Assembly (NCBI GenBank): GCA_018396535.1
Contig: JAGTQC010000004.1
Span: 11,418-75,417 of the forward strand
Direction: 5' to 3'
Source: Candidatus Bathyarchaeota archaeon
GTDB taxonomy: Archaea; Thermoproteota; CALKCG01; B24; DRYS01
DNA: 64,000 bases
The notes under the pieces: generated by a model
What the model was told of the DNA's origin: nothing
The model's input: the letters and a program-made list of their open reading frames with translations, nothing else
The model's database searches: none
Program-made: the position numbers and the translations under genes
Part shown: positions 1 through 64,000 of the stretch, piece after piece
Layout of the letters: each line of letters begins with the position of its first letter
Position numbering within the stretch: the first letter of the stretch is position 1

Positions 1-5
1 TGGGG

Positions 6-653
6 TTGAGGAGCAGGTTCTTCATACCAAAGACTGTTCAGAGGGTTAGCGATGCATATCTGAAGATTCTCGGCGCAGAAGTTGAGAGGGTGCCAGTAAA
101 TCTGACGGTGGAAGCGATCTCAGAAGTTGAATCTAAAGCTAGGATGGATGGCGCTACCCATCTGAATCAGTTCGAGAACGATGCTAACCTTAAAGTTCAC
201 TTAAAGTATACAGCCAAAGAGATAGATCTTCAACTCAGAGAGTTTGGGGTTAAACCTGATTGTATCATAGGTGGACTGGGAACCTCGGGTCATATGAGCG
301 CCATCTCCCTATACTTTAGAAGCAAGTATAACGGCGGTGTGAAGATCGTCGGGGTTCAACCTGCTCAAGATGAAGCTATACCGGGTATCCGGAGGGTGGA
401 GACTGGTATGAAGTGGGTGCATTGGTTTGAATTCGATCGTATAGTCGATGTGAGGCGTAGCGAAGCGGTGGAAGGCTGTATAGAGGTCGCTAGGAGGGAG
501 GGCTTACTGATAGGGTTAAGCTCTGGAGCAGTCTTCCAAGCATTCAAGAAGATAGCAAAAGAGAGCGGGGTATACGTGCTAGTATTCCCGGATACGGGTT
601 ACAAGTATGGAGAGCAGTTCGAAGAATATATCAGGATATATGGAAAACTTTGA
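6..653 (+). CDS. PLP-dependent cysteine synthase / O-phosphoserine sulfhydrylase family protein, 5' part outside window
   Basis: Motifs HLNQFENDAN, GGLGTSGH (PLP phosphate loop), IPGIRR, EGLLIGLSSGA and FPDTGYKY. The frame is open to the window edge and the PLP-lysine region lies upstream. Confidence 0.9.
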   Translation: MRSRFFIPKTVQRVSDAYLKILGAEVERVPVNLTVEAISEVESKARMDGATHLNQFENDANLKVHLKYTAKEIDLQLREFGVKPDCIIGGLGTSGHMSAISLYFRSKYNGGVKIVGVQPAQDEAIPGIRRVETGMKWVHWFEFDRIVDVRRSEAVEGCIEVARREGLLIGLSSGAVFQAFKKIAKESGVYVLVFPDTGYKYGEQFEEYIRIYGKL

Positions 654-1075
654 CAGCTATATAGAAGCTATGACGGTGTAGCGGGGGCTCCATGTAGAAT
701 ATCCATTTAGATTATTATAGAAAGCCTTATGCATCCTCCTACATAGCCTTCAAAGTTAAACTATCCACTTCCATATACCTGTTTCCTATACCGTTAGATA
801 TTTATGCAGGTATAGGGGTCTAGTCCTGATAACAGAACGCTGATCCTCCTACTAGATAGAGGCTACTCTAAGGTGACGTAGTTTTCAACTTCGCTACCAG
901 CTATCGATTATAACGGTGTTTACTAGGGGTTGGCTTAGATATCGTTTAAAGCGATCTATACTCATCTGAAGTATCCGATCCTATACTTTGGATGTATAGA
1001 TTCTTCGTGTATACATGTGTCTCCATAACGATACCCCTATCTATAAGCTTCATATTCTTCATCGAAGGATGGATG

Positions 1076-2160
1076 TTAAGCTTCTGAGGAGCTCTCCCTA
1101 CGGGTTATAAGCCTTGAGATGTGGAAAGCTGTTAATCTGAAGAGGTAGCCTACTGCTAGATCGTATAGCATAGATATCAGTCCTACCGATACTACTAGTA
1201 TAAGCTTAGATCCTTTAAGCTCTAGGATGGATTTACACGATTCTATGGATGTAAAGAGTATCATAGCTCCTACGACGGCTAGAGAGTATTCAGCGAATAC
1301 TCCTATGAGGGGTCTAGCGAATAGTAATATTAACGCTAGTTCGAATATACCCTCCATCACCATCGCCCCTCCGGTTAGCTCTGAAGAAATATTGGAAGGT
1401 AAACCCTCCGGCTCCATGACACATCTGTACTCCCACGATCAACGATGAGAAAATGTTGAGTACACCTATATTCAAAGCTAGCTCCATCCCCTTCAGCCTC
1501 GTTTACAGCGAGGCATGTAGCTAAAACTGCGTTGGAGAGTGTTAACACTATCTGAGAGGATATAACCTTCAATACCCCTAACGTGATATCGGATACCGGT
1601 AGGAGATGTATGGTTGGAGGTTGGAAGCCTATACCGAGCTTCAAGCTTTCGTTAGCTATCTAGGAGTTTAACACTGAGATAACGCCTAAACGGAAAACGG
1701 CTAATGCAGACGATATAATCTTCACCTTGGATAGGATGGTTATCAACGCTATACAGGATAGAGCTAGCGTTATATTGGATACTATCGCGTTTAACGATTT
1801 CTTTACGAGGATTAATGCAAGCCCGAATCATACGCCCCGTATCACTAGCATAGGGGGTTATACGTGCTAGAGGATCGATTAAACCCGGTAAGCCTAGTGT
1901 AAACCATACTAAACCTGTTATCAAACCGGATAGGTATACGTACTACGGCTCCCATCCCTCAGATAAAGCTGCTGTAGCTATAGCTTTCTTAGGTTCGACT
2001 GAGAGTGGGAGCCTATGTATTAAGCCTAAAAGCTATATTCGTTACACCCATAGCTAGAAATATGCTTGTAGGGTTAAGCTTCAATACGACCATATACCCT
2101 ACTATGAGCGAGTTTACCTGAAAACTCCCTTATACTGAACTCTAACCTCTTTACTCTAGC
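1076..2160 (-). pseudogene. Putative sulfate/molybdate (MOT1-like) transporter pseudogene with several frameshifts and stops
   Basis: Consecutive minus-strand fragments in changing frames: EFSIREFSG; LIVGYMVVLKLNPTSIFLAMGV; RLPLSVEPKKAIATAAL..WEP*; LITGLVWFTLGLPGLIDPLARITP; SQIVLTLSNAVLAT; TGGAMVMEG..LAVVGAMILFTSIE. These match the family pattern (LP.PV.P.KA, Q.PLT..NAV.AT, GARTGGA). Confidence 0.8.
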
Positions 2161-2292
2161 CGTATAGACGACGCTCCTCTAGCTATCCAGCTTCGGTTAT
2201 AAGCTACTTCTATAGCAGGTATAGTATCTTATATTACGTAGCCTTAATGCCTACGGTTTACGGTGGATACATCGTATAACACGTTTGTCGAT

Positions 2293-3510
2293 CTAAGCAA
2301 GGTGAAATAGTATGCATGAGCTTAGGAATAGTATCCCCGCTATCGTGAATAGATGGTCGAAGCCGTATTGCGTTACGATATATCCACCTATAGCCATACC
2401 AGCTATACTTCCGATCCTAGTTAAGCATGCGTATAGCCCCATCCACCCCTCAGGTATCATCTCCATCCTCACTACTCTGCTAGATAGAGCGAATAGAGTA
2501 TAGAAGATACCCACCACCATCAATATGATCGTATCTACGATCACAGCTGCTATGTATGGTAGGTAGCCGCACGGTATGAGTGTAAGTATGAGGATAGCTC
2601 TGATGAAAGCAGATAGTCTAAGACTTCTATAGCTTCCATAGTACTCGTATACATCCTTGAACAGTATATATCCCGCTATAGATCCGATCTCGTTTAGTAG
2701 TAGTATAGTGAAAGCTATACTCTGCGGTATACCTAAAACTCTACACAGGTATATCGCGATGAAGGTGAATATAGCATCCGTAGCCATAGTGAAGGTTAAC
2801 GCACCTATACCGAAGAATAGTATACTTCTAGATGGATCAACCCCAATCCTAGGGTAGGCTAACCTCGCTATACGCTCTCCATATAGATCTTGAGATACTA
2901 GTATCATCGATAACTTCTCCACGCTACCTATACATCTTTCGAGACGTACCATCTTCCTCTCAACCATGATCATAGGATCCTCTACGAATATTAGCGATGC
3001 TAAAGCTGATGATAACGCTAAGAACCCGCATAGATATACTACCTGTACATGCTCATAGAATGATAGTACTAGAGCCCCCATAGCTAACCCTAATAGATCC
3101 CCTATCTCAGATACGATACCGTAAGATCTAGATTCATCACACCACTCATCCCTACTACTCCCCTCCGCTATAAGTATATCCTCGACTGGTGGTATAGCCG
3201 ATCCGAAGAATCCGATAAGTAGGCATAGAGCTACTAGATCGAGTAAGCCTCCAACCCTTGTGAAAAGTATTAGGAGGATGGAGTATACGATTATCGATGA
3301 TACAGTTATAAACCTGCATCTCCTAGTCCTATCAGCTAGATAACCCCAGATGAATGATCCCGGGATATAAGCTAGCCATACCGATGCTGCAACCACCCCT
3401 ACATCTACCGAATCCCTACCTAGAGTATACGCTACATATAGCGGTAGAAGGTTGGTAAATAGGGTAGAAGCTATCTTACGAGGTAGTAGAGCGATATACC
3501 ATACCCTCAT
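2293..3510 (-). CDS. MFS transporter
   Basis: About 12 hydrophobic segments in two halves, with MFS motif A-like WGYLADRTRR. Confidence 0.85.
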   Translation of the reverse strand: MRVWYIALLPRKIASTLFTNLLPLYVAYTLGRDSVDVGVVAASVWLAYIPGSFIWGYLADRTRRCRFITVSSIIVYSILLILFTRVGGLLDLVALCLLIGFFGSAIPPVEDILIAEGSSRDEWCDESRSYGIVSEIGDLLGLAMGALVLSFYEHVQVVYLCGFLALSSALASLIFVEDPMIMVERKMVRLERCIGSVEKLSMILVSQDLYGERIARLAYPRIGVDPSRSILFFGIGALTFTMATDAIFTFIAIYLCRVLGIPQSIAFTILLLNEIGSIAGYILFKDVYEYYGSYRSLRLSAFIRAILILTLIPCGYLPYIAAVIVDTIILMVVGIFYTLFALSSRVVRMEMIPEGWMGLYACLTRIGSIAGMAIGGYIVTQYGFDHLFTIAGILFLSSCILFHLA

Positions 3511-3657
3511 TACATACTCAAGCGGTATTAGCGGGTTTAAAACTAGATTTATAACGATTTAACACTATAGGGATGATAAACTCTGATAAGATGATGTACG
3601 ATCGATAGATCTACTATAGTATACCTAAATCATAAACTAAACCTGCTACACACCTCT

Positions 3658-4119
3658 CTACAACGATACTCTAAGATCCTCCTTAACCCTTGTCAAACAT
3701 ATATGGGTTATAGTCCTATCTACATGAGGCATAGCTAGTATCCTCTTTACGAAAGCGCTAAGCTCCCTCCTATTCCTAAACCTAGCTATTATGATAGCAT
3801 CAGTCTCACCGGTTATATCGTAGACACAGATAACCGATGGATTAGAAGCTATCTCCTTCTCAACCTCTACAAGATATCCTCTAGATACCACGACCTCTAT
3901 TATCGCTGTTATATCGTAGCCTACAAGTTCAGGATTAACTATAGCTGTATAACCCTCTATAACACCCTCCTCCTCCAACGCTTTAACCCTAGATATAACC
4001 GCCGTAGTCGATAACCCAACCTTCTTAGCTAGCTCCCTATAGGATATCCTAGCATCCCTCTGCAGCTCCCTCAATATCCTAATATCGTATTCATCTAGCT
4101 TCACAACACCCATACACAT
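3658..4119 (-). CDS. Lrp/AsnC family transcriptional regulator
   Basis: LDEYDIRILRELQRDARISYRELAKKVGLS HTH and a C-terminal RAM domain (VYDITGETD). Confidence 0.95.
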   Translation of the reverse strand: MCMGVVKLDEYDIRILRELQRDARISYRELAKKVGLSTTAVISRVKALEEEGVIEGYTAIVNPELVGYDITAIIEVVVSRGYLVEVEKEIASNPSVICVYDITGETDAIIIARFRNRRELSAFVKRILAMPHVDRTITHICLTRVKEDLRVSL

Positions 4120-4223
4120 ACACCTGGATAGATAATCTAGGTACTGCTAGATTCTACTCAGAATAATTTAAGCTATTTAACACTAATACCACCTATAGAT
4201 CGCTGATAAGGTTTGAGTCGTAG

Positions 4224-5144
4224 GTGGAGTACATGCCCGATATATGGGATTCGATAATCATCGGAGCAGGTCCAGCTGGGCTAACTGCCGGTATATACCT
4301 ATCTAGACTTGGATTCAAGGTTTTAATACTAGACGCTGGTAAAGCTGGTGGAAGACTCAGATCAGCTGGATTGATAGAGAACTACCCAGGATTCCCTGAA
4401 GGTATAGAAGGCTCCACCCTAGCTGATAGATTCGTAGAGCATGCACGTAGATTCAAAGCCGATATCAGAGAGTATGAGGAGGTAACAGCTCTACAACTAG
4501 ATACATCACCCAAGATCATAGCTACTCGTAGAGGTAGCATATACCAGGGCTACACGATCATACTAGCTATAGGTGCTCCTAGAAGAACCTATAGTATAGA
4601 TGGTGAGGAAAGGCTGCTAGGTAGAGGAGTATCATACTGTGCCGTATGCGATGGGCCATTATACTATGGTAGAGATGTAGCTATACTAGGCTCAGGTATA
4701 GAAGCTATAGAAGATGCACAGCTCCTATCAAGGTTTGCTAGCAGAGTCTATATCCTAGCATCTAAACCTAGCCGCGAATTAAGGGAGGCGAAGTTTCAAG
4801 ATAACGTCAAGGTATACGAAGACGTAGAGGTGGAGGGTATAATAGGCGGGGATAGGGTTGAATCAGTAAGGTTCAGGTATATGGATAGGGTTATAGATCT
4901 ACCAGTATCCGCTGTATTCATAGCTCTAGGAGTTCTACCACCATCCAAACTTCTAAGATCCACATCTATCGAGCTAACCCCTGAAGGATTCATAAAGGTG
5001 GATTCTAAGTGTAATACGAGGGTTGAAGGTGTATACGCAGCTGGGGATTGCGTAGGCTTAGGATTCCAGATCGCTATAGCTGTAGGTCAAGCAGCTACAG
5101 CCGCGCTATCCGCTCTAGAATATCTAAGGAAGCTAAAGGGTTAG
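4224..5144 (+). CDS. trxB: Thioredoxin reductase-like flavoprotein disulfide reductase
   Basis: IIGAGPAGLTAG FAD motif, IENYPGFP, GRGVSYCAVCDG redox CxxC and T..EGVYAAGD. Confidence 0.88.
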   Translation: MEYMPDIWDSIIIGAGPAGLTAGIYLSRLGFKVLILDAGKAGGRLRSAGLIENYPGFPEGIEGSTLADRFVEHARRFKADIREYEEVTALQLDTSPKIIATRRGSIYQGYTIILAIGAPRRTYSIDGEERLLGRGVSYCAVCDGPLYYGRDVAILGSGIEAIEDAQLLSRFASRVYILASKPSRELREAKFQDNVKVYEDVEVEGIIGGDRVESVRFRYMDRVIDLPVSAVFIALGVLPPSKLLRSTSIELTPEGFIKVDSKCNTRVEGVYAAGDCVGLGFQIAIAVGQAATAALSALEYLRKLKG

Positions 5145-5150
5145 GTAACG

Positions 5151-5156
5151 TTTAAG
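5151..5156 (+). promoter_or_regulatory. Probable TATA box for the small RNA at 5181
   Basis: TTTAAG lies about 25 nt upstream of the structured RNA's 5' end. Confidence 0.4.
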
Positions 5157-5180
5157 TTATGCATAACGTTTGATATCCTA

Positions 5181-5250
5181 TGAGCGGCTCTGATGATTCA
5201 GAGTTATAGGGTACCCCCTATGCCCTTAAGGCATTAGGCTGAGCCGCTCA
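5181..5250 (+). ncRNA. Kink-turn / box C/D-like small RNA (70 nt)
   Basis: Terminal stem TGAGCGGC/GCCGCTCA, a 3-nt bulge TCT, box C TGATGA (5191-5196) and box D CTGA (5239-5242) in canonical K-turn geometry. A TATA-like element lies upstream and a T-tract (CCCTTTTT) downstream. Confidence 0.6.
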
Positions 5251-5290
5251 CCCTTTTTAGGTATAAAGGTAAGTTTTATCTCCCTAGCAT

Positions 5291-6457
5291 ATGGTAGAGC
5301 TAGTCGAGGGACCCCGTATGTTCAACGTTAAATGTGGTATAGTTGGATGTGGTGTAGTAGCGCATAACAAGTATATACCCGCTGTTAAGAAGTATGCTAT
5401 ACTAGAAGCTGTATGCGATATACGGGAGGAGAGAGCACGTAGGACTGCTGAAGTTTGGCATATCAGATCCTACTATACAGATTTCACCGATATGCTTGAG
5501 AAGGCGGATATCGATGCTGTACTCATACTAACAGGTATGGATATACATGCAGATCAAGTCGTAGAAGCAGCTAGGATGGGTAAGCATATACTGGTACAGA
5601 AGCCTCTAGCTACAAAGCTGGATAAGCTTAGAGAAGCGGTTGAAGCAGTCGAGAAAGCTAGAGTTAAAGTTCTAGTAGAGCCTAACGTACAGCTCAACCC
5701 GATATACTTGAAAGCTTCGAATATAGTAGAGGGTATAGGCTCCCCATACTGGTTTAGAGCAGGATTCGGCCGTCATCCACCTAGCTGGGGTGAACATACA
5801 TTCTTCTCGAAGGAGGGGGGAGGACCCCTATTCGATCTAGCTGTATACGAAGTCTCGCTTCTAACATTCATCCTAGGCCCGGCTAAGAGTGTTACAGCTA
5901 TAGGTAGGATATCGGTGCCGGAATTGGATCTAGTAGAAGACGATTATCTAAACCATCATCTACCCGAATCCGTATCGAAAAGTGTATGGGAGATTATAGC
6001 ATCAGCTCCTAGAACGCGTAGGATAAGAGTCGAAGTAGAGGATAACGTTATGATCCTAATGGAGATGGTTAACGGAGCTATAGGTGTAGTAGTATCGAAC
6101 TATGTAACTCCGAGAGAATTCGCCCGTCCACCTAGAGTCGAAGTATACGGGTCTACAGGCTTCCTAGATATACCCGTCCACTCGAGTCGTAACCCCGTTA
6201 TATCTGGAGCGGTAAAGATTGGTGGTACGGTGGAGACTATATCAATCGATGGAGCTAGCCTAGGCTTAGTAGAGCATAACGGATGGTTCTCATGGGATTA
6301 CTACGAAGCATCTGTTAAACATCTACTAGAATGTATAGTCACCGATAGGGAACCCCTACCAAGTATACGTTGGGGTGCACATGTAAGTGAGATATTGATA
6401 AGATCCCTCGATTCGATGAGATCAGGTAGATCTATGGATATATCCTACAGATTCTAG
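5291..6457 (+). CDS. Gfo/Idh/MocA family oxidoreductase (true start may be ATG 5318)
   Basis: GIVGCGVVA Rossmann motif, GKHILVQKPLA (EKP variant) and GGGPLFDLAVY. Confidence 0.9.
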   Translation: MVELVEGPRMFNVKCGIVGCGVVAHNKYIPAVKKYAILEAVCDIREERARRTAEVWHIRSYYTDFTDMLEKADIDAVLILTGMDIHADQVVEAARMGKHILVQKPLATKLDKLREAVEAVEKARVKVLVEPNVQLNPIYLKASNIVEGIGSPYWFRAGFGRHPPSWGEHTFFSKEGGGPLFDLAVYEVSLLTFILGPAKSVTAIGRISVPELDLVEDDYLNHHLPESVSKSVWEIIASAPRTRRIRVEVEDNVMILMEMVNGAIGVVVSNYVTPREFARPPRVEVYGSTGFLDIPVHSSRNPVISGAVKIGGTVETISIDGASLGLVEHNGWFSWDYYEASVKHLLECIVTDREPLPSIRWGAHVSEILIRSLDSMRSGRSMDISYRF

Positions 6458-6492
6458 GATGGTGTCAAGCTATCGATCCACCATCTAGATCT

Positions 6493-6813
6493 ATGAGAGG
6501 ATTCTACGCTATACTATGGCTCACAACTATATGCATATCATCAATCGTACCTGTAGATAGCGGCGAGATCGGTGAGCTACTAGATATAGGACATATAATC
6601 GTATACATAGTTCAGACTATACTATGGGCTTGGTACTTCGATTTCGAATACACTTTCATACCGGTATCCATAGCATCTACGCCGGTAACAGAGCTTCTAC
6701 AACTCGCAACGCCATGGAGGAATCCATGCCTGATAGATATACTGAACAATATGCTAGGCGTATGCATAGGTATCATACTAGTCTACGCTATAACCCTCCA
6801 TCACGGATCTTAA
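6493..6813 (+). CDS. VanZ-like small membrane protein
   Basis: D..HIIVY, TELLQLATPWR and DILNNMLG match the VanZ pattern, with 3-4 TM segments. Confidence 0.75.
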   Translation: MRGFYAILWLTTICISSIVPVDSGEIGELLDIGHIIVYIVQTILWAWYFDFEYTFIPVSIASTPVTELLQLATPWRNPCLIDILNNMLGVCIGIILVYAITLHHGS

Positions 6814-7232
6814 AGTATCTCTATAAACCCTCTATCACCATCAACCCTTACCCTACATCCATCCCTAACTAAGGTGAATATATCCCGCTCAGGCTTATCT
6901 ACCACGGGTAGTCTACCACCATAGAATACCTCTATCGATAGAGGCCCAGATAAGAGTATAAAATCTGTCTTAAGATTAACTATAGCTGCCGGAGCCTTCC
7001 CCCTCCTATAAGCTTCGACTATCACACCACCACTACCAGTAGACCCCCTACCATAGGGGAAGATCAATACCTTACCAGCTATACATCTACCATACCACTC
7101 GTGATGCACATCTACAACCATACCCGTATAAGGGTCTAGCTCACCCCAGAAGCCGAAGGGCTGCTTCGAAACTAGAGCCTCACCTAAAGCTACACCGCTA
7201 GTTAATCTCCTACACCTAATCCTAACACTCAT
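6810..7232 (-). CDS. Aconitase X small (swivel) subunit, DUF126
   Basis: GEALVS..P..FWGELDPYTG, IAGKVLIFPYGRGST and GKAPAAIV. It is coupled to the large subunit by a 4-bp overlap. Confidence 0.9.
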   Translation of the reverse strand: MSVRIRCRRLTSGVALGEALVSKQPFGFWGELDPYTGMVVDVHHEWYGRCIAGKVLIFPYGRGSTGSGGVIVEAYRRGKAPAAIVNLKTDFILLSGPLSIEVFYGGRLPVVDKPERDIFTLVRDGCRVRVDGDRGFIEIL

Positions 7233-8470
7233 CTAGCTATCCTCCCCTCTAAAGCTACCCTTATACACTCTTCTAAACTACCATAGAATACATCTGTCTT
7301 AGCTTGCATAGGAGCGTAATGCGCAGTTTTAGCAGAATCTGTAGCCATAGCTTTAAACCCTCTCGTATACGTGGGAGCGTTCATAGCGCATGAGCCAACC
7401 ATGAATTTAACACCAGCCCCCTCTATTATATCCCTATACCCCATCCTACATGCTAGTGTATAGGTGAGATTATCTGTAGCAAGCCATACCTCTACACCAG
7501 GATGGATCCTCCTACCTCTAAGTAGATAAGCAGCCATACCTATCTGATCGATAGAGTAGTGTGGGCATCCTAGAAATACTAGATCGACCGATCCATCCTC
7601 GATAGTAGATAACTCTCGGTAAGCCTTCCTAACATCCTCAACACAGATTTCAACCCTATCCTCAGGTTTATCATCTCCGAAAGCTTCTTCCAAACTCCTA
7701 GCTTCAGGTGTAACACCTAGGATATGGTATAACGCTACAGATCCAGATGACGCAGCTGCTGCACCCATAGCTCTAAGCATCCTCTTAGATACACCCTCAG
7801 GTATACCATCGATCACAGGTATCCCCCCAGCAGATACTAAGCCTATAGCATAGCCTAACGCACCGTAATCCTTAATCGTCATACTAGATATATCTAATCC
7901 CTTAACCCTAACTAGTATATCCCCCCTCCTATTCTCAGGTATATGAAGTTCTATCATAGGTATACGTCCAACTATAGCTGCGCATAACTCTATATAGGAT
8001 GCGTACCTATTAGTCCTAGCCCCTATCACAGAGTTAGCATATGAGACACAGTTAGATTCACCCCAAGCGATATGCTCACCATACCTAGGAACATTCATAT
8101 TCCAGTATGGTATACATGTCCAGTTATCCAATCCACCCATAGCTCTGTAAAGCATACATAGCTTCAACTGCTTCTCAACCCACTCATCTGGGAATAGGAA
8201 TTTCTCCGCATCCTCCAACGGTATAGAAGCGGTGCATAGACTCGTAGGTACAGTAAACCTAGCACCCATCCTATAGAACATATCAGCTATCTCTAAACCA
8301 CTATCATAGACCACATTGTATACGCAGGATACTAGATGGCATGAAGATACCTCCACCATACGTTCAGCTCCATAAGCATCGCCGAGCTTAACTAGAAGCT
8401 CCATAGCCCTTCTAGCAGCCTCACCAACCTCCCCATCTAGTATACGCTCCTCCTCCCTAGTTAGATACAT
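7229..8470 (-). CDS. Aconitase X large (catalytic Fe-S) subunit, DUF521
   Basis: MYLTREEERILDGE, TCIPY, AWGESN..YANSVIGARTNR, LGCPHYS, GSC and ATDSAK. Confidence 0.92.
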   Translation of the reverse strand: MYLTREEERILDGEVGEAARRAMELLVKLGDAYGAERMVEVSSCHLVSCVYNVVYDSGLEIADMFYRMGARFTVPTSLCTASIPLEDAEKFLFPDEWVEKQLKLCMLYRAMGGLDNWTCIPYWNMNVPRYGEHIAWGESNCVSYANSVIGARTNRYASYIELCAAIVGRIPMIELHIPENRRGDILVRVKGLDISSMTIKDYGALGYAIGLVSAGGIPVIDGIPEGVSKRMLRAMGAAAASSGSVALYHILGVTPEARSLEEAFGDDKPEDRVEICVEDVRKAYRELSTIEDGSVDLVFLGCPHYSIDQIGMAAYLLRGRRIHPGVEVWLATDNLTYTLACRMGYRDIIEGAGVKFMVGSCAMNAPTYTRGFKAMATDSAKTAHYAPMQAKTDVFYGSLEECIRVALEGRIAR

Positions 8471-8547
8471 AGCCTACAGAGATGGCTCTAAACCCGCTAC
8501 TCTTATATCTTTAACTATCCTTAAGCAGTGATACGTAGGATCAAGCT

Positions 8548-9558
8548 ATGCGTAGAGGTGTAGGTGTAGTATTCAAGGATAAAGGAGTAGTATCCCTAGA
8601 AGAATTCGATATCGATAGCTTAGAACCCGGCCGCCTCCTTGTTAAAACACTCTATACGCTTATAAGCCCAGGTACGGAGACAGCATTCCTACTAGGCTTA
8701 CCCAACACCCCGGCTACCTACCCTCAGTATCCAGGCTATAGTAACGTAGGTATAGTAGAGGATATCGCTAGCGATATAAGGGGGTTCAGTATCGGGGATA
8801 TAGTTGCATCACCATCAAGGCATGCTAGTATAGTAGCACCTAGAGCTGAGAATACTTTTAAAATACCGGGGAGCATAGATCCTATAGAAGCCTCCTTCTT
8901 CTATCTATCAGCTATAGCTCTCCAAGGTGTACGTAAATCCGAGCCTGAGATAGGTGAATCAGCTGTAGTCCTAGGCCTAGGTCTTGTAGGACAGCTTACA
9001 GCACAGCTCCTAGCTCTATGCGGGGTCATACCGGTTATAGGTGTAGATCTATACGATTATAGGATAGAAGTAGCTAGATCCCTATCCATAGACTATGGTT
9101 TAAACCCATCGAAGATCGATACCGTATCAGAGGTATACAGGATAACTGATGGTAGGGGGGCATCGATAGTTATAGAATCTACAGGTAATCCTGAAGCTAT
9201 AAACCTAGCTTTAAAGCTAGCAGGTAGAAGAGGGCGGGTCATACTCCTAGGTAGTACTAGAGGCTTATCCACCGTCAACTTCTATAGCGATGTACATAGG
9301 AAGGGGTTGATAATAATAGGAGCTCATAACTCTATAAGACCTAGATCCGAATCATCTAGATGGTACTGGACGATTAGAGATGATGTAGAGCTAGTCTTTA
9401 AACTCCTATCTATGAAGCGTCTAAGAGTTAGGGAGCTTATATCATCTATACTAGAGTATAGGCAAGCTGAGGAAGCCTACAAGCTACTGATAGATCATAA
9501 AGATAGGGTTATATCCGTAGTTTTAGATTGGAGGGTTATATCAGATAGCCTTAGATAG
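8548..9558 (+). CDS. Medium-chain (MDR) dehydrogenase lacking the canonical zinc ligands
   Basis: LISPGTE and PGYSNVG replace the C/GHE zinc motifs. NAD-binding GLGLVG and IESTGNP are present. Confidence 0.85.
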   Translation: MRRGVGVVFKDKGVVSLEEFDIDSLEPGRLLVKTLYTLISPGTETAFLLGLPNTPATYPQYPGYSNVGIVEDIASDIRGFSIGDIVASPSRHASIVAPRAENTFKIPGSIDPIEASFFYLSAIALQGVRKSEPEIGESAVVLGLGLVGQLTAQLLALCGVIPVIGVDLYDYRIEVARSLSIDYGLNPSKIDTVSEVYRITDGRGASIVIESTGNPEAINLALKLAGRRGRVILLGSTRGLSTVNFYSDVHRKGLIIIGAHNSIRPRSESSRWYWTIRDDVELVFKLLSMKRLRVRELISSILEYRQAEEAYKLLIDHKDRVISVVLDWRVISDSLR

Positions 9559-10059
9559 AGCGTTCACAGCCTCCCTAACCCTACGATAGGTCTGCTGCAA
9601 AGCTTCAGATACAACCTTAACATCAGATATAACAGGCATGAAGTTTGTATCCCCCTCCCATCTAGGAACTATATGCACATGTATATGCTTATCAACCCCA
9701 GCTCCAGCAGCCCTACCTATATTCAAACCTATGTTAAACCCGTGGGGTTTATACGCATATCTCAACCATAGTATACACGATCTAACGGTGGAGATCAGCT
9801 CGTAAAGCTCATCATCGGTAAGCTCTTCTAGATTAGCTTTATGACTATATGGTGCAACCATGAGATGCCCGTTATTATATGGATACCTATTAAGCATAAC
9901 GAAGCATAGCCTCCCACGATACACTATCAGATTCTCCTCATCCCTACCCTCACTAGGCTTAACGCAGAATATACATGCTTCACTAGAGGTATCGGTAGAC
10001 TCTACATAGTGTATACGCCACGGAGCCCATAGGATCCTCCTCATAGCATAACACGTCAA
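9541..10059 (-). CDS. HIT family nucleotide hydrolase / Ap4A phosphorylase-like protein
   Basis: LWAPWR, CIFC, NRYPYNNGHLMVAP and HIHVHIVPRW. Confidence 0.92.
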   Translation of the reverse strand: MTCYAMRRILWAPWRIHYVESTDTSSEACIFCVKPSEGRDEENLIVYRGRLCFVMLNRYPYNNGHLMVAPYSHKANLEELTDDELYELISTVRSCILWLRYAYKPHGFNIGLNIGRAAGAGVDKHIHVHIVPRWEGDTNFMPVISDVKVVSEALQQTYRRVREAVNALSKAI

Positions 10060-10130
10060 ATATATATCCTAATCACTATATAAGAAAATGTTTATCTCCC
10101 AGGATACGTTTATCTTCAGATAAGAGCGGC

Positions 10131-11750
10131 TTGGATAGGGGTATTCTCTCCATCCTAATAGTCATCACCCTACTACTAGCATTCTCTATAGCATCCATAA
10201 CCCCGAAGGTAGAGTATACACCTACCATGGTTTACAAGTATAGATTCAACATAGACTACGATGGGAATACCTGTACGCTTATAAGATTCGAATCACAGGA
10301 GCCGGGTATAAGCTGGGTTATACTACCATCATACACGAACTGGACTATCTCCGTATCAAACGGTACTATAATCGAAGGCGTATTCAAACCCCTACCCGAT
10401 GGAAATCCATTCTGGGGTAACTACACCTTCAGATTCGAATCAAACGGTAGGATCTTCTCTATGCTTATAGCCTACGCTATCCCCCTATACACGTTTATAA
10501 TAGAGCCTAACGGATTCTTCCTCTCACCTCTCATAGGCTTCGATCGTAGAGCTAGGGGTTCAGCTACAATCTACATGGATGGTAGAATCAGTATCGGTAC
10601 AGCATTCTATCTAAGCGAATCTCTAAACGTTATGAGAACGGTTAACCCTAGGAGGGTATCGGCCGAGGATGATAAGACTATGATAGAGTTCGATGCTATC
10701 TCAGTATCACGTATAGGATTCACATTCTCTAGGAAAGGTTCACCTGATACGGTATCGCTGGTAGATCCACCATTCCGTATGGATATACCATCCAGGTACA
10801 TAGATATAGGTAGGCATATAATGGAGCTGTACAGAGACGCGTATAGGATACTATCAAACATGCTCTGTATAGAATTCGATAGCATAGTCGAGGTTAAGCT
10901 ATTCGTACCTACACTACAACAATTCCAGGAGGGTGTAGCTGGATTCGTACCCATATCCCCAGGGGATCTTCAATCCATAAACTTGAATCTATTCAATCTA
11001 AGATATACAAGCGGAACTATGGAGCTTGTAGCCCTCCACGAGCTCGTCCACCACTTCATAAAATCCATAGGTATATCGATAGATAAGCTGTGGATCCATG
11101 AAGGTCTAGCAGAGTATATATCGATAAAGCTAGCTTCTATGCTAGGCTACGAGGATGCAGCATACGCTAGATATAACCAGCATATGCAAACGCTACAGAG
11201 TATACGCTCACGATCGCTAAACTTTATACAAGGTTGGAGCTTCGTAAATAAGCCAGCTGATATCAGACTCCTATACGCTGCATCATTCTACATATTCCAT
11301 TACATAGGTGAGAAGTACGGTGGTCTAGAATTCTATGGTAGGGTATTCGATATAATTAGAGCTATGGATGGCGTGAAGGAGGATTCGATCCTAGCTACAT
11401 CGATAGGCGTAGTTCTAGGCGATATATCCATAGGGTTATCCGAGTTTAGAAGATTCGGTTTAACCGTAGTTGATACGATTAGCCTATCAGCTACCCTATC
11501 CTATCTAAGGGAAGCTACTAAATCTATACCCGAACTACTAATATCTAAATCCATACTAGAAGCGTTACTACGACAGGTGGAGGAGCTATATGCGAGAGGG
11601 TTGTACACATCGGCTGAATCCCTACTAGGATTATATCAGCAGCTAGTTAAGCTACCATATACACTCACCGTATCAATCTATGCTATACTAGCTATACTAG
11701 CCTTGGTAGGTTTATCGCTAAAAAAGAGGGTGGAGGAATACTATTCGTAG
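10131..11750 (+). CDS. Membrane-anchored secreted gluzincin (clan MA) metallopeptidase-like protein
   Basis: N-terminal signal/TM segment, HELVH..WIHEGLAEY zinc motif, a downstream LLY tyrosine and a C-terminal TM followed by KKR. Confidence 0.75.
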   Translation: MDRGILSILIVITLLLAFSIASITPKVEYTPTMVYKYRFNIDYDGNTCTLIRFESQEPGISWVILPSYTNWTISVSNGTIIEGVFKPLPDGNPFWGNYTFRFESNGRIFSMLIAYAIPLYTFIIEPNGFFLSPLIGFDRRARGSATIYMDGRISIGTAFYLSESLNVMRTVNPRRVSAEDDKTMIEFDAISVSRIGFTFSRKGSPDTVSLVDPPFRMDIPSRYIDIGRHIMELYRDAYRILSNMLCIEFDSIVEVKLFVPTLQQFQEGVAGFVPISPGDLQSINLNLFNLRYTSGTMELVALHELVHHFIKSIGISIDKLWIHEGLAEYISIKLASMLGYEDAAYARYNQHMQTLQSIRSRSLNFIQGWSFVNKPADIRLLYAASFYIFHYIGEKYGGLEFYGRVFDIIRAMDGVKEDSILATSIGVVLGDISIGLSEFRRFGLTVVDTISLSATLSYLREATKSIPELLISKSILEALLRQVEELYARGLYTSAESLLGLYQQLVKLPYTLTVSIYAILAILALVGLSLKKRVEEYYS

Positions 11751-11753
11751 ATC

Positions 11754-12401
11754 CTAGGTTTTAGATGGGCATATATCGTTTAGAGGGCATAAGCTGCATC
11801 TAGGCTTCCTACTCCTACAGAAGCTTCTACCAAGAGCTATGAATAGTAGGTGTACATCCATATAGTCTTCAGGTCTATATAGCGATTCAAGCTTCATCCT
11901 AACCCTCTCATATCCCATACCCCTACTCGTCAATCCTAGCCTACTCGATACCCTTCTAACATGAGTATCTACAGGTATAACTGGCTTACCACCATAGAAT
12001 AGTAGGATAACATCAGCCGTCTTCCAGCCAACCCCCTCTATCTCCATCAGCTTAGCCCTAGCCTCCTCCAACGGTAGCTTCAATATCTCCTCCATAGATC
12101 CACCAATACTAGCTATAAACCTAGCAGCCTCCCTTATCCTCCTAGCCTTCCCCCTCTGCAAGCCAGCGATCCTTATAGCATCAACTATACGCTCCTCATC
12201 AGCTGCGAGTATATCTTCAATCCTCAACCCCACCATCTCATCCAGCCTCCTATACGCGGTGTAGGCGTATACATCTCTAGTATTCTGTGATAGTATAGTC
12301 AATATCAACCCGCGGAATGGATCCACTTCAGATCTAAACTTAATATTCGGGAAAGCTTTTCTCAACCTATCTAGAACCTCGTATGCGTAGTCTCCATCCA
12401 T
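11754..12401 (-). CDS. nth: Endonuclease III (HhH-GPD glycosylase, 4Fe-4S)
   Basis: LILTILSQNT, GVGWKTADV, PVDTHV.RV and CRSRKPRCSLCPLNDIC. Confidence 0.93.
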   Translation of the reverse strand: MDGDYAYEVLDRLRKAFPNIKFRSEVDPFRGLILTILSQNTRDVYAYTAYRRLDEMVGLRIEDILAADEERIVDAIRIAGLQRGKARRIREAARFIASIGGSMEEILKLPLEEARAKLMEIEGVGWKTADVILLFYGGKPVIPVDTHVRRVSSRLGLTSRGMGYERVRMKLESLYRPEDYMDVHLLFIALGRSFCRSRKPRCSLCPLNDICPSKT

Positions 12402-12469
12402 AGCGATACTATAAAGTACACCTTGAGTAAGGTTAAAAACGTATAGCTCAACTACTAGTAGAGGGGTTC

Positions 12470-13168
12470 ATGATCGATATAGATGTTAAAGCCGTAGCTA
12501 CAGATATAGATGGAACCCTAACCGATAGAAGCTACAAGCTTAGCATAGAGGCTATAGAAGCGTTAAGGCTTCTCGAATCTAAAGGTATACCTGTAATACT
12601 TGTATCCGGTAACGCCTATCCGCTAGTTAAAGCTCTACAGATATACCTTGGATGTACCGGAGCTATAGTATGTGAGGGTGGAGCTGTAGTAGAGTACAGG
12701 CATATAGTAAAGGTACTCTCATCTAAGAATAGAGCTCTGGATGCTCTTAGAAGATTGAGAGAAGCGTATGGGGATAGGATAGTAGAGAGCTGGTGTAACA
12801 TATATCGTTTCGCCGATATAGCTCTACATAGGACTATAGCTAGAGATGAGTTGTACACGATCCTAAAGGATTATCCAGATCTTAAGCTATGGGATAGCGG
12901 ATTCGCATACCACATCCTAGATCGTAGCATAGATAAGGGTGTAGGTTTGAAAACTGCAGCTAATCTCATGAATATTCGAGTCGAAGATATAGTAGCTATA
13001 GGCGATAGCGAGAACGATATACCTATGTTCGATATAGCAGGGTTTAGTATAGCTGTAGGCGATGCTAGCGAAGATGTTAAGCATAGAGTAGATCTAGCTC
13101 TAGATAAACCCGATGGGGAGGGGTTCGCTGAAGCCGTAGGTATAATCCTGAGTTTGAAGAAGGGATAG
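12470..13168 (+). CDS. Archaeal phosphoglycolate phosphatase (HAD, Cof-type)
   Basis: DIDGTLT, SGN, DSGFAYHI, DKGVGL and GDSENDIPMF. Confidence 0.88.
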   Translation: MIDIDVKAVATDIDGTLTDRSYKLSIEAIEALRLLESKGIPVILVSGNAYPLVKALQIYLGCTGAIVCEGGAVVEYRHIVKVLSSKNRALDALRRLREAYGDRIVESWCNIYRFADIALHRTIARDELYTILKDYPDLKLWDSGFAYHILDRSIDKGVGLKTAANLMNIRVEDIVAIGDSENDIPMFDIAGFSIAVGDASEDVKHRVDLALDKPDGEGFAEAVGIILSLKKG

Positions 13169-13885
13169 ATACCCTATAGGTTTAGGCTTAACCAGGTATA
13201 CAGCGATATCGCTAGATAAACTCTTCAAAACCTGTATAATCCTCTGCGGATTTGAAGCAATCTTACATACGATATGATGCTCGAGTATACCTAGCCTCTC
13301 ATAGTAGGCTACATACCTCTCCAGCCCCATCCTCCTAAGATATCTTCTAACCATACTAAGCGTAGCCCCCGTTATCAATACTCTACTTAAACCAGTAGCA
13401 CCCCACTCATAGAGTCTAGATAGGAATCTATCTGAGAAGGACGCTGCATAACATCCCCCCTCCATCAACTTGTATAACCTGATCTCCACCGGTACACCTG
13501 GATACAATCCATACATAGCTATAGCCTCCTCATAATCACTCTCTAATTGTAGCTTAACCATCTCCGCTGCTATCATAGCTTCCACAACCCCTACATCGAT
13601 TATCAATCCTCCACTCGCTACAGCCTTTATACGTCCAACCCATACGCTAAACCTATCTAGATCACGATCGTATACAAGTCTAACACCTAGAATCCTCTCT
13701 ATAATCCTACAAGCTATACTAGAATCCTCCCCATCTAGCTCCACATCCACCCAGCCATCATCATTTACTAAAACCTTAAACCTGATGTTCAAACCCTTTA
13801 GATACTCTCTAAGAATAACGTATAGAGACTCCAACCCCCTATCCCTATATACTCCATAGAGTTTACCAGATGTGTAGATTATCAT
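13100..13885 (-). CDS. DUF2110-like archaeal protein
   Basis: K.YG....LE, DGWV.V...GED, IIDVG and ERLGILEH..VCK. It sits immediately downstream of tfe, which is typical for this family. Confidence 0.65.
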   Translation of the reverse strand: MIIYTSGKLYGVYRDRGLESLYVILREYLKGLNIRFKVLVNDDGWVDVELDGEDSSIACRIIERILGVRLVYDRDLDRFSVWVGRIKAVASGGLIIDVGVVEAMIAAEMVKLQLESDYEEAIAMYGLYPGVPVEIRLYKLMEGGCYAASFSDRFLSRLYEWGATGLSRVLITGATLSMVRRYLRRMGLERYVAYYERLGILEHHIVCKIASNPQRIIQVLKSLSSDIAVYLVKPKPIGYLSLLQTQDYTYGFSEPLPIGFI

Positions 13886-14391
13886 ATAGATCTCTCTATC
13901 TCCTCTATCACCTTCTCTAGAATCCCCCTAAGCCTACTATTATCGATAGGTTTGAGTATAGCTCCACACTTCTTACACTTGAAGTTCACATCCATAGCTT
14001 CATCGAAGGTATACCTATGGTCGCCGTCATTCTCGCATACATAGAACTGGTTACTCTCCTCGAACTCCATACGTTCTCTAAGCCTCTTAAGGATCTTCCT
14101 CTTCTCCTGATTGATAAACCCGTCAACCCTCTCTTTATGTAGAATCCACTTATACTGGTATACCCCATACTGACCACCACTATACTCTCTTATCGTAGAG
14201 GCTAAAGCTAGCTTAGATAAAGTATATAATGCTTTCCTTATATCGCTCATTCTTATACCTGTCTGAAAAGCTATCTCCTCGACAGTCCTAGGTACCCCAT
14301 CCTCTAGGAGCTTGATTAGTTTAACCCCATCCCTACCGATTATAGAGGATACGATAGACTCCAGTAGCTTAGACGATTCCTCCAACCCCAC
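13882..14391 (-). CDS. tfe: Transcription factor E (TFE-alpha)
   Basis: Winged helix (EEIAFQTGIRMSDIRKALYTL, YKW) plus zinc ribbon FYVC..RYTFDEAM..FKCKKCG. Confidence 0.93.
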   Translation of the reverse strand: MGLEESSKLLESIVSSIIGRDGVKLIKLLEDGVPRTVEEIAFQTGIRMSDIRKALYTLSKLALASTIREYSGGQYGVYQYKWILHKERVDGFINQEKRKILKRLRERMEFEESNQFYVCENDGDHRYTFDEAMDVNFKCKKCGAILKPIDNSRLRGILEKVIEEIERSI

Positions 14392-14442
14392 CTAGATAAT
14401 ACATCCAGCCTCCCTAGTTATTTACTTTACTTCACCTAGATC

Positions 14443-17400
14443 CTAGTAGACTAGCGGATACTCTGCTATACTCCTTATATCAGCCTCAAGCTCTTTAAGA
14501 ATATCTATATAGGATACCCTACCCTCCTCCACAGCCCTCATAGCCTCCTCGAGTCTACGCGTAGTCTCCTCTGAAACATATTTAGCATACCCTCTATAAA
14601 GGTACTCGTAGGTCTTTCTACCTAGACTAGTAGGTATTATATATCCCCTAGGCAGCTGGATAACATAACCTCTCCTAAACAATGTCGATATAGCCTTCGC
14701 ATACGTCGAAGGCCTCCCTATCCCACGCTCCTTCATAAGCCTTACTAGATCGCTCTCCGTATAGAATCTAATCGTAGACCCCCTCCAATACTGTACATCA
14801 ACTATCCTAAACCTCCCCTCAAGCTTCTCAGGTAGTAGCTGTATAGGTTTAATCATGGTGAAACCCGGATCCAGTATCTTAAAGTAGCCTACCCCCTCGA
14901 CTATATAATCCAGTATATCCACTCTATACTTAGCCTCGATAACCTTAGCCTCCCTCATCTGGCTTGCGATAAACCTATCGAAGATAAGCTTGTAAAGCAT
15001 ATAGTGGTTCTTCGTTAAAGCTATCGGAAAGGTATATACGCGTAGAGTTACCAGCTGCTTAAGTCTATCAGCATCTATAGGCCTAGTAGGTCTTATACAT
15101 TCATGAGCACCCTCCACACCCCATACCCTAGGCTTGAATAACTCGATAGCTCTAGATCCAAACCTCTCCTCTAGATACCTCTGAGCTACACCCCTACCTA
15201 CATCGGATACCCTTACACTATCCGTCCTATGATACGTTATCAAACCCATCTCGAATAGCTCCTGAGCTATATTCATAACATCATCAGCCGACATCCTTAA
15301 GCTAGACGTAGCTTCAGCTAGCATAGAATCAGTAGAGAATGGAGGATACGGTTTAACCTCAACCTCCTCTAGAGATTCTATCCTCACAGAAGCCTCACCC
15401 TCTCTCAATCTAGCTAGAAGCTCATCAACATACCTGCGCTCCATCTTCGGCTTCTCTAGAATAACCGTCAACCCGTTTTCAAGAATTATTCTAAAGAAAT
15501 CTCTTATACTAGCCCTCGCTTTATCATACCTATCTACAACCCATCCTAATACAACCGTCTGCACCCTACCCGCAGATAGAGTAGGCTTACCGAAAACCTT
15601 CTGAACCCTACTACTAAGTTCGAAGCCTATCCACCTATCCTCTATACGTCTTAAAAGCTGTGCCTCCACCATAGCCTGATCGAAATCCCTAGGTTTATTC
15701 AAAGCTTCGAGTATAGCTCTACGCGTTATCTCATGAAACTCCACCCTGCTAACATGCGAAGTATACGGTGATAGCATACACGCAGTATCCCACCCTATCT
15801 TCTCCCCTTCAGAATCCGCATCAGTCCCTATGAATACTGTATCCACCTCGGTAGAAACCTCTCTCAGAGACTCTACGATACCAGCTTTATCGACTAGCTT
15901 AGCACCACACTGTAGACACGATTCAACATCATCCGTATATTGCTCTCCACATTTCAAACACCTCTTAAGGGATCCATAGACAGGTATATACCTTCCATCC
16001 TCGACTATAACCCCGTGATAACCTACATCGGTAACGAGATCATATATATGCCCTCCAGAAGCAGCTATATTCAGGTGGAAACCAGTCCCAGTATCTACTT
16101 CATACACTGTTAGAGAACCGATACGCTTCTTAAGAGGTCTACCGAAGAATCTAGCTATAGTCTTAGCCTTATTAGGCGATTCTACTACGAGTAGAGCAGT
16201 CCTAACTATATCCTTAACCTCGCTAGGCTCTATCCTACCCGATGTAAGTCTAGCTATATAATCCCTCTCCTCATCTATCTGCTTCAATACAGAATCTAGA
16301 TCCACCGATTCTAGAGGCTTCCACTTAATATCATCTATATACCATGAAACCTCTTCGACTAAGCCGTTGAAAGCCTTCCTCTCATCGATTATAACTATCG
16401 ATAAACCCTTCGATAACCCCCTACTATAGAGTCTAGAAGTTCTACCAGATCCTTGAATATAGCCTACAGGATCAGGTACTATGAGTGTAAGCCTCTCTCC
16501 ACCCTCCAGTATAAGTCTAGGACTCTCTTCCAAAGCTCTCTTAACATCCTCCCTAGCGATAAGCTTCCTAGCAAATTCGACAGCATCCTGGTACACTGCT
16601 TGAACCCTACCTAGGAATCCATCCAGCTTCTCCCCTCTAGCTATAGCATCCTCTATCATCTTACCCTCAGATGTAGAGATCATAGACGTATACCGGCGTA
16701 GAGCCGTAATATAATAGTCTATCTGGATCTTCTCATCCTCTGATACGTAATCTCTGAGATGCGATAGGAGTATCGAAACCCTCCAAGGCTTAAACCCTTC
16801 TAAACCTAGATCTATACGAATCTTAGGTACACCAGCGAATATAGCATACCTTATCCTCTGGGGTAAATCTATACCCCTAGCTAGCGGGCTCCTAAAGGAT
16901 GCTACTCCAACAAGTATATCGTAGACACCGGATGCATACTCTTCTAGTATACGCCTCCTAGGTTTAACATACGCATACGCTTTTATACCCCTACTGTTAA
17001 GATAATCTGCAAGCTTAGCAGCGTATGCAGCCCCCATATCCATAGGTACAAAGACCAACCCTCCACCTCCAAGCTTAAGTATAAGGTTAGCCGTCTCCTC
17101 CTCGATAACTCCTCTACACTCGATATACAGATCCTCTACATTCCTTAGAAGCTCGAATCTACCTCCAAGCTCGAATCTTAGAAGCTCCTTGAATAGCATA
17201 ACCCTCTTAGTACGTCTAGCCCTTATAGATGCACCTGAAACTATAAGTATACCGGGTCTACCATCTCTAAGGAATCTAGCTATCTTAGATTCAAGCTCAT
17301 CAACCTCGACTCTAGCTTCATCGATATTCTCCCTACTGCTTAAAGCCTTCCTAAGCCTCCTCCTAGCCTCTATTAGTTTATAACCAGCATCGATAATATC

Positions 17401-18177
17401 ATCCGGAAATCCTAGAAGCTTAAGAACCCTATCCACATTCTTAGAAGCTCTTAGAAATGAGTCTACATCATCTACGAATACTGCATCGAATTTAGCGTTA
17501 GCTAATAGGTCATACCTCCTAGATAGGAAGGCAGAGGTCGTTACTAGTATATCGTAATCCATGCGGAGGATACGCTCATACATCTCCCTAGACTCCTTCT
17601 CAGTCATGAGGGAATGGTATACTGCAACCCTAATATCCGTAAACCCACCTCTCTCTATGAATGCTGAAATCTTTGATTGAACTTGACGTGCAAGTAGAGA
17701 TGTAGGTAGGATCATATACCCCTTCATACCCTTCGATGCTAGGTATACAAGCAAAGCTATACCGAATGAGGTTTTACCCATACCTGTAGGCGCAACTATA
17801 GCTATGGATCTACCCTTAAAGATCTGTTTAGCCCAGCTCCTCTGTACGCTTAGAAGCCTAGACCCCGTACCTTTATAGAATACCTCTTCAAACTCCTCCA
17901 CCCTCCCCTCTAGTCTAGCTATACTAGCATAACGCTTCAATCTACCACTATGTATAAGCTCATCCAAGATTATCCTCCTTAACTCACTCCTAGATAATCT
18001 ACGTGCAAGCTCGATATAATTATCGCCAGGTAAGCATGATTCACATGGAATACCATAGATAAGCCTGAGATCGGATATATCACCCCCACAGTTAGGGCAT
18101 GCACCACGGAATACACAGTGAACTATAGGTGAAACTACAGCCTCCCCCTCTCTAGCTTCCTTCATAATACCACTCAT
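14443..18177 (-). CDS. rgy: Reverse gyrase
   Basis: N-terminal CPNC..CESC zinc finger, APTGMGKT, FVDDVD, YIQGSGRTSR, VESPNKAKTI TOPRIM and ITYHRTDS catalytic Tyr. No intein is seen. Confidence 0.98.
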   Translation of the reverse strand: MSGIMKEAREGEAVVSPIVHCVFRGACPNCGGDISDLRLIYGIPCESCLPGDNYIELARRLSRSELRRIILDELIHSGRLKRYASIARLEGRVEEFEEVFYKGTGSRLLSVQRSWAKQIFKGRSIAIVAPTGMGKTSFGIALLVYLASKGMKGYMILPTSLLARQVQSKISAFIERGGFTDIRVAVYHSLMTEKESREMYERILRMDYDILVTTSAFLSRRYDLLANAKFDAVFVDDVDSFLRASKNVDRVLKLLGFPDDIIDAGYKLIEARRRLRKALSSRENIDEARVEVDELESKIARFLRDGRPGILIVSGASIRARRTKRVMLFKELLRFELGGRFELLRNVEDLYIECRGVIEEETANLILKLGGGGLVFVPMDMGAAYAAKLADYLNSRGIKAYAYVKPRRRILEEYASGVYDILVGVASFRSPLARGIDLPQRIRYAIFAGVPKIRIDLGLEGFKPWRVSILLSHLRDYVSEDEKIQIDYYITALRRYTSMISTSEGKMIEDAIARGEKLDGFLGRVQAVYQDAVEFARKLIAREDVKRALEESPRLILEGGERLTLIVPDPVGYIQGSGRTSRLYSRGLSKGLSIVIIDERKAFNGLVEEVSWYIDDIKWKPLESVDLDSVLKQIDEERDYIARLTSGRIEPSEVKDIVRTALLVVESPNKAKTIARFFGRPLKKRIGSLTVYEVDTGTGFHLNIAASGGHIYDLVTDVGYHGVIVEDGRYIPVYGSLKRCLKCGEQYTDDVESCLQCGAKLVDKAGIVESLREVSTEVDTVFIGTDADSEGEKIGWDTACMLSPYTSHVSRVEFHEITRRAILEALNKPRDFDQAMVEAQLLRRIEDRWIGFELSSRVQKVFGKPTLSAGRVQTVVLGWVVDRYDKARASIRDFFRIILENGLTVILEKPKMERRYVDELLARLREGEASVRIESLEEVEVKPYPPFSTDSMLAEATSSLRMSADDVMNIAQELFEMGLITYHRTDSVRVSDVGRGVAQRYLEERFGSRAIELFKPRVWGVEGAHECIRPTRPIDADRLKQLVTLRVYTFPIALTKNHYMLYKLIFDRFIASQMREAKVIEAKYRVDILDYIVEGVGYFKILDPGFTMIKPIQLLPEKLEGRFRIVDVQYWRGSTIRFYTESDLVRLMKERGIGRPSTYAKAISTLFRRGYVIQLPRGYIIPTSLGRKTYEYLYRGYAKYVSEETTRRLEEAMRAVEEGRVSYIDILKELEADIRSIAEYPLVY

Positions 18178-18311
18178 CTAAATATTCTAAAGCTTCGATT
18201 TAGATCTTTATATATGATTGCTCTAAGCCCAATTCAGTTAAGCTCTACAAAGGAAATGTTTAAGAAGAAGTTTGATGCAGCTTGTACTAGGTATCTTATA
18301 TACCTAGGTAT

Positions 18312-20096
18312 ATGAGGTGGTATCAGGGATTGAAAACATCTCTCGCTAGACTCTTCGCATACATGGTTAGAGAGAAGAAGACGCTAGCATCATTCCTAAT
18401 AGTCAGTGTAACAGGCATCGCTGCAAGTATGCTTGTACCATGGGTCGTAAGAGATATGGTAAACTATATAATCTCGCTAATAGGTACTGGAAACTTCAAC
18501 TTATCCATCATGATCTTCTATGCTTCAGCTCTCGTATCTCTATTCGTCGCATCAGGTTTCCTAGAGTTCCTAGATAGATACTTTTCAGAGCTTCTATCAC
18601 AGAAAGTTATCTTTAGACTTAGAGTTGATCTATACAGCCACCTACAGGATCTATCATATGGGTTCTACGATAAGATCGATACAGGTCAAATAATACTGAG
18701 AACAACCGGTGATATGGATACTATAGGTAGGTTCATAGGCTTCTCCTTCTCGCGTCTAATACACTCTATACTAACGTTCATCATAGCTATAACAATACTG
18801 CTATCAATCAACGCAGAACTCACCGTGATAGCTTTCATAATACTTCCATTACTCACCTTCGTCGTGATAGTATTCAATAGAAAGATAGCTCCTATACTAG
18901 AGGAGCAGTGGACAGTTTTCAGCCGCTTCAATACGGTGATCAAAGAGTATATAACCGGTATGCGTGTGGTTAAAGCATTAGGTCTCGAACCTGTATTCAG
19001 AGATAACTATATGGATAAAGCTGATAGAGTTTACGATCTAAGAGTATCCTTCGCTAAATTCGCATCGTTTATGTGGCCTTCGATAGGTTTACTATCAGGT
19101 ATAGCGAGCGTTCTAGTATACGTTTACGGAGGGTTTAAAGTTATATCTCATACGCTAAGCCTCGGTGATCTAGTAGCCTTCATAACATACCTATCGATGC
19201 TTAACAGGCCTATCATATCCTTCGGTTTCTTCATCATAAACTATAAGAGAGCTATGGTCTCGGCGAGTAAGATATTCGAAGTACTCGATGCAGAACCTGA
19301 AGTTAGGGAGGAACCTGAAGCTATAGAGCTTAGAGAGGTTAAAGGTGCTATAGAGTTTAGAAACGTGACGTTTGGATACGTCGAAGAGAAACCTGTATTG
19401 AAGGGTATATCGTTTAAGATAAGGCCTGGAGAGAAGGTAGCTATCGTCGGAGGTACAGGATCTGGTAAAAGTACTATACTTAAACTTATACCTAGATTCT
19501 ACGACCCATGGAGTGGGCAAGTGCTTATAGATGGTATCGATGTTAGGAAGGTTAAGCTATCCTCTCTAAGAAGGCATATAGGTATAGTGCACCAGGATGT
19601 ATTCATATTCTCAGGTACTATAAAGGATAATATAGCCTATGGCAAGCCTAACGCTAAGATGGATGAGATAATAGAAGCCGCACGTATAGCAGGTATCCAC
19701 GACTTCATATCCCAGCTACCTAGAGGCTATGAGACACCTGTAGCAGAGCGTGGTATAACACTCTCAGGAGGACAGAGGCAGAGGATAGCTATAGCTAGAG
19801 CTATACTCATGAACCCGGAGATTCTACTACTAGATGATCCGACTTCAAACCTAGATGCAGAGACTGAAGCTCGCGTAGTCGAAGCTTTAAAGAAGCTTAT
19901 CGAGGATAGAACAGCGATAATCGTTACACAGAGGCTTTCGACACTTAAACTCGCAGATAGGATACTAGTCTTAGATAAGGGTGAGATAGTAGAGGATGGT
20001 ACTCATGAAGAACTTCTCAGTAAAGGTGGGGTATACGCTAGGCTATACATGTCGCAGTTCGCCCATCAGGAGGCGTTACTAGCTAGGGAGGTGTAA
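18312..20096 (+). CDS. ABC exporter half-transporter (TMD+NBD) with degenerate catalytic residues
   Basis: Six TM segments, GGTGSGKS and LSGGQRQR. Walker B is LLLDD (E->D) and the switch is TQR (H->Q). Confidence 0.92.
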   Translation: MRWYQGLKTSLARLFAYMVREKKTLASFLIVSVTGIAASMLVPWVVRDMVNYIISLIGTGNFNLSIMIFYASALVSLFVASGFLEFLDRYFSELLSQKVIFRLRVDLYSHLQDLSYGFYDKIDTGQIILRTTGDMDTIGRFIGFSFSRLIHSILTFIIAITILLSINAELTVIAFIILPLLTFVVIVFNRKIAPILEEQWTVFSRFNTVIKEYITGMRVVKALGLEPVFRDNYMDKADRVYDLRVSFAKFASFMWPSIGLLSGIASVLVYVYGGFKVISHTLSLGDLVAFITYLSMLNRPIISFGFFIINYKRAMVSASKIFEVLDAEPEVREEPEAIELREVKGAIEFRNVTFGYVEEKPVLKGISFKIRPGEKVAIVGGTGSGKSTILKLIPRFYDPWSGQVLIDGIDVRKVKLSSLRRHIGIVHQDVFIFSGTIKDNIAYGKPNAKMDEIIEAARIAGIHDFISQLPRGYETPVAERGITLSGGQRQRIAIARAILMNPEILLLDDPTSNLDAETEARVVEALKKLIEDRTAIIVTQRLSTLKLADRILVLDKGEIVEDGTHEELLSKGGVYARLYMSQFAHQEALLAREV

Positions 20097-20100
20097 CGCG

Positions 20101-21921
20101 ATGGCTCACCCCCCACATATTCATAGATACATAACCATGGAGGAGAAGGGTAGACCTAGAGAATCCACTATTAAGCTTATACAACGTCTACTATCACTGA
20201 TAGTTAGGTATAAGCTTAGATTATCCATACTACTAATCTCGGCAAGCCTTTCGATTATCCTAAACCTATACACACCCTATATAGGCCGTCTACTCATAGA
20301 TCAGGGTATAATGGCTGCTAATGTAGATAATATGATTAGGTATGGTATACTCCTCGCATCCATAGCTTTCACAGGATGGTGTGCAGGTGTTTCCAGATTT
20401 TACATGCTATCATGGATTACTCAGAAACTACTATACGATCTTAGGAAGCTCATGTTTGAGAAGTCTATGCAACTAGACTACGGATACTTCTCATCGATAG
20501 AGCCTGGGCAGATTATATCGAGGTTCACGAATGATGTCGATACCGTAGGTGAAACAGCTACATCCGGCCTCCTAGATACTCTATTCAACAGCTTCACCAT
20601 AATCGGTGCTATAATCGCTATGCTATCGATAAACTGGAAGCTCACTATAGCCGTATTCTTCATGATGCCGCTGATCATCTTCACCGTTATAACTATAGCT
20701 GAGAGGAGTAGGGCTGCGTATAGGGTGGTTAGAAGTAAGGTTGGAGAACTTACATCTAAGGTTGAGGAGAGTATATCCGGTATTAGGGAGGCTCAATCAT
20801 ATAGCGAAAGGAGACGTATAGATGTAGAATCCTTCAGCCGTATAGGCTTAGAAGTTATGCAAGCTAATATACGTGCTACTAAGGTTATCGGTCTCATGAA
20901 CCCTCTGATGAACTTGATAAGGGGTGGAGCTATAGCTATAATCATAGTCTACGGAGGATACCTCGTATCTATAGGTGAAGCTACGATCGGATCCCTAGTA
21001 GCATTCTACAGCTATCTCGAGATGTTCTTCGGTCCGATAACTATGGTAGCTTTATTCTACAATACATTTCAATCTGCTCTAGCCGCAGCTGAGAGGATAT
21101 TCGATTTCATAGATGCTAAACCATCAGTTGTAGAAGCTTCAGATGCTATCGATCTCGAGATAGAGAAGGGTGAGATAACGCTTGAAGATGTATACTTCAG
21201 CTATGATAATACCCCCGTCTTCCAGGATTTCAACCTAAGGATAAAGCCGGGGGAGATCTTAGCAGTCGTAGGACCTACAGGTGCTGGTAAGACTACCCTA
21301 GCTAACCTTATCCTAAGATTATACGATCCTCAGAAGGGTAGAATTACCGTGGATGGTGTGGATATCAGGAAGATTAAGATATCATCCCTACGTAGGCAGA
21401 CAGCTCTAGTACCTCAAGAGCCTATACTATTCGAGGATACTGTTATAGGAAATATAAGATATGGTAGGCCTGATGCATCTGATGAAGAGATAACCGAAGC
21501 TATACGGAGGCTCGGGTTAGAAGAGCTTATAGAGAGGCTTCCTGAAGGGCTATATACACGTGTAACTGAGGGTGGAGCAAACCTATCGGTCGGTCAGAGA
21601 CAGCTTATAAATATAGCTAGAGCTTTGATAAGGAATCCAAAGATAGTGGTATTAGATGAAGCTACTAGTAGCGTTGATCCATATACTGAGAGTCTAATAC
21701 AGAAAGCTTTAAAGAAGCTTCTAGAAAACAGGACGTGCATAATAATAGCTCATAGGCTATCGACCACATTCCTAGCGGATAGGGTTATAGTACTCGAGAA
21801 TGGTAGGATAGTAGAAGAGGGCTCCCATATAGATTTACTTAGGATGGGCGGGGTGTATGCTAAGCTATACGAGGCTCAGCTTGGAGAAGCAGTTAAAGCT
21901 ATAAGAATGGCTTCTGGGTGA
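20101..21921 (+). CDS. ABC exporter half-transporter (TMD+NBD), partner of 18312-20096
   Basis: GPTGAGKT, non-canonical signature LSVGQ, consensus VVLDEA and AHR. Confidence 0.92.
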   Translation: MAHPPHIHRYITMEEKGRPRESTIKLIQRLLSLIVRYKLRLSILLISASLSIILNLYTPYIGRLLIDQGIMAANVDNMIRYGILLASIAFTGWCAGVSRFYMLSWITQKLLYDLRKLMFEKSMQLDYGYFSSIEPGQIISRFTNDVDTVGETATSGLLDTLFNSFTIIGAIIAMLSINWKLTIAVFFMMPLIIFTVITIAERSRAAYRVVRSKVGELTSKVEESISGIREAQSYSERRRIDVESFSRIGLEVMQANIRATKVIGLMNPLMNLIRGGAIAIIIVYGGYLVSIGEATIGSLVAFYSYLEMFFGPITMVALFYNTFQSALAAAERIFDFIDAKPSVVEASDAIDLEIEKGEITLEDVYFSYDNTPVFQDFNLRIKPGEILAVVGPTGAGKTTLANLILRLYDPQKGRITVDGVDIRKIKISSLRRQTALVPQEPILFEDTVIGNIRYGRPDASDEEITEAIRRLGLEELIERLPEGLYTRVTEGGANLSVGQRQLINIARALIRNPKIVVLDEATSSVDPYTESLIQKALKKLLENRTCIIIAHRLSTTFLADRVIVLENGRIVEEGSHIDLLRMGGVYAKLYEAQLGEAVKAIRMASG

Positions 21922-22024
21922 CCATTCAACCTTCCCAATTATACTATCATATATACCCCCTATTTAGTTAAACAGTCTTTCAAGGATGTGTACGCTTCTC
22001 TTAAGTAAGTTACGTTAATAAACT

Positions 22025-22501
22025 ATGTCTAACATAATTCTATTGGGTATGCAGATACATTTAGATGAGGTGGATAGACGGATACTCGAAATACTCCAGT
22101 ATAATGCACGTACACCGCTTAAACGTATAGCTTCAGCTTTAAACGTAAGTGAGGGTACAGTACATATCCGTCTAAAGAGGCTTATAGCTAACGGTGTTAT
22201 AAAAGGCTTCTATACTATCCTAGATGAGGAGAAGCTAGGCTACAACGTTAAAGCTATAGTAGCTTTAAAAGCAGATCCGTCGATGTATAGCCGTATACTC
22301 GAATCTCTTAAGGATATAGACGGTATAACAGAGATATACGATGTGACAGGTGAATACTATGCTATACTAAAGGTTAAAGCTACTAGTAGAGAGGAGCTTG
22401 CAAGCATAATAGATCGTATAGGCTCTATAAAGGGTGTACAATCTACGTCGACTATGATAATATTACGTACCATAAAGGAGGATCCAACTCTCAAGATCTA
22501 G
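22025..22501 (+). CDS. Lrp/AsnC family transcriptional regulator
   Basis: LDEVDRRILEILQYNARTPL HTH and IYDVTGEY. Confidence 0.93.
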   Translation: MSNIILLGMQIHLDEVDRRILEILQYNARTPLKRIASALNVSEGTVHIRLKRLIANGVIKGFYTILDEEKLGYNVKAIVALKADPSMYSRILESLKDIDGITEIYDVTGEYYAILKVKATSREELASIIDRIGSIKGVQSTSTMIILRTIKEDPTLKI

Positions 22502-24053
22502 TACTCCTAGTACGTGGAGGATTCGGTAGCCTACCTATCTTCCTCCTAACCTCCTTAGGCCATTTATCGTAGTCGAATCCATGTTGAGCTAGGAAAGCTG
22601 TAACCCATCTTGTTAAACCGAATCCAGCACATCCAGTCCAAACCTCCCTATCCTTAACCTCATGTATGTTGAAGCTTCTAACATACTTATCCTTAGCGCA
22701 CGTATACGCCCCTATCTCTAACCACTCACTCTCACTCCGGCTACCCCTATAGGGAAGCCACGCTTCTAGATCGACTGTCGGATAGCCCTCAGGACTAGAT
22801 ATATCCACATAGGTTCTACCTGCCTCCTCGCTACTCATATAGAACGGTGCGCCTACCACCATTCTCACCTCAAGCTCTAATAGTTTATCTGCAAGCTTAT
22901 AGGATTCCTCAGCAACCCTATCCCTAAGCTCTACAGCATCGCTTCTAGATGTAAGCCAGACTGCCTCAAGTCTATAGAACTCTATGGTACGCTCCAACCC
23001 TCTAACACCCTTACCCTCCCACCTCCACGTCCATCCACTCTGATCGTAAACCTTAACTGGTAGATCCTCATCTACATCGATATACTCGCCTGAGAAGAAC
23101 TGGTAGAACGGCGTACACTGTGCAGGTTCTAAGACGTATAGAGGCCCTTCAAGCTCCCTCCTCAGAGATTCTACATCTACCTCCCTTCTAGTGATGAAAT
23201 TCCTCTTGAAATCTGCTAAGGCATCTTCACGTCTAGGTGGAACCATACAGTATATCATACCTTCAGCTAGATGATCTAGGTATCCAGGCATTCTAGCTAT
23301 AACAGAGAGAGGTGTGAGTTTAGGTAGCATCCACTCCTCGAAGCCTAGAGGGTTCAGTACACCATCTACTATCATAGATTTTATAGCGTTTAGTAGACTG
23401 GTTATCGGAGCTGTAAGTATCCATTGACCCCTACCTGGATAGCGTTTAGCCCATCCAAGCTTAACTATAAACTCGGCTACATCCCCCTCAAACTCGATTT
23501 CCTTCTCTCCAGTATACTTTAACGTATATCCTAACGGTACGAGGTTAGCTTCTACAAGCTCAGCGGGTTTAGACTTCACCTCAGATAACGCTATGCTAAC
23601 TATTCTATCGATAACCCTATTCTCTAGATCTCTCTCATCGATATTATGGAATTCGATCACGGAATATCCATCCATATTACGGATGGTAGCCATCCCTCCA
23701 GCCATCGATACTACACTACTATAGTCAGCTTTCGGTAGACCTTCGATCAAGTATTTATCGATTATTAACCCTCTAATACCTATCTTATGTTCCCTACCCA
23801 GCTTCTCCGATAGATACCTCCTAATCCTAAGGAGAGCATCATGAGCTCTTACATAACGATCAGATACTATACGTAGCTTAAGATACTGTCCATCTATACT
23901 CCACCACTCTATCCTCGCCCCCTCAGCTTTAGCAGGCGCCCCCCTCCTAAGGAGAGGCTTAACTTCATCCAGATACTCAGATAGCTTAGTAGCTATATCC
24001 TCTAAGCTACGGCTAGCCTTGATGCTAGCCTCAAGTTTAAACAAGATATTCAT
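22491..24053 (-). CDS. serS: Serine-tRNA ligase, type 2 (methanogen-type, zinc-dependent)
   Basis: 520 aa with N-terminal RYVRAHDALLRIR..GIRG, GRGQW, PAQCTPFY, WRWEG..GLERT.EF.R.E and WTGCAGFGLTRW. Confidence 0.93.
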   Translation of the reverse strand: MNILFKLEASIKASRSLEDIATKLSEYLDEVKPLLRRGAPAKAEGARIEWWSIDGQYLKLRIVSDRYVRAHDALLRIRRYLSEKLGREHKIGIRGLIIDKYLIEGLPKADYSSVVSMAGGMATIRNMDGYSVIEFHNIDERDLENRVIDRIVSIALSEVKSKPAELVEANLVPLGYTLKYTGEKEIEFEGDVAEFIVKLGWAKRYPGRGQWILTAPITSLLNAIKSMIVDGVLNPLGFEEWMLPKLTPLSVIARMPGYLDHLAEGMIYCMVPPRREDALADFKRNFITRREVDVESLRRELEGPLYVLEPAQCTPFYQFFSGEYIDVDEDLPVKVYDQSGWTWRWEGKGVRGLERTIEFYRLEAVWLTSRSDAVELRDRVAEESYKLADKLLELEVRMVVGAPFYMSSEEAGRTYVDISSPEGYPTVDLEAWLPYRGSRSESEWLEIGAYTCAKDKYVRSFNIHEVKDREVWTGCAGFGLTRWVTAFLAQHGFDYDKWPKEVRRKIGRLPNPPRTRSTRS

Positions 24054-24144
24054 AGCAGAGCGGCTCCCTACAGATAGCTAAGGCTAAAAAGGTTTAAACG
24101 GGATATATATGTGTATAGTTAGGCTAAACTATTAACCTAACTTA

Positions 24145-24693
24145 CTATAGCTGTTTAACATATACATTGTATGCATCCAGTATAAGTTTAGCTACTATAG
24201 CTGCATCCAATCCTGTCGTATTCAGTACAAGGTGATAGAGGCATGGATCAAGCCAATTCAACCTATAGAATCTTCTAACGAGAGCTTCACGTTCATCATC
24301 ACTAACTTCTATCTCCCTCATAGCTTCAGCTAGGCTTACACCCCTAACCTTAGATATATGCTCAGCTCTAGCCCTCTTATCTGCTACCAATAATACCTTC
24401 AGGAAATTCCTTCTAGGTATAAGAAAGAATGCAGCCCTACCCTCTACTATAACCTTACTCTCAGCGTTAACAACCTCGTATGTATAACTTTCAAGTATCC
24501 TATCAAGGTTTATCTCACCAGACCTTATATGCTCCTGAAAGCCTGCGAAGCTCTCCCCTCTCTCGATTACAAGCTTCTTAATTATACTCTCACTATTATA
24601 GACCTTAGCCCCCGTCTCGTTAGATATAGCTTCAGCTACCTCTGTACATCCAGCTCCAAGCTGTCCGGCTAAAGCTATCTTAAGAGTGGACAT
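24145..24693 (-). CDS. Cytidylate kinase-like protein with an atypical P-loop
   Basis: GQLGAGCT at the P-loop position, VIVEGR, SDDER...RFY and YHLVLNT. Confidence 0.75.
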   Translation of the reverse strand: MSTLKIALAGQLGAGCTEVAEAISNETGAKVYNSESIIKKLVIERGESFAGFQEHIRSGEINLDRILESYTYEVVNAESKVIVEGRAAFFLIPRRNFLKVLLVADKRARAEHISKVRGVSLAEAMREIEVSDDEREALVRRFYRLNWLDPCLYHLVLNTTGLDAAIVAKLILDAYNVYVKQL

Positions 24694-24733
24694 CGTAAAT
24701 TATTTAGTTGAGACGAAATTTAAGTTTTAGCTT

Positions 24734-25513
24734 TTGATAGAAATTTCTGATATGCATAGCGATGTAAGAGTCGTGCAGATTATAGGTGTTAAACTTCCTG
24801 AGATAAGATTCGGTGATGATATAGGCTGTCTAATAGTCGATGCATGTAGGAAGCAGAGTGTTAAACTCGAGGATGGTGATATAGTAGTCGTAACTCATAA
24901 GATAGTATCTAAAGCTGAAGGCTATCTATACAGGCTTAGCGATATCCATCCATCGATATTCGCTGAGAGGATTAGCTTAGAACTTGGGAAGGATCCTAGA
25001 CACGTAGAGTTGATTCTCAGACAGGCTAGACGTATAGTTAAGATGAGAGGTCCACATATAATAACCGAGACTATACATGGATTCGTATGCGCTAACAGCG
25101 CCGTAGATCTATCCAATGTATCAGGTGGGGATACAGCCGTAACTCTACCTGAAAACCCAGATTCATCCGCTATGAGGATAGGTTTAAGGATAAGAGAGCT
25201 TACAGGTGTAGACGTGGCTGTTATTATAAGTGATACATTCGGTAGAGCTTGGCGTAGAGGTCTCACAGATGTAGCAGTAGGTGTATGGAATATGAAGCCT
25301 CTACTAGACTATAGGGGTTTAAGAGATCCGTATGGTTATGAGCTTAGAGCAACAGTTGTAGCTGTAGCAGATGAGGTAGCATCAGCTGCAGAACTCGTAA
25401 TGGGTAAGACCGAGGGTATACCCGTAGCTATAGTTAAAGGTGTTAGATACGAGAAGGGTGAGGGATCGTTTAGAGATCTTGTAAGACCATTAGAGGAGGA
25501 TCTATTTAGGTAG
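24734..25513 (+). CDS. cofE: Coenzyme F420-0:L-glutamate ligase
   Basis: THKIVSKAEG, ANSAVDLSN, LPENPD.SA, IISDTFGRAWRRG, DPYG..L and ADEVASAAELVMG. Confidence 0.93.
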   Translation: MIEISDMHSDVRVVQIIGVKLPEIRFGDDIGCLIVDACRKQSVKLEDGDIVVVTHKIVSKAEGYLYRLSDIHPSIFAERISLELGKDPRHVELILRQARRIVKMRGPHIITETIHGFVCANSAVDLSNVSGGDTAVTLPENPDSSAMRIGLRIRELTGVDVAVIISDTFGRAWRRGLTDVAVGVWNMKPLLDYRGLRDPYGYELRATVVAVADEVASAAELVMGKTEGIPVAIVKGVRYEKGEGSFRDLVRPLEEDLFR

Positions 25514-26020
25514 ATTAACCTCTTCAAGCTCCTCTATCCTACGTATAAACCTCCTAGTAGTAGGTCCTGGAAGCTGTACGCTAATCTTTCTATCCTTTAA
25601 AACTATCATAGGATCCACCATTATAACCTCATACCACTCATACATCCCATCCTCGTATACGTAGTAGCATCCTATAGGTTTAAGATTCGGATACTTCCTC
25701 TGCGCTCTATACACCGCTATCTCCTCCTTAGATATCTCCCGCTTAATCTTCTTAACACCTAGCGCTTTAGGTCTCCTACCAGATCTAGGTCTAGGCTTCT
25801 CTCCTGAACCCTTACGTACACGAACCCTAACTACGATAAACCCCCTCTTAGCTTTATAACCAAGCTTCCTAGCCGTATGTAGTTTAGTCGGTTTATCAAC
25901 TCTAACTACAGCTGGCTGGCTCCTCCACTCTATCATACGGCTACGCATAATATCCTTTATAGGCTCATGGAATGATCTACGCCATAGCTCAGATAACGCT
26001 TTATACATCGTCAACGTCAT
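25502..26020 (-). CDS. rpl15e: 50S ribosomal protein L15e (short C-terminus)
   Basis: R...WR..P.VVRV.KPT...AR.LGYKAK.G, RPRSGRRPK and YEVIMVDP. Confidence 0.95.
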   Translation of the reverse strand: MTLTMYKALSELWRRSFHEPIKDIMRSRMIEWRSQPAVVRVDKPTKLHTARKLGYKAKRGFIVVRVRVRKGSGEKPRPRSGRRPKALGVKKIKREISKEEIAVYRAQRKYPNLKPIGCYYVYEDGMYEWYEVIMVDPMIVLKDRKISVQLPGPTTRRFIRRIEELEEVNLPK

Positions 26021-26102
26021 ATCCCGATCCTACTTCTTGAAAGAGGGATAGAACAGGTTTAGATAAATATTTCTCAGTTAGTAGAATCTCATCTTCTCAA
26101 GC

Positions 26103-28238
26103 CTATTTTGAAAACTTTGTTACACCCTTCGCTACCCTAACTTCATTGAATATTCCATCCCTATAGTATAGTAGGGTTCCAGGCGCCTCGCTCTCTATGA
26201 AGATCTCTCCATCAGCTTCGATCATTCTGATAGGATATGGTGGAAGCATATACTCCTTCAAACCTACGATAGCCGATTCGTTACGTATAGGTGTAAACAC
26301 CATTATCTCAGTCTCAAGCTCTCTGAGAGATACGTTAACCCCGCTTCCAGGCTTAACTACGCTATAACTTTCATCGAACACCCTATAGCATAGATATTCC
26401 CCATCATCCACCTTGAACGGTAGTATATCTAGCTTCACATAATCGTTTAGAGTAGAACCCTCCTTATACACGTTGAATAACGCTATAGCTGCATATCCTC
26501 TAACAGTCGATGCTATCTTCAATATTATAGGCTCGTTATACGGGTCTCTTAGTAGTATATCACGAGTAGGTAATCCAGGTTTATCAACTCTAACAATCCT
26601 ACCATCTGGTAGGATAATCCTCCTAAGTAAATCTACATCCGTTTTCTCAGGATGCCTATCCGTTATGTATACCGGTCCACCGCTGAATATTCTAGCTACG
26701 AGATGCATCTTCGCATATGGATCATACGATATGAACATATCGTAATCTGGGTAGGCTATATTACTAAAGAATAGAGCGTTGTATACGCTGAATAGTGTAT
26801 GTAGCTTAGCATCAGCCTTCCAGAATGGTATATAATCTATCGATACCCTCATAGCGTTGCTAAATAGGAAGTAGCTGTAATCCTCTGGAGCCATACACAT
26901 ACAATTCAATATATCTAGATCGTTAGCGTATGCAGATATCTGCATAGCTAGCTGTATATTCCTAGAAGCTACACCGACAGGATAATCACCTAGATATAAG
27001 CTATGGATAATCCATTGATTATCTATTTTAACGAAATCGAATCCAGATTCCTTAACCCAGGAGAAGAACCGATTATAGAATTCGTAAGCTCCATCCATAC
27101 TAGCTGGTGGGACATAGCTATCTGTAAACCTCGATCTATACCCGTCGATACATAGCTCTCTGATAACCTCCTCCTCAACCCCTCCCCAATGGATGTTTAT
27201 AGTATGCCATAAACCTACAAGCTCTACACCTAACTTCTTCAGATCCGTAGTAAGACTCTTCAACCCTCTCGGGAATCTATCGTTAGCTGAAAGCCTTCTT
27301 AACACTCTACGAGGCCACTTATCCCTAGATACTTCATCCTGCCATCCATCATCTATTATAACCCAACTGATAGGTATACCCCTAGCCTTTAAGCCTTCGA
27401 CGATCCTAATCACGTTCTCATGCGATAGATCATCCGTTAGTAGAGCATTCCATGAGCACCATCCTAATTTATCCATGAATATAGGTATCCTCTTTCTATC
27501 CCTACACTTAAACACAGATGAAGATGCCGCTATCTCTACACATCTATCTACAGCTCTATATGGATCGCTATCTAGAGCGATAGATGCAAACCAGCTTAGA
27601 TCTATCCTTCCAGTCTCTATTCCAGATAGAATCTTAAAAGTTAGATACGGCTCTATATACGAGGTTACATAACCGTTCGTAATCGTAGCGATAGCTAGGT
27701 ATGTATCACCATACGATGCTAATGTGAAGATTGTATAGTATGGAATAGCTTCGAGCCTCTCTACCACTATAGGATATGTCCAGCATGGAGCCCCTCTCAC
27801 ATACTCTTCGTGAGATATATAACTTAGATCATACGGATATACAGGATCATCTGGAGGCTTAGCACCTTTAGGCTCTCTATCCGTAGCAACAGGGTTATAG
27901 TATCTAAAGGCATCCGAGTAGAATCCAGCCGCACCCCTATGGGTGGTTAAAGCTAATATCCTCCTAGGACTACCTGCTTCAACCTCTATATCGATTGGGT
28001 ATAGAGCATTAAGCATCCTAGGAGAGTTTATAGATAAACCTAAACCTATACCTCCATTAAACCTAGCTACATGAATGTTAGCATATGAATCTATACACCT
28101 ATACCTGTATACCCTATAATCATCTCTCCTCCACTCTACCCCTTCAAGACTACCACTCGCTCCCGCTCCATCACTAAAGTTAAGCTTCACTGATTTAATA
28201 TCCACACGTACATCCTTCGAGTCTATGACTACGACCAT
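26103..28238 (-). CDS. Sip1/raffinose synthase-related alpha-galactosidase (GH36)
   Basis: LGWCSWNA, IIDDGWQ, GLWH, FVKIDNQ, LNCM, RVSIDY, PDYDMF and SGGPVYITD. Confidence 0.9.
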   Translation of the reverse strand: MVVVIDSKDVRVDIKSVKLNFSDGAGASGSLEGVEWRRDDYRVYRYRCIDSYANIHVARFNGGIGLGLSINSPRMLNALYPIDIEVEAGSPRRILALTTHRGAAGFYSDAFRYYNPVATDREPKGAKPPDDPVYPYDLSYISHEEYVRGAPCWTYPIVVERLEAIPYYTIFTLASYGDTYLAIATITNGYVTSYIEPYLTFKILSGIETGRIDLSWFASIALDSDPYRAVDRCVEIAASSSVFKCRDRKRIPIFMDKLGWCSWNALLTDDLSHENVIRIVEGLKARGIPISWVIIDDGWQDEVSRDKWPRRVLRRLSANDRFPRGLKSLTTDLKKLGVELVGLWHTINIHWGGVEEEVIRELCIDGYRSRFTDSYVPPASMDGAYEFYNRFFSWVKESGFDFVKIDNQWIIHSLYLGDYPVGVASRNIQLAMQISAYANDLDILNCMCMAPEDYSYFLFSNAMRVSIDYIPFWKADAKLHTLFSVYNALFFSNIAYPDYDMFISYDPYAKMHLVARIFSGGPVYITDRHPEKTDVDLLRRIILPDGRIVRVDKPGLPTRDILLRDPYNEPIILKIASTVRGYAAIALFNVYKEGSTLNDYVKLDILPFKVDDGEYLCYRVFDESYSVVKPGSGVNVSLRELETEIMVFTPIRNESAIVGLKEYMLPPYPIRMIEADGEIFIESEAPGTLLYYRDGIFNEVRVAKGVTKFSK

Positions 28239-28298
28239 GAAGCCCCGCCCCCATAGTCGGTGTACTCTAACCTAGGATATATAGATTACCATCATCTA

Positions 28299-28727
28299 TC
28301 AAGCATATACTCTGATTATAACTAGTACTCTAGTATCCTCCCGTCTAAGTATATCCACAACTTCTCTAGGTATATCGATCGCAGCTTTATCCGCTCTTAT
28401 CATTAATGTACGACTACAGGTATAGCTACTCTTCCTGCAAACTATATCTCTAGGATGATCGGCTATAAGCTTCCCCGAGCCATACCCTTTCACTTCGAAG
28501 ATATAGCCATCTATATCTAGAGTGAGTGTTACGATAGATCCATTCCTACATATCCATGATCTGATATCCTCATGCAGATCCCTTAAGGCTTTCTCAGCTC
28601 TAACCGCTACTATACAATCGCCTCTAGGTGTAACGTAATCATCCTTAGTTACCATTAGCGTCGATCTATGCCTAGCCATTATATTAGGGTGACCCCAGGC
28701 ATAGAAATAGTCCTCGTATACTACCAC
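28299..28727 (-). CDS. DUF371 family protein
   Basis: GHPNI.A.H.ST...TKD...T..GDCI, RKS.Y...RTL.I.ADKAA.D. Confidence 0.9.
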   Translation of the reverse strand: MVVYEDYFYAWGHPNIMARHRSTLMVTKDDYVTPRGDCIVAVRAEKALRDLHEDIRSWICRNGSIVTLTLDIDGYIFEVKGYGSGKLIADHPRDIVCRKSSYTCSRTLMIRADKAAIDIPREVVDILRREDTRVLVIIRVYA

Positions 28728-29395
28728 CCATAATCCCCTCTTAAAGGTACGAAGATCACATCTAGTAGGCTTCTCCTCTCGATTCTCCCATCCATCTTCT
28801 TCTCGACTTTAACCAATACCTGCGTCGAGTATGGTCTACCTATAGGTATCAGTAGTATCCCTCCAGGTTTAAGCTGGTCTATCAGAGGTTGAGGTATATC
28901 TGGTGCAGCAGCTGTTACGAGTATGCGATCGTAGGGGGCGTACTCGGCTAGACCTTTAGATCCATCCCCATGTATAACCGTAACCCTATCCCCGTATCCA
29001 GCTTTCTCTACGTTACGTCTAGCGTAATTCGCCAAATCCTCTATTATCTCTATAGTCCATACATGCCCCCATAGATTCCTTTCCGTATCGCTAGGTGCGA
29101 CTATCTCAGCTATAGTACATGCATGATAACCGGATCCAGCCCCAACCTCTAGAACCTTATACCCGATTTTCAACTCAAGCTCTTCATTCATCAAGCAGAC
29201 CATATGCGGTGCGGATATAGTCTGACCAGAACCTATCGGTAGGGGTGTATCTAGGTATGCATACATCCTTAGATGCTCAGGTAGGAATAACTCCCTAGGA
29301 ACCTTGCGGAAAGCCTCTTCTACAGGCTTAGATCTAATAGCGCCTAAAGCCTTAAGTTCATGTATAAGTCTCTCCTTCTCTCTAGCTAAACTCAA
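28721..29395 (-). CDS. pcm: Protein-L-isoaspartate O-methyltransferase
   Basis: AY.D.PLPIG.GQTISAPHMV, VLEVGAGSGY, APYDRILVTAA and FVPL. Confidence 0.96.
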   Translation of the reverse strand: MSLAREKERLIHELKALGAIRSKPVEEAFRKVPRELFLPEHLRMYAYLDTPLPIGSGQTISAPHMVCLMNEELELKIGYKVLEVGAGSGYHACTIAEIVAPSDTERNLWGHVWTIEIIEDLANYARRNVEKAGYGDRVTVIHGDGSKGLAEYAPYDRILVTAAAPDIPQPLIDQLKPGGILLIPIGRPYSTQVLVKVEKKMDGRIERRSLLDVIFVPLRGDYGW

Positions 29396-29632
29396 CCTCT
29401 ACCACCATGAACCGAGTATGCGTCATTCTCTACCACGTCTCGACGAATATCCTACATTTAAGGTTAAAGATATACCTTGATACCATATACGATACGAGCG
29501 GTTACATAGGCTATAACCATAATCTAGCCGTCTATGCTTGTATATGTAAGATTTAACAGGGTGCATAATATAGGCTAGCATCGTTCTAAACGATTTATCT
29601 AATCGTTATCTACCTTATCTTTTGAGTATACC

Positions 29633-31099
29633 TTGCGTATACTAGCCGTAGATATAGGGACTGGTAGTATTAAAGCTGCGATATTCGAGGATAACTTTAA
29701 GTTATCGTCTATAGCTAGGGTTGAGCTTGAAGTAGGTGCTGAGCAGGATCCAGAAGCGATGTATAAAGGCTTCTTGGAAGCTTGTAGATCCGTATCTAGA
29801 GATTCTAAGCTTAGGTTTATAGATGCGTTAGTCTTAAGCGGGCAGATGCATGGCCTCGTATGTATAGGTGTAGATGGTAAGCCTCTGACAATGCTTCATA
29901 CGTACATCGATACTAGGCCAGCGGAAGCCGTTAAATTCATGGAAGAGAGGATTGATGGGTATAGATTGTATACCGAGACTGGATGCCCCCCTCTATTCAT
30001 ATACCCCCTAGCTAAACTTTTATGGTTTAAACTATCTAAGCCTAGTATATTCAACTCTACTAGATGGTTTCTATCAGCTAAAGACTACGTCGTATATAGG
30101 CTTATAGGTGAGCCGTACATCGATAGATCTACGGCTTCTGGTAGTCAACTTCTTAATATACATAGCTTAAGCTGGAATGATGAATCTCTAGAGCTGGTAG
30201 GGATGGATGAATCAAAGCTGTCTAGATTATGTGATGGAGAGAAGCCTCTCATAGAGCTACCTAGAAGTATAGCTTTAAGCCTAGGCTTAGATTGTAATCC
30301 CCCCATCTTCCTCGGCGCATCTGATGGGGCCCTACATAGCTTAGGTGTAGGCGCGGTATCAGATGGTATAGCGGCTATTAACCTAGGTACTAGCGGAGCG
30401 TTTAGGCTATCTTCAGATAGGCCGGTAGTAGATAGATCTAGGAGTATGCGTTTCTTCTGCTATTATCTAGGCTATGGTATATGGATACCTGGCGGCGCCG
30501 TCAATAACGCTGGCTTATGTCTCAGATGGTTCAGGGATAGTATACTAGGCTCACGCCATAGTTACGAGGATCTGATAAGGGAGGCTGAATCGGTAGATCT
30601 AGATCGATTAAACCCTCTAATCCTACCATTCCTATCCGGTGAGAGATTTCCTATCAGAGATCCGTATGCTAAAGCGTTATTCTTCGGCTTAACTATAGAT
30701 CATCGTAGAGGGCATATCGTTCGAGCTTTAATGGAGGCTCCGATCTACACATTGAGATGGATAGCTGACTCTATGAGTGAGAATATGCTTAACGCTAGAG
30801 TTGCACGTATAGGTGGCGGTGGATCCTCATCAAAATTATGGAGGAGGATATGCTCAGGCATCCTTAATCTAAGGATAGAATATGTAGGGTTCGAAGAATC
30901 ATCGCTCATGGGAGCGGCTATAATGGCTGCGCTAGGATTAGGATACTACAGCTCCATAGATGAGGCTTTAGATAAAGCTATTAATATAATGGATGCTGAT
31001 GATCCAGTACCGAATGAGGTTGAAGTATACGAAGAGCGTTATAGACTATATCGTAGCCTATATGAATCAGTATCCCGCTACCACCCCCTTCTAACATAA
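29633..31099 (+). CDS. FGGY-family carbohydrate kinase (gluconokinase-like)
   Basis: DIGTGSIK, SGQMHG, GASDGAL, INLGTSGA.R, PFLSGER.P and GGG. Confidence 0.88.
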   Translation: MRILAVDIGTGSIKAAIFEDNFKLSSIARVELEVGAEQDPEAMYKGFLEACRSVSRDSKLRFIDALVLSGQMHGLVCIGVDGKPLTMLHTYIDTRPAEAVKFMEERIDGYRLYTETGCPPLFIYPLAKLLWFKLSKPSIFNSTRWFLSAKDYVVYRLIGEPYIDRSTASGSQLLNIHSLSWNDESLELVGMDESKLSRLCDGEKPLIELPRSIALSLGLDCNPPIFLGASDGALHSLGVGAVSDGIAAINLGTSGAFRLSSDRPVVDRSRSMRFFCYYLGYGIWIPGGAVNNAGLCLRWFRDSILGSRHSYEDLIREAESVDLDRLNPLILPFLSGERFPIRDPYAKALFFGLTIDHRRGHIVRALMEAPIYTLRWIADSMSENMLNARVARIGGGGSSSKLWRRICSGILNLRIEYVGFEESSLMGAAIMAALGLGYYSSIDEALDKAINIMDADDPVPNEVEVYEERYRLYRSLYESVSRYHPLLT

Positions 31100-31146
31100 A
31101 GTTTTTCCTGTGAATCTATCTTCGATATCCTAGCGGTGTTAAGTCG

Positions 31147-32136
31147 TTGACTCGTATAGCTATCCTATCCTCGAGTTTCGGTGTATATACGCCTGAAGCG
31201 GTTGAGAGACTCAGATCTATAGCAGAAGTCGTTAGGATAGAGTTGAAGGGTAGAAGCCTATCTGAGGATGAATCGATCGAAATCCTAAGAGGCTTCGATA
31301 TACTTATACTAGGTGGTGGATGTATCGTAACCGAGAGGGTTCTACGTGAAACAGGACTTAAAGTCGTAGCTAGGCATGGTGTAGGTCTCGATAATGTAGA
31401 TGTGGAAGCTGCTACAAAGCTAGGTGTCCCCGTACTATATACACCTCACGCTAATTCTAGAGCAGTTGCCGAGCATACGTTTGCTTTGATACTCTCCCTC
31501 TCACGTAGGATAACGTTAGCTCATGAATACGTTAGGAGATTACGCGCTTCTCCACCTAAACTCATAGGATTCGAACTTGAAGGTAAGAAGCTAGGTGTAA
31601 TAGGGTTCGGTGCTATAGGTAGACTCGTAGCAGGTATCGGTAAAGGCTTCGGTATGTTAATCTTAGTCTACGATCCATACGTGGATCCCAAGATTATAGA
31701 GGATTATGGATGTAGACCAGTAGATCTAGAGACGCTTCTTAGAGAATCGGATATAGTTACGATACATGTCCCTCTAACCAGGGAGACCTACCATATGATA
31801 GGTGAAAGGGAGCTTAAACTCATGAAGCCTACCGCCCTTATAGTAAATACATCTAGAGGCGCTGTTATAGATGAATCCATTCTAGTTAAAGCTCTAAGAG
31901 AGGGGTGGATAGCAGGTGCAGCTCTAGATGTATTCGAAGAGGAACCTTTAAAACCTGAAAACCCGCTCCTATCTATGGATAACGTAGTAGCTACACCTCA
32001 TATAGCCTTTCTGACGGTGGAATCTGTAAGAAGGATGGATACCATGCTCGTAGAAGATATAGAGAGAATACTTTCAGGTAGGAAACCTCTAAGGATAGCG
32101 AATCCAAAAGTCTTAGAGAAACTACCCCTTATCTAA
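31147..32136 (+). CDS. D-isomer-specific 2-hydroxyacid dehydrogenase (phosphoglycerate dehydrogenase-like)
   Basis: ARHGVGLDNVD, AVAEH, GFGAIG, NTSRG, ALDVFEEEP and TPHIA. Confidence 0.92.
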   Translation: MTRIAILSSSFGVYTPEAVERLRSIAEVVRIELKGRSLSEDESIEILRGFDILILGGGCIVTERVLRETGLKVVARHGVGLDNVDVEAATKLGVPVLYTPHANSRAVAEHTFALILSLSRRITLAHEYVRRLRASPPKLIGFELEGKKLGVIGFGAIGRLVAGIGKGFGMLILVYDPYVDPKIIEDYGCRPVDLETLLRESDIVTIHVPLTRETYHMIGERELKLMKPTALIVNTSRGAVIDESILVKALREGWIAGAALDVFEEEPLKPENPLLSMDNVVATPHIAFLTVESVRRMDTMLVEDIERILSGRKPLRIANPKVLEKLPLI

Positions 32137-32152
32137 ACTCGGATATATACAG

Positions 32153-32434
32153 CTATACTTCCTGTTTAACAGTTGTTTTCAACATATCATCTATCTCTTT
32201 AAGCTTTAGCGCTACCTGTCTTCCAAGCTCTGTTAACTTAAATGCTTTCCGAGCCCCCTCCGCCTCTTCTTCGATAAGCCCCATCTTAATCAGAGGTATT
32301 AGGCTCCTATAGAACGTACTATACCCTATATTCAATCGTCTAGCATCGCTAACTATGACTTTTTCTTGTGTTAGTAGGAATAATAGTATTGTTACACCGT
32401 GTCTACTGATATCTTCTATCAACTTACTTCTCAC
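32153..32434 (-). CDS. Small winged-helix DNA-binding protein
   Basis: YSTFYRSL..LIKMGLIEE...RK.FKLTELGR. Confidence 0.75.
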   Translation of the reverse strand: MRSKLIEDISRHGVTILLFLLTQEKVIVSDARRLNIGYSTFYRSLIPLIKMGLIEEEAEGARKAFKLTELGRQVALKLKEIDDMLKTTVKQEV

Positions 32435-32521
32435 CTACTCATCTTCTATTGATGTTTTTGGTCTATATAAACTTTAAGAAAGAGTTTAAATAGATCTAAT
32501 AGCTTTATTTAAAATTTGATA

Positions 32522-33886
32522 TTAAGCATTAATAAAGGTTTTTACAGTTACTTCAATAAAAATTCTTTTCGATTTATATAACCATTCTCTAAATCCATCT
32601 ACATCTACAGGATATTCCTCATAAAGCTTCCTAACCTCATGCATAATCTTAACCGCTCTCCTAAACTTACGTAGAAGCTCTATCCTACCTAAACCCTTAG
32701 CAAACCTCTTAAGTTTCTCTAGAAAACCAGCCTCTACTCTACCATACATACTCGCTTTAAGTATATCTTCCTCTGATAGAAGCCTAACCGACATACCGTA
32801 GTCTATATCTTCATCTGATAAACTTTGTAGAAACATCCTCAATACGTCTAAAGATGCTTGCTTAGCTCCATAACTTCTCATATACCTTACATTATACATC
32901 CATAAATCTCTAGCAGTCATCGATCCTCGATCATACGCCTCAAGTATCGCTTCAGCAGCTAACCTACCTGCATACATTGATGGCCCTATCCCTCCTCCAT
33001 GTATAGGGTTAACCTGGCATGCAGAATCACCTACAAGTATAAGCCCATCGGCTACGAGGCTTGATAAAGGTCGCCGCGTAGGTACCAGCCCTCCTCCACT
33101 GTTTATAATATCCTCGCTTACGCCCTTAACTGTATATAGAAACTTGTAGAATAGCATCTTAGGATTAGGATATCCACGTCCACATTGAACACCTACACCT
33201 ATGTTAGCCGTCCCATCACTTCTAGGAAACAGCCACGCGTAACCACCCGGAGCATAAACTCTGCTAAGATAGATCTCTCCATAATTATAATCGTAGTATT
33301 CACCCTCGATTAACCTAATCTCTCTATAGGTAGCTTGAATATCCTCGGGTTTAACATCCCTCTCCGGTAGGAAGCCTTCAGGTAGGCATCTTCTCAATAC
33401 TGCCGTAGCTCCGCTTGCATCTACGATAACCCTCCCCCTAAATTCTATACTACCATCCATATGCTTCGCTGTAACCCCTACAACCCTTCTACCATCGATT
33501 ATCGGTTTAAGGACTCTAGTCGAATCGTATAGCTCTACACCCCTTCTTAAAGCCTCTTTAAGTAGGATCTGACCAAATTCGTAACGCTTCAACATGAAGC
33601 CTGATACACCCTCTCCTACTATCTCGAACACCGTGGACCTACTAGGAGAGTATATTCTCATACCTTTAACTTCGTTTATTATAGCATTCCAGGGATAAGG
33701 TAAGCTTAAGTTATCGAAGTGGTGTCTACCGATGGCATCACCGCATACCTTCCTACCTATATCCTCCTCCTTCTTAACATCTACTATACATACCTTTAAT
33801 CCATTCTTAGCTGTAAATAACGCTGTAGAACACCCTCCAGTTCCGGCACCTACTATCACAACGTCGTATACCTTGCTAGACTCCAT
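32522..33886 (-). CDS. Digeranylgeranylglycerophospholipid (geranylgeranyl) reductase
   Basis: VGAGTGG, KVCGDAI, APGGYAWLFP, GDSACQVNPIHGGGI. Confidence 0.9.
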   Translation of the reverse strand: MESSKVYDVVIVGAGTGGCSTALFTAKNGLKVCIVDVKKEEDIGRKVCGDAIGRHHFDNLSLPYPWNAIINEVKGMRIYSPSRSTVFEIVGEGVSGFMLKRYEFGQILLKEALRRGVELYDSTRVLKPIIDGRRVVGVTAKHMDGSIEFRGRVIVDASGATAVLRRCLPEGFLPERDVKPEDIQATYREIRLIEGEYYDYNYGEIYLSRVYAPGGYAWLFPRSDGTANIGVGVQCGRGYPNPKMLFYKFLYTVKGVSEDIINSGGGLVPTRRPLSSLVADGLILVGDSACQVNPIHGGGIGPSMYAGRLAAEAILEAYDRGSMTARDLWMYNVRYMRSYGAKQASLDVLRMFLQSLSDEDIDYGMSVRLLSEEDILKASMYGRVEAGFLEKLKRFAKGLGRIELLRKFRRAVKIMHEVRKLYEEYPVDVDGFREWLYKSKRIFIEVTVKTFINA

Positions 33887-33892
33887 ATTATC

Positions 33893-34372
33893 TCACCTAT
33901 GTAGTATTCTACCTTCAGAATCTATCTCACCCATCTTTATCCTCCTCGATGATATAGGTTCTCCATCATCAGCTAGGACGAATGGTACGATAACTATACT
34001 TAAAGGCTTTAACCCCTTAGAAGCTCTTATACTATTTATCTCTTCAGCTCTAGGTCTAGTCTCCTCCGTTACGAATATAGCTTCAAGCTCCGCCATATCG
34101 GCGGCTACACCGTATACATCATCGAGTTTAACTATACTATAACGCTCCTTATACATGGAATCTAGGTATGCTCTAAGCCTCTTCTCCCTACACCTGTACG
34201 GTGAAACATTGTAGGGTTTATTAAGCTTCGAAGCAAGCTCATCTGAAGTTAACCCTATGAGGACGTGGTCAGATTGTTTGAAGGCTTCATCGAGTAGTTT
34301 TTTATGTCCTGCATGTATTGTTTCGAATGTGCCGCCTACACATGCTAATCTAAACAATCTTCCATACCCCAT
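33893..34372 (-). CDS. coaD: Archaeal phosphopantetheine adenylyltransferase
   Basis: VGGTFE.IHAGHKKLL, GLTSDE, VTEET and PISSRRI..GEID. Confidence 0.92.
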   Translation of the reverse strand: MGYGRLFRLACVGGTFETIHAGHKKLLDEAFKQSDHVLIGLTSDELASKLNKPYNVSPYRCREKRLRAYLDSMYKERYSIVKLDDVYGVAADMAELEAIFVTEETRPRAEEINSIRASKGLKPLSIVIVPFVLADDGEPISSRRIKMGEIDSEGRILHR

Positions 34373-34388
34373 CGGTTATACACCTAAC

Positions 34389-34898
34389 CTATATTATCTT
34401 CATAAGCTCCTCCTTAGACCTTCTATCCATCTTCTCGTAATCTTCTATCAGATAGATATTCTCATCGATATCAACTATGACTATCTTATTATCGATTCTA
34501 TACACGTTTCTCCTACCTATTATCTTGAACGTTCTATCACCTTTATCAGTATTAACCCTGCATATATAGTATTCGCCTGTATACGTTATATCGTATACGC
34601 GTATAATCGAGGGTACGAAATATCTTCTATCAAGTATACGTTCTAATAGCCTTCTCTGATCCTCCTTAAGCTTACGCATATCTCTAACTACACATATATC
34701 TTCATGAGTTATAGAGGATCTAAATAGAACATAGTATGGGTTTGATAAAGGAAACGGTTTAATAGGTTCTACATCATCATACCGTTCTCCATCAATATAT
34801 ATGGTTAGCAAATCCTTCTCCTTATCGTATTCTATCTCTATCCTATCCGGGTCTACTATACGGAAGGCTATCCTAGCATAATCCTTAATACTGCTCAT
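34389..34898 (-). CDS. DUF1854 domain protein
   Basis: PFPLSNP..Y, L.RRYFVP.I..V, V.TDKG.R.F and I.D.D.N.Y.I..Y..MD..S. Confidence 0.8.
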   Translation of the reverse strand: MSSIKDYARIAFRIVDPDRIEIEYDKEKDLLTIYIDGERYDDVEPIKPFPLSNPYYVLFRSSITHEDICVVRDMRKLKEDQRRLLERILDRRYFVPSIIRVYDITYTGEYYICRVNTDKGDRTFKIIGRRNVYRIDNKIVIVDIDENIYLIEDYEKMDRRSKEELMKII

Positions 34899-37016
34899 CT
34901 ACGGGTTCACCGGGGTTTCGATAGGTTTCTCCTGGAATTGCGTATTCCAGAGTTTAGCATATAACCCGTTTTTCGCGAGCAGTTCTTCATGAGTACCTAT
35001 CTCGACTATCTCACCCTTATCGAGAACTATCAGTTTATCTACATCCTTAACTGTGCTAAGTCTATGAGCTATTATAATCGTAGTCCTACCCCTAGCTATA
35101 TTATCTAACGCCTTCTTTATCCCATCCTCGGTTATGGTATCCACACTACTAGTAGCTTCATCTAATATAAGTATCTTAGGATCAGATATCACTGTTCTAG
35201 CTATAGCTATCCTCTGACGTTCACCCCCAGATAGCATGCCTCCCCCCTCACCGCACGGCGTATCATATCGTAGAGGTTTCTCTAGTATGAAGTCGTGTGC
35301 TAAAGCTATCTTAGCCGCAGCCATAACCTCTTCTGGTGTAGCATCAGGCTTACCGTAGCGTATATTGTTAAATATGGAATCGTTGAATAACCTCGGATCC
35401 TGGCTTACTATACCTATCTGTCTCCTTAAGCTCTCTATCCTTATATCCCTTATATCGACTCCATCTAAGAGTATCCTACCCCTACTTACATCGTAGAATC
35501 TTAGTAGTAGCTTGGTTATAGTCGTCTTGCCGCTGCCTGTAGGCCCAACTATGCCTACTTTCTCTCCAGGCTTTATCTCAAAGTTTATATTCTTCAATAC
35601 ATTGGTGTAGGGGGTATAGCCAAACCATACATTCTCGAACTTTATCCACCCCCTAATATCTAGATCAATACTCTTAGGTGAATCCTTTATACTCGGCTCC
35701 ATAGACATTAGGCTTTGAATCCTCTCCGCGGCTGTACTAGCTCTCTTCATAGGTTCAACCATACTTATAAGCGTCTGTATCGGCCCGTAGAACTGGCTTA
35801 CATAGGATATGAAAGCTGAAAGTACCCCTAAAGTTATCCTTCCTCCTAGAACTTCTAATCCTCCAACCCACCATATGATAGCTGTAGCCGATGATATCGC
35901 GAAGCCTAACATAGGGAAGAATTTCAGGTTGAGTATTGTCGATTTTAAGCCTGCTTTAACGACTTCGTTCAACTTCGTCTTTAATCTATCTTCCTCGTAT
36001 CCCTCCATACAGTATGCCTTAACAACAGTAAACCCAGGTATAACATCTACTAGTAGTGCAGATACATCGGTAGACCTCCTCCACTCATAGTGGTAGACCC
36101 ATCTAGCCTTTCTACTAAACATGGATACACCCAAGATGAGTAGAGGTAGGGGTGCTGAAGCTATCATAGCTAGTCTCGGATCTAACGCGAATATCATCGT
36201 AGCTACTGATGCTAGCGATATTATGCTCCTTAAAAGCTGCTCCAACCCCCATGATAAGAACCAGTTCACCCTACTAGCATCATCGGTTATCCTAGATATG
36301 AGTCGACCAGACTCATATGTATCCAGTATATTCGGTTGGAACCGCATTATATGCTTAAACAAGTTAACCCTTATAGAATACATAACTTTAAGGCTTACAT
36401 AGGATAACGTATAGCTACGCACCGCACCTAACATAGAGCTTAAGGCTTGTGTAACAACTATTATCACGATTATAACGATAAGCTGCTCCCTCCTCTGACC
36501 AAGGATAACATCATCGATCAATATCCTGAGATAGTATGGTGGTAATAGCCCTAGGAATATGCTAGCTATCCCAGATGCTATACCTAGAATTAGAGCTAGC
36601 TTATAAGGTAGAGCAAATCTTAAAACAAAGAGTAGGGGGGTCATTTTGAAACTGGTTCTCTCCTGCTCCCCTCTCTGATTACTGATAATCGCTCTCGTAG
36701 ATGATGCATTCTCTATAAGGTTGGCGGCTTCGTTAAACTCTCTTCTCAAACTCTTCGTAAACCTTATGAGATGCATAGCTCTTCCATCTTTAAGTATCAG
36801 CTTTAACTCGCTATTACCTACATAATCCACTATATTTACTGAGGATATAGATGATAGATCTATGGAGTTCACAATCCTACCCCTATCATCGCATACTATA
36901 CAACGTTTATTCGTGATGATAAGCTGGCTAACACCGTATCTTCCATCTACTCCTATATCGCTTTCAAACCTAGCTATTATACTCTCATCATCGCTTAAAT
37001 CTAAGTTAACCTCCAT
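34899..37016 (-). CDS. ABC exporter (TMD+NBD) with an extra ~120-aa N-terminal soluble domain
   Basis: N-terminal beta-rich region (ESDI..DG.YG...LIITNKR), a TMD, GPTGSGKT, LSGGERQR, ILDEAT and AHR. It abuts the DUF1854 gene. Confidence 0.9.
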   Translation of the reverse strand: MEVNLDLSDDESIIARFESDIGVDGRYGVSQLIITNKRCIVCDDRGRIVNSIDLSSISSVNIVDYVGNSELKLILKDGRAMHLIRFTKSLRREFNEAANLIENASSTRAIISNQRGEQERTSFKMTPLLFVLRFALPYKLALILGIASGIASIFLGLLPPYYLRILIDDVILGQRREQLIVIIVIIVVTQALSSMLGAVRSYTLSYVSLKVMYSIRVNLFKHIMRFQPNILDTYESGRLISRITDDASRVNWFLSWGLEQLLRSIISLASVATMIFALDPRLAMIASAPLPLLILGVSMFSRKARWVYHYEWRRSTDVSALLVDVIPGFTVVKAYCMEGYEEDRLKTKLNEVVKAGLKSTILNLKFFPMLGFAISSATAIIWWVGGLEVLGGRITLGVLSAFISYVSQFYGPIQTLISMVEPMKRASTAAERIQSLMSMEPSIKDSPKSIDLDIRGWIKFENVWFGYTPYTNVLKNINFEIKPGEKVGIVGPTGSGKTTITKLLLRFYDVSRGRILLDGVDIRDIRIESLRRQIGIVSQDPRLFNDSIFNNIRYGKPDATPEEVMAAAKIALAHDFILEKPLRYDTPCGEGGGMLSGGERQRIAIARTVISDPKILILDEATSSVDTITEDGIKKALDNIARGRTTIIIAHRLSTVKDVDKLIVLDKGEIVEIGTHEELLAKNGLYAKLWNTQFQEKPIETPVNP

Positions 37017-37125
37017 ACCAAGGATATAGACCGGAAGTACCTTGTCAGAATTAAAGTTTACGTACCTAGTTCAAGTAAACCTGGTAGTTAGCGTCGTATA
37101 AGTTAAATCGTAGACTTACGTACTT

Positions 37126-38301
37126 TCAACCCTCACCTTCGCAATATTCCTCTAGATCTAGTAAAGCTGACATATGTCTTGCAAACGCCTCGTATGGAGA
37201 CTCATATGGGCTGAAATACATGTGAACCATACCTGCCCCACCTCCTTTAACGCTTTGATAATATAGTAGATCGCTACACTGCAGCATCCTCCAAGCTTCT
37301 AAAGCCCCCCTATCGTTAGAAGATTTAACGATCGACTCCAGCCGTTCTATCCGGTTGAAGCATAATCTTTGCATATCGTTGCCTATCCATGCGGAGAGAT
37401 CTCTCTCTTCATCAGCCCACGATACCGGGTTGCTATCAGGGACCTCCACCTCATCTACCGGATGGTATTCATCTATTACCTGGCTTGGTGTCAAGAATCT
37501 TATACCTCGCTTAATAGCCTCCCTAGGTAGCCATGCTAGAAAATCCATTATACCAGTCTCTGCTGGATGATGCTCACCGAATGTCTCGTAATCCATGAAG
37601 ACTAGTACATACTGTCCACTACTCCTAGCTATCCACTCACTATACTTATCCGCTGTTAGGGGGTATTCCACCCAATCCCTAGCTGAGAATCTAAACCCTA
37701 TATCATCTGAAAGCCTGTAATTCCTAGTTAATATCCTCAAACTACTATCCTTAGCCTTGTATAGATAGTTAGGGCTCCTCCAATTCAACACTCTTTCAGC
37801 CCCCTCTGTTATAACAGCTTCGAATCCTAGACTCTCCGCTTCAACACCTATCGAATCGCTGTATATGAGTTCAGTATTCTCTAGTATCCTCGGCTTAATT
37901 CCGAATGCCTTTCTCATAATGTCTACATGCTTCTTAACTTGAAATCTAAATTCATCCTTCTCTTTATAGATCGATGCGAGGCTATGATAGTATGTTTGAG
38001 CTATGAATTCTACACATCCCGTATCAGCTAGTATCTGGAATGAATCTATAACCTCAGGCATCCACATCTCAGCTTGTTTGAGTAGGAGTCCTGAAATCGA
38101 GAATGCTACCTTAAACCGGCCGTCACTTTCCTCTATAATCTCCGATATTATCCTATTAGCTGGTAGATAGCATCTATAGGATACCCTCTCCAGCATCTTC
38201 CTATTAAGCTGATTATCGAAGTATCTATATGGTAGTCTACCCTTAAACCTGCGTCTAAGTCTAAAGGGTTGATGTACTTCGAAAACTAGGACTAAATCCA
38301 A
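37126..38301 (-). CDS. GH57 alpha-amylase-type glycoside hydrolase
   Basis: FEVHQPFRL, QTYYHSL, NTELIY (nucleophile Glu), LSDDIGFRFS, MDYETFGEH (acid/base Asp) and SWADEERD.SAW. Confidence 0.93.
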   Translation of the reverse strand: MDLVLVFEVHQPFRLRRRFKGRLPYRYFDNQLNRKMLERVSYRCYLPANRIISEIIEESDGRFKVAFSISGLLLKQAEMWMPEVIDSFQILADTGCVEFIAQTYYHSLASIYKEKDEFRFQVKKHVDIMRKAFGIKPRILENTELIYSDSIGVEAESLGFEAVITEGAERVLNWRSPNYLYKAKDSSLRILTRNYRLSDDIGFRFSARDWVEYPLTADKYSEWIARSSGQYVLVFMDYETFGEHHPAETGIMDFLAWLPREAIKRGIRFLTPSQVIDEYHPVDEVEVPDSNPVSWADEERDLSAWIGNDMQRLCFNRIERLESIVKSSNDRGALEAWRMLQCSDLLYYQSVKGGGAGMVHMYFSPYESPYEAFARHMSALLDLEEYCEGEG

Positions 38302-38373
38302 TAATGATCCACCCTCTACCGTTAACTCCTATAGAAAGTTTATTTTATGCATTCATCATAAAACTTTTACGAG

Positions 38374-40872
38374 GTGCGAGCTCCTCCTGTTTTTATAATG
38401 GCTGGTGGTGAAGGAACTAGACTACGTCCTCTCACTTCGAATAGACCTAAGCCTATGGTTCCTATAGCTAATAAACCTGTACTCAAGCATACTTTCGAAA
38501 CCCTTCTATCATTCGGGTTCAAGAAGTTCATATTAACCCTCCACTACATGCCTATGGTGGTTGAGAAGTACTTCGGTAATGGCTCGAGCATAGGTGCAGA
38601 GGTATCCTATAGCATAGAGGATAGACCTATGGGTACTGCTGGAGGTGTAAAATCTGCTATAGAGATGTATGGAGTCGAAGAAGGTACCATCCTAGTTTGG
38701 AGTGGTGACGTACTTTCATACTTTGATGTAAGCGATATGTTAGATTTCCATAAAGATAAAGGTTCTATTCTGACTATAGCATCTACCAAGATCGATAATC
38801 CTGTAGAGTTTGGTGTACTAGTATTCGATGATGAGTATAGGGTTAAGCGGTTGCAAGAGAAGCCTTCATACTCTGAAGTTTCTAGTCTATGGATAAACTG
38901 CGGTATATATATCTTAGAACCTGAAGCCTATAACCAGATACCTCCTGGTAAATCATACGATTTCTCTAAGGATCTTATACCTCAACTCATAAGCGAGGGT
39001 GAGCCAGTTTACATCTACCCTCTTAAAGGCTACTGGAACGATATAGGTACCCCTTTAAACTATCTACAGGCGAATATCGATGTTCTAAACCGTAGAGCTG
39101 GTATGCTAAAACCAGCTGGTTTAGAGTATGAGCCAGGTATATGGGTTGAAGATCCTGATGTTATCAACAATATCCATTTGACTCCACCTGTAGCTATAGG
39201 TGGAGGTTCAACTATAAGCTCTGATGCATCGATAGGGCCATCATCGGTCTTGGGACGTAATGTATCAGTAGGTGATGGTGTCTCAATATCTAGGAGTATT
39301 ATATGGGATTCCTCGGTTATAGGAGCATATTCTAGGATCGATGGCTCGATTATATGTGAATCATGTATACTAGGCGAAAGCGTTTTATGCAACCCAGGTG
39401 TAGTAGTGGGTGATAGATGTAGGATCGGTAAGCATAGCGTTATCCGTTCTAGTATTAGGATATGGCCTGAGAGACTCGTAGACTCATACTCGATAGTCAG
39501 CTCAGATATCAGATGGGGGATAAGATGGTATTCGACATTATTCACGGTTGAAGGTGTAACTGGAGCTGTAAACGTAGAGGTTACACCAGATTTTGCAGCT
39601 AAACTAGGTTTAGCTATAGGTTCATGGTTGAATATCGGTGGAAGGGTAGCTGTAGCTAGAGATAACTCTACGATATCCAGGATGATTAAGCGTAGCCTTG
39701 TTTCAGGTCTCCTCGCTGCTGGTATCGATGTAGAGAATCTTACAGTAACACCGCTACCGCTTCTTAACTCCTACATACCCAGATATAAACTCGACGGCGG
39801 GGTATATGTATCTGCCCCCGCTCATGCTCCTGGGCATATCGTTATAAAGGTGTTAGATAGGCATGGGGTAGAGATAGGCGGATCTGAGAGAAGAGCTATA
39901 GATGAGATTTTATTTAAGGAGTCATTTCGTAGAGTTAAACCTGAGGATATAGGTGAGCTAACTTATCCAACCGGGTTTATGGAGGAGTATGTAGACGATC
40001 TACTGGCCCGCTCATCGATCGGTAGCTTGAGAGGTATAAAGCTTGTAGTAAACGCTGTCGAAGGATCGACTTCTGCTATACTACCTATACTCCTAGATAG
40101 GCTCGACGCCGATGTATTCCTTCTAGGCGTACGGAGTGTTAGATCTACGAAAACTAAAGGTATATTAGAGGAGGTTGAAGCGACATCTAGAGTTGTTCGC
40201 TCTATCAATGCTGATCTAGGCTTCATATTCGATTGTAGCGGTTCTAGAATACTTGTAGTAGATGATGAAGGTATCCCGTTACAAAGCGAGTTAACTCTAG
40301 GTATGCTAGCGTATTATCTAGCTGAAATAGGTAGTATAGGCAATGTAGTTTTATCATCGTGTATCCCCGAATCCATATACAACTATATATCCAATTTAGG
40401 TTACAACGTTATGAGATGTAAGAGAGACCCATCCGCTCTACTTAGAAGTATAATAGATTCTAAAGCGGTATTCGGAGGGGATGAAACTGGTAGAATCTGT
40501 ATATCTAGATTAACACCGTTCTTTGATTCTATAGCTTCGATGCTAGTTATGCTAGAACTTCTATCTAAGCATAGGATTAGCTCTATCAGAAGACAGATAC
40601 CTTTAAAGTATAAGGTTGATGGTTCAGTAGAGTTGCCTAGGAGATCTATGAGTAGAGTTATAGCGAGGCTGAGGGAGGAGCTTGGAGATTACGATGCTCC
40701 TGGTATAGAAGGGTTGAAGATAATCGAGGGCGATGCATATATATCTATCGTACCCTCCCTAGAGGAACCTAAGATACTACTATACGTCGAATCTGAGAAT
40801 CCTGAGATAGCTAAGAGCATTCTGAGAAGGTATGAAGATATAGTTAAGCTCATCGTATCATCAGAGGGTTGA
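38374..40872 (+). CDS. Sugar-1-phosphate nucleotidyltransferase + left-handed beta-helix + PGM/PMM-like domain fusion
   Basis: MAGGEGTRLRPLT..RPKPM, GTAG, EKP and YWNDIG, then hexapeptide repeats, then LF...GV.G..N phosphohexomutase fold with degenerate catalytic loops. Confidence 0.88.
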   Translation: MRAPPVFIMAGGEGTRLRPLTSNRPKPMVPIANKPVLKHTFETLLSFGFKKFILTLHYMPMVVEKYFGNGSSIGAEVSYSIEDRPMGTAGGVKSAIEMYGVEEGTILVWSGDVLSYFDVSDMLDFHKDKGSILTIASTKIDNPVEFGVLVFDDEYRVKRLQEKPSYSEVSSLWINCGIYILEPEAYNQIPPGKSYDFSKDLIPQLISEGEPVYIYPLKGYWNDIGTPLNYLQANIDVLNRRAGMLKPAGLEYEPGIWVEDPDVINNIHLTPPVAIGGGSTISSDASIGPSSVLGRNVSVGDGVSISRSIIWDSSVIGAYSRIDGSIICESCILGESVLCNPGVVVGDRCRIGKHSVIRSSIRIWPERLVDSYSIVSSDIRWGIRWYSTLFTVEGVTGAVNVEVTPDFAAKLGLAIGSWLNIGGRVAVARDNSTISRMIKRSLVSGLLAAGIDVENLTVTPLPLLNSYIPRYKLDGGVYVSAPAHAPGHIVIKVLDRHGVEIGGSERRAIDEILFKESFRRVKPEDIGELTYPTGFMEEYVDDLLARSSIGSLRGIKLVVNAVEGSTSAILPILLDRLDADVFLLGVRSVRSTKTKGILEEVEATSRVVRSINADLGFIFDCSGSRILVVDDEGIPLQSELTLGMLAYYLAEIGSIGNVVLSSCIPESIYNYISNLGYNVMRCKRDPSALLRSIIDSKAVFGGDETGRICISRLTPFFDSIASMLVMLELLSKHRISSIRRQIPLKYKVDGSVELPRRSMSRVIARLREELGDYDAPGIEGLKIIEGDAYISIVPSLEEPKILLYVESENPEIAKSILRRYEDIVKLIVSSEG

Positions 40873-40876
40873 AGCT

Positions 40877-42055
40877 TTGCGTATAATTATGCTTTCATGG
40901 GAGTATCCTCCTAGGATAGTTGGAGGTATATCTAGACATGTCTACTTCCTTAGTAGAGCTCTAGCTTCAGAAGGATGTGAAGTCCACGTCGTGACACTCG
41001 ACTTCCCAGGTAAGTCTATCTACGAGGTGGAGGATGGTGTACATGTACATAGGGTTCCCGTAGAGATAGGAGCGTCAAATTTCCATATGTGGGTAGCTCT
41101 ATTCAACCATTTCTTCGAGAAGCGTATAGGGTATATAACTCATAATTTCGGTAAACCTGATGTAGTGCATAGTCATGACTGGCTTACCGCTCTATCTGGT
41201 ATATCTGCTAAGCATATGCTTAGAATACCGCTCGTAGTAACCTTCCATAGTACTGAGAGGGGTAGATCACAAGGATTAGCAAACCCAGAATCTTATATGG
41301 TAGACTCTATAGAATGGTGGGCATCCTATGAGGCTTCGATCGTTATAACGGTAAGTAGTCATATGAAAGATGAGCTTATCCGCTACTTTAAGCTTCCAGA
41401 GGATAAGGTATACGTCATCCATAATGGAGTTGATCCATCAATCTTCAATATAAGCGTAGATAGAGATTCTATACGTGGCAGGCTAGGTGTCAAACCCTGG
41501 GAGAAGCTTATAGTATCTGTTGGGAGGATGAGCCATCAGAAGGGCTTCCATATACTACTGCAAGCTATGAGTATCGTAATTCACAGGTATAGGGATGTTA
41601 AGCTTATCCTAGTAGGTGACGGGTATATGAGGGGGGAGCTTGAAAGGCAAGCTTCAGATCTAGGTTTATCTGAGCATGTAGTATTCACAGGATTTATAGA
41701 CGATGTCTATCTTAAAGCTATACTAAAATCTGCAGATATCATGGTTGTATGCTCACTATACGAGCCGTTCGGTATAGTTGCCTTAGAAGGTATGGCTTCA
41801 GGTCTACCTGTAATAGTCTCAGCTACAGGTGGGTTGAAGGAGATAGTTGAGCATGAAGTAGATGGTTTATGGGCTAGCCCTGGGGATCCTGCCAGTTTAG
41901 CTTCATGTATTGAGAGACTACTGGTAGATGCTGATCTAGTATCGAAACTCCGATTTAACGCTATAGTAAAAGCTAAAAGGTTTGATTGGAGAAATATAGC
42001 TAAGAAGGTGCTCGAAGCTTATGGGGATGCTGGAAGGAGAGCAAGGTTTCAGTAG
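40877..42055 (+). CDS. GT4 glycosyltransferase (glycogen synthase-like)
   Basis: SWEYPPRIVGG, HSHDWL, HSTERGR and SLYEPFGIVALE. Confidence 0.9.
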   Translation: MRIIMLSWEYPPRIVGGISRHVYFLSRALASEGCEVHVVTLDFPGKSIYEVEDGVHVHRVPVEIGASNFHMWVALFNHFFEKRIGYITHNFGKPDVVHSHDWLTALSGISAKHMLRIPLVVTFHSTERGRSQGLANPESYMVDSIEWWASYEASIVITVSSHMKDELIRYFKLPEDKVYVIHNGVDPSIFNISVDRDSIRGRLGVKPWEKLIVSVGRMSHQKGFHILLQAMSIVIHRYRDVKLILVGDGYMRGELERQASDLGLSEHVVFTGFIDDVYLKAILKSADIMVVCSLYEPFGIVALEGMASGLPVIVSATGGLKEIVEHEVDGLWASPGDPASLASCIERLLVDADLVSKLRFNAIVKAKRFDWRNIAKKVLEAYGDAGRRARFQ

Positions 42056-42287
42056 TCTTGTGAAAAACCTCCTCTCATCCCTATTAACCTTAGGAGCTGT
42101 AGATCGATCCAAAGCTCTAACCATTGTGGAGCTATCTAAAAGAACCGGTATGGAAGCTAGATGCATAGACTCTACCATAACTCTCCTTATACGTTCTGGA
42201 TACGTAGCCTCCATAGACTCTGAGAATGGTGCTAGATTCTATCTAACACCGAACGGTATATTAGCAGCCTCCTCACTCTACTCCTAA
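42021..42287 (+). CDS. Small winged-helix protein
   Basis: A..I.ELSKRTGM....D..I..LIRSGYV and RFYLT.NG. It lies within the operon between GT4 and galT. Confidence 0.6.
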   Translation: MGMLEGEQGFSSLVKNLLSSLLTLGAVDRSKALTIVELSKRTGMEARCIDSTITLLIRSGYVASIDSENGARFYLTPNGILAASSLYS

Positions 42288-42294
42288 CACAGGT

Positions 42295-43218
42295 TTGTCT
42301 AAACTTATACGTAACCAACTAACAGGTGAATGGATCGTAGTAGCTCCACGTAGAGGTAGACGTCCTATTCACTATGGTGGAGTAGAGGGGTGCCCATTCT
42401 GCCCGGGTAACGAACGTGCAACACCTCCTGCAAAGCTTATTTATGTAAGATCAGATGATGGATCTATACATCGGTTTAGAGATGAAGATGATGCTAGAAG
42501 GAGTGATTGGCTAGTTAGAGTATTCGATAACCTATACCCGATATTCTCTACCACATATGAAGGCGTATATGGGTACCATGAGGTTCTTGTAGAAACACCT
42601 AAACATGAGGATAAGCCTTGGAGTATATCAATCGATCAGCAAGCATTAGCTATAAAAGCAGCTCTTGAACGTATAGATATACTGAAGCTAGATCCAAATA
42701 TAAGATACGTACTATTGTTCAAGAATTATGGTAGATCAGCTGGTGCTTCGATAGAGCATATGCATATGCAGATAGCTGCTTCACCTATTATCCCACCTAG
42801 AGTAGAGCTTGAGCTATCCTCGTATAGGGGTGAATGCCCAGTATGTATGCTTATAGAGGAGAGCTCCTTAATCAATAGATATGATGATATCCTTGCTATA
42901 TGCCCTAAAGCTAGCTCCAAACCGTACGAAGTTATGGTGACATCGATCGAACATAAGCCTGATATACCACGTACAGAGAGTTATATCGAAGCTTTAGCTA
43001 GAATACTAGTAGATGTTATGCGTAGGTTACGATCAATCCTCGGTGAGTTTGAATTTAACTACTGGCTACACTATGGCTTAACTCGAGATCACCATTGGCA
43101 TATCGAGATACTACCGAAAACATCCATATGGGCTGGATTAGAGCTTGGTGGATGGATATATGTGAATGCTATACCTCCTAGTGAAGCAGCTGAGAATCTT
43201 AGAAAAGCTCTTAGTTAA
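42295..43218 (+). CDS. galT: GalT-family hexose-1-phosphate nucleotidyltransferase / NDP-sugar phosphorylase
   Basis: R..LTGEW...APRR..RP, CPFCPGNE, VF.NLYP, GYHEV.VE, FKN.G..AGAS..HMHMQI and HWHIEI.P. Confidence 0.88.
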   Translation: MSKLIRNQLTGEWIVVAPRRGRRPIHYGGVEGCPFCPGNERATPPAKLIYVRSDDGSIHRFRDEDDARRSDWLVRVFDNLYPIFSTTYEGVYGYHEVLVETPKHEDKPWSISIDQQALAIKAALERIDILKLDPNIRYVLLFKNYGRSAGASIEHMHMQIAASPIIPPRVELELSSYRGECPVCMLIEESSLINRYDDILAICPKASSKPYEVMVTSIEHKPDIPRTESYIEALARILVDVMRRLRSILGEFEFNYWLHYGLTRDHHWHIEILPKTSIWAGLELGGWIYVNAIPPSEAAENLRKALS

Positions 43219-43313
43219 AAATAATGTTTCAGCTTAAAACCTGTATAGAAACATAGGTTTCACTAGTTTCTCGGAATCCCTTATATTAAGGCTGGCTTTC
43301 TAAAGGAGGAATA

Positions 43314-45653
43314 GTGAAAGATATGGGTGAAGCTAGCGTCATACCATCAAAGACTTCTATGATAGCTACACTCCTACTAATACTAGCATCTAGCTTACCA
43401 CAGTTATCAGCTCAAACAGTAAATTACACCTTCGTATACGGCTATGTACTAGACGAGAATGGATCAGGCTTATCTAGTGTTAGAATCCTAGTATCAGCTC
43501 AGGATGGATCGGTAAAAACCCTATCATATACAAATAGTGATGGATACTTTGGGCTACTATTAGAGAGGGGTTATACGTATACGTTAACCTTCTCTAAGCC
43601 CGGCTACGTTACCGTTACTAGGAGTATAAATGCTCAGAAGTTCGATATGAATATAGGTAATATTACTTTACGGGAGGCTATAAGGGTTACATCCATGACA
43701 GCGACCATAGCTTCTACAGCGGGATCAGATATATCGATACCAGTTACTATATCTAATGAAGGTGAGGTAGCAGAGCTTTTAACACTTAGCGTAGAGAAGC
43801 CTGAGGAGTGGGGTGTTAGGATAGTCTATCAGAATAGGGAGGTTTTGAGTATAGTTTTATCTAAGGGGCAGAGTATATCGATGGATGTTATACTCTCCAT
43901 ACCTAAGGATGCTCTTGAAGGCTTGTACAAACTAACAATTATAGTTAATGGAACGCTTATGCTTCGTAAAGTGTTCTATATCTATGTCCAGCCTCAACCT
44001 ACAGTAAGGATATATGGCTCCGTATTAGATGATGATGGATCCGCTTTAGGTAATGTTAAGATAGATGTATACTCTCAGGATGGTATTCTTATAGGATGTT
44101 TCGAATCTCTTACCGATGGATCCTTCTATTTAGTATTACCTTCCGTATCTAAGAGTATGTCGTTAACCTTCTCCAAGCCTGGCTACGTTAAACTATCTAA
44201 GGTGGTATCCATATCTAGTGGTGAACTCGATCTCGGTGCGTTAACTCTTCGTAAAGCTATAAAGCTTCGATCACAGATGGTGTCGCTATCTACTGATCCA
44301 GGTAGGAAGATACAGTTACCATTAACTATAAGCAACCTGGCTGATGAAGCGAAGATGGTGGAGTTATCAGTGGATAAACCTGCATCATGGCTTACACGTA
44401 TATTGCTGCAAAACCAGGAGGTTTCTAAGATTCTACTACAACCTAACGAAGCAGTTAATCTACAATTAGAGATTTTTATACCTATAGATTCTCGTGGACA
44501 GTATACTTTAACCTTGAAAGCTTCATCTGATATAGTATCAGCAATAGAGTTTATGGTATACGTTAATCCTCTAACATCTACGATACTGTACTGTCCTATA
44601 CCTGGTAGAACGGCTATACCAGGTGATACCGTTAGATTTCAAGTTAAAGTTAGGAATCCTGTGGAACTAGATCAAAGATTTAAGGTATCCGTAGAGCCTA
44701 CGATTATTGGATGGGTTGTATCCGTTAAAACTCTAGATGGTACCCCTGTATCTGAGGTAACCCTACCGAGTGCTGGATCGTTAGATCTCATAGTAGATAT
44801 CTCTATACCATCTACAGTTAGCGATGGTGTATATAAGCTAACTCTTAAAGCAGATTCGGGTATCCTATCGGATGAGATAGATTTAAGGATAGATGTAAAG
44901 AGGGCGCCTCCATACATTAAGCTTGTAGCTGCACCGCCATACATAGACGTATACTCTGGATCCGATGCACGTTTTAAGATATTAGTCCAGAATATGGGTG
45001 GCTATGATGAGCTACTAGATCTGTTTGTCGAAGGTATACCAGGAGGTTGGAGATATAGATTCGAAGATTCAGGTAGACAAGAGATAACCAAGCTTTATGT
45101 AGAAGCAGGTAGATCCAAGGAATTCTATTTAGTAGTATCAGTTCCATCAGCTTCGTCTCTAGGAACTGTGGATCTAACGGTGTATGCTAAGAGTAGCGAT
45201 GTATCTGATAGGATCGATCTAAAACTAAACATCCTAGGCTTATATAAGCTATCGATAATTACTCAGAACTTCTATACATCACTAACTGTCGGAGGAGAGA
45301 CAACCTTCACCCTAACCGTTAAGAATACGGGTAGCCGGGATACTACTAATGTAAAACTCCTATACTCCAGTATTCCTAGCGGCTTCAATATAGATGTATC
45401 TCCTACGAGCTTAAGTGTATTAAGGGTAGGTGAGGAAGCCTCCTTCACTATACGTATCTCGACGACGCCCGATATTAACGCTGGAAACTACTACATAGAT
45501 TTCACATTATCTTCAGATCAGGTTCCCCCATCACAGTTTACGCTTAGGGTGGAGTTATTCCATGAAACTAGTTGGCTTCTCTACGGAGGTATAGCTATAG
45601 TTTTAGCGTTAACAAGCCTGTTCCTCATGTATAGGAGGATCGGTAGGAGGTGA
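43314..45653 (+). CDS. Surface protein with carboxypeptidase-regulatory-like and NEW3 (NPCBM-associated) Ig-like repeats, C-terminal anchor
   Basis: Signal peptide, duplicated G.VLD..G..L...FSKPGY modules, repeated V.N.G...P..W beta-sandwich modules and a C-terminal TM followed by RRIGRR. Confidence 0.8.
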   Translation: MKDMGEASVIPSKTSMIATLLLILASSLPQLSAQTVNYTFVYGYVLDENGSGLSSVRILVSAQDGSVKTLSYTNSDGYFGLLLERGYTYTLTFSKPGYVTVTRSINAQKFDMNIGNITLREAIRVTSMTATIASTAGSDISIPVTISNEGEVAELLTLSVEKPEEWGVRIVYQNREVLSIVLSKGQSISMDVILSIPKDALEGLYKLTIIVNGTLMLRKVFYIYVQPQPTVRIYGSVLDDDGSALGNVKIDVYSQDGILIGCFESLTDGSFYLVLPSVSKSMSLTFSKPGYVKLSKVVSISSGELDLGALTLRKAIKLRSQMVSLSTDPGRKIQLPLTISNLADEAKMVELSVDKPASWLTRILLQNQEVSKILLQPNEAVNLQLEIFIPIDSRGQYTLTLKASSDIVSAIEFMVYVNPLTSTILYCPIPGRTAIPGDTVRFQVKVRNPVELDQRFKVSVEPTIIGWVVSVKTLDGTPVSEVTLPSAGSLDLIVDISIPSTVSDGVYKLTLKADSGILSDEIDLRIDVKRAPPYIKLVAAPPYIDVYSGSDARFKILVQNMGGYDELLDLFVEGIPGGWRYRFEDSGRQEITKLYVEAGRSKEFYLVVSVPSASSLGTVDLTVYAKSSDVSDRIDLKLNILGLYKLSIITQNFYTSLTVGGETTFTLTVKNTGSRDTTNVKLLYSSIPSGFNIDVSPTSLSVLRVGEEASFTIRISTTPDINAGNYYIDFTLSSDQVPPSQFTLRVELFHETSWLLYGGIAIVLALTSLFLMYRRIGRR
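43582..44189 (+). repeat. Internal tandem duplication (period 579 nt / 193 aa) in the surface-protein gene
   Basis: CGTTAACCTTCTCTAAGCCCGGCTACGTT at 43582 versus CGTTAACCTTCTCCAAGCCTGGCTACGTT at 44161. The proteins align along the whole module. Confidence 0.85.
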
Positions 45654-46615
45654 CCTCTATACCTGAATATGTTATCGAAACATATGGATTAACTAAAGTT
45701 TATAGATCTGGCGGCGGCGCGGTCGTAGCTGTAGATAAGCTTGATTTCACCGTTGAGAAATCATCTATATTCGGTCTACTAGGACCTAATGGTGCAGGTA
45801 AAACTACGCTTTTGATGATGCTAACAGGCTTAACCCTCCCCACAAATGGTTCCGGTAGGGTTCTAGGATACGATATAGTTAGGGAATCTCGTGAGATACG
45901 TAGGAGGGTTGGTTTTCTACCTGAAGGTTTCGGTTTCTACGAGCATCTCACAGCTGAACAGAATCTAGAGTATATAGCTGCTTTGAACGATATACCTAAG
46001 CCTGAGAGGAGGAAACGTATCGAAGATATCCTATCTCTAGTAGGTTTATACGAGGTTAAAAATAGGAGGGTTTCAAGTTTCTCTAGAGGTATGAAGCAGA
46101 GGCTTGGTATAGCTCAAGCGTTAATTAAAGATCCAGAGCTACTCCTACTAGATGAGCCTACCGCTGGTTTAGATCCAGAGGGGTCTAGAGCATTTAAAGA
46201 TCTCGTATTGAAGCTGAATAGCGAGGGTAGGACTATAGTTCTAAGTACGCATCTACTATTCGAAGTTGGGCCCCTCTGTAGTTCTATCGCTATAATGAAC
46301 CGCGGTAGGATTGTCGTTCAGGGTAGGGTTAAAGATCTGATATCCAAGCTTATGAGCGAGGTAGGCTACAAGATATACGTAGAGGTTCGAGGTGATTTAG
46401 GGAAGCTTGCTTCAGCTCTAACCGGTATGGAGGGGGTGAGGGGTGTGAGGATAGGTGTAGATAGCCTCTATGTGGATTCTACGAGGGATATCAGGGTGGA
46501 TATAGTTAAGATCGCTTCAGATATGAAGGTTGAGATATCGAGTATAAGAGTTGAAGAACCGTCTCTGGAGGATCTATTCATAAGATATTATAGGGGTGAG
46601 GCTTCCAATGCCTAG
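45650..46615 (+). CDS. ABC transporter ATP-binding subunit
   Basis: GPNGAGKTT, FSRGMKQR, LLLDEPT and STH. Confidence 0.95.
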   Translation: MTSIPEYVIETYGLTKVYRSGGGAVVAVDKLDFTVEKSSIFGLLGPNGAGKTTLLMMLTGLTLPTNGSGRVLGYDIVRESREIRRRVGFLPEGFGFYEHLTAEQNLEYIAALNDIPKPERRKRIEDILSLVGLYEVKNRRVSSFSRGMKQRLGIAQALIKDPELLLLDEPTAGLDPEGSRAFKDLVLKLNSEGRTIVLSTHLLFEVGPLCSSIAIMNRGRIVVQGRVKDLISKLMSEVGYKIYVEVRGDLGKLASALTGMEGVRGVRIGVDSLYVDSTRDIRVDIVKIASDMKVEISSIRVEEPSLEDLFIRYYRGEASNA

Positions 46616-47558
46616 CGTGTATACTGTCGCATCTAGAGAATTCTCTGATATAATACATAGTAAACGCTTCATAATACTCGTAGCTGTATTCTCGATTGTA
46701 TTCATGGTCGGTATGGCTTCGATATACCTTACAGTCCTCTCCATGGCTCAGGGTCTCGGTATAGCTATGCCTACAGGGTTCCTAGGTAGAGCTGCATCGA
46801 TAATAGCATCATCCATGTCCTACTTCGCTCCGATAGTAGGTATAGCTTTAGGATGCGATGCTATATCCGGGGAAAGGGAGAAGGGTACTCTGAAGACGAT
46901 CCTAGCTCAACCCATATATAGAGATACATTTATAACTGGGAAATTCATAGCGGCAATCTTAGCTGTATCTATAGCAGTCTCCATAGCATCCCTGGTTAAT
47001 GTAGGAGGATCCATAGTAATCCTAGGTGTGACACCTACAAGCGAGGATATAGCTAGGCTAGCTCTATTCATAGTATTCTCGATACTATACGCTATAAGCT
47101 ACTATGGTATAGCTATACTATTATCCACTATAGCGAGGAGGACTACTCAGAGTGTGATAGTAAGCGTAACGCTATGGGCTATATTCACATTCGCTATACC
47201 TATAATCGCCTCTCTCGTAGCATACATGTATAGGCCAATAACTGGTATAGAAATAATACAGCGTCCAGGTGGGAATGTAACTATTAGAAGACCTAGCCCT
47301 GAGGAGATGCAGCGTATAATAGAGCAGACAAGGGCTAGAGCTACTATAACGGAAGCTATAAATAGTATAACGCCAAACTACCATTTCACGAAGATAATTC
47401 AGTACATTCTCGGCTTTATGCAGGGTGGGCTTAATCAATCGTTATCCATATATCAAGGTCTAGTATCAGCGTGGCCTAATATACTGGTACTAGTGTTGGT
47501 AGCCTGTATAACGTTGATAGCATCGTACATGGTGTTTATAAGGCAGGAGGCAAGGTAG
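46608..47558 (+). CDS. ABC-2 type (NosY-like) permease
   Basis: VASREF.D, G.DAISGEREKGTLKTILAQPI.R and six TM segments. Confidence 0.9.
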   Translation: MPSVYTVASREFSDIIHSKRFIILVAVFSIVFMVGMASIYLTVLSMAQGLGIAMPTGFLGRAASIIASSMSYFAPIVGIALGCDAISGEREKGTLKTILAQPIYRDTFITGKFIAAILAVSIAVSIASLVNVGGSIVILGVTPTSEDIARLALFIVFSILYAISYYGIAILLSTIARRTTQSVIVSVTLWAIFTFAIPIIASLVAYMYRPITGIEIIQRPGGNVTIRRPSPEEMQRIIEQTRARATITEAINSITPNYHFTKIIQYILGFMQGGLNQSLSIYQGLVSAWPNILVLVLVACITLIASYMVFIRQEAR

Positions 47559-47604
47559 AGGCGGGTATAGGTTGAAGATAGAGACCCGGTTAATTCATCC
47601 GCTA

Positions 47605-48849
47605 TTATTTCTTGATAAGCTTTTCATAGATTTCAATAGTTTTCTCAGCTATCCTATCCCATGTAAACTCCTCTAGAACTCTTCTTCTACCGTTTCTACC
47701 CAGCTTCTCCGCCAGCTTAGGATCATCTAATAGTATGTTAATACCCCAAGCTATATCCTCAGGTCTTCTAGGATCTACATGTATACCGGTCTGGTTTTCG
47801 CCTGACGGTACGACTATCTCCCTCATACCGCTTATACCTGCCGCACCTACTACTACTGGTTTAGCCATAGACATAGCTTCTAGAGAAACTATACCGAAGG
47901 GTTCGTAGAGACTTGGGAAGACGCATATATCTGACATAGCGTAATGAAGTATACGCTCATCCTCGCTTAGGAAGTCAAATCTCAAGATAACTTTATCCTC
48001 GAGATTTAGGGTTTTCGTAAGGTTGACGAGGTAGTCTCTAAGCTCTCCTAGACCTACTACGATAAGCTTAGCTTCGGGATGCTTCGCTGCTATGTATGAC
48101 ATAGCCTGTATGAGCTTATCGACACCTTTAACCGCTGTAAGCCTACCTATAAATAGTATAATCTTTTCATCTTCCTTGACACCGTATCTTTCTCTAAGCT
48201 TGTAGACCTCCCCTCTATCTATCTTGCTAGGATCATACTTATCAGGGTCTACGCCATTATATACTACCTCTACCTTACTTATGGGAAATCCAAGCGTCTC
48301 TAATTCTGATTTCATAGCATATGATACCGTTACTATTTTATCAGCCCCATCAGCCCCCTTTCTTTCAAGCTCCATAACGGTCATAGATCCATTTCCTAGA
48401 GTTCTACCTCTCTCAGTACTATGTATATGGAAAGCCATAGGTATTCCTAAATGCTTCTTAACGAGTAGCCCAGCTATCACTGAAAGCCAATCGTGAACCG
48501 ATACTATATCAAACTTGTAGCCTTCGAATCGGTGTAGATCGTTTACTAGCTTGGAGGCTGATAGAAGATTGTACAGGTATATATCTGAGAAGAATTTGAA
48601 TCCTGGACCCCAATTCTTAAGTTCTGATGCTACTATATCGAACATTATACTCGTTATATCCATAAGTAGTGGTCTATGAACCTCTACTCCTCCTATAAGC
48701 TCTCTAGTCTTAAGATTTCCATCGTTTAACGTGAATACGTAGACGTTATGTCCCATCTTAACGTATCTACGAGTAACTTCATACGAGTATACACCGAGTC
48801 CTCCGACTATTCTAGGTGGGTACTCCCATGTGAAGAACGCTATATCCAT
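47605..48849 (-). CDS. GT4 glycosyltransferase (glycogen synthase-like), paralog of 40877-42055
   Basis: TWEYPPRIVGGLG, VHDWL, HSTERGR and PSLYEPFGIVSLEAM. Confidence 0.9.
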   Translation of the reverse strand: MDIAFFTWEYPPRIVGGLGVYSYEVTRRYVKMGHNVYVFTLNDGNLKTRELIGGVEVHRPLLMDITSIMFDIVASELKNWGPGFKFFSDIYLYNLLSASKLVNDLHRFEGYKFDIVSVHDWLSVIAGLLVKKHLGIPMAFHIHSTERGRTLGNGSMTVMELERKGADGADKIVTVSYAMKSELETLGFPISKVEVVYNGVDPDKYDPSKIDRGEVYKLRERYGVKEDEKIILFIGRLTAVKGVDKLIQAMSYIAAKHPEAKLIVVGLGELRDYLVNLTKTLNLEDKVILRFDFLSEDERILHYAMSDICVFPSLYEPFGIVSLEAMSMAKPVVVGAAGISGMREIVVPSGENQTGIHVDPRRPEDIAWGINILLDDPKLAEKLGRNGRRRVLEEFTWDRIAEKTIEIYEKLIKK

Positions 48850-49008
48850 AGCTTCTAAGGCTAATAGCTACTCCTATATAAAATAATCTTAGAGTTCTAG
48901 CTTAAGATTAAACTTAACTCCTCTATATCCTGATGAAGCATATGGCTGTATACTATTCGCTTCGACTTGCGAAACTTACAGATATACTTTCCCTATCCGC
49001 TATACATA

Positions 49009-49049
49009 TCTAATATTTAAATATTAGAAAGGTAAAAACCATAGGTTTT
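49009..49049. promoter_or_regulatory. TATA box inside a perfect 20-bp palindrome, followed by a second dyad, upstream of the ykgJ-like/ATP-grasp operon
   Basis: TCTAATATTTAAATATTAGA (49009-49028) and AAAACC-ATA-GGTTTT (49035-49049), just before ATG 49059. Confidence 0.5.
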
Positions 49050-49058
49050 CTACTTAGA

Positions 49059-49700
49059 ATGACGTTATCGCATTTATCTAGCTATTTAACGCATAGGACA
49101 TGCATCCTATGTGCATCTCTAGGTTTAGGATGCTGTAATCGATGTCAACCATTCATACTGTATGCTGATATTAAGCGTATGGTTGCCCATATAGATTCAA
49201 GGATTGTTAAAGAGTTGATCGAGTGTAGCATGATACCTGAAGCTTATCGTGATCATTTGGAGAATCCTGAGATGAGGATGGTATACTATCAATGGGGTGG
49301 GTCATGGTATAGGATTCAGATGAGGTTTTCGAATGGCTCATGTATAGCCCTTAAACATGGCCTTGGCTGTATGCTTAATAGATATAGGCCCCTGATATGC
49401 GTAGTATGGCCGTTTTGGTGGAGTGAAGACTCAAATCCGTTAGGTAATGATTTTGAGATAGAAGTTATCGGTGAATGTACCATGGCTATACGTTGGATGT
49501 TTACACCTGAGAGAATAATGTTCGAGCTTGATATGGATGAAGCAGAGTTGAAGAAGTATCTGAGGAGTATGTATATTGCGTTGAGGGAGCATGAGTCTAT
49601 ACTTAGGGAAGCCTATAGTAAAGGTGTGGAGCCATCTATGCTTCTAGAATGGCTTATAACTAAGGCTGTATCCAGCTATCCTATGGAGGAGTATCTTTGA
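49059..49700 (+). CDS. YkgJ / CxxCxxCC family cysteine-cluster (Fe-S or Zn) protein
   Basis: CILC.....GCC, then CIAL....GC.L and RPLIC..WPF. Confidence 0.8.
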   Translation: MTLSHLSSYLTHRTCILCASLGLGCCNRCQPFILYADIKRMVAHIDSRIVKELIECSMIPEAYRDHLENPEMRMVYYQWGGSWYRIQMRFSNGSCIALKHGLGCMLNRYRPLICVVWPFWWSEDSNPLGNDFEIEVIGECTMAIRWMFTPERIMFELDMDEAELKKYLRSMYIALREHESILREAYSKGVEPSMLLEWLITKAVSSYPMEEYL

Positions 49701-50698
49701 GTATGAAGGTCGCTATACTATATAATGCACCAGCTGGTAAGCCTGATAGTATCGAATATCTATCTGAAGCAGGGGTGCTAGAGGAAGTTGAAGCTGTTAG
49801 ACTAGCTCTAGAGAGGCTTGATTTAAAGTACGATATTATCCCACTTAGAGATGATATAATCGAGTTTGCTAGAGCTGTTAAAAACTGTAATCCTGATGTA
49901 GCTGTAAATCTATGTGAGGGAGCCTTCGGTTATAGTATGTATGAGATGAATGTAGCAGCACTCCTAGAGCTTCTAGGGGTTCCGTATACTGGGGCAGATC
50001 CTTTAACCTTGGCTTTAGCTAGGGATAAGGGGTTATCCAAGGATATATTTAGAGCTAAGGGTATACCTACACCAGAGTATAGGGTTTTGAACAGTATCTT
50101 GGATTGGGATTCTAAACTGAGTTTCCCACTTATAGTTAAACCTGTAGCTGAGGATGCTAGTATCGGTTTAACGCGTAGAAATTTTGTTAGATGCTTCGAT
50201 GAGCTTAAAGATATCGTCGAGTATATAGTCGTAAGGTATGGTCAGCCAGCGTTGGTTGAGGAGTATATCGCGGGTAGAGAGCTTAACGTAGCGTTCATAG
50301 GAGGTGAAGAACCTGTGATGCTACCTATCTCTGAGATCGTATTCGAGTTCGAAGAGGAGCCTAGGATAGTAGACTATTATGCTAAATGGGTTAAAGGTAG
50401 CTATGAGTATGAGAGGACTAGGCCTCTATGTCCAGCACCTCTTGATGAAGGGGTAAGGGTTAGAGTGGAGGATGCTGCTAGAAGGGCCTATAAAGCTTTA
50501 AAGTGTAGGGATTATGGTCGTGTAGATATAAGGCTTAGAGGTATGGTGCCATATGTTCTAGAAGTTAATCCAAACCCGGATATATCGCTAGATTCAGGTT
50601 TCGTTAGGAGTTTGAATGCTGCTGGTATACGTTATGAGGATTTCATAGCTAGGATAATATCCTATGCCTTAGATAGGTCTAGGAAGTTTAACAAGTGA
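49697..50698 (+). CDS. D-Ala-D-Ala ligase-like ATP-grasp enzyme (non-canonical), copy 1
   Basis: LELLGVPYTG, DKGLSK, PLIVKP..EDASIG, EEYIAGRE, Y.AKW, GRVDIR and EVNPNPD. Confidence 0.9.
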   Translation: MSMKVAILYNAPAGKPDSIEYLSEAGVLEEVEAVRLALERLDLKYDIIPLRDDIIEFARAVKNCNPDVAVNLCEGAFGYSMYEMNVAALLELLGVPYTGADPLTLALARDKGLSKDIFRAKGIPTPEYRVLNSILDWDSKLSFPLIVKPVAEDASIGLTRRNFVRCFDELKDIVEYIVVRYGQPALVEEYIAGRELNVAFIGGEEPVMLPISEIVFEFEEEPRIVDYYAKWVKGSYEYERTRPLCPAPLDEGVRVRVEDAARRAYKALKCRDYGRVDIRLRGMVPYVLEVNPNPDISLDSGFVRSLNAAGIRYEDFIARIISYALDRSRKFNK

Positions 50699-51727
50699 TC
50701 TATTATCTAGCTTATCCTCCATGCCATACCTTTCTAGAGCGTACCAGAGGATGGTGCATATTAGCTCGTCGTAGCTATATCCGGCTGCTCTAGCAGCTGT
50801 AGGTAGGGCTGAGTGTGCATCTGGATTCGGTATCAATCCTGGTAGAGGGTTGACTTCCATTATGCGTGGTTCACCGTATCTATCTAGCCTGACGTCTATA
50901 CGGCATAGATCTCTGCATCCTAGGACTCTAAACGTTTTGAGAGCTATATCTTTAAGCTTGGATTCTAAGCTTAACGGTATATCTGCCGGGCATCGTAGTA
51001 TATCTAGCGGATTGTTCGGTGTATCCCAAAGCCATTTAGCTTCGTAGGAGTATATGGGGCTAGCTTCCCTCGGTAATTTATCGAGTAGAATCTCTACTAT
51101 CGGTAGTACGACTGGACTCCTATTACCTAGGATTCCTATAGTGAATTCTCTACCAGGTAGGAATTCCTCGACTATAGCGGGTTGTTTATAAGTCGATATA
51201 ACCCATGAAACCTGTTTTCTAAGAGCCTCCGCATCCCTGACGAGAGATGTGCTTCTAATACCTTTGCTCGACCCCTCTCTTAGAGGTTTAACTATGAGTG
51301 GAAATTCCAGATAGTCTTCGAGCTTCTCTTCAACTGATTCAAACACCTGGAATTTAGGTGATGGCAGCCCATACGATGATAATACCTGGTGGGTTAGAGC
51401 TTTATCCAGACATATAGCTAGGGTAGCGGGGCCAGATCCGGTATATGGTATACCCAGCATCTCGAGTATGGAAGGTATATGCGATTCTCTACTCTCACCT
51501 CTTAGCCCCTCAGCTATATTGAACACTATATCTGGTTTCTCGCTTCTAAGCCGTAGGTAGGAATCCTCATCGGCTTCGATCTTCACGACACTACATCCAC
51601 TCTTCTCTAGAGCTTTAGCTATAGCTTCTACAGTTTCCTCTTCATCATATTCTACATAGTAGTCTTCTGGTAGATCTGATGCGGCAGGTCTTCTTAGATT
51701 ATACGTTATACATACCTTCAGCGGCAT
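50669..51727 (-). CDS. D-Ala-D-Ala ligase-like ATP-grasp enzyme (non-canonical), copy 2
   Basis: LEMLGIPYTGS, DKALT, PLIVKP..EGSSKG, EEFLPGREF, YSYEAKW, RIDVR and EVNPLPGL. Confidence 0.9.
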   Translation of the reverse strand: MPLKVCITYNLRRPAASDLPEDYYVEYDEEETVEAIAKALEKSGCSVVKIEADEDSYLRLRSEKPDIVFNIAEGLRGESRESHIPSILEMLGIPYTGSGPATLAICLDKALTHQVLSSYGLPSPKFQVFESVEEKLEDYLEFPLIVKPLREGSSKGIRSTSLVRDAEALRKQVSWVISTYKQPAIVEEFLPGREFTIGILGNRSPVVLPIVEILLDKLPREASPIYSYEAKWLWDTPNNPLDILRCPADIPLSLESKLKDIALKTFRVLGCRDLCRIDVRLDRYGEPRIMEVNPLPGLIPNPDAHSALPTAARAAGYSYDELICTILWYALERYGMEDKLDNRSLVKLPRPI

Positions 51728-51754
51728 AGCTCTTCTAATAGCCTCCCTTTAAGT

Positions 51755-52870
51755 CTAGGGAGGCGTAGCGTAGGCTATAGCCTCCTCCTCTATGGGAGGC
51801 TGCGGATACACGTATATATTGCCTTCATAGTTCCTGAGGATCACCTTATCCTTATCGAATGCTACTATATAGTTTGGTTGAATCGGTATTTTACCCCCGC
51901 CGCCCGGAGCATCTATAACGTATCTAGGTATAGCTAAACCAGATGTATAGCCTATAAGCGATTCGAGTATCTTTATACCCGTCTCTACTCTGGTTCTGAA
52001 GTGGGATGCCCCCTTAACTAGATCCATCTGGAATAGGTAGTATGGCCTAACACGTATCTTTAATAGTTTATGTAGGAGTTCCTTCATAACCTTGGGGTCG
52101 TCGTTGACCCCCTTCAATAGTACGGATTGATTACCTAGTGGTATACCCGCATCTGCTAGTAATCCGCATGCTCTTTCACTCTCCTCCGTTATCTCTCTAG
52201 GATGATTGAAGTGTACGTTAACATATAGTGGATGATATTTCTTCAATATACTGCATAGCTTAGGGGTTATCCTTTGCGGTAGTGTACAGGGCATTCTAGA
52301 TCCTATTCTTACAATCTCCACATGCTGTATAGCTCTAACCTTACCTAATATGCGATCTAGAGTCTCATCTGGAAGCATGAATGGATCTCCACCGGAGAGT
52401 AGTACATCTCTTATAGATGGGTTACCCTTGATATACTCTATCTGTTTAGCCCATTCATCCATAGACAACCTCGCAGGGGATCTTCCCACCATCCTCTTCC
52501 TAGTACAGAATCTACAGTATGTAGCGCATACGGTTGATACACACATAAGAACTCTATCAGGGTATCTATGAACTAAACCTGGTACGGGGCTATCTCCCTC
52601 TTCATCTAGCGGATCCTCAATTCCGTACGGGTCTTTAAGTTCTAGTGGGCTAGGTATACACTGCATCCATATGGGATCGCCAACCTCCTCTATGAGGTTG
52701 AAGTAGTATCTAGAAACTCTCATAGGATATACGGATACAACGGCTTTGAGAGGTTCTATATCGATCCTAAATTTCTCCGTTATCTGCTCTGGTTTAGTGA
52801 TAAGGTCTTTAAGAAGGGTTCTCCAATCCTCTTCTACCACTCCCCTCTCCAGCCCTCCCTCTAAAACCAA
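51755..52870 (-). CDS. kamA: KamA family radical SAM/PLP enzyme (lysine 2,3-aminomutase-like)
   Basis: DPL.E....PVPGLVHRYPDR, CATYCRFCTRKR, LSGGDP, HFNHPRE, NQSVLLKGVND and DAPGGGGKIP (PLP lysine). Confidence 0.93.
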   Translation of the reverse strand: MVLEGGLERGVVEEDWRTLLKDLITKPEQITEKFRIDIEPLKAVVSVYPMRVSRYYFNLIEEVGDPIWMQCIPSPLELKDPYGIEDPLDEEGDSPVPGLVHRYPDRVLMCVSTVCATYCRFCTRKRMVGRSPARLSMDEWAKQIEYIKGNPSIRDVLLSGGDPFMLPDETLDRILGKVRAIQHVEIVRIGSRMPCTLPQRITPKLCSILKKYHPLYVNVHFNHPREITEESERACGLLADAGIPLGNQSVLLKGVNDDPKVMKELLHKLLKIRVRPYYLFQMDLVKGASHFRTRVETGIKILESLIGYTSGLAIPRYVIDAPGGGGKIPIQPNYIVAFDKDKVILRNYEGNIYVYPQPPIEEEAIAYATPP

Positions 52871-53172
52871 AGATCGTGATGATACATTGTAGATATAAGC
52901 TTTTCTAAATGCTTCTAACCACTCAGGTATACTATACTAGGAGGTTGCAGGTTAGGTTAAGCTATACTGAAAACTGCTACTCTATCGCTATGTATACTTT
53001 AGGGATGTAGTTGGAAGATTTATTCAGATCGCATACTACCAGTTTCGGAAAATACACTTGTAGCTGTATAGATTTGTTGGTGTACCTCTCCTCGTATAGA
53101 GTGTATGGTTATCTAGAGAAGCTTGATGGGTTTATAGTGATCTCTAGGTGTAGGTATACTAGACTAGTAACT

Positions 53173-54738
53173 TTAGCCTAGGAATCTTCTAAGCATGGCT
53201 GCTTTAACCAAGTAGTCTTCGGAATCCTTCCTACCTAGAAGGAATGCTATTAGGAAGCTGTTAACTGTGTTAAGGTATAGCTTATCATCTAAGCTAGCTG
53301 CTCCAAGCTTTATACCTAGATTCTCTGCTTCAGATAGATCCTCAATATACATATCTAGTACATCGCTCGGTATACTTCTACAATACTTCTCTAGTAGATC
53401 TATATTCTCCATGTTTACGTGGCGTGCAGCATAGCTTAGATCGACGTGGATCTTAACGTATAGATCTTTCACTATATTCCACTCGTATTCGTTTAGTTCG
53501 GTTAGAGATGATAAGCCTATAAACTCTGGTGGTATACCTAGACTGTAGAGTGCGGATACATATGGTATGGCTCTGGGGAGTTTAACCGGGCCTACACTCC
53601 TAGTATACCCGTATAAGCCTATATGTAGTCTTCTAGCTCTTCTAGCTGGGACCAGCGTTGCTACATCGTTTACGAGTTTAGCTAGCTTGGTAACCTCTTT
53701 CTGATATCTGCTTACTAGCTTATTTAGTATCGATACTATGTTATCCATATTCGTCTCCACATAGTCTGCTAGATCATCCAGATAGTATGATTCATCCTTC
53801 TTGAATACCTTACCTATATACTCTATGGCTTTCGCTACGATGTTTATAGGGTGGTCATACTTGAAGGATGATTGTATGGTTACGGTTTTGTAACCTCTAT
53901 ACTCTTCTAAAGCATTCTCTATATTCTGTGGTGATATATGTCCTCTAAACGGTGGAGGGCCGCCGCCTATTACAGGGTATATATCTATCCTATACTCCTC
54001 CATAAGCCTATAAATCTTAGCTAACGCTATCTTCGCTAGTATGGTTGCCGGTATTAATCCATAGTTTAAAGCCGGATCGGATCTAGCTATGAATACTCTT
54101 AGATACTTGGGTTTTATCTTAGCGATGTAGCCTCCGACTATGGTATCTAGTTTAAGTATGCTATCCATATCCTCTAGTAGGGGTATGACCTCTATAGATT
54201 CAGGCTTCGTAGAGCCTATTATATCCGATAGGGGTGTATTATCGAATAGCTTGATAGAATTCCTACTAGCTATTAAGCTTCGATAGGTTTCGTAGACTGT
54301 TAGGATATCTCTAGGTGATGTAGTTAGGGGTAGTATAACCTCGAATACTGGTGGGTTTTCTAAGCCGCATATGGTTTTAACGTAGTCGTAGAATCTAGGG
54401 ATGGTTTCTAGACATTCTATGAAGCTCTTCCTCTCTATAGTCTCTACGAATGGGTTGGGTAGCCTATATGTTAGGAAGTATTCTTCACCGAGTTTATGTT
54501 CTGTGAAGAAGCTTTTATCGATAAATAGTAGTTTACGTACTACATGGATATCCGCATCCTTACCTTCCCAATCCCACATCTGTTCGTCTATGTTAAGTTT
54601 TCTAAAGACGTAGTATGCCTCGTATACTTCATCATCGCCATCTAGTATATCGGTACCGCGTAGCCATGGAGGTGTGAAGACGTTATCAGGATGCTGTGTA
54701 GACATAGTCGCTGGTATCTTCCTATCTATTCTAGACAA
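53173..54738 (-). CDS. ppcA: Archaeal-type phosphoenolpyruvate carboxylase
   Basis: IP.TMSTQHPDN, EQMWDWEGK, FEVILP, RVFIARSDPALNYG, PFRG, TIQS.F.YD, R.LHIGL.GY.R and LPRAI. Confidence 0.97.
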   Translation of the reverse strand: MSRIDRKIPATMSTQHPDNVFTPPWLRGTDILDGDDEVYEAYYVFRKLNIDEQMWDWEGKDADIHVVRKLLFIDKSFFTEHKLGEEYFLTYRLPNPFVETIERKSFIECLETIPRFYDYVKTICGLENPPVFEVILPLTTSPRDILTVYETYRSLIASRNSIKLFDNTPLSDIIGSTKPESIEVIPLLEDMDSILKLDTIVGGYIAKIKPKYLRVFIARSDPALNYGLIPATILAKIALAKIYRLMEEYRIDIYPVIGGGPPPFRGHISPQNIENALEEYRGYKTVTIQSSFKYDHPINIVAKAIEYIGKVFKKDESYYLDDLADYVETNMDNIVSILNKLVSRYQKEVTKLAKLVNDVATLVPARRARRLHIGLYGYTRSVGPVKLPRAIPYVSALYSLGIPPEFIGLSSLTELNEYEWNIVKDLYVKIHVDLSYAARHVNMENIDLLEKYCRSIPSDVLDMYIEDLSEAENLGIKLGAASLDDKLYLNTVNSFLIAFLLGRKDSEDYLVKAAMLRRFLG

Positions 54739-54799
54739 TCTAACCCTCTACCAGACAAGTATAATCTTGGATATAAGGGTTAGTGTAGGAGCTCTACTG

Positions 54800-54813
54800 T
54801 TTAAATATTTAAA
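54800..54813. promoter_or_regulatory. Back-to-back TATA boxes between divergent ppcA and rps11
   Basis: The palindrome TTTAAATATTTAAA sits in the 120-bp divergent intergenic region. Confidence 0.5.
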
Positions 54814-54858
54814 TCTAGGGTTTCTACCTTCTTATCGGTATCTGAGGGTTGGATAGAT

Positions 54859-55269
54859 TTGAGTGGGGAATCTAAGAGGGAGGTAAAGGAGAGGTGGGGT
54901 ATAGCTCACATATACAGTTCATCGAATAATACGATAGTCCATATAACAGATCTTAGTGGTAGGGAGACTATAGCTATGGGTATAGGTGGTATGTTTGTTA
55001 AGGCTGATAGGTTAGGCGGGTCTCCGTATGCTGCTGTGAGAGCTGCTATGCATGCAGCTACGATAGCTAAGGATAAGGGTATAACTGCTCTACATATAAA
55101 GGTTAGGGCTCCTGGTGGTGTTAAATCTAAGACTCCTGGACCTGGAGCTATGCATGCTATAAGGGTTCTAGCTAGATCGGGGTTTAAGATAGGTCGTATC
55201 GAGGATGTAACACCTATACCGCATGATGGTACTAGGCGTCCAGGAGGTAGGAGGGGTAGGAGGGTTTAG
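54859..55269 (+). CDS. rps11: 30S ribosomal protein S11
   Basis: [24 protein letters not shown] and [20 protein letters not shown]. Confidence 0.97.
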
Positions 55270-55289
55270 TGGATCCTTTATCCTGCCTT

Positions 55290-55817
55290 TTAGGTTGCTG
55301 TAGCTAGGATCCTTCTAACCGGGTGATCTGGATTGTTATACGGGCTTTTATAGGAGTATCTTATAAGCTCCTCCTCCCCTCTCATAACCATGTATGATGG
55401 TATTCTAACTATCTTATCCCCTACCGCTATATGTCCATGGACTATCATCTGTCTAGCCTGTATTATCGTTTTGGCAAGTCCTAGTTTATAGACTAGGGTT
55501 TGTAGTCTTCTATCGAGTAGATCTTCGACTTTAAGATCTAGGATCCTATCTAGATCTGCATCCTTTGATAGTATACCCATATCGTATAGCTTATCTATGA
55601 GTATCCTAGCCTCCCTCTCCCTCTCTTCTGGTGGTAGAGCTAGGAGGGTTCTAGCTCTATGTCTAAACTTAGATAGCATAGTCTGGTACTTCCATAGCTC
55701 CCTCTTATTCCTAAGCCCATACTCTCCTACTAGTCTAAGCTCCTCCTGTAGTCTAGCAGTATCCCATGGTCTACGTGGTGTTTCATACTTCTTCCTAGGC
55801 TTCTTAGGATCACCCAT
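55290..55817 (-). CDS. rps4: 30S ribosomal protein S4
   Basis: MGDPKKPRKKYETP, YGLRNKRELW, RRLQT and ARQ.IVHGHI. Confidence 0.97.
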   Translation of the reverse strand: MGDPKKPRKKYETPRRPWDTARLQEELRLVGEYGLRNKRELWKYQTMLSKFRHRARTLLALPPEEREREARILIDKLYDMGILSKDADLDRILDLKVEDLLDRRLQTLVYKLGLAKTIIQARQMIVHGHIAVGDKIVRIPSYMVMRGEEELIRYSYKSPYNNPDHPVRRILATAT

Positions 55818-55820
55818 ACC

Positions 55821-56273
55821 CTACTTCTTCCTCCTAACCACACCTACAGTCCTACCCTTCCTACCAGTAGTCCTAGTCTTCTGCCCTCTAACCTTCAATC
55901 CTAAAGCGTGTCTTATACCCTTCCAGCATCTAATCTCCTTCATAAACTCTATATCCATCCTTTGTCTAAGCTCCCATTCGCCACCGATTAGAAGCTCATC
56001 CCTCCCATTCTCAGGTGCTCTCTGCCTATTCAGTAGGAAGCCTCTTATACCGTAATCCCACGGCCTCCTGAATACATCCTCTACTCTTTTAACTTCATCC
56101 TCGGTTAGGAAGCCTATCCTCCTATCCGGGTTTATACCTGCTACATGAGCTATAGCATAGCCTAGCCTAACACCTATACCTCTAATCGAAGCTAGGCCAT
56201 ACGGTACTTTAAGAGATCCATCTACATCGTGCCCAGCTATACGGATGATAGGCTTATACTCCCTACTACTCAA
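55821..56273 (-). CDS. rps13: 30S ribosomal protein S13 (likely start TTG 56273)
   Basis: IIRIAG.D.DG, I.GIG, LNRQ and W.GIRH.LGLKVRGQKTRTTGR. A TATA-like ATTTAAATAT lies about 28 nt upstream of the TTG. Confidence 0.96.
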   Translation of the reverse strand: MSSREYKPIIRIAGHDVDGSLKVPYGLASIRGIGVRLGYAIAHVAGINPDRRIGFLTEDEVKRVEDVFRRPWDYGIRGFLLNRQRAPENGRDELLIGGEWELRQRMDIEFMKEIRCWKGIRHALGLKVRGQKTRTTGRKGRTVGVVRRKK

Positions 56274-56367
56274 CCCTACATCAAACCCTATAACGCGTAT
56301 ATTTAAATATTCACGAAGCAAACATAAGGTTTAAAAACTAGACGATTAGAGAAAATCAAAACTTGAT

Positions 56368-56441
56368 GCCGCCGTAGCTCAGCCAGGTAGAGCAGCGGGC
56401 TGTTAACCCGTTGGTCGTCGGTTCGAATCCGACCGGCGGCG
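56368..56441 (+). tRNA. tRNA-Asn (GTT)
   Basis: Cloverleaf: GCCGCCG/CGGCGGC acceptor stem, GCTC/GAGC D arm, GCGGG-CTGTTAA-CCCGT anticodon arm, GTCGG-TTCGAAT-CCGAC T arm. No intron, and CCA is not encoded. Confidence 0.97.
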
Positions 56442-57001
56442 TCATCTATAATCTTTGAAATAGATCGTAGATTCTTCTACCCTACTTCTTCTAAAACCTT
56501 GTATTTATCTATATGGTGGAAATGTTCATCGATTATTCTAGCTGTGGTTGATGCATATTCGTTATCGTAATCTCTACCCGGTTATCCCTAAATCTAGATT
56601 TAGGTATGGTGGAGCCGGCTCCCCGTTTTCATAGAGGTTTGATCTTGAATCCTCTACTTATTCATGGATTTCTTTATCATCTTTATTTTTCAGAAGAGTA
56701 TCTACCGTTTGTTCAAATCTTTGTATACTTCTTAGAAGGGTGGGAGAATAATGTTTGGAAGATGTATTCTTGGATACTGTATTCCTAGAGGATGCTGATG
56801 TATGAGAGGTTTAGATTTACCGGTACCTTTTCAGAAGGGTTCTTCTAGAGATTCTTAGCTAAGCTTGGTAGTGTTTTAGCTTCATCTTCTGTTATCGGTT
56901 TGAGGTTGTAGAGGTTTACCGGTAGTTTTATAGGAATGTGGGGTTGTGTATCTATTGGGGAGCTTTATATTGGAAGGGGTTTTGATCTAGCATGATGGAG
57001 G

Positions 57002-57940
57002 GTGTGGGGTGTCTGCTTGGTGAGGGTTAGCTTTAGGGATATAGGTTTAAGGTATACTTTAAGTCCTTATGAGAAGCCGGTAGCATATGTGAAACCTGGG
57101 GGTTTGATCGTAGTCGAGGTTGAGGATGCTTCTTCTGGGCAGATAAGGAAGCCGGGTGATGTAAGGGATAGGGGTAGGATACCCTTCGGGAATCCTCTAG
57201 TAGGGCCTATATATGTGGAGGGTGCGAAGCCTGGGGGATCCGTAATCGTGACTATAGAGGATATCAAACCGACGATAGGTCAGGGTGCGATATACTTCTC
57301 AGATTTTACTGAGAGGTATCTTACAGAGGTTCCTATACTAAGGTTTATGAGAACGGCTTTCCCGTATAGGATGAAGATATGTAGGATAGAGGGTGATACA
57401 GTCTTCTTCGATGGGTTGAAGCTTCCCTATAAGCCTATGGTTGGTACTATAGGGACGGCGCCTTATCTAGAGGTTGAGAGTGTATCTTCAAGCCTCCTTC
57501 CAGGTAGGCATGGTGGGAATATGGATATACCAGATATCTGTCCTGGGAGTAGGGTAAGCCTCCCAGTATTCTATGAGGGGGCTCTACTCTATGTTGGGGA
57601 TGTGCATGCGATACAGGGTGATGGCGAGATCTCCGGTACGGCTATAGAGATGCCTGCTGAGGTAGCTCTTAGGATCGATATCTCCGAGCAGGGTTTAAGA
57701 TGGCCTAGGATAGAGAGTGGGGAGGAGATGATGTGTATCGCAACTACGGGTTCTGGAAGAAGCTTTGAGGATGCTGTAAGGATAGCGTTTCTAGAATTAG
57801 CGTTGTGGATTGAGGAAAGGTATGGTATAGATAGGTTTGATGGATTGATGATCTGCTCCATAGCTGGGAAGATCAGGGTTGGGAATCTATGGTCTTTAGC
57901 TGCGAAGATCGAGAAGAGGTATCTAGATAGATCGTTGTAG
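57002..57940 (+). CDS. Acetamidase/formamidase family protein
   Basis: NPL.GPIYVEGAKPG, P.KPM.G.IG.AP, HGGNMD and GDVHA.QGDGEISGTAIE. Confidence 0.92.
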   Translation: MWGVCLVRVSFRDIGLRYTLSPYEKPVAYVKPGGLIVVEVEDASSGQIRKPGDVRDRGRIPFGNPLVGPIYVEGAKPGGSVIVTIEDIKPTIGQGAIYFSDFTERYLTEVPILRFMRTAFPYRMKICRIEGDTVFFDGLKLPYKPMVGTIGTAPYLEVESVSSSLLPGRHGGNMDIPDICPGSRVSLPVFYEGALLYVGDVHAIQGDGEISGTAIEMPAEVALRIDISEQGLRWPRIESGEEMMCIATTGSGRSFEDAVRIAFLELALWIEERYGIDRFDGLMICSIAGKIRVGNLWSLAAKIEKRYLDRSL

Positions 57941-58333
57941 ATACACAGTTTGTTAAGCTAGATGCAGCTCATATCTAACTATAGATCTATAACAGTGTAT
58001 CCTTCCCATCATAGATTCTCTTCAACAACTCTACTCATCAGCTCTCGTAAACCTCTAATCCTTGATACCCCCACTATCAGGAATAGGTTGTAGAGGATAA
58101 CACCCCCAGTTTTCAGAAGCTTAGCATCCCTACCCTAGCAATCCTCGATCAATCCTACACACCTAGAAATCATACATAAGAATAGCTAAGATCGCTAACA
58201 TCATAGACCCCGACGATATATTCCAAACAAAATAAACACATCACATACTAGCTATGGGTAAACCCCATACCGGATATCATGGATAAATATAGGGGGGTAT
58301 AGAAATACTCAAACACCCCTAATGATAAGGCTA

Positions 58334-58408
58334 TGCTCCGGGCGGGATTTGAACCCGCGACCCCTGGCTCGAAAGGCCAGGATACTTACCAGGCTATACG
58401 ACCGGAGC
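58334..58408 (-). tRNA. tRNA-Glu (TTC)
   Basis: Reverse complement GCTCCGG..CTGGC-CTTTCGA-GCCAG..GCGGG-TTCAAAT-CCCGC-CCGGAGC-A. No intron and no CCA. A BRE/TATA-like GAAAAACTTTAAT lies upstream. Confidence 0.97.
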
Positions 58409-58481
58409 CCCCGAATGGTTCACTATTACCCTATGGCTAGATTAAAGTTTTTCTTTTCATAGCATCGTATAGATTTTAGCC

Positions 58482-59264
58482 TTGCCTATACAAGATAGGA
58501 TTTACGGTGTGATACTAGCTGCTGGTAGGGGTAGGAGGCTTGCACCATACACTGATGCTGTTCCTAAGGAGCTTCTACCTATAGGTAGTAAACCTGTTAT
58601 ACAATACTGTGTAGAAGCTTTGAGAGATGCTGGTGTTAAACGTGTATTCATAGTTCTTAGTCAGGGTAAGGATGCTATAATAGAATATTTTAAGAATGGA
58701 TCTAGATTCGATATCTATATAGCATACCTGTATCAAGATCTTGAAGCTGGGGTTGGTACAGCTAAGGCTATCGAAGCTGTTAGAGGCTGGGTTAACGGTG
58801 ATTTCATAGTAATGTATGGTGATACATTCTTCCATCCATCAAGCTTCATATCATCTATGCTCGACTTCCACTATACTAGGAAATCTAAAGCTACCATCGG
58901 GCTCTACCATATAGTAGGTGATCCTAGAAGATTCGGTGTAGTTAGGATTAACACCGATTATAGAATCCTAGAGATCGTGGAGAGGCCGTCACAGACTATG
59001 CTAGATAAGCTTATAATCGATGGTGGATACCTAGTTAATTCAGGTCCTCTAATCTTATCTCAAGATATATTCCGCTACATAGATAGGACTGGTATCTCCC
59101 CGGATGGGGAGTATTGGATAACAGAGAGTATAAGACTTATGATAGTAGATAATCTTCCAGTCTACGGTTATAGAATACCGAGCCAGGTATTCTGGAGGGA
59201 TGTGGGTACTCAGGAATCTAGACTCGAAGCTGAGAGGTATGCTTTAGAGAAGCTTAACCCTTAG
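58482..59264 (+). CDS. Sugar-phosphate nucleotidyltransferase (RmlA/GalU-like)
   Basis: ILAAGRGRRL.PYT...PKELLPIG, GTA.A, YGD, FGVV, GEYWITE and WRDVG. Confidence 0.9.
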   Translation: MPIQDRIYGVILAAGRGRRLAPYTDAVPKELLPIGSKPVIQYCVEALRDAGVKRVFIVLSQGKDAIIEYFKNGSRFDIYIAYLYQDLEAGVGTAKAIEAVRGWVNGDFIVMYGDTFFHPSSFISSMLDFHYTRKSKATIGLYHIVGDPRRFGVVRINTDYRILEIVERPSQTMLDKLIIDGGYLVNSGPLILSQDIFRYIDRTGISPDGEYWITESIRLMIVDNLPVYGYRIPSQVFWRDVGTQESRLEAERYALEKLNP

Positions 59265-59734
59265 AGTATCTTCTCCATAACTATGAATCTAGGTTTAAAC
59301 CCAGATCTACTATAGAGCTTTATAGCTCTCCTATTCCCAACCCATACGGTTATCCTAACTCTACTATAACCTCTAGATTTAAGTCGTGATAAGCATTCCT
59401 CTAGGAGTCTCCTACCTATACCCTTACCCCTATACTCTGGTACTACATAGAGATCTGTGATAACAGCGTATCTATCCTTCTCTCTAAGCTTGAATGGGAA
59501 GCTATAACTCCTAGATGCTATAAACCCAGCTAGTATACCGTTATACTCGGCTACGAGTATACTCTCCGGATCCTCGATGTACGCTCCAACCATATACTCA
59601 ACCCACATCCTTCTAGCATCATCATCTAGTATAAACTTCAGATCGCTAGCTTCGCTATCATCCATAAGCTTAACCCAAAGTTCTACTAGCTTCTCCACAT
59701 CCTCTATAGATCTAGCAGGTCTAACTACTAGCAA
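59261..59734 (-). CDS. GNAT family N-acetyltransferase
   Basis: LYVVPEYRGKGIGRRLL and N.RAIKLY...GF. Confidence 0.92.
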   Translation of the reverse strand: MLVVRPARSIEDVEKLVELWVKLMDDSEASDLKFILDDDARRMWVEYMVGAYIEDPESILVAEYNGILAGFIASRSYSFPFKLREKDRYAVITDLYVVPEYRGKGIGRRLLEECLSRLKSRGYSRVRITVWVGNRRAIKLYSRSGFKPRFIVMEKIL

Positions 59735-59740
59735 AGCAGG

Positions 59741-60298
59741 TTAGACTCCTATACCAAATACATCGTTTAAAGCTCTACTAAACTCTACTATATCAGACTG
59801 TGTGTAAGCTACAAATACTATTTCGCTAAATCTATAACCAGAATCTAACGCTTCCTTCACAACCTCAGCCATAACCCTAACTGCATCGTATACGGGTAGC
59901 CCACCTACACCTGTACCCATACCTGGGAATGCTATCCTACCAACTCTAAGTCTATATGCAGTCTCTAAAGCAGCGGATGTAGCTCTACGTACTGCTTCTA
60001 AGCTTGTTCTCTCAGCAGGCTTCTCCATCGTCGGGGCATGTATAACGTAACGTGCTCTAAGCCTACCAGCTGAGGTAGCTATAGCTCTACCTACAGGTAC
60101 TGGTGCATATCTTAGAGCCTCCCTCTCTATCTCCTCTCCCCCATACATCTTTATAACTCCAGCAACCCCCCCACCCATAATCATCAAGCTATTAGCAGGG
60201 TTAACTATAGCATCTACATCCTCATCTACTATACTACCCATCTTCAAAGTTATCTTAACACTCCTATACTCGAAGCTCAACGGTAACCCCCAACACAT
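59741..60298 (-). CDS. Macrodomain ADP-ribose-binding / hydrolase protein (AF1521-like)
   Basis: DAIVNPANS...GGGVAG, VIHAPTM and AFPGMGTGVGG. Confidence 0.93.
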   Translation of the reverse strand: MCWGLPLSFEYRSVKITLKMGSIVDEDVDAIVNPANSLMIMGGGVAGVIKMYGGEEIEREALRYAPVPVGRAIATSAGRLRARYVIHAPTMEKPAERTSLEAVRRATSAALETAYRLRVGRIAFPGMGTGVGGLPVYDAVRVMAEVVKEALDSGYRFSEIVFVAYTQSDIVEFSRALNDVFGIGV

Positions 60299-60324
60299 AT
60301 ATCCTAGTAGAGTAGGTTTAAACG

Positions 60325-61422
60325 TTATCCAAGCTCCTCCATCCTCTCTTTCAGATAGACATCTACTATATAGCTTAGCCCATATCTACTAAACGCTTCC
60401 TGCTCAGCTTTACGCTTATGCTGTAGGAATACCTCTATCTCCTTAGACCATATACCAGATCGATACCTTGGATCGTTCTTCAATTCATACAGTCTCTTGA
60501 TATCTATATCCGTTAGCGGATCGCTTGGAAGCTTATACCTACCTATATCCGATGCGTATACACCAGCCCATCTAGCATCTGGTGTTGTAAGATCTGTAAG
60601 GTGAGCAGCGTTAGCTGAACCCGATATTATAACCATAGCTATATGCATACCCCATGGATCCCCATCTACAAATATATATACCGGTAGTCCTAGCTCTCTA
60701 TTGAGTCTCCTTATAAGTTTACGTGTAGCTCTAGGAGGCTGACCAGCTGTATGTATGAGTATAGCTTTAAACTTCTCGTATGCTCTCTCCTCTACGAGCC
60801 TCGTGAACATAGCTCCCTTCTCTATAACTATAACCTTCTCAGCTCCGCATTCTACGAATTCAGCTGTAGATAGCGTAGGTCCTATAACGAACCCATCTGG
60901 ATGGCTTAGAAGGTTTATCCTTCTACCTTCATAACCTGGTACCGTGTACTCTATAGTTAGATCTCCGAATATGCTAGATCTCTCTTCTGGATATATATTG
61001 AAATCCTCCCTTGGGTATCCTATAACCGTCTCTAGATCTGTGACTATATCATCACTCTCATACTGATCTACGAAATCTACTTCGAAGGCTTGAGCCATGT
61101 AGAATATATCTCTGAGAGTACTAGTCTTACCTTGGCTACATAACTGATGAGCTATAGCTGCAACCCATACGAGCTGTGTTAGAGGTCTTAGATGCCTTAT
61201 ATTACGCGTAGTTCTCCTAACCTTATACTCTCCTAGAACGTATTGCCTAAGAATCGGATCATACCTTATATTCTTAGTAGATCTACTAGGCATAGTTATG
61301 TATGGGAATTCACCCTCCTCTATAGTATGGTAGATATCATAGCCTAGCTTCTCTAGGGATGCTAGAACATCCCTCCTCCTCTCTCTTATAGAGATCCTTC
61401 TATATCCTTCGATCCCCTCCAC
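60325..61422 (-). CDS. top6A: DNA topoisomerase VI subunit A
   Basis: TLRDIFY (catalytic Tyr), IEKGAMF, GQP.RATR, DGDPWG and KAEQEA. Confidence 0.97.
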   Translation of the reverse strand: MEGIEGYRRISIRERRRDVLASLEKLGYDIYHTIEEGEFPYITMPSRSTKNIRYDPILRQYVLGEYKVRRTTRNIRHLRPLTQLVWVAAIAHQLCSQGKTSTLRDIFYMAQAFEVDFVDQYESDDIVTDLETVIGYPREDFNIYPEERSSIFGDLTIEYTVPGYEGRRINLLSHPDGFVIGPTLSTAEFVECGAEKVIVIEKGAMFTRLVEERAYEKFKAILIHTAGQPPRATRKLIRRLNRELGLPVYIFVDGDPWGMHIAMVIISGSANAAHLTDLTTPDARWAGVYASDIGRYKLPSDPLTDIDIKRLYELKNDPRYRSGIWSKEIEVFLQHKRKAEQEAFSRYGLSYIVDVYLKERMEELG

Positions 61423-62927
61423 TTCTTAACCCTCCTAAGGAGTCTACTTACATCAGGTTCACTCATACCTGTTAGCATAGATGAGAAACGAGCTATCTTA
61501 CGCAAATATTTTTCATAGATCGAGAAATACTCCCTAGCCTTCTCAACCCTCCTCTTATGTGAAAGATACTCTGAGAGTCTACGCGCAGCTATCCTTATAG
61601 CACGTGTTATCTCAGCTTCTATTTCAGGTCTATCTGCGATAAACTCTTTACCAAGAGTCCTATAGGGGATACGGGTTGAGCATATATGAACTATAACAGC
61701 TATAGGATCCTTTGCAGGATCTATCTTATAATGCTTCCAATCTATAATCTGGTTTACAACCTTCCACGATACATCGCTAGATTCATCGTAGAGTAGGGGT
61801 ATCTTATTAGCGAACCTATAGAGGGTTATCCTACCCGTCTGAGGTATACCTCCACCATAGGCTAGAGCTACCTCTACTATAAATGGGTAGCCTGAATAGG
61901 TGGAAGGCTTCCTCTGAATAGCTGTTACGAATTCTGGGTTCAACTCCTTCTTAACCCCCTCAACTAACAGTTCTTCTCCTAGAGGTGATAGGCATGATGG
62001 ATCCGGTGGGAGGAATTCGTCGAAATTCTTTAAAGCATAGGCTAGATCTACTATCTCGCTAGGTGTTAGACTAGCTGGATCCCTAGCTGGATCTAGACTA
62101 TACTTCTTCAAGAATTTATCTGTCGTAGCTTCTCCAACTCTATGGAAATTCTCTATCAAGAACTCTCTAAGAGTCTTACAGTTGGTTGAATTTATCATCT
62201 TACGTAGAGTTTCTACATCGACGCCGTGCGGATGGGGTTTAACTTCCCTAGAGGATGCTGGAAGCCTCCTAGTGCTACGCATAAACGTGTATAGGATACC
62301 GTATGGATCTATGAATGTAAGTTCAGCATATGGGTTAGCCATAGCAGTCTCCTTGAAGTATTCGATTATCTTAATAGATGATCGCTGGTAATCCCCCTCT
62401 AGGAATATCTCGATTATAGTCCCCCTCCATCTAGGGCTACCGTTACGATGCACATTCCTCTCCACGATTATAGGATTATTCTTCTCTATATCGATTAGCA
62501 GTCTATACTCGTAGATATACCTATCGCCTATACTCGATATTATATGTACAGGTCTATTAGTCGTTATCTGGCCATACAATATAGCCATCTTCCCTCCAAG
62601 CCCGAATATACCCCTCATCTGCTTCAACGTATGCTTAGATCCATAGAGTATCTTACCGAAAGCGTATGGTATATACTCGCCAGGTATACCTGAACCGTTA
62701 TCTTCAACTCTTAGACGGTATACCTCGAATTCGAAACCCTCATCTCTAATCAAGCTTACATGTATATCTGGAGGTACTCCTATAGATTCAGCTGCATCTA
62801 GGGAGTTCTCTACAAACTCTCTTATCGATGTATATACCGCTCTAGCCGGGTTTGTAAAACCTACTATCTCTCGATGCCTATAGAAGAATTCTGATGGGGA
62901 TATTTCTCTAAACTCCTGTCTACTCAT
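61386..62927 (-). CDS. top6B: DNA topoisomerase VI subunit B
   Basis: E.VENSLDA, VEDNGSGI, RG.FGLG, KPHPHG and RFANKIPL. Confidence 0.97.
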   Translation of the reverse strand: MSRQEFREISPSEFFYRHREIVGFTNPARAVYTSIREFVENSLDAAESIGVPPDIHVSLIRDEGFEFEVYRLRVEDNGSGIPGEYIPYAFGKILYGSKHTLKQMRGIFGLGGKMAILYGQITTNRPVHIISSIGDRYIYEYRLLIDIEKNNPIIVERNVHRNGSPRWRGTIIEIFLEGDYQRSSIKIIEYFKETAMANPYAELTFIDPYGILYTFMRSTRRLPASSREVKPHPHGVDVETLRKMINSTNCKTLREFLIENFHRVGEATTDKFLKKYSLDPARDPASLTPSEIVDLAYALKNFDEFLPPDPSCLSPLGEELLVEGVKKELNPEFVTAIQRKPSTYSGYPFIVEVALAYGGGIPQTGRITLYRFANKIPLLYDESSDVSWKVVNQIIDWKHYKIDPAKDPIAVIVHICSTRIPYRTLGKEFIADRPEIEAEITRAIRIAARRLSEYLSHKRRVEKAREYFSIYEKYLRKIARFSSMLTGMSEPDVSRLLRRVKKWRGSKDIEGSL

Positions 62928-62989
62928 ACCAGGTTTTAACGTAGCTCTATTCGATGATAGACTATGATATAAGTGTGTTTATATGTATA

Positions 62990-63568
62990 CTAGCCTAATT
63001 CTGGGGTGCGCCAGAATTCGAACTCCATCCTTTTTATTCTACGTCTCTCTCTGAATAGATACTTGAATACGGTGCTATGCTGCCTCCCCTCCAATAGCAT
63101 CCTTATAGCTTGTCTAGCTACTTCAAACCCCTCCCCCGATCCTATTATCGCTATACTCTTGAGCTCATCGGATATGGATATGTAGCATCCTGTAAGCTCC
63201 TCTATAAGTGAACGTATCTTACCATCCCTACCTATTACACGTCCTAGAAGTCTCTCCACATGCGCTCCCTCTATACCTAGATCCTTCTCTAAATCTATAA
63301 CTTCAAACATCGCATCCTCTTTAGCTAAGTAGAAAGCCTTCTCAGGTGAGAATCCTAAACCTATAGCGTAGACTATATTCTTAGCTATCATCATATCGGA
63401 GACAGTCTTAGATTCTTCATCTAATACTATCTCGATTCCACCCGAGTTTCCATCGATATAGAGCTTTACACCAAACTCCTTCTCTATCCTCTGTTTAACC
63501 GATCCTCCTCTACCTATCAGTACTCCTACTCTACTAGATGGTATCCTAACGAATACCTTATGAATCAT
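62990..63568 (-). CDS. KH-domain rRNA-processing protein (aDim2/Pno1)
   Basis: Two KH GxxG loops (GVLIGRGG, GRVIGRDG), AIG.GFSPE and G.QH..V. Confidence 0.92.
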   Translation of the reverse strand: MIHKVFVRIPSSRVGVLIGRGGSVKQRIEKEFGVKLYIDGNSGGIEIVLDEESKTVSDMMIAKNIVYAIGLGFSPEKAFYLAKEDAMFEVIDLEKDLGIEGAHVERLLGRVIGRDGKIRSLIEELTGCYISISDELKSIAIIGSGEGFEVARQAIRMLLEGRQHSTVFKYLFRERRRIKRMEFEFWRTPELG

Positions 63569-64000
63569 AGTATCTCACCGCTAGCTATACGGCTAGCTAA
63601 CGCCTCCTCATCATAGAGATCTATGTTGAACTTAGAGAAGAACGAGTTTATATTGCTTATATCTCTAACGAGGAGAAGGTATGCATTCGGATGTTCTATA
63701 GATAGAGCTTGGGATAGATCAAATATCACAGGCTCACTCCTCCAAAACATAATATTATACTCACTTAAATCTCCATGGACTATCTCAGCTTTCACCCATA
63801 ATAAGCTTATATACCTTACTATCTTCCTATAGACTTCTCCAGGATCATCTAATACGATATCCTTGAGTATAGGTGCAGGTACGCCATTATCGCCTATAAA
63901 CTCCATAACCAATATATTATCCCTAACGACTATAGGTTTGGGTACGCGTATCCCAGCTTCATAAGCTTGCTCCAAATTCTTAAATTCTTTAGAAGCCCAA
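63565..64000 (-). CDS. rio1: RIO1 family kinase, 5' part outside window
   Basis: W..KEF.NL, G.RVP.P, LVMEFIG, IVHGDLSEYNI and IFDLSQA. Confidence 0.93.
   Translation of the reverse strand, partial: WASKEFKNLEQAYEAGIRVPKPIVVRDNILVMEFIGDNGVPAPILKDIVLDDPGEVYRKIVRYISLLWVKAEIVHGDLSEYNIMFWRSEPVIFDLSQALSIEHPNAYLLLVRDISNINSFFSKFNIDLYDEEALASRIASGEIL

What the first reader, a model, noticed from the sequence alone, without database searches (positions are those of the whole stretch)
49059..52870. Candidate undescribed beta-amino-acid peptide pathway: KamA aminomutase, two non-canonical Ddl-like ligases and a YkgJ cysteine-cluster protein
Seen: four tightly packed genes, ykgJ-like -> ATP-grasp 1 (4-bp overlap), converging with a 30-bp 3' overlap on ATP-grasp 2 <- kamA. 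Established: KamA makes beta-lysine. Its known uses are lysine fermentation, EF-P lysylation (with EpmA), N-epsilon-acetyl-beta-lysine osmolyte synthesis (with AblB) and antibiotic clusters. None of those partners is adjacent, and archaea have no D-Ala-D-Ala peptidoglycan. Inference: the aminomutase supplies a beta-amino acid, and the two ligases, in sequence or as a heterodimer, couple it into a di/tripeptide, a polyamide or a protein modification. The product could be a thermoprotective solute, a nitrogen store or a secondary metabolite. The YkgJ-type protein, whose cysteine pattern is related to the FliB lysine methylase group, could tailor the product or mature the Fe-S cluster. I recall similar kamA + paired ddl-like neighbourhoods in some anaerobic bacteria, but know of no characterised product.
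Basis: partly seen in the sequence, partly recalled or inferred. Interest (0 to 1): 0.85.

Follow-up and report, generated by a model that had tools for sequence, protein, structure and literature searches.

The report
Conserved beta-lysine ligase gene cassette
A lysine aminomutase gene sits beside two unusual ligase genes in a cassette that recurs, often as fused genes, in many archaea and anaerobic bacteria, and it probably builds a still-unidentified small molecule containing beta-lysine.

Summary
The window, from a Bathyarchaeia MAG, carries four packed genes: a cysteine-rich gene, then ATP-grasp "AG1", converging on ATP-grasp "AG2", which follows a KamA-family aminomutase gene.

In 80 related loci the recurring set is KamA + AG2 + AG1 + a small GNAT acetyltransferase. 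It occurs in Bathyarchaeia/Nezhaarchaeales and in Ignavibacteria, Kryptonia, Bacteroidota, Desulfuromonadales, Planctomycetota and Acidobacteriota.

Natural fusions tie the parts together. KamA-AG2 fusions number 99 of 120 hits. Tandem two-ligase fusions, ligase-GNAT fusions and one GNAT-KamA fusion also exist, as does a two-gene form [KamA-AG2][AG1-GNAT].

KamA keeps the residues I recall as lysine-binding, so beta-lysine is the likely product. Both ligases keep the Ddl catalytic residues but are not Ddl: carrier bacteria have a separate true Ddl.

This genus has lost the GNAT. The YkgJ-like gene is a local accessory, not a conserved partner.

No known beta-lysine consumer passed its cut-off in this genome, and no paper on the cassette was found. 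Best reading: a modular pathway to a beta-lysine peptide or amide. The product is unknown.

The parts
51755..52870 (-). KamA-family radical-SAM/PLP aminomutase, 371 aa; predicted lysine 2,3-aminomutase supplying beta-lysine. Short C-terminus without the zinc-site cysteines of the clostridial enzyme.
   Evidence: It passes TIGR00238 (300 bits against 199). Scores are AblA 494.5, Glu-AM 438 and Arg-AM 344, all below their cut-offs. It matches PDB 2A5H at E 4.5e-126. The CxxxCxxC motif, the PLP lysine and the positions aligned to chain residues R134, D293 and D330 are conserved in 74-75 of 75 cassette KamAs; the Cys268 position is never Cys. It is the single KamA copy in the genome.
50669..51727 (-). 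AG2: Ddl-like ATP-grasp ligase, 352 aa, directly downstream of KamA. The core partner, predicted to use beta-lysine.
   Evidence: Pfam PF07478 E 3e-37; below all Ddl/Van cut-offs. The DdlB positions K97, K144, S150, K215, R255, D257, E270, N272, G276 and S281 are kept, while H63->E, Y216->W and L282->A. It is adjacent to KamA in 10 of 10 related genomes. It is fused to KamA in 99+6 of 120 hits. Orthologues are 65-86% identical across Bathyarchaeia.
49697..50698 (+). AG1: paralogous Ddl-like ATP-grasp ligase, 333 aa (331 aa if the ATG at 49703 is the start), 36% identical to AG2. Predicted second ligation step.
   Evidence: Pfam PF07478 E 1.7e-30. It is 36% identical to AG2. It forms its own clade with bacterial and archaeal members, SH-aLRT 97. 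It is present in 17 of 21 archaeal and 57 of 59 bacterial loci. It occurs fused to AG2-type ligases and to GNAT. It was not found, or is decayed, in some genus-g6 genomes that keep KamA+AG2.
49059..49700 (+). Cysteine-cluster protein, 213 aa; a divergent YkgJ/CxxCxxCC-like protein. Local accessory or neighbour, not a conserved cassette member.
   Evidence: No Pfam or NCBIfam hit. Atlas feature and structure neighbours are YkgJ clusters. Only 10 homologous clusters were found in the 5.8-billion-protein database; every source name given is Bathyarchaeia. Conserved Cys at 15, 18, 25, 26, 95, 104, 114 and 140. Present in 4 of 60 relatives, two of them without the cassette; reduced to a remnant in G002.

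Best explanation
The region is a reduced copy of a widespread, modular biosynthetic cassette. It lacks the GNAT and has a local YkgJ-like gene instead.

Step 1 (inferred from conserved residues): KamA converts free L-lysine to beta-lysine.

Step 2 (inferred from strict adjacency and frequent fusion): AG2 takes beta-lysine directly. It most likely activates a carboxylate as an acyl phosphate, as Ddl does, and forms an amide with an amine acceptor that carries a carboxylate. The result is a beta-lysine dipeptide or amide.

Step 3 (inferred): AG1 adds a second amide bond. In most lineages the GNAT then N-acetylates a free amine. In this genus that step is missing, so the product should keep the amine.

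The end product is a cytoplasmic small molecule of di- or tripeptide size containing beta-lysine. A stress-protective or compatible solute is the leading guess for its role. The identity of the partner substrates, the order of the steps and the role have not been shown.
For: (a) Co-occurrence. KamA (E <= 1e-30) and AG2 orthologues (66-87% identical) are found in the same 10 of 60 related genomes and are adjacent in all 10.

(b) Conservation across domains. Of the 80 best loci kept from 572 relatives, 21 are archaeal and 59 bacterial. Archaeal loci: KamA in 21 of 21, second ligase in 17 of 21, GNAT in 17 of 21. Bacterial loci: second ligase in 57 of 59, KamA in 53 of 59, GNAT in 46 of 59 by clustering. 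A re-search raised GNAT to 71 of 80 loci in all.

(c) Fusions in every pairing:
- Of 150 representatives, 46 are tandem two-ligase proteins and 3 are KamA-ligase fusions.
- A search with one KamA-ligase fusion listed 120 proteins: 99 KamA-AG2, 6 AG2-KamA, 2 AG1-like-KamA and 1 GNAT-KamA.
- Ligase-GNAT fusions exist.
- Two-gene loci of the form [KamA-AG2][AG1-GNAT] exist.

(d) Modularity. G011, G013 and G015 keep only KamA+AG2. G014 has an AG1 pseudogene. G007 has AG1+GNAT at a second locus.

(e) Lysine as substrate. Asp is kept at both positions aligned to D293 and D330 of 2A5H (74 of 75 and 75 of 75). The R134 position and the PLP lysine are kept in 75 of 75. The AblA model scores above the Glu and Arg aminomutase models.

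(f) Active ligases that are not Ddl. The catalytic and Mg/ATP residues are kept. All Ddl model scores are below cut-off. In 5 of 5 carrier bacteria there is a separate Ddl at 325-362 bits against a cut-off of 246. The tree separates four true Ddls from AG1/AG2 with SH-aLRT 100.

(g) No AblB or EpmA passes its cut-off in this genome.

(h) A variant cassette carries a LysA/FslC-like decarboxylase and a weakly MurL-like protein between the ligases and KamA. This hints at small-molecule peptide chemistry.

(i) Contigs of an RNA library, 95-99% identical, lie on AG1, AG2, the AG2/KamA junction and KamA. This is a weak hint of expression in a close relative.
Against: - No product, substrate or activity was measured; every step is inferred.
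- The roles of D293, D330 and R134 in LAM, and of the DdlB residues, are recalled. The papers could not be opened.
- KamA lies below the AblA equivalog cut-off, so another basic substrate is possible.
- No transporter, regulator or riboswitch points to an osmolyte role: 0 relevant Rfam hits in 10 bacterial loci. Bacterial flanks are housekeeping genes.
- Many carriers come from groundwater or freshwater (record titles), which fits poorly with an osmolyte.
- This genome lacks the GNAT, so its product may differ from that of most carriers.
- The RNA-library contigs may derive from contaminating DNA.
Confidence: 0.55

Rival explanations
1. The ligases make a polymer or oligomer. AG2 would condense beta-lysine with itself or with lysine, giving oligo- or poly-beta-lysine (a polyamine-like polycation) or a cyanophycin-like polyamide. 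AG1 would branch or extend the chain and the GNAT would cap it.
For: The minimal form is KamA+AG2 alone (G011, G013, G015) or a single fused protein, so no other dedicated substrate supply is needed. The AG2 alignment has invariant acidic residues: D22, E26, D28 and E73, the last at the DdlB H63 position. These would suit a doubly cationic substrate. By source names the fusions occur in reduced-genome archaea (Woesearchaeota, Nanoarchaeota). Recalled: ATP-grasp enzymes such as RimK and cyanophycin synthetase do polymerise.
Against: No hydrolase or depolymerase is conserved in the cassette. Ddl-type enzymes are, as far as I recall, single-turnover dipeptide ligases. The conserved second ligase and the GNAT in most loci fit a defined small product as well or better.
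Confidence: 0.15
2. The cassette modifies a protein or a ribosomal peptide. It would attach beta-lysine, then a second residue and an acetyl cap, to a Lys, Glu or C-terminal residue. The chemistry would resemble EpmA/EpmB or RimK but use ATP-grasp ligases.
For: Bacterial flanks are housekeeping genes. The best sub-threshold NCBIfam hit of the GNAT is RimI. Recalled: ATP-grasp enzymes such as RimK, LysX and TTL modify proteins, and beta-lysine is used for EF-P modification.
Against: No conserved target or carrier gene accompanies the cassette in 80 + 55 loci. The distribution is patchy, 10 of 60 relatives, which suits an accessory trait rather than a core translation function. The ligases keep the Ddl positions that I recall as binding the acceptor's carboxylate, K215 and S281. 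The variant cassette carries a decarboxylase and an epimerase-like gene, which are typical of small-molecule work.
Confidence: 0.12
3. The aminomutase acts on a substrate other than free L-lysine: another basic amino acid, or a lysine already ligated by AG2. The pathway order or the beta-amino acid would then differ.
For: KamA is below the AblA equivalog cut-off (494.5 against 525.4), and the Glu-AM model scores only 56 bits lower. It lacks the C-terminal region and the zinc-site cysteine of the clostridial enzyme. A Biology Direct paper argues that a short C-terminus could let YjeK act on a bound lysine (passage seen, PMC2821294).
Against: Both Asp positions, the Arg aligned to R134 (recalled as the alpha-carboxylate binder) and the PLP lysine are kept in 74-75 of 75 sequences. 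I recall that Glu aminomutases replace these Asp residues.
Confidence: 0.08
4. The genes are unrelated neighbours, and the ligases are ordinary D-Ala-D-Ala ligases or decaying copies of them.
For: Their best database matches are Ddl models and Ddl structures.
Against: Linkage and fusion are seen in hundreds of proteins from both domains. Scores are below all Ddl cut-offs. A separate true Ddl exists in 5 of 5 carrier bacteria. The frames are intact, and AG2 is 65-86% identical across Bathyarchaeia.
Confidence: 0.01

Closest known systems
AblA/AblB pathway to N-epsilon-acetyl-beta-lysine (methanogens, some bacteria)
   Same: A KamA-family lysine 2,3-aminomutase is paired, in most lineages, with a GNAT acetyltransferase. 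The AblA model is the best-scoring equivalog for this KamA. Beta-lysine as an osmoprotectant precursor is stated in PMC9337991 (passages seen).
   Different: No AblB passes its cut-off in this genome: best 15.5 bits against 205. The cassette GNAT is about 160-175 aa, and its best sub-threshold hit is RimI, not AblB. Two ATP-grasp ligases are integral and are even fused to KamA; AblAB has none. This genus has no cassette GNAT at all.
D-Ala-D-Ala ligase (Ddl) and Van ligases
   Same: The same ATP-grasp fold family (PF07478). The catalytic, Mg and ATP residues are kept. Acyl-phosphate amide-ligation chemistry is therefore expected.
   Different: All Ddl/Van cut-offs are missed. H63->E and Y216->W. 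The N-terminal GGxSxE motif is replaced. The omega-loop region carries two insertions and the N-domain insert is absent. The clade is separate from true Ddl. The host is an archaeon, and bacterial carriers have their own Ddl.
PylB/PylC (pyrrolysine biosynthesis)
   Same: The logic is the same (recalled): a radical-SAM lysine mutase makes an unusual amino acid, and a Ddl-like ATP-grasp ligase then joins it to a second amino acid.
   Different: PylB is not a KamA-family 2,3-aminomutase. No chain named PylC appears among the 40 PDB sequences matched by AG2 at E <= 0.001. There is no PylD and no amber-suppression context. A direct tree with PylC was not made.
Ngg/AsnO pathway to N-acetylglutaminylglutamine amide (recalled)
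   Same: A GNAT domain and an ATP-grasp ligase domain work together, and are fused, to make an N-acetylated dipeptide solute. The cassette likewise shows ligase-GNAT fusions.
   Different: The ligase subfamily differs. Ngg has no aminomutase or beta-amino acid. No sequence comparison was run here.
EpmA/EpmB (EF-P beta-lysylation)
   Same: A short KamA-family enzyme without the clostridial C-terminal domain supplies beta-lysine to an ATP-dependent ligase.
   Different: EpmA is a class-II aaRS paralogue. None passes its cut-off here: best 84 bits against 287. The EpmB model scores lowest of the KamA models, 253 bits against a cut-off of 369. The host is an archaeon.

Membership tests
KamA / lysine 2,3-aminomutase family | Score above the curated family model | tested here: met
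   TIGR00238 (KamA subfamily) scores 300.4 bits against a cut-off of 199.2. Pfam LAM_C and Radical_SAM are also hit.
KamA / lysine 2,3-aminomutase family | Radical-SAM CxxxCxxC cluster motif and PLP-binding lysine | tested here: met
   Both are present in the window protein and in 75 of 75 cassette KamAs.
Lysine-specific 2,3-aminomutase (AblA/KamA equivalog) | Two Asp residues that bind the lysine epsilon-amine and an Arg that binds the alpha-carboxylate (roles recalled, 2A5H numbering D293, D330, R134) | tested here: met
   Aligned positions are Asp in 74 of 75, Asp in 75 of 75 and Arg in 75 of 75. The residue roles themselves could not be checked in print.
Lysine-specific 2,3-aminomutase (AblA/KamA equivalog) | Score above the equivalog cut-off | tested here: not met
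   TIGR03820 scores 494.5 bits against 525.4. Bacterial cassette KamAs score 468 and 499.5 bits.
Lysine-specific 2,3-aminomutase (AblA/KamA equivalog) | Zinc site and C-terminal multimerisation domain of the clostridial enzyme (recalled) | tested here: not met
   The alignment to 2A5H ends at chain residue 368 of 416. The Cys268 position is Asp here and is Cys in 0 of 75 sequences. The tails after the GGGxK motif hold 0 or 1 Cys.
D-Ala-D-Ala ligase (Ddl) | ATP-grasp catalytic, Mg and ATP residues | tested here: met
   In AG2 the positions K97, K144, S150, K215, R255, D257, E270, N272, G276 and S281 are kept. AG1 keeps most of them; it has A at the S150 position and D at the G276 position.
D-Ala-D-Ala ligase (Ddl) | Score above the curated Ddl/Van model cut-offs | tested here: not met
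   Best scores are 208.8 bits (AG2) and 156.1 bits (AG1) against 243. All other models are further below.
D-Ala-D-Ala ligase (Ddl) | D-Ala site residues (the E15-S150-Y216 triad and H63; roles recalled) and the N-terminal GGxSxE motif | tested here: not met
   Y216->W and H63->E in AG2. The N-terminal motif is replaced by YN...E-[YWF]-D.
D-Ala-D-Ala ligase (Ddl) | Being the cell's peptidoglycan Ddl | tested here: not met
   In 5 of 5 carrier bacteria a separate Ddl passes its cut-off. The tree splits the two groups with SH-aLRT 100.
YkgJ / CxxCxxCC (PF03692) cysteine-cluster proteins | Score above the Pfam gathering threshold | tested here: not met
   The window protein gives no hit at E <= 1. 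A homologue scores 17.8 bits against 23.
YkgJ / CxxCxxCC (PF03692) cysteine-cluster proteins | Cysteine pattern and fold like family members | tested here: inconclusive
   A conserved N-terminal CxxC...CCxxC pattern and later Cys residues are present. Atlas feature scores are 0.95 and 0.93, and structure TM is 0.65 to YkgJ clusters. These are leads, not alignments.
AblAB N-acetyl-beta-lysine pathway | An AblB-type acetyltransferase in the genome | tested here: not met
   TIGR03827 best scores 15.5 bits against 205.1 in a genome that is 93% complete.
EpmAB EF-P beta-lysylation | An EpmA (GenX/PoxA) ligase in the genome | tested here: not met
   TIGR00462 best scores 84 bits against 286.9. The three hits lie in open frames of 436-450 aa, which I take to be aminoacyl-tRNA synthetases.
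Lysine fermentation (KamA-KamDE-Kdd-Kce-Kal) | A beta-lysine 5,6-aminomutase in the genome | tested here: inconclusive
   PF09043 found nothing, but it also found nothing in any control genome, so the search is uninformative.

The most novel reading that the evidence does not exclude
The cassette makes a natural product class that has not been described: a beta-lysine-based di- or tripeptide or polyamine-like amide, N-acetylated in most carriers and free in this genus. It would be assembled by a four-activity unit (aminomutase, two Ddl-derived ligases, GNAT) that is shared between Bathyarchaeia, Thermoplasmatota, DPANN archaea and many anaerobic bacteria. That would make it a widespread metabolite of anoxic habitats that has gone unnoticed.
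Probability: 0.45. Interest if true: 0.8.

Novelty: new variant of a known kind. Interest (0 to 1): 0.75.

Why it matters
Beta-lysine has few known fates: acetylation to an osmolyte, EF-P modification, fermentation and some antibiotics. This work points to a further, apparently uncharacterised fate.

It is encoded by a compact cassette. At least 572 stretches in the one-genome-per-species collection match it, and over 100 KamA-ligase fusion clusters exist. Carriers include little-known archaea (Bathyarchaeia, Thermoplasmatota, Woesearchaeota) and common anaerobic bacteria.

The fusions give a ready-made experimental handle: one polypeptide should convert lysine plus a partner into the first product. 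Identifying that product would annotate thousands of genes now labelled 'ATP-grasp domain-containing protein' or 'KamA family radical SAM protein'. It would also show how the Ddl scaffold was recruited outside cell-wall synthesis.

Tried and rejected
**Co-folding.** Co-folding of AG2 with AG1 (collected) gave no verdict. The score was 0.88, but one control reached 0.73. It is not used as evidence either way. Ddl homodimers are solved structures, so a high score could reflect likeness to them.

**RNA families.** A gathering-threshold scan of 10 bacterial loci found only one unrelated sRNA and no riboswitch upstream of the cassette.

**RNA-library contigs.** No contig of run X15 was laid on the YkgJ-like gene or on most of the flanks.

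**Beta-lysine 5,6-aminomutase search.** The search found nothing anywhere, the controls included, so it is uninformative.

**Literature.** None listed a paper on a KamA + paired Ddl-like (+GNAT) cassette. Two searches aimed at the residue roles returned only unrelated papers. The following are not held:
- Iyer et al. 2009, on amidoligases, which may well describe such neighbourhoods
- Lepore et al. 2005
- Behshad et al. 2006

'Not in print' therefore holds only for the searched library. Supplements were not consulted.

**Tree.** One of the 58 rows, L134_Ddl, was a wrongly chosen ORF with a branch length of 9.65. It should be ignored. Only four true Ddl rows are valid. The method was the quick one, with SH-aLRT only. 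PylC, VanA and MurL sequences were not included.

**GNAT counts.** Clustering undercounted GNATs, because the small ORFs were masked by longer spurious ones. One search corrected this: 71 of 80 loci hold a hit, 16 archaeal and 55 bacterial. The archaeal count is 16 rather than 17 because of the length and self-hit filters.

**Considered and rejected.**
- Pseudomurein-type or peptidoglycan function: the hosts and argue against it.
- Lysine fermentation: no pathway genes are seen in the cassette.
- The corrinoid protein beside KamA in genus g6 as a partner: it is genus-specific.

**Not done.**
- No structure prediction or fold search was run; sequence evidence for the fold seemed sufficient.
- Only the best 80 of 572 genome loci, and 55 metagenome loci, were examined.

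Full report
**What is there**

The window comes from a small archaeal genome: 1.41 Mb, 14 contigs, 93% complete. The closest proteins are labelled Candidatus Bathyarchaeia by their sources. DNA runs that hold the stretch are labelled hot-springs metagenomes.

- a 213-aa cysteine-rich protein (49059-49700, +)
- ATP-grasp AG1 (49697-50698, +)
- ATP-grasp AG2 (50669-51727, -), with 3' ends overlapping AG1 by 30 bp
- a KamA-family protein (51755-52870, -), 27 nt upstream of AG2

The 4-bp overlap of the first two genes assumes a TTG start for AG1. An in-frame ATG lies 6 nt further on and is equally plausible.

Flanking genes show no evident link to the four genes: a GT4 glycosyltransferase, an ABC-2 transporter, archaeal PEP carboxylase and ribosomal protein S11.

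**The proteins**

*KamA.* It passes the KamA subfamily model. It scores best against the AblA lysine 2,3-aminomutase equivalog (494.5 bits, cut-off 525.4), ahead of the glutamate (438) and arginine (344) aminomutase models.

Aligned to the only solved relative, 2A5H (E 4.5e-126), it keeps several positions:
- the CxxxCxxC motif
- the PLP lysine
- the Arg aligned to R134
- both Asp residues aligned to D293 and D330

I recall, but could not check in print, that these Asp residues hold the lysine epsilon-amine and that glutamate aminomutases replace them.

The same positions are kept in 74-75 of 75 cassette KamAs from archaea, bacteria and fusion proteins. The zinc-site Cys268 position is never Cys, and the C-terminal domain is short.

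*AG2 and AG1.* They are 36% identical paralogues with the Ddl C-terminal domain, but they miss every curated Ddl/Van cut-off.

Against E. coli DdlB (chains 1IOV/2DLN), AG2 keeps K97, K144, S150, K215, R255, D257, E270, N272, G276 and S281. It has E for H63, W for Y216 and A for L282.

A joint alignment with true Ddls and the family alignments show further differences:
- the GGxSxE motif is replaced by an invariant acidic E-[YWF]-D motif in AG2
- the Ddl N-domain insert is missing
- the loop around K215 is enlarged

Both enzymes therefore look like active ligases with a remodelled substrate site.

**Is the linkage real?**

In 60 related genomes, KamA (E <= 1e-30) occurs in 10. AG2 orthologues at 66-87% identity occur in the same 10. 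The two genes are adjacent in all 10. Nine further genomes have only distant ligase relatives at 33-43% identity. Five of these were examined: one is fused to an M20 peptidase, two to a SAM methyltransferase, and two carry no added domain.

A scan of one genome per species matched 598 stretches. Of these, 572 encode a relative, and I examined the best 80.

| Loci | KamA | Second ligase | GNAT (about 160-175 aa) | Cys-rich protein |
|---|---|---|---|---|
| 21 archaeal (Bathyarchaeia, Nezhaarchaeales, Thermoproteota) | 21 | 17 | 17 | 3 |
| 59 bacterial | 53 | 57 | 46 | 0 |

These counts come from clustering. The bacterial loci are from Ignavibacteria/Melioribacteraceae, Kryptonia, Bacteroidota, Desulfuromonadales, Planctomycetota, Acidobacteriota and one Bacillota.

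A re-search with GNAT family members raised the number of loci with a GNAT hit to 71 of 80. Five of the six bacterial loci without KamA end within 1.7 kb of AG2. One, L106, has room for KamA but lacks it.

Gene order is GNAT>KamA>AG2 <AG1 in archaea and AG2>AG1>GNAT>KamA in bacteria. Flanking genes in Ignavibacteria are housekeeping genes such as RecG, GpsA, PlsY, IspD, QueA and NAD kinase. The unit is therefore these four genes.

**Fusions**

Among the 150 best 50%-identity representatives of AG2 (of 19,447 at E <= 1e-3), 46 are tandem two-ligase proteins and 3 are KamA-ligase fusions. One further protein is a ligase-GNAT fusion.

A search with one KamA-ligase fusion listed 120 proteins: 99 KamA-AG2, 6 AG2-KamA, 2 AG1-like-KamA and 1 GNAT-KamA. 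Source names include Thermoplasmatota, Woesearchaeota, Nanoarchaeota, Methanocellales, Spirochaetales and Clostridia.

Metagenome loci show a two-gene version, [KamA-AG2][AG1-GNAT]. It is seen in L146-L148 and L193, and the AG1-GNAT architecture was confirmed by Pfam for three of them. In the tree, the KamA-fused ligase domains fall on the AG2 side.

**Modularity**

The same split, KamA+AG2 and AG1+GNAT, appears in genus g6:
- G011 (92% complete, 2 contigs), G013 and G015 have only KamA+AG2.
- G014 has an AG1 copy with stop codons.
- G007 keeps AG1 next to the GNAT at a second locus.

The window's genus (G000, G001, G002) has KamA, AG2 and AG1 but no orthologous GNAT. The best GNAT match in G000 is 29% identical over part of its length, and in G002 it is 27%.

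**Not Ddl**

Five of five bacterial carriers have a separate Ddl at 325-362 bits (cut-off 245.65), while their cassette ligases score 131-174 bits.

The tree shows the following:
- Four true Ddls split from all cassette ligases with SH-aLRT 100.
- AG1 forms a clade at 97.
- AG2 plus the fusion domains form a clade at 93.
- In both clades the archaeal members form one group (100) beside the bacterial members.

The duplication is therefore old, and the cassette probably crossed between domains as a unit. The direction cannot be told. One row of that tree was a mis-extracted ORF and must be ignored.

**The YkgJ-like protein**

HMM evidence fails for the window protein. Atlas feature and structure neighbours are YkgJ clusters, and the cysteine pattern is conserved.

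Its family is tiny: 10 clusters, and every source name given is Bathyarchaeia. It occurs in 4 of 60 relatives:
- G000 and G001, beside AG1
- G005 and G008, where no KamA or AG2 orthologue was found (genomes 82% and 80% complete) and where it lies about 300 nt downstream of a 277-aa gene that I did not scan against any family library

G002 keeps the cassette but only an 18-codon remnant of this gene. It does lie next to AG1 in a Nezhaarchaeales locus as well (L054), so a loose association in archaea is possible. It is not a conserved member.

**Known beta-lysine fates**

No AblB (15.5 bits against 205) and no EpmA (84 against 287) passes its cut-off in this genome. The search for the 5,6-aminomutase was uninformative.

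**How it most likely works**

Shown:
- the linkage
- the fusions
- the conserved catalytic residues
- the separation from Ddl

Inferred:
- KamA makes free beta-lysine.
- AG2, its obligatory and often fused partner, uses beta-lysine. The extra invariant acidic residues in AG2 (D22, E26, D28, E73) would suit a doubly cationic acyl donor. The retained K215 and S281 positions would suit an acceptor with a nearby carboxylate.
- AG1 adds a second amide.
- The GNAT acetylates a remaining amine.

A variant cassette hints at peptide-like small-molecule chemistry. Its order is ligase-ligase, a roughly 442-aa protein, a PLP decarboxylase, then KamA. The decarboxylase's best hits are LysA and the N-citrylornithine decarboxylase FslC. 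The 442-aa protein is weakly MurL-like, at 25-37 bits. All these hits are far below cut-off.

The patchy distribution and the lack of a target gene favour a metabolite over a protein modification. The physiological role is a guess: solute, polycation or store.

**Expression**

Contigs from one RNA library, 95-99% identical, lie on AG1, AG2, the AG2/KamA junction and KamA. DNA carry-over cannot be excluded, and contigs cannot show a transcript.

**Comparison and novelty**

The logic resembles several known systems:
- AblA/AblB: aminomutase plus GNAT
- PylB/PylC: lysine mutase plus Ddl-like ligase
- Ngg: GNAT plus ATP-grasp, making an acetylated dipeptide solute

The combination, the ligase subfamilies and the fusions match none of them. 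Ten literature searches found no description. One likely relevant paper, Iyer et al. 2009, could not be read.

I file this as a new variant of a known kind. The genomic case is strong and the chemistry is unknown. The tools search of earlier findings and the listing of cluster members were closed.

Noticed in passing
L038:7670-9886 (-), L041:1048-3051 (+), L042:7405-9327 (+): More distant relatives of the cassette ligases in other Thermoproteota genomes are fused to an M20 peptidase domain (738 aa) or to an N-terminal SAM methyltransferase (640-667 aa). No KamA of this type was found in those genomes.
   Followed up: partly
L170:2881-5579, and likewise L152, L171, L172: A variant cassette has two ligases, then a roughly 442-aa protein that is weakly MurL-epimerase-like, then a PLP decarboxylase whose best hits are LysA and the N-citrylornithine decarboxylase FslC, then KamA. 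The GNAT is absent.
   Followed up: partly
L031:8240-8986, L032:11384-12031, L034:11053-11889: In Bathyarchaeia genus g6 a gene lies divergently upstream of KamA. By eye its product looks like a corrinoid (B12-binding) methyltransferase-type protein with a DxHxxGK motif. It was not scanned against family libraries and is probably unrelated synteny.
   Followed up: no
G014:C127:3412-4017: A copy of AG1 interrupted by one TGA and three TAA stops sits in a genome that keeps intact KamA+AG2. This suggests ongoing loss of the AG1/GNAT module.
   Followed up: no
L028:7952-8005 (G002): An 18-codon remnant (72% identical, E 1.6e-4) of the C-terminus of the YkgJ-like gene lies just upstream of AG1 in a sister genome that otherwise lacks the gene.
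   Followed up: yes
L066:9498-10624: In the Candidatus Chrysopegis kryptomonas record the cassette KamA is split into two ORFs (9498-10256 and 10361-10624). This is either a frameshift or an assembly error.
   Followed up: no
window 43314-47558: A 779-aa protein with CarboxypepD_reg and NPCBM-assoc/CARDB-type domains (S-layer or adhesin-like) lies directly upstream of an ABC-2 exporter pair (ATPase plus permease). This may be a surface-protein/export unit.
   Followed up: no
L031:3824-5830, L032:6889-8910, L034:6604-8616: A 668-673 aa DUF6785/DUF6784 protein and an alpha-L-fucosidase lie convergently beside AG2 in genus g6.
   Followed up: no
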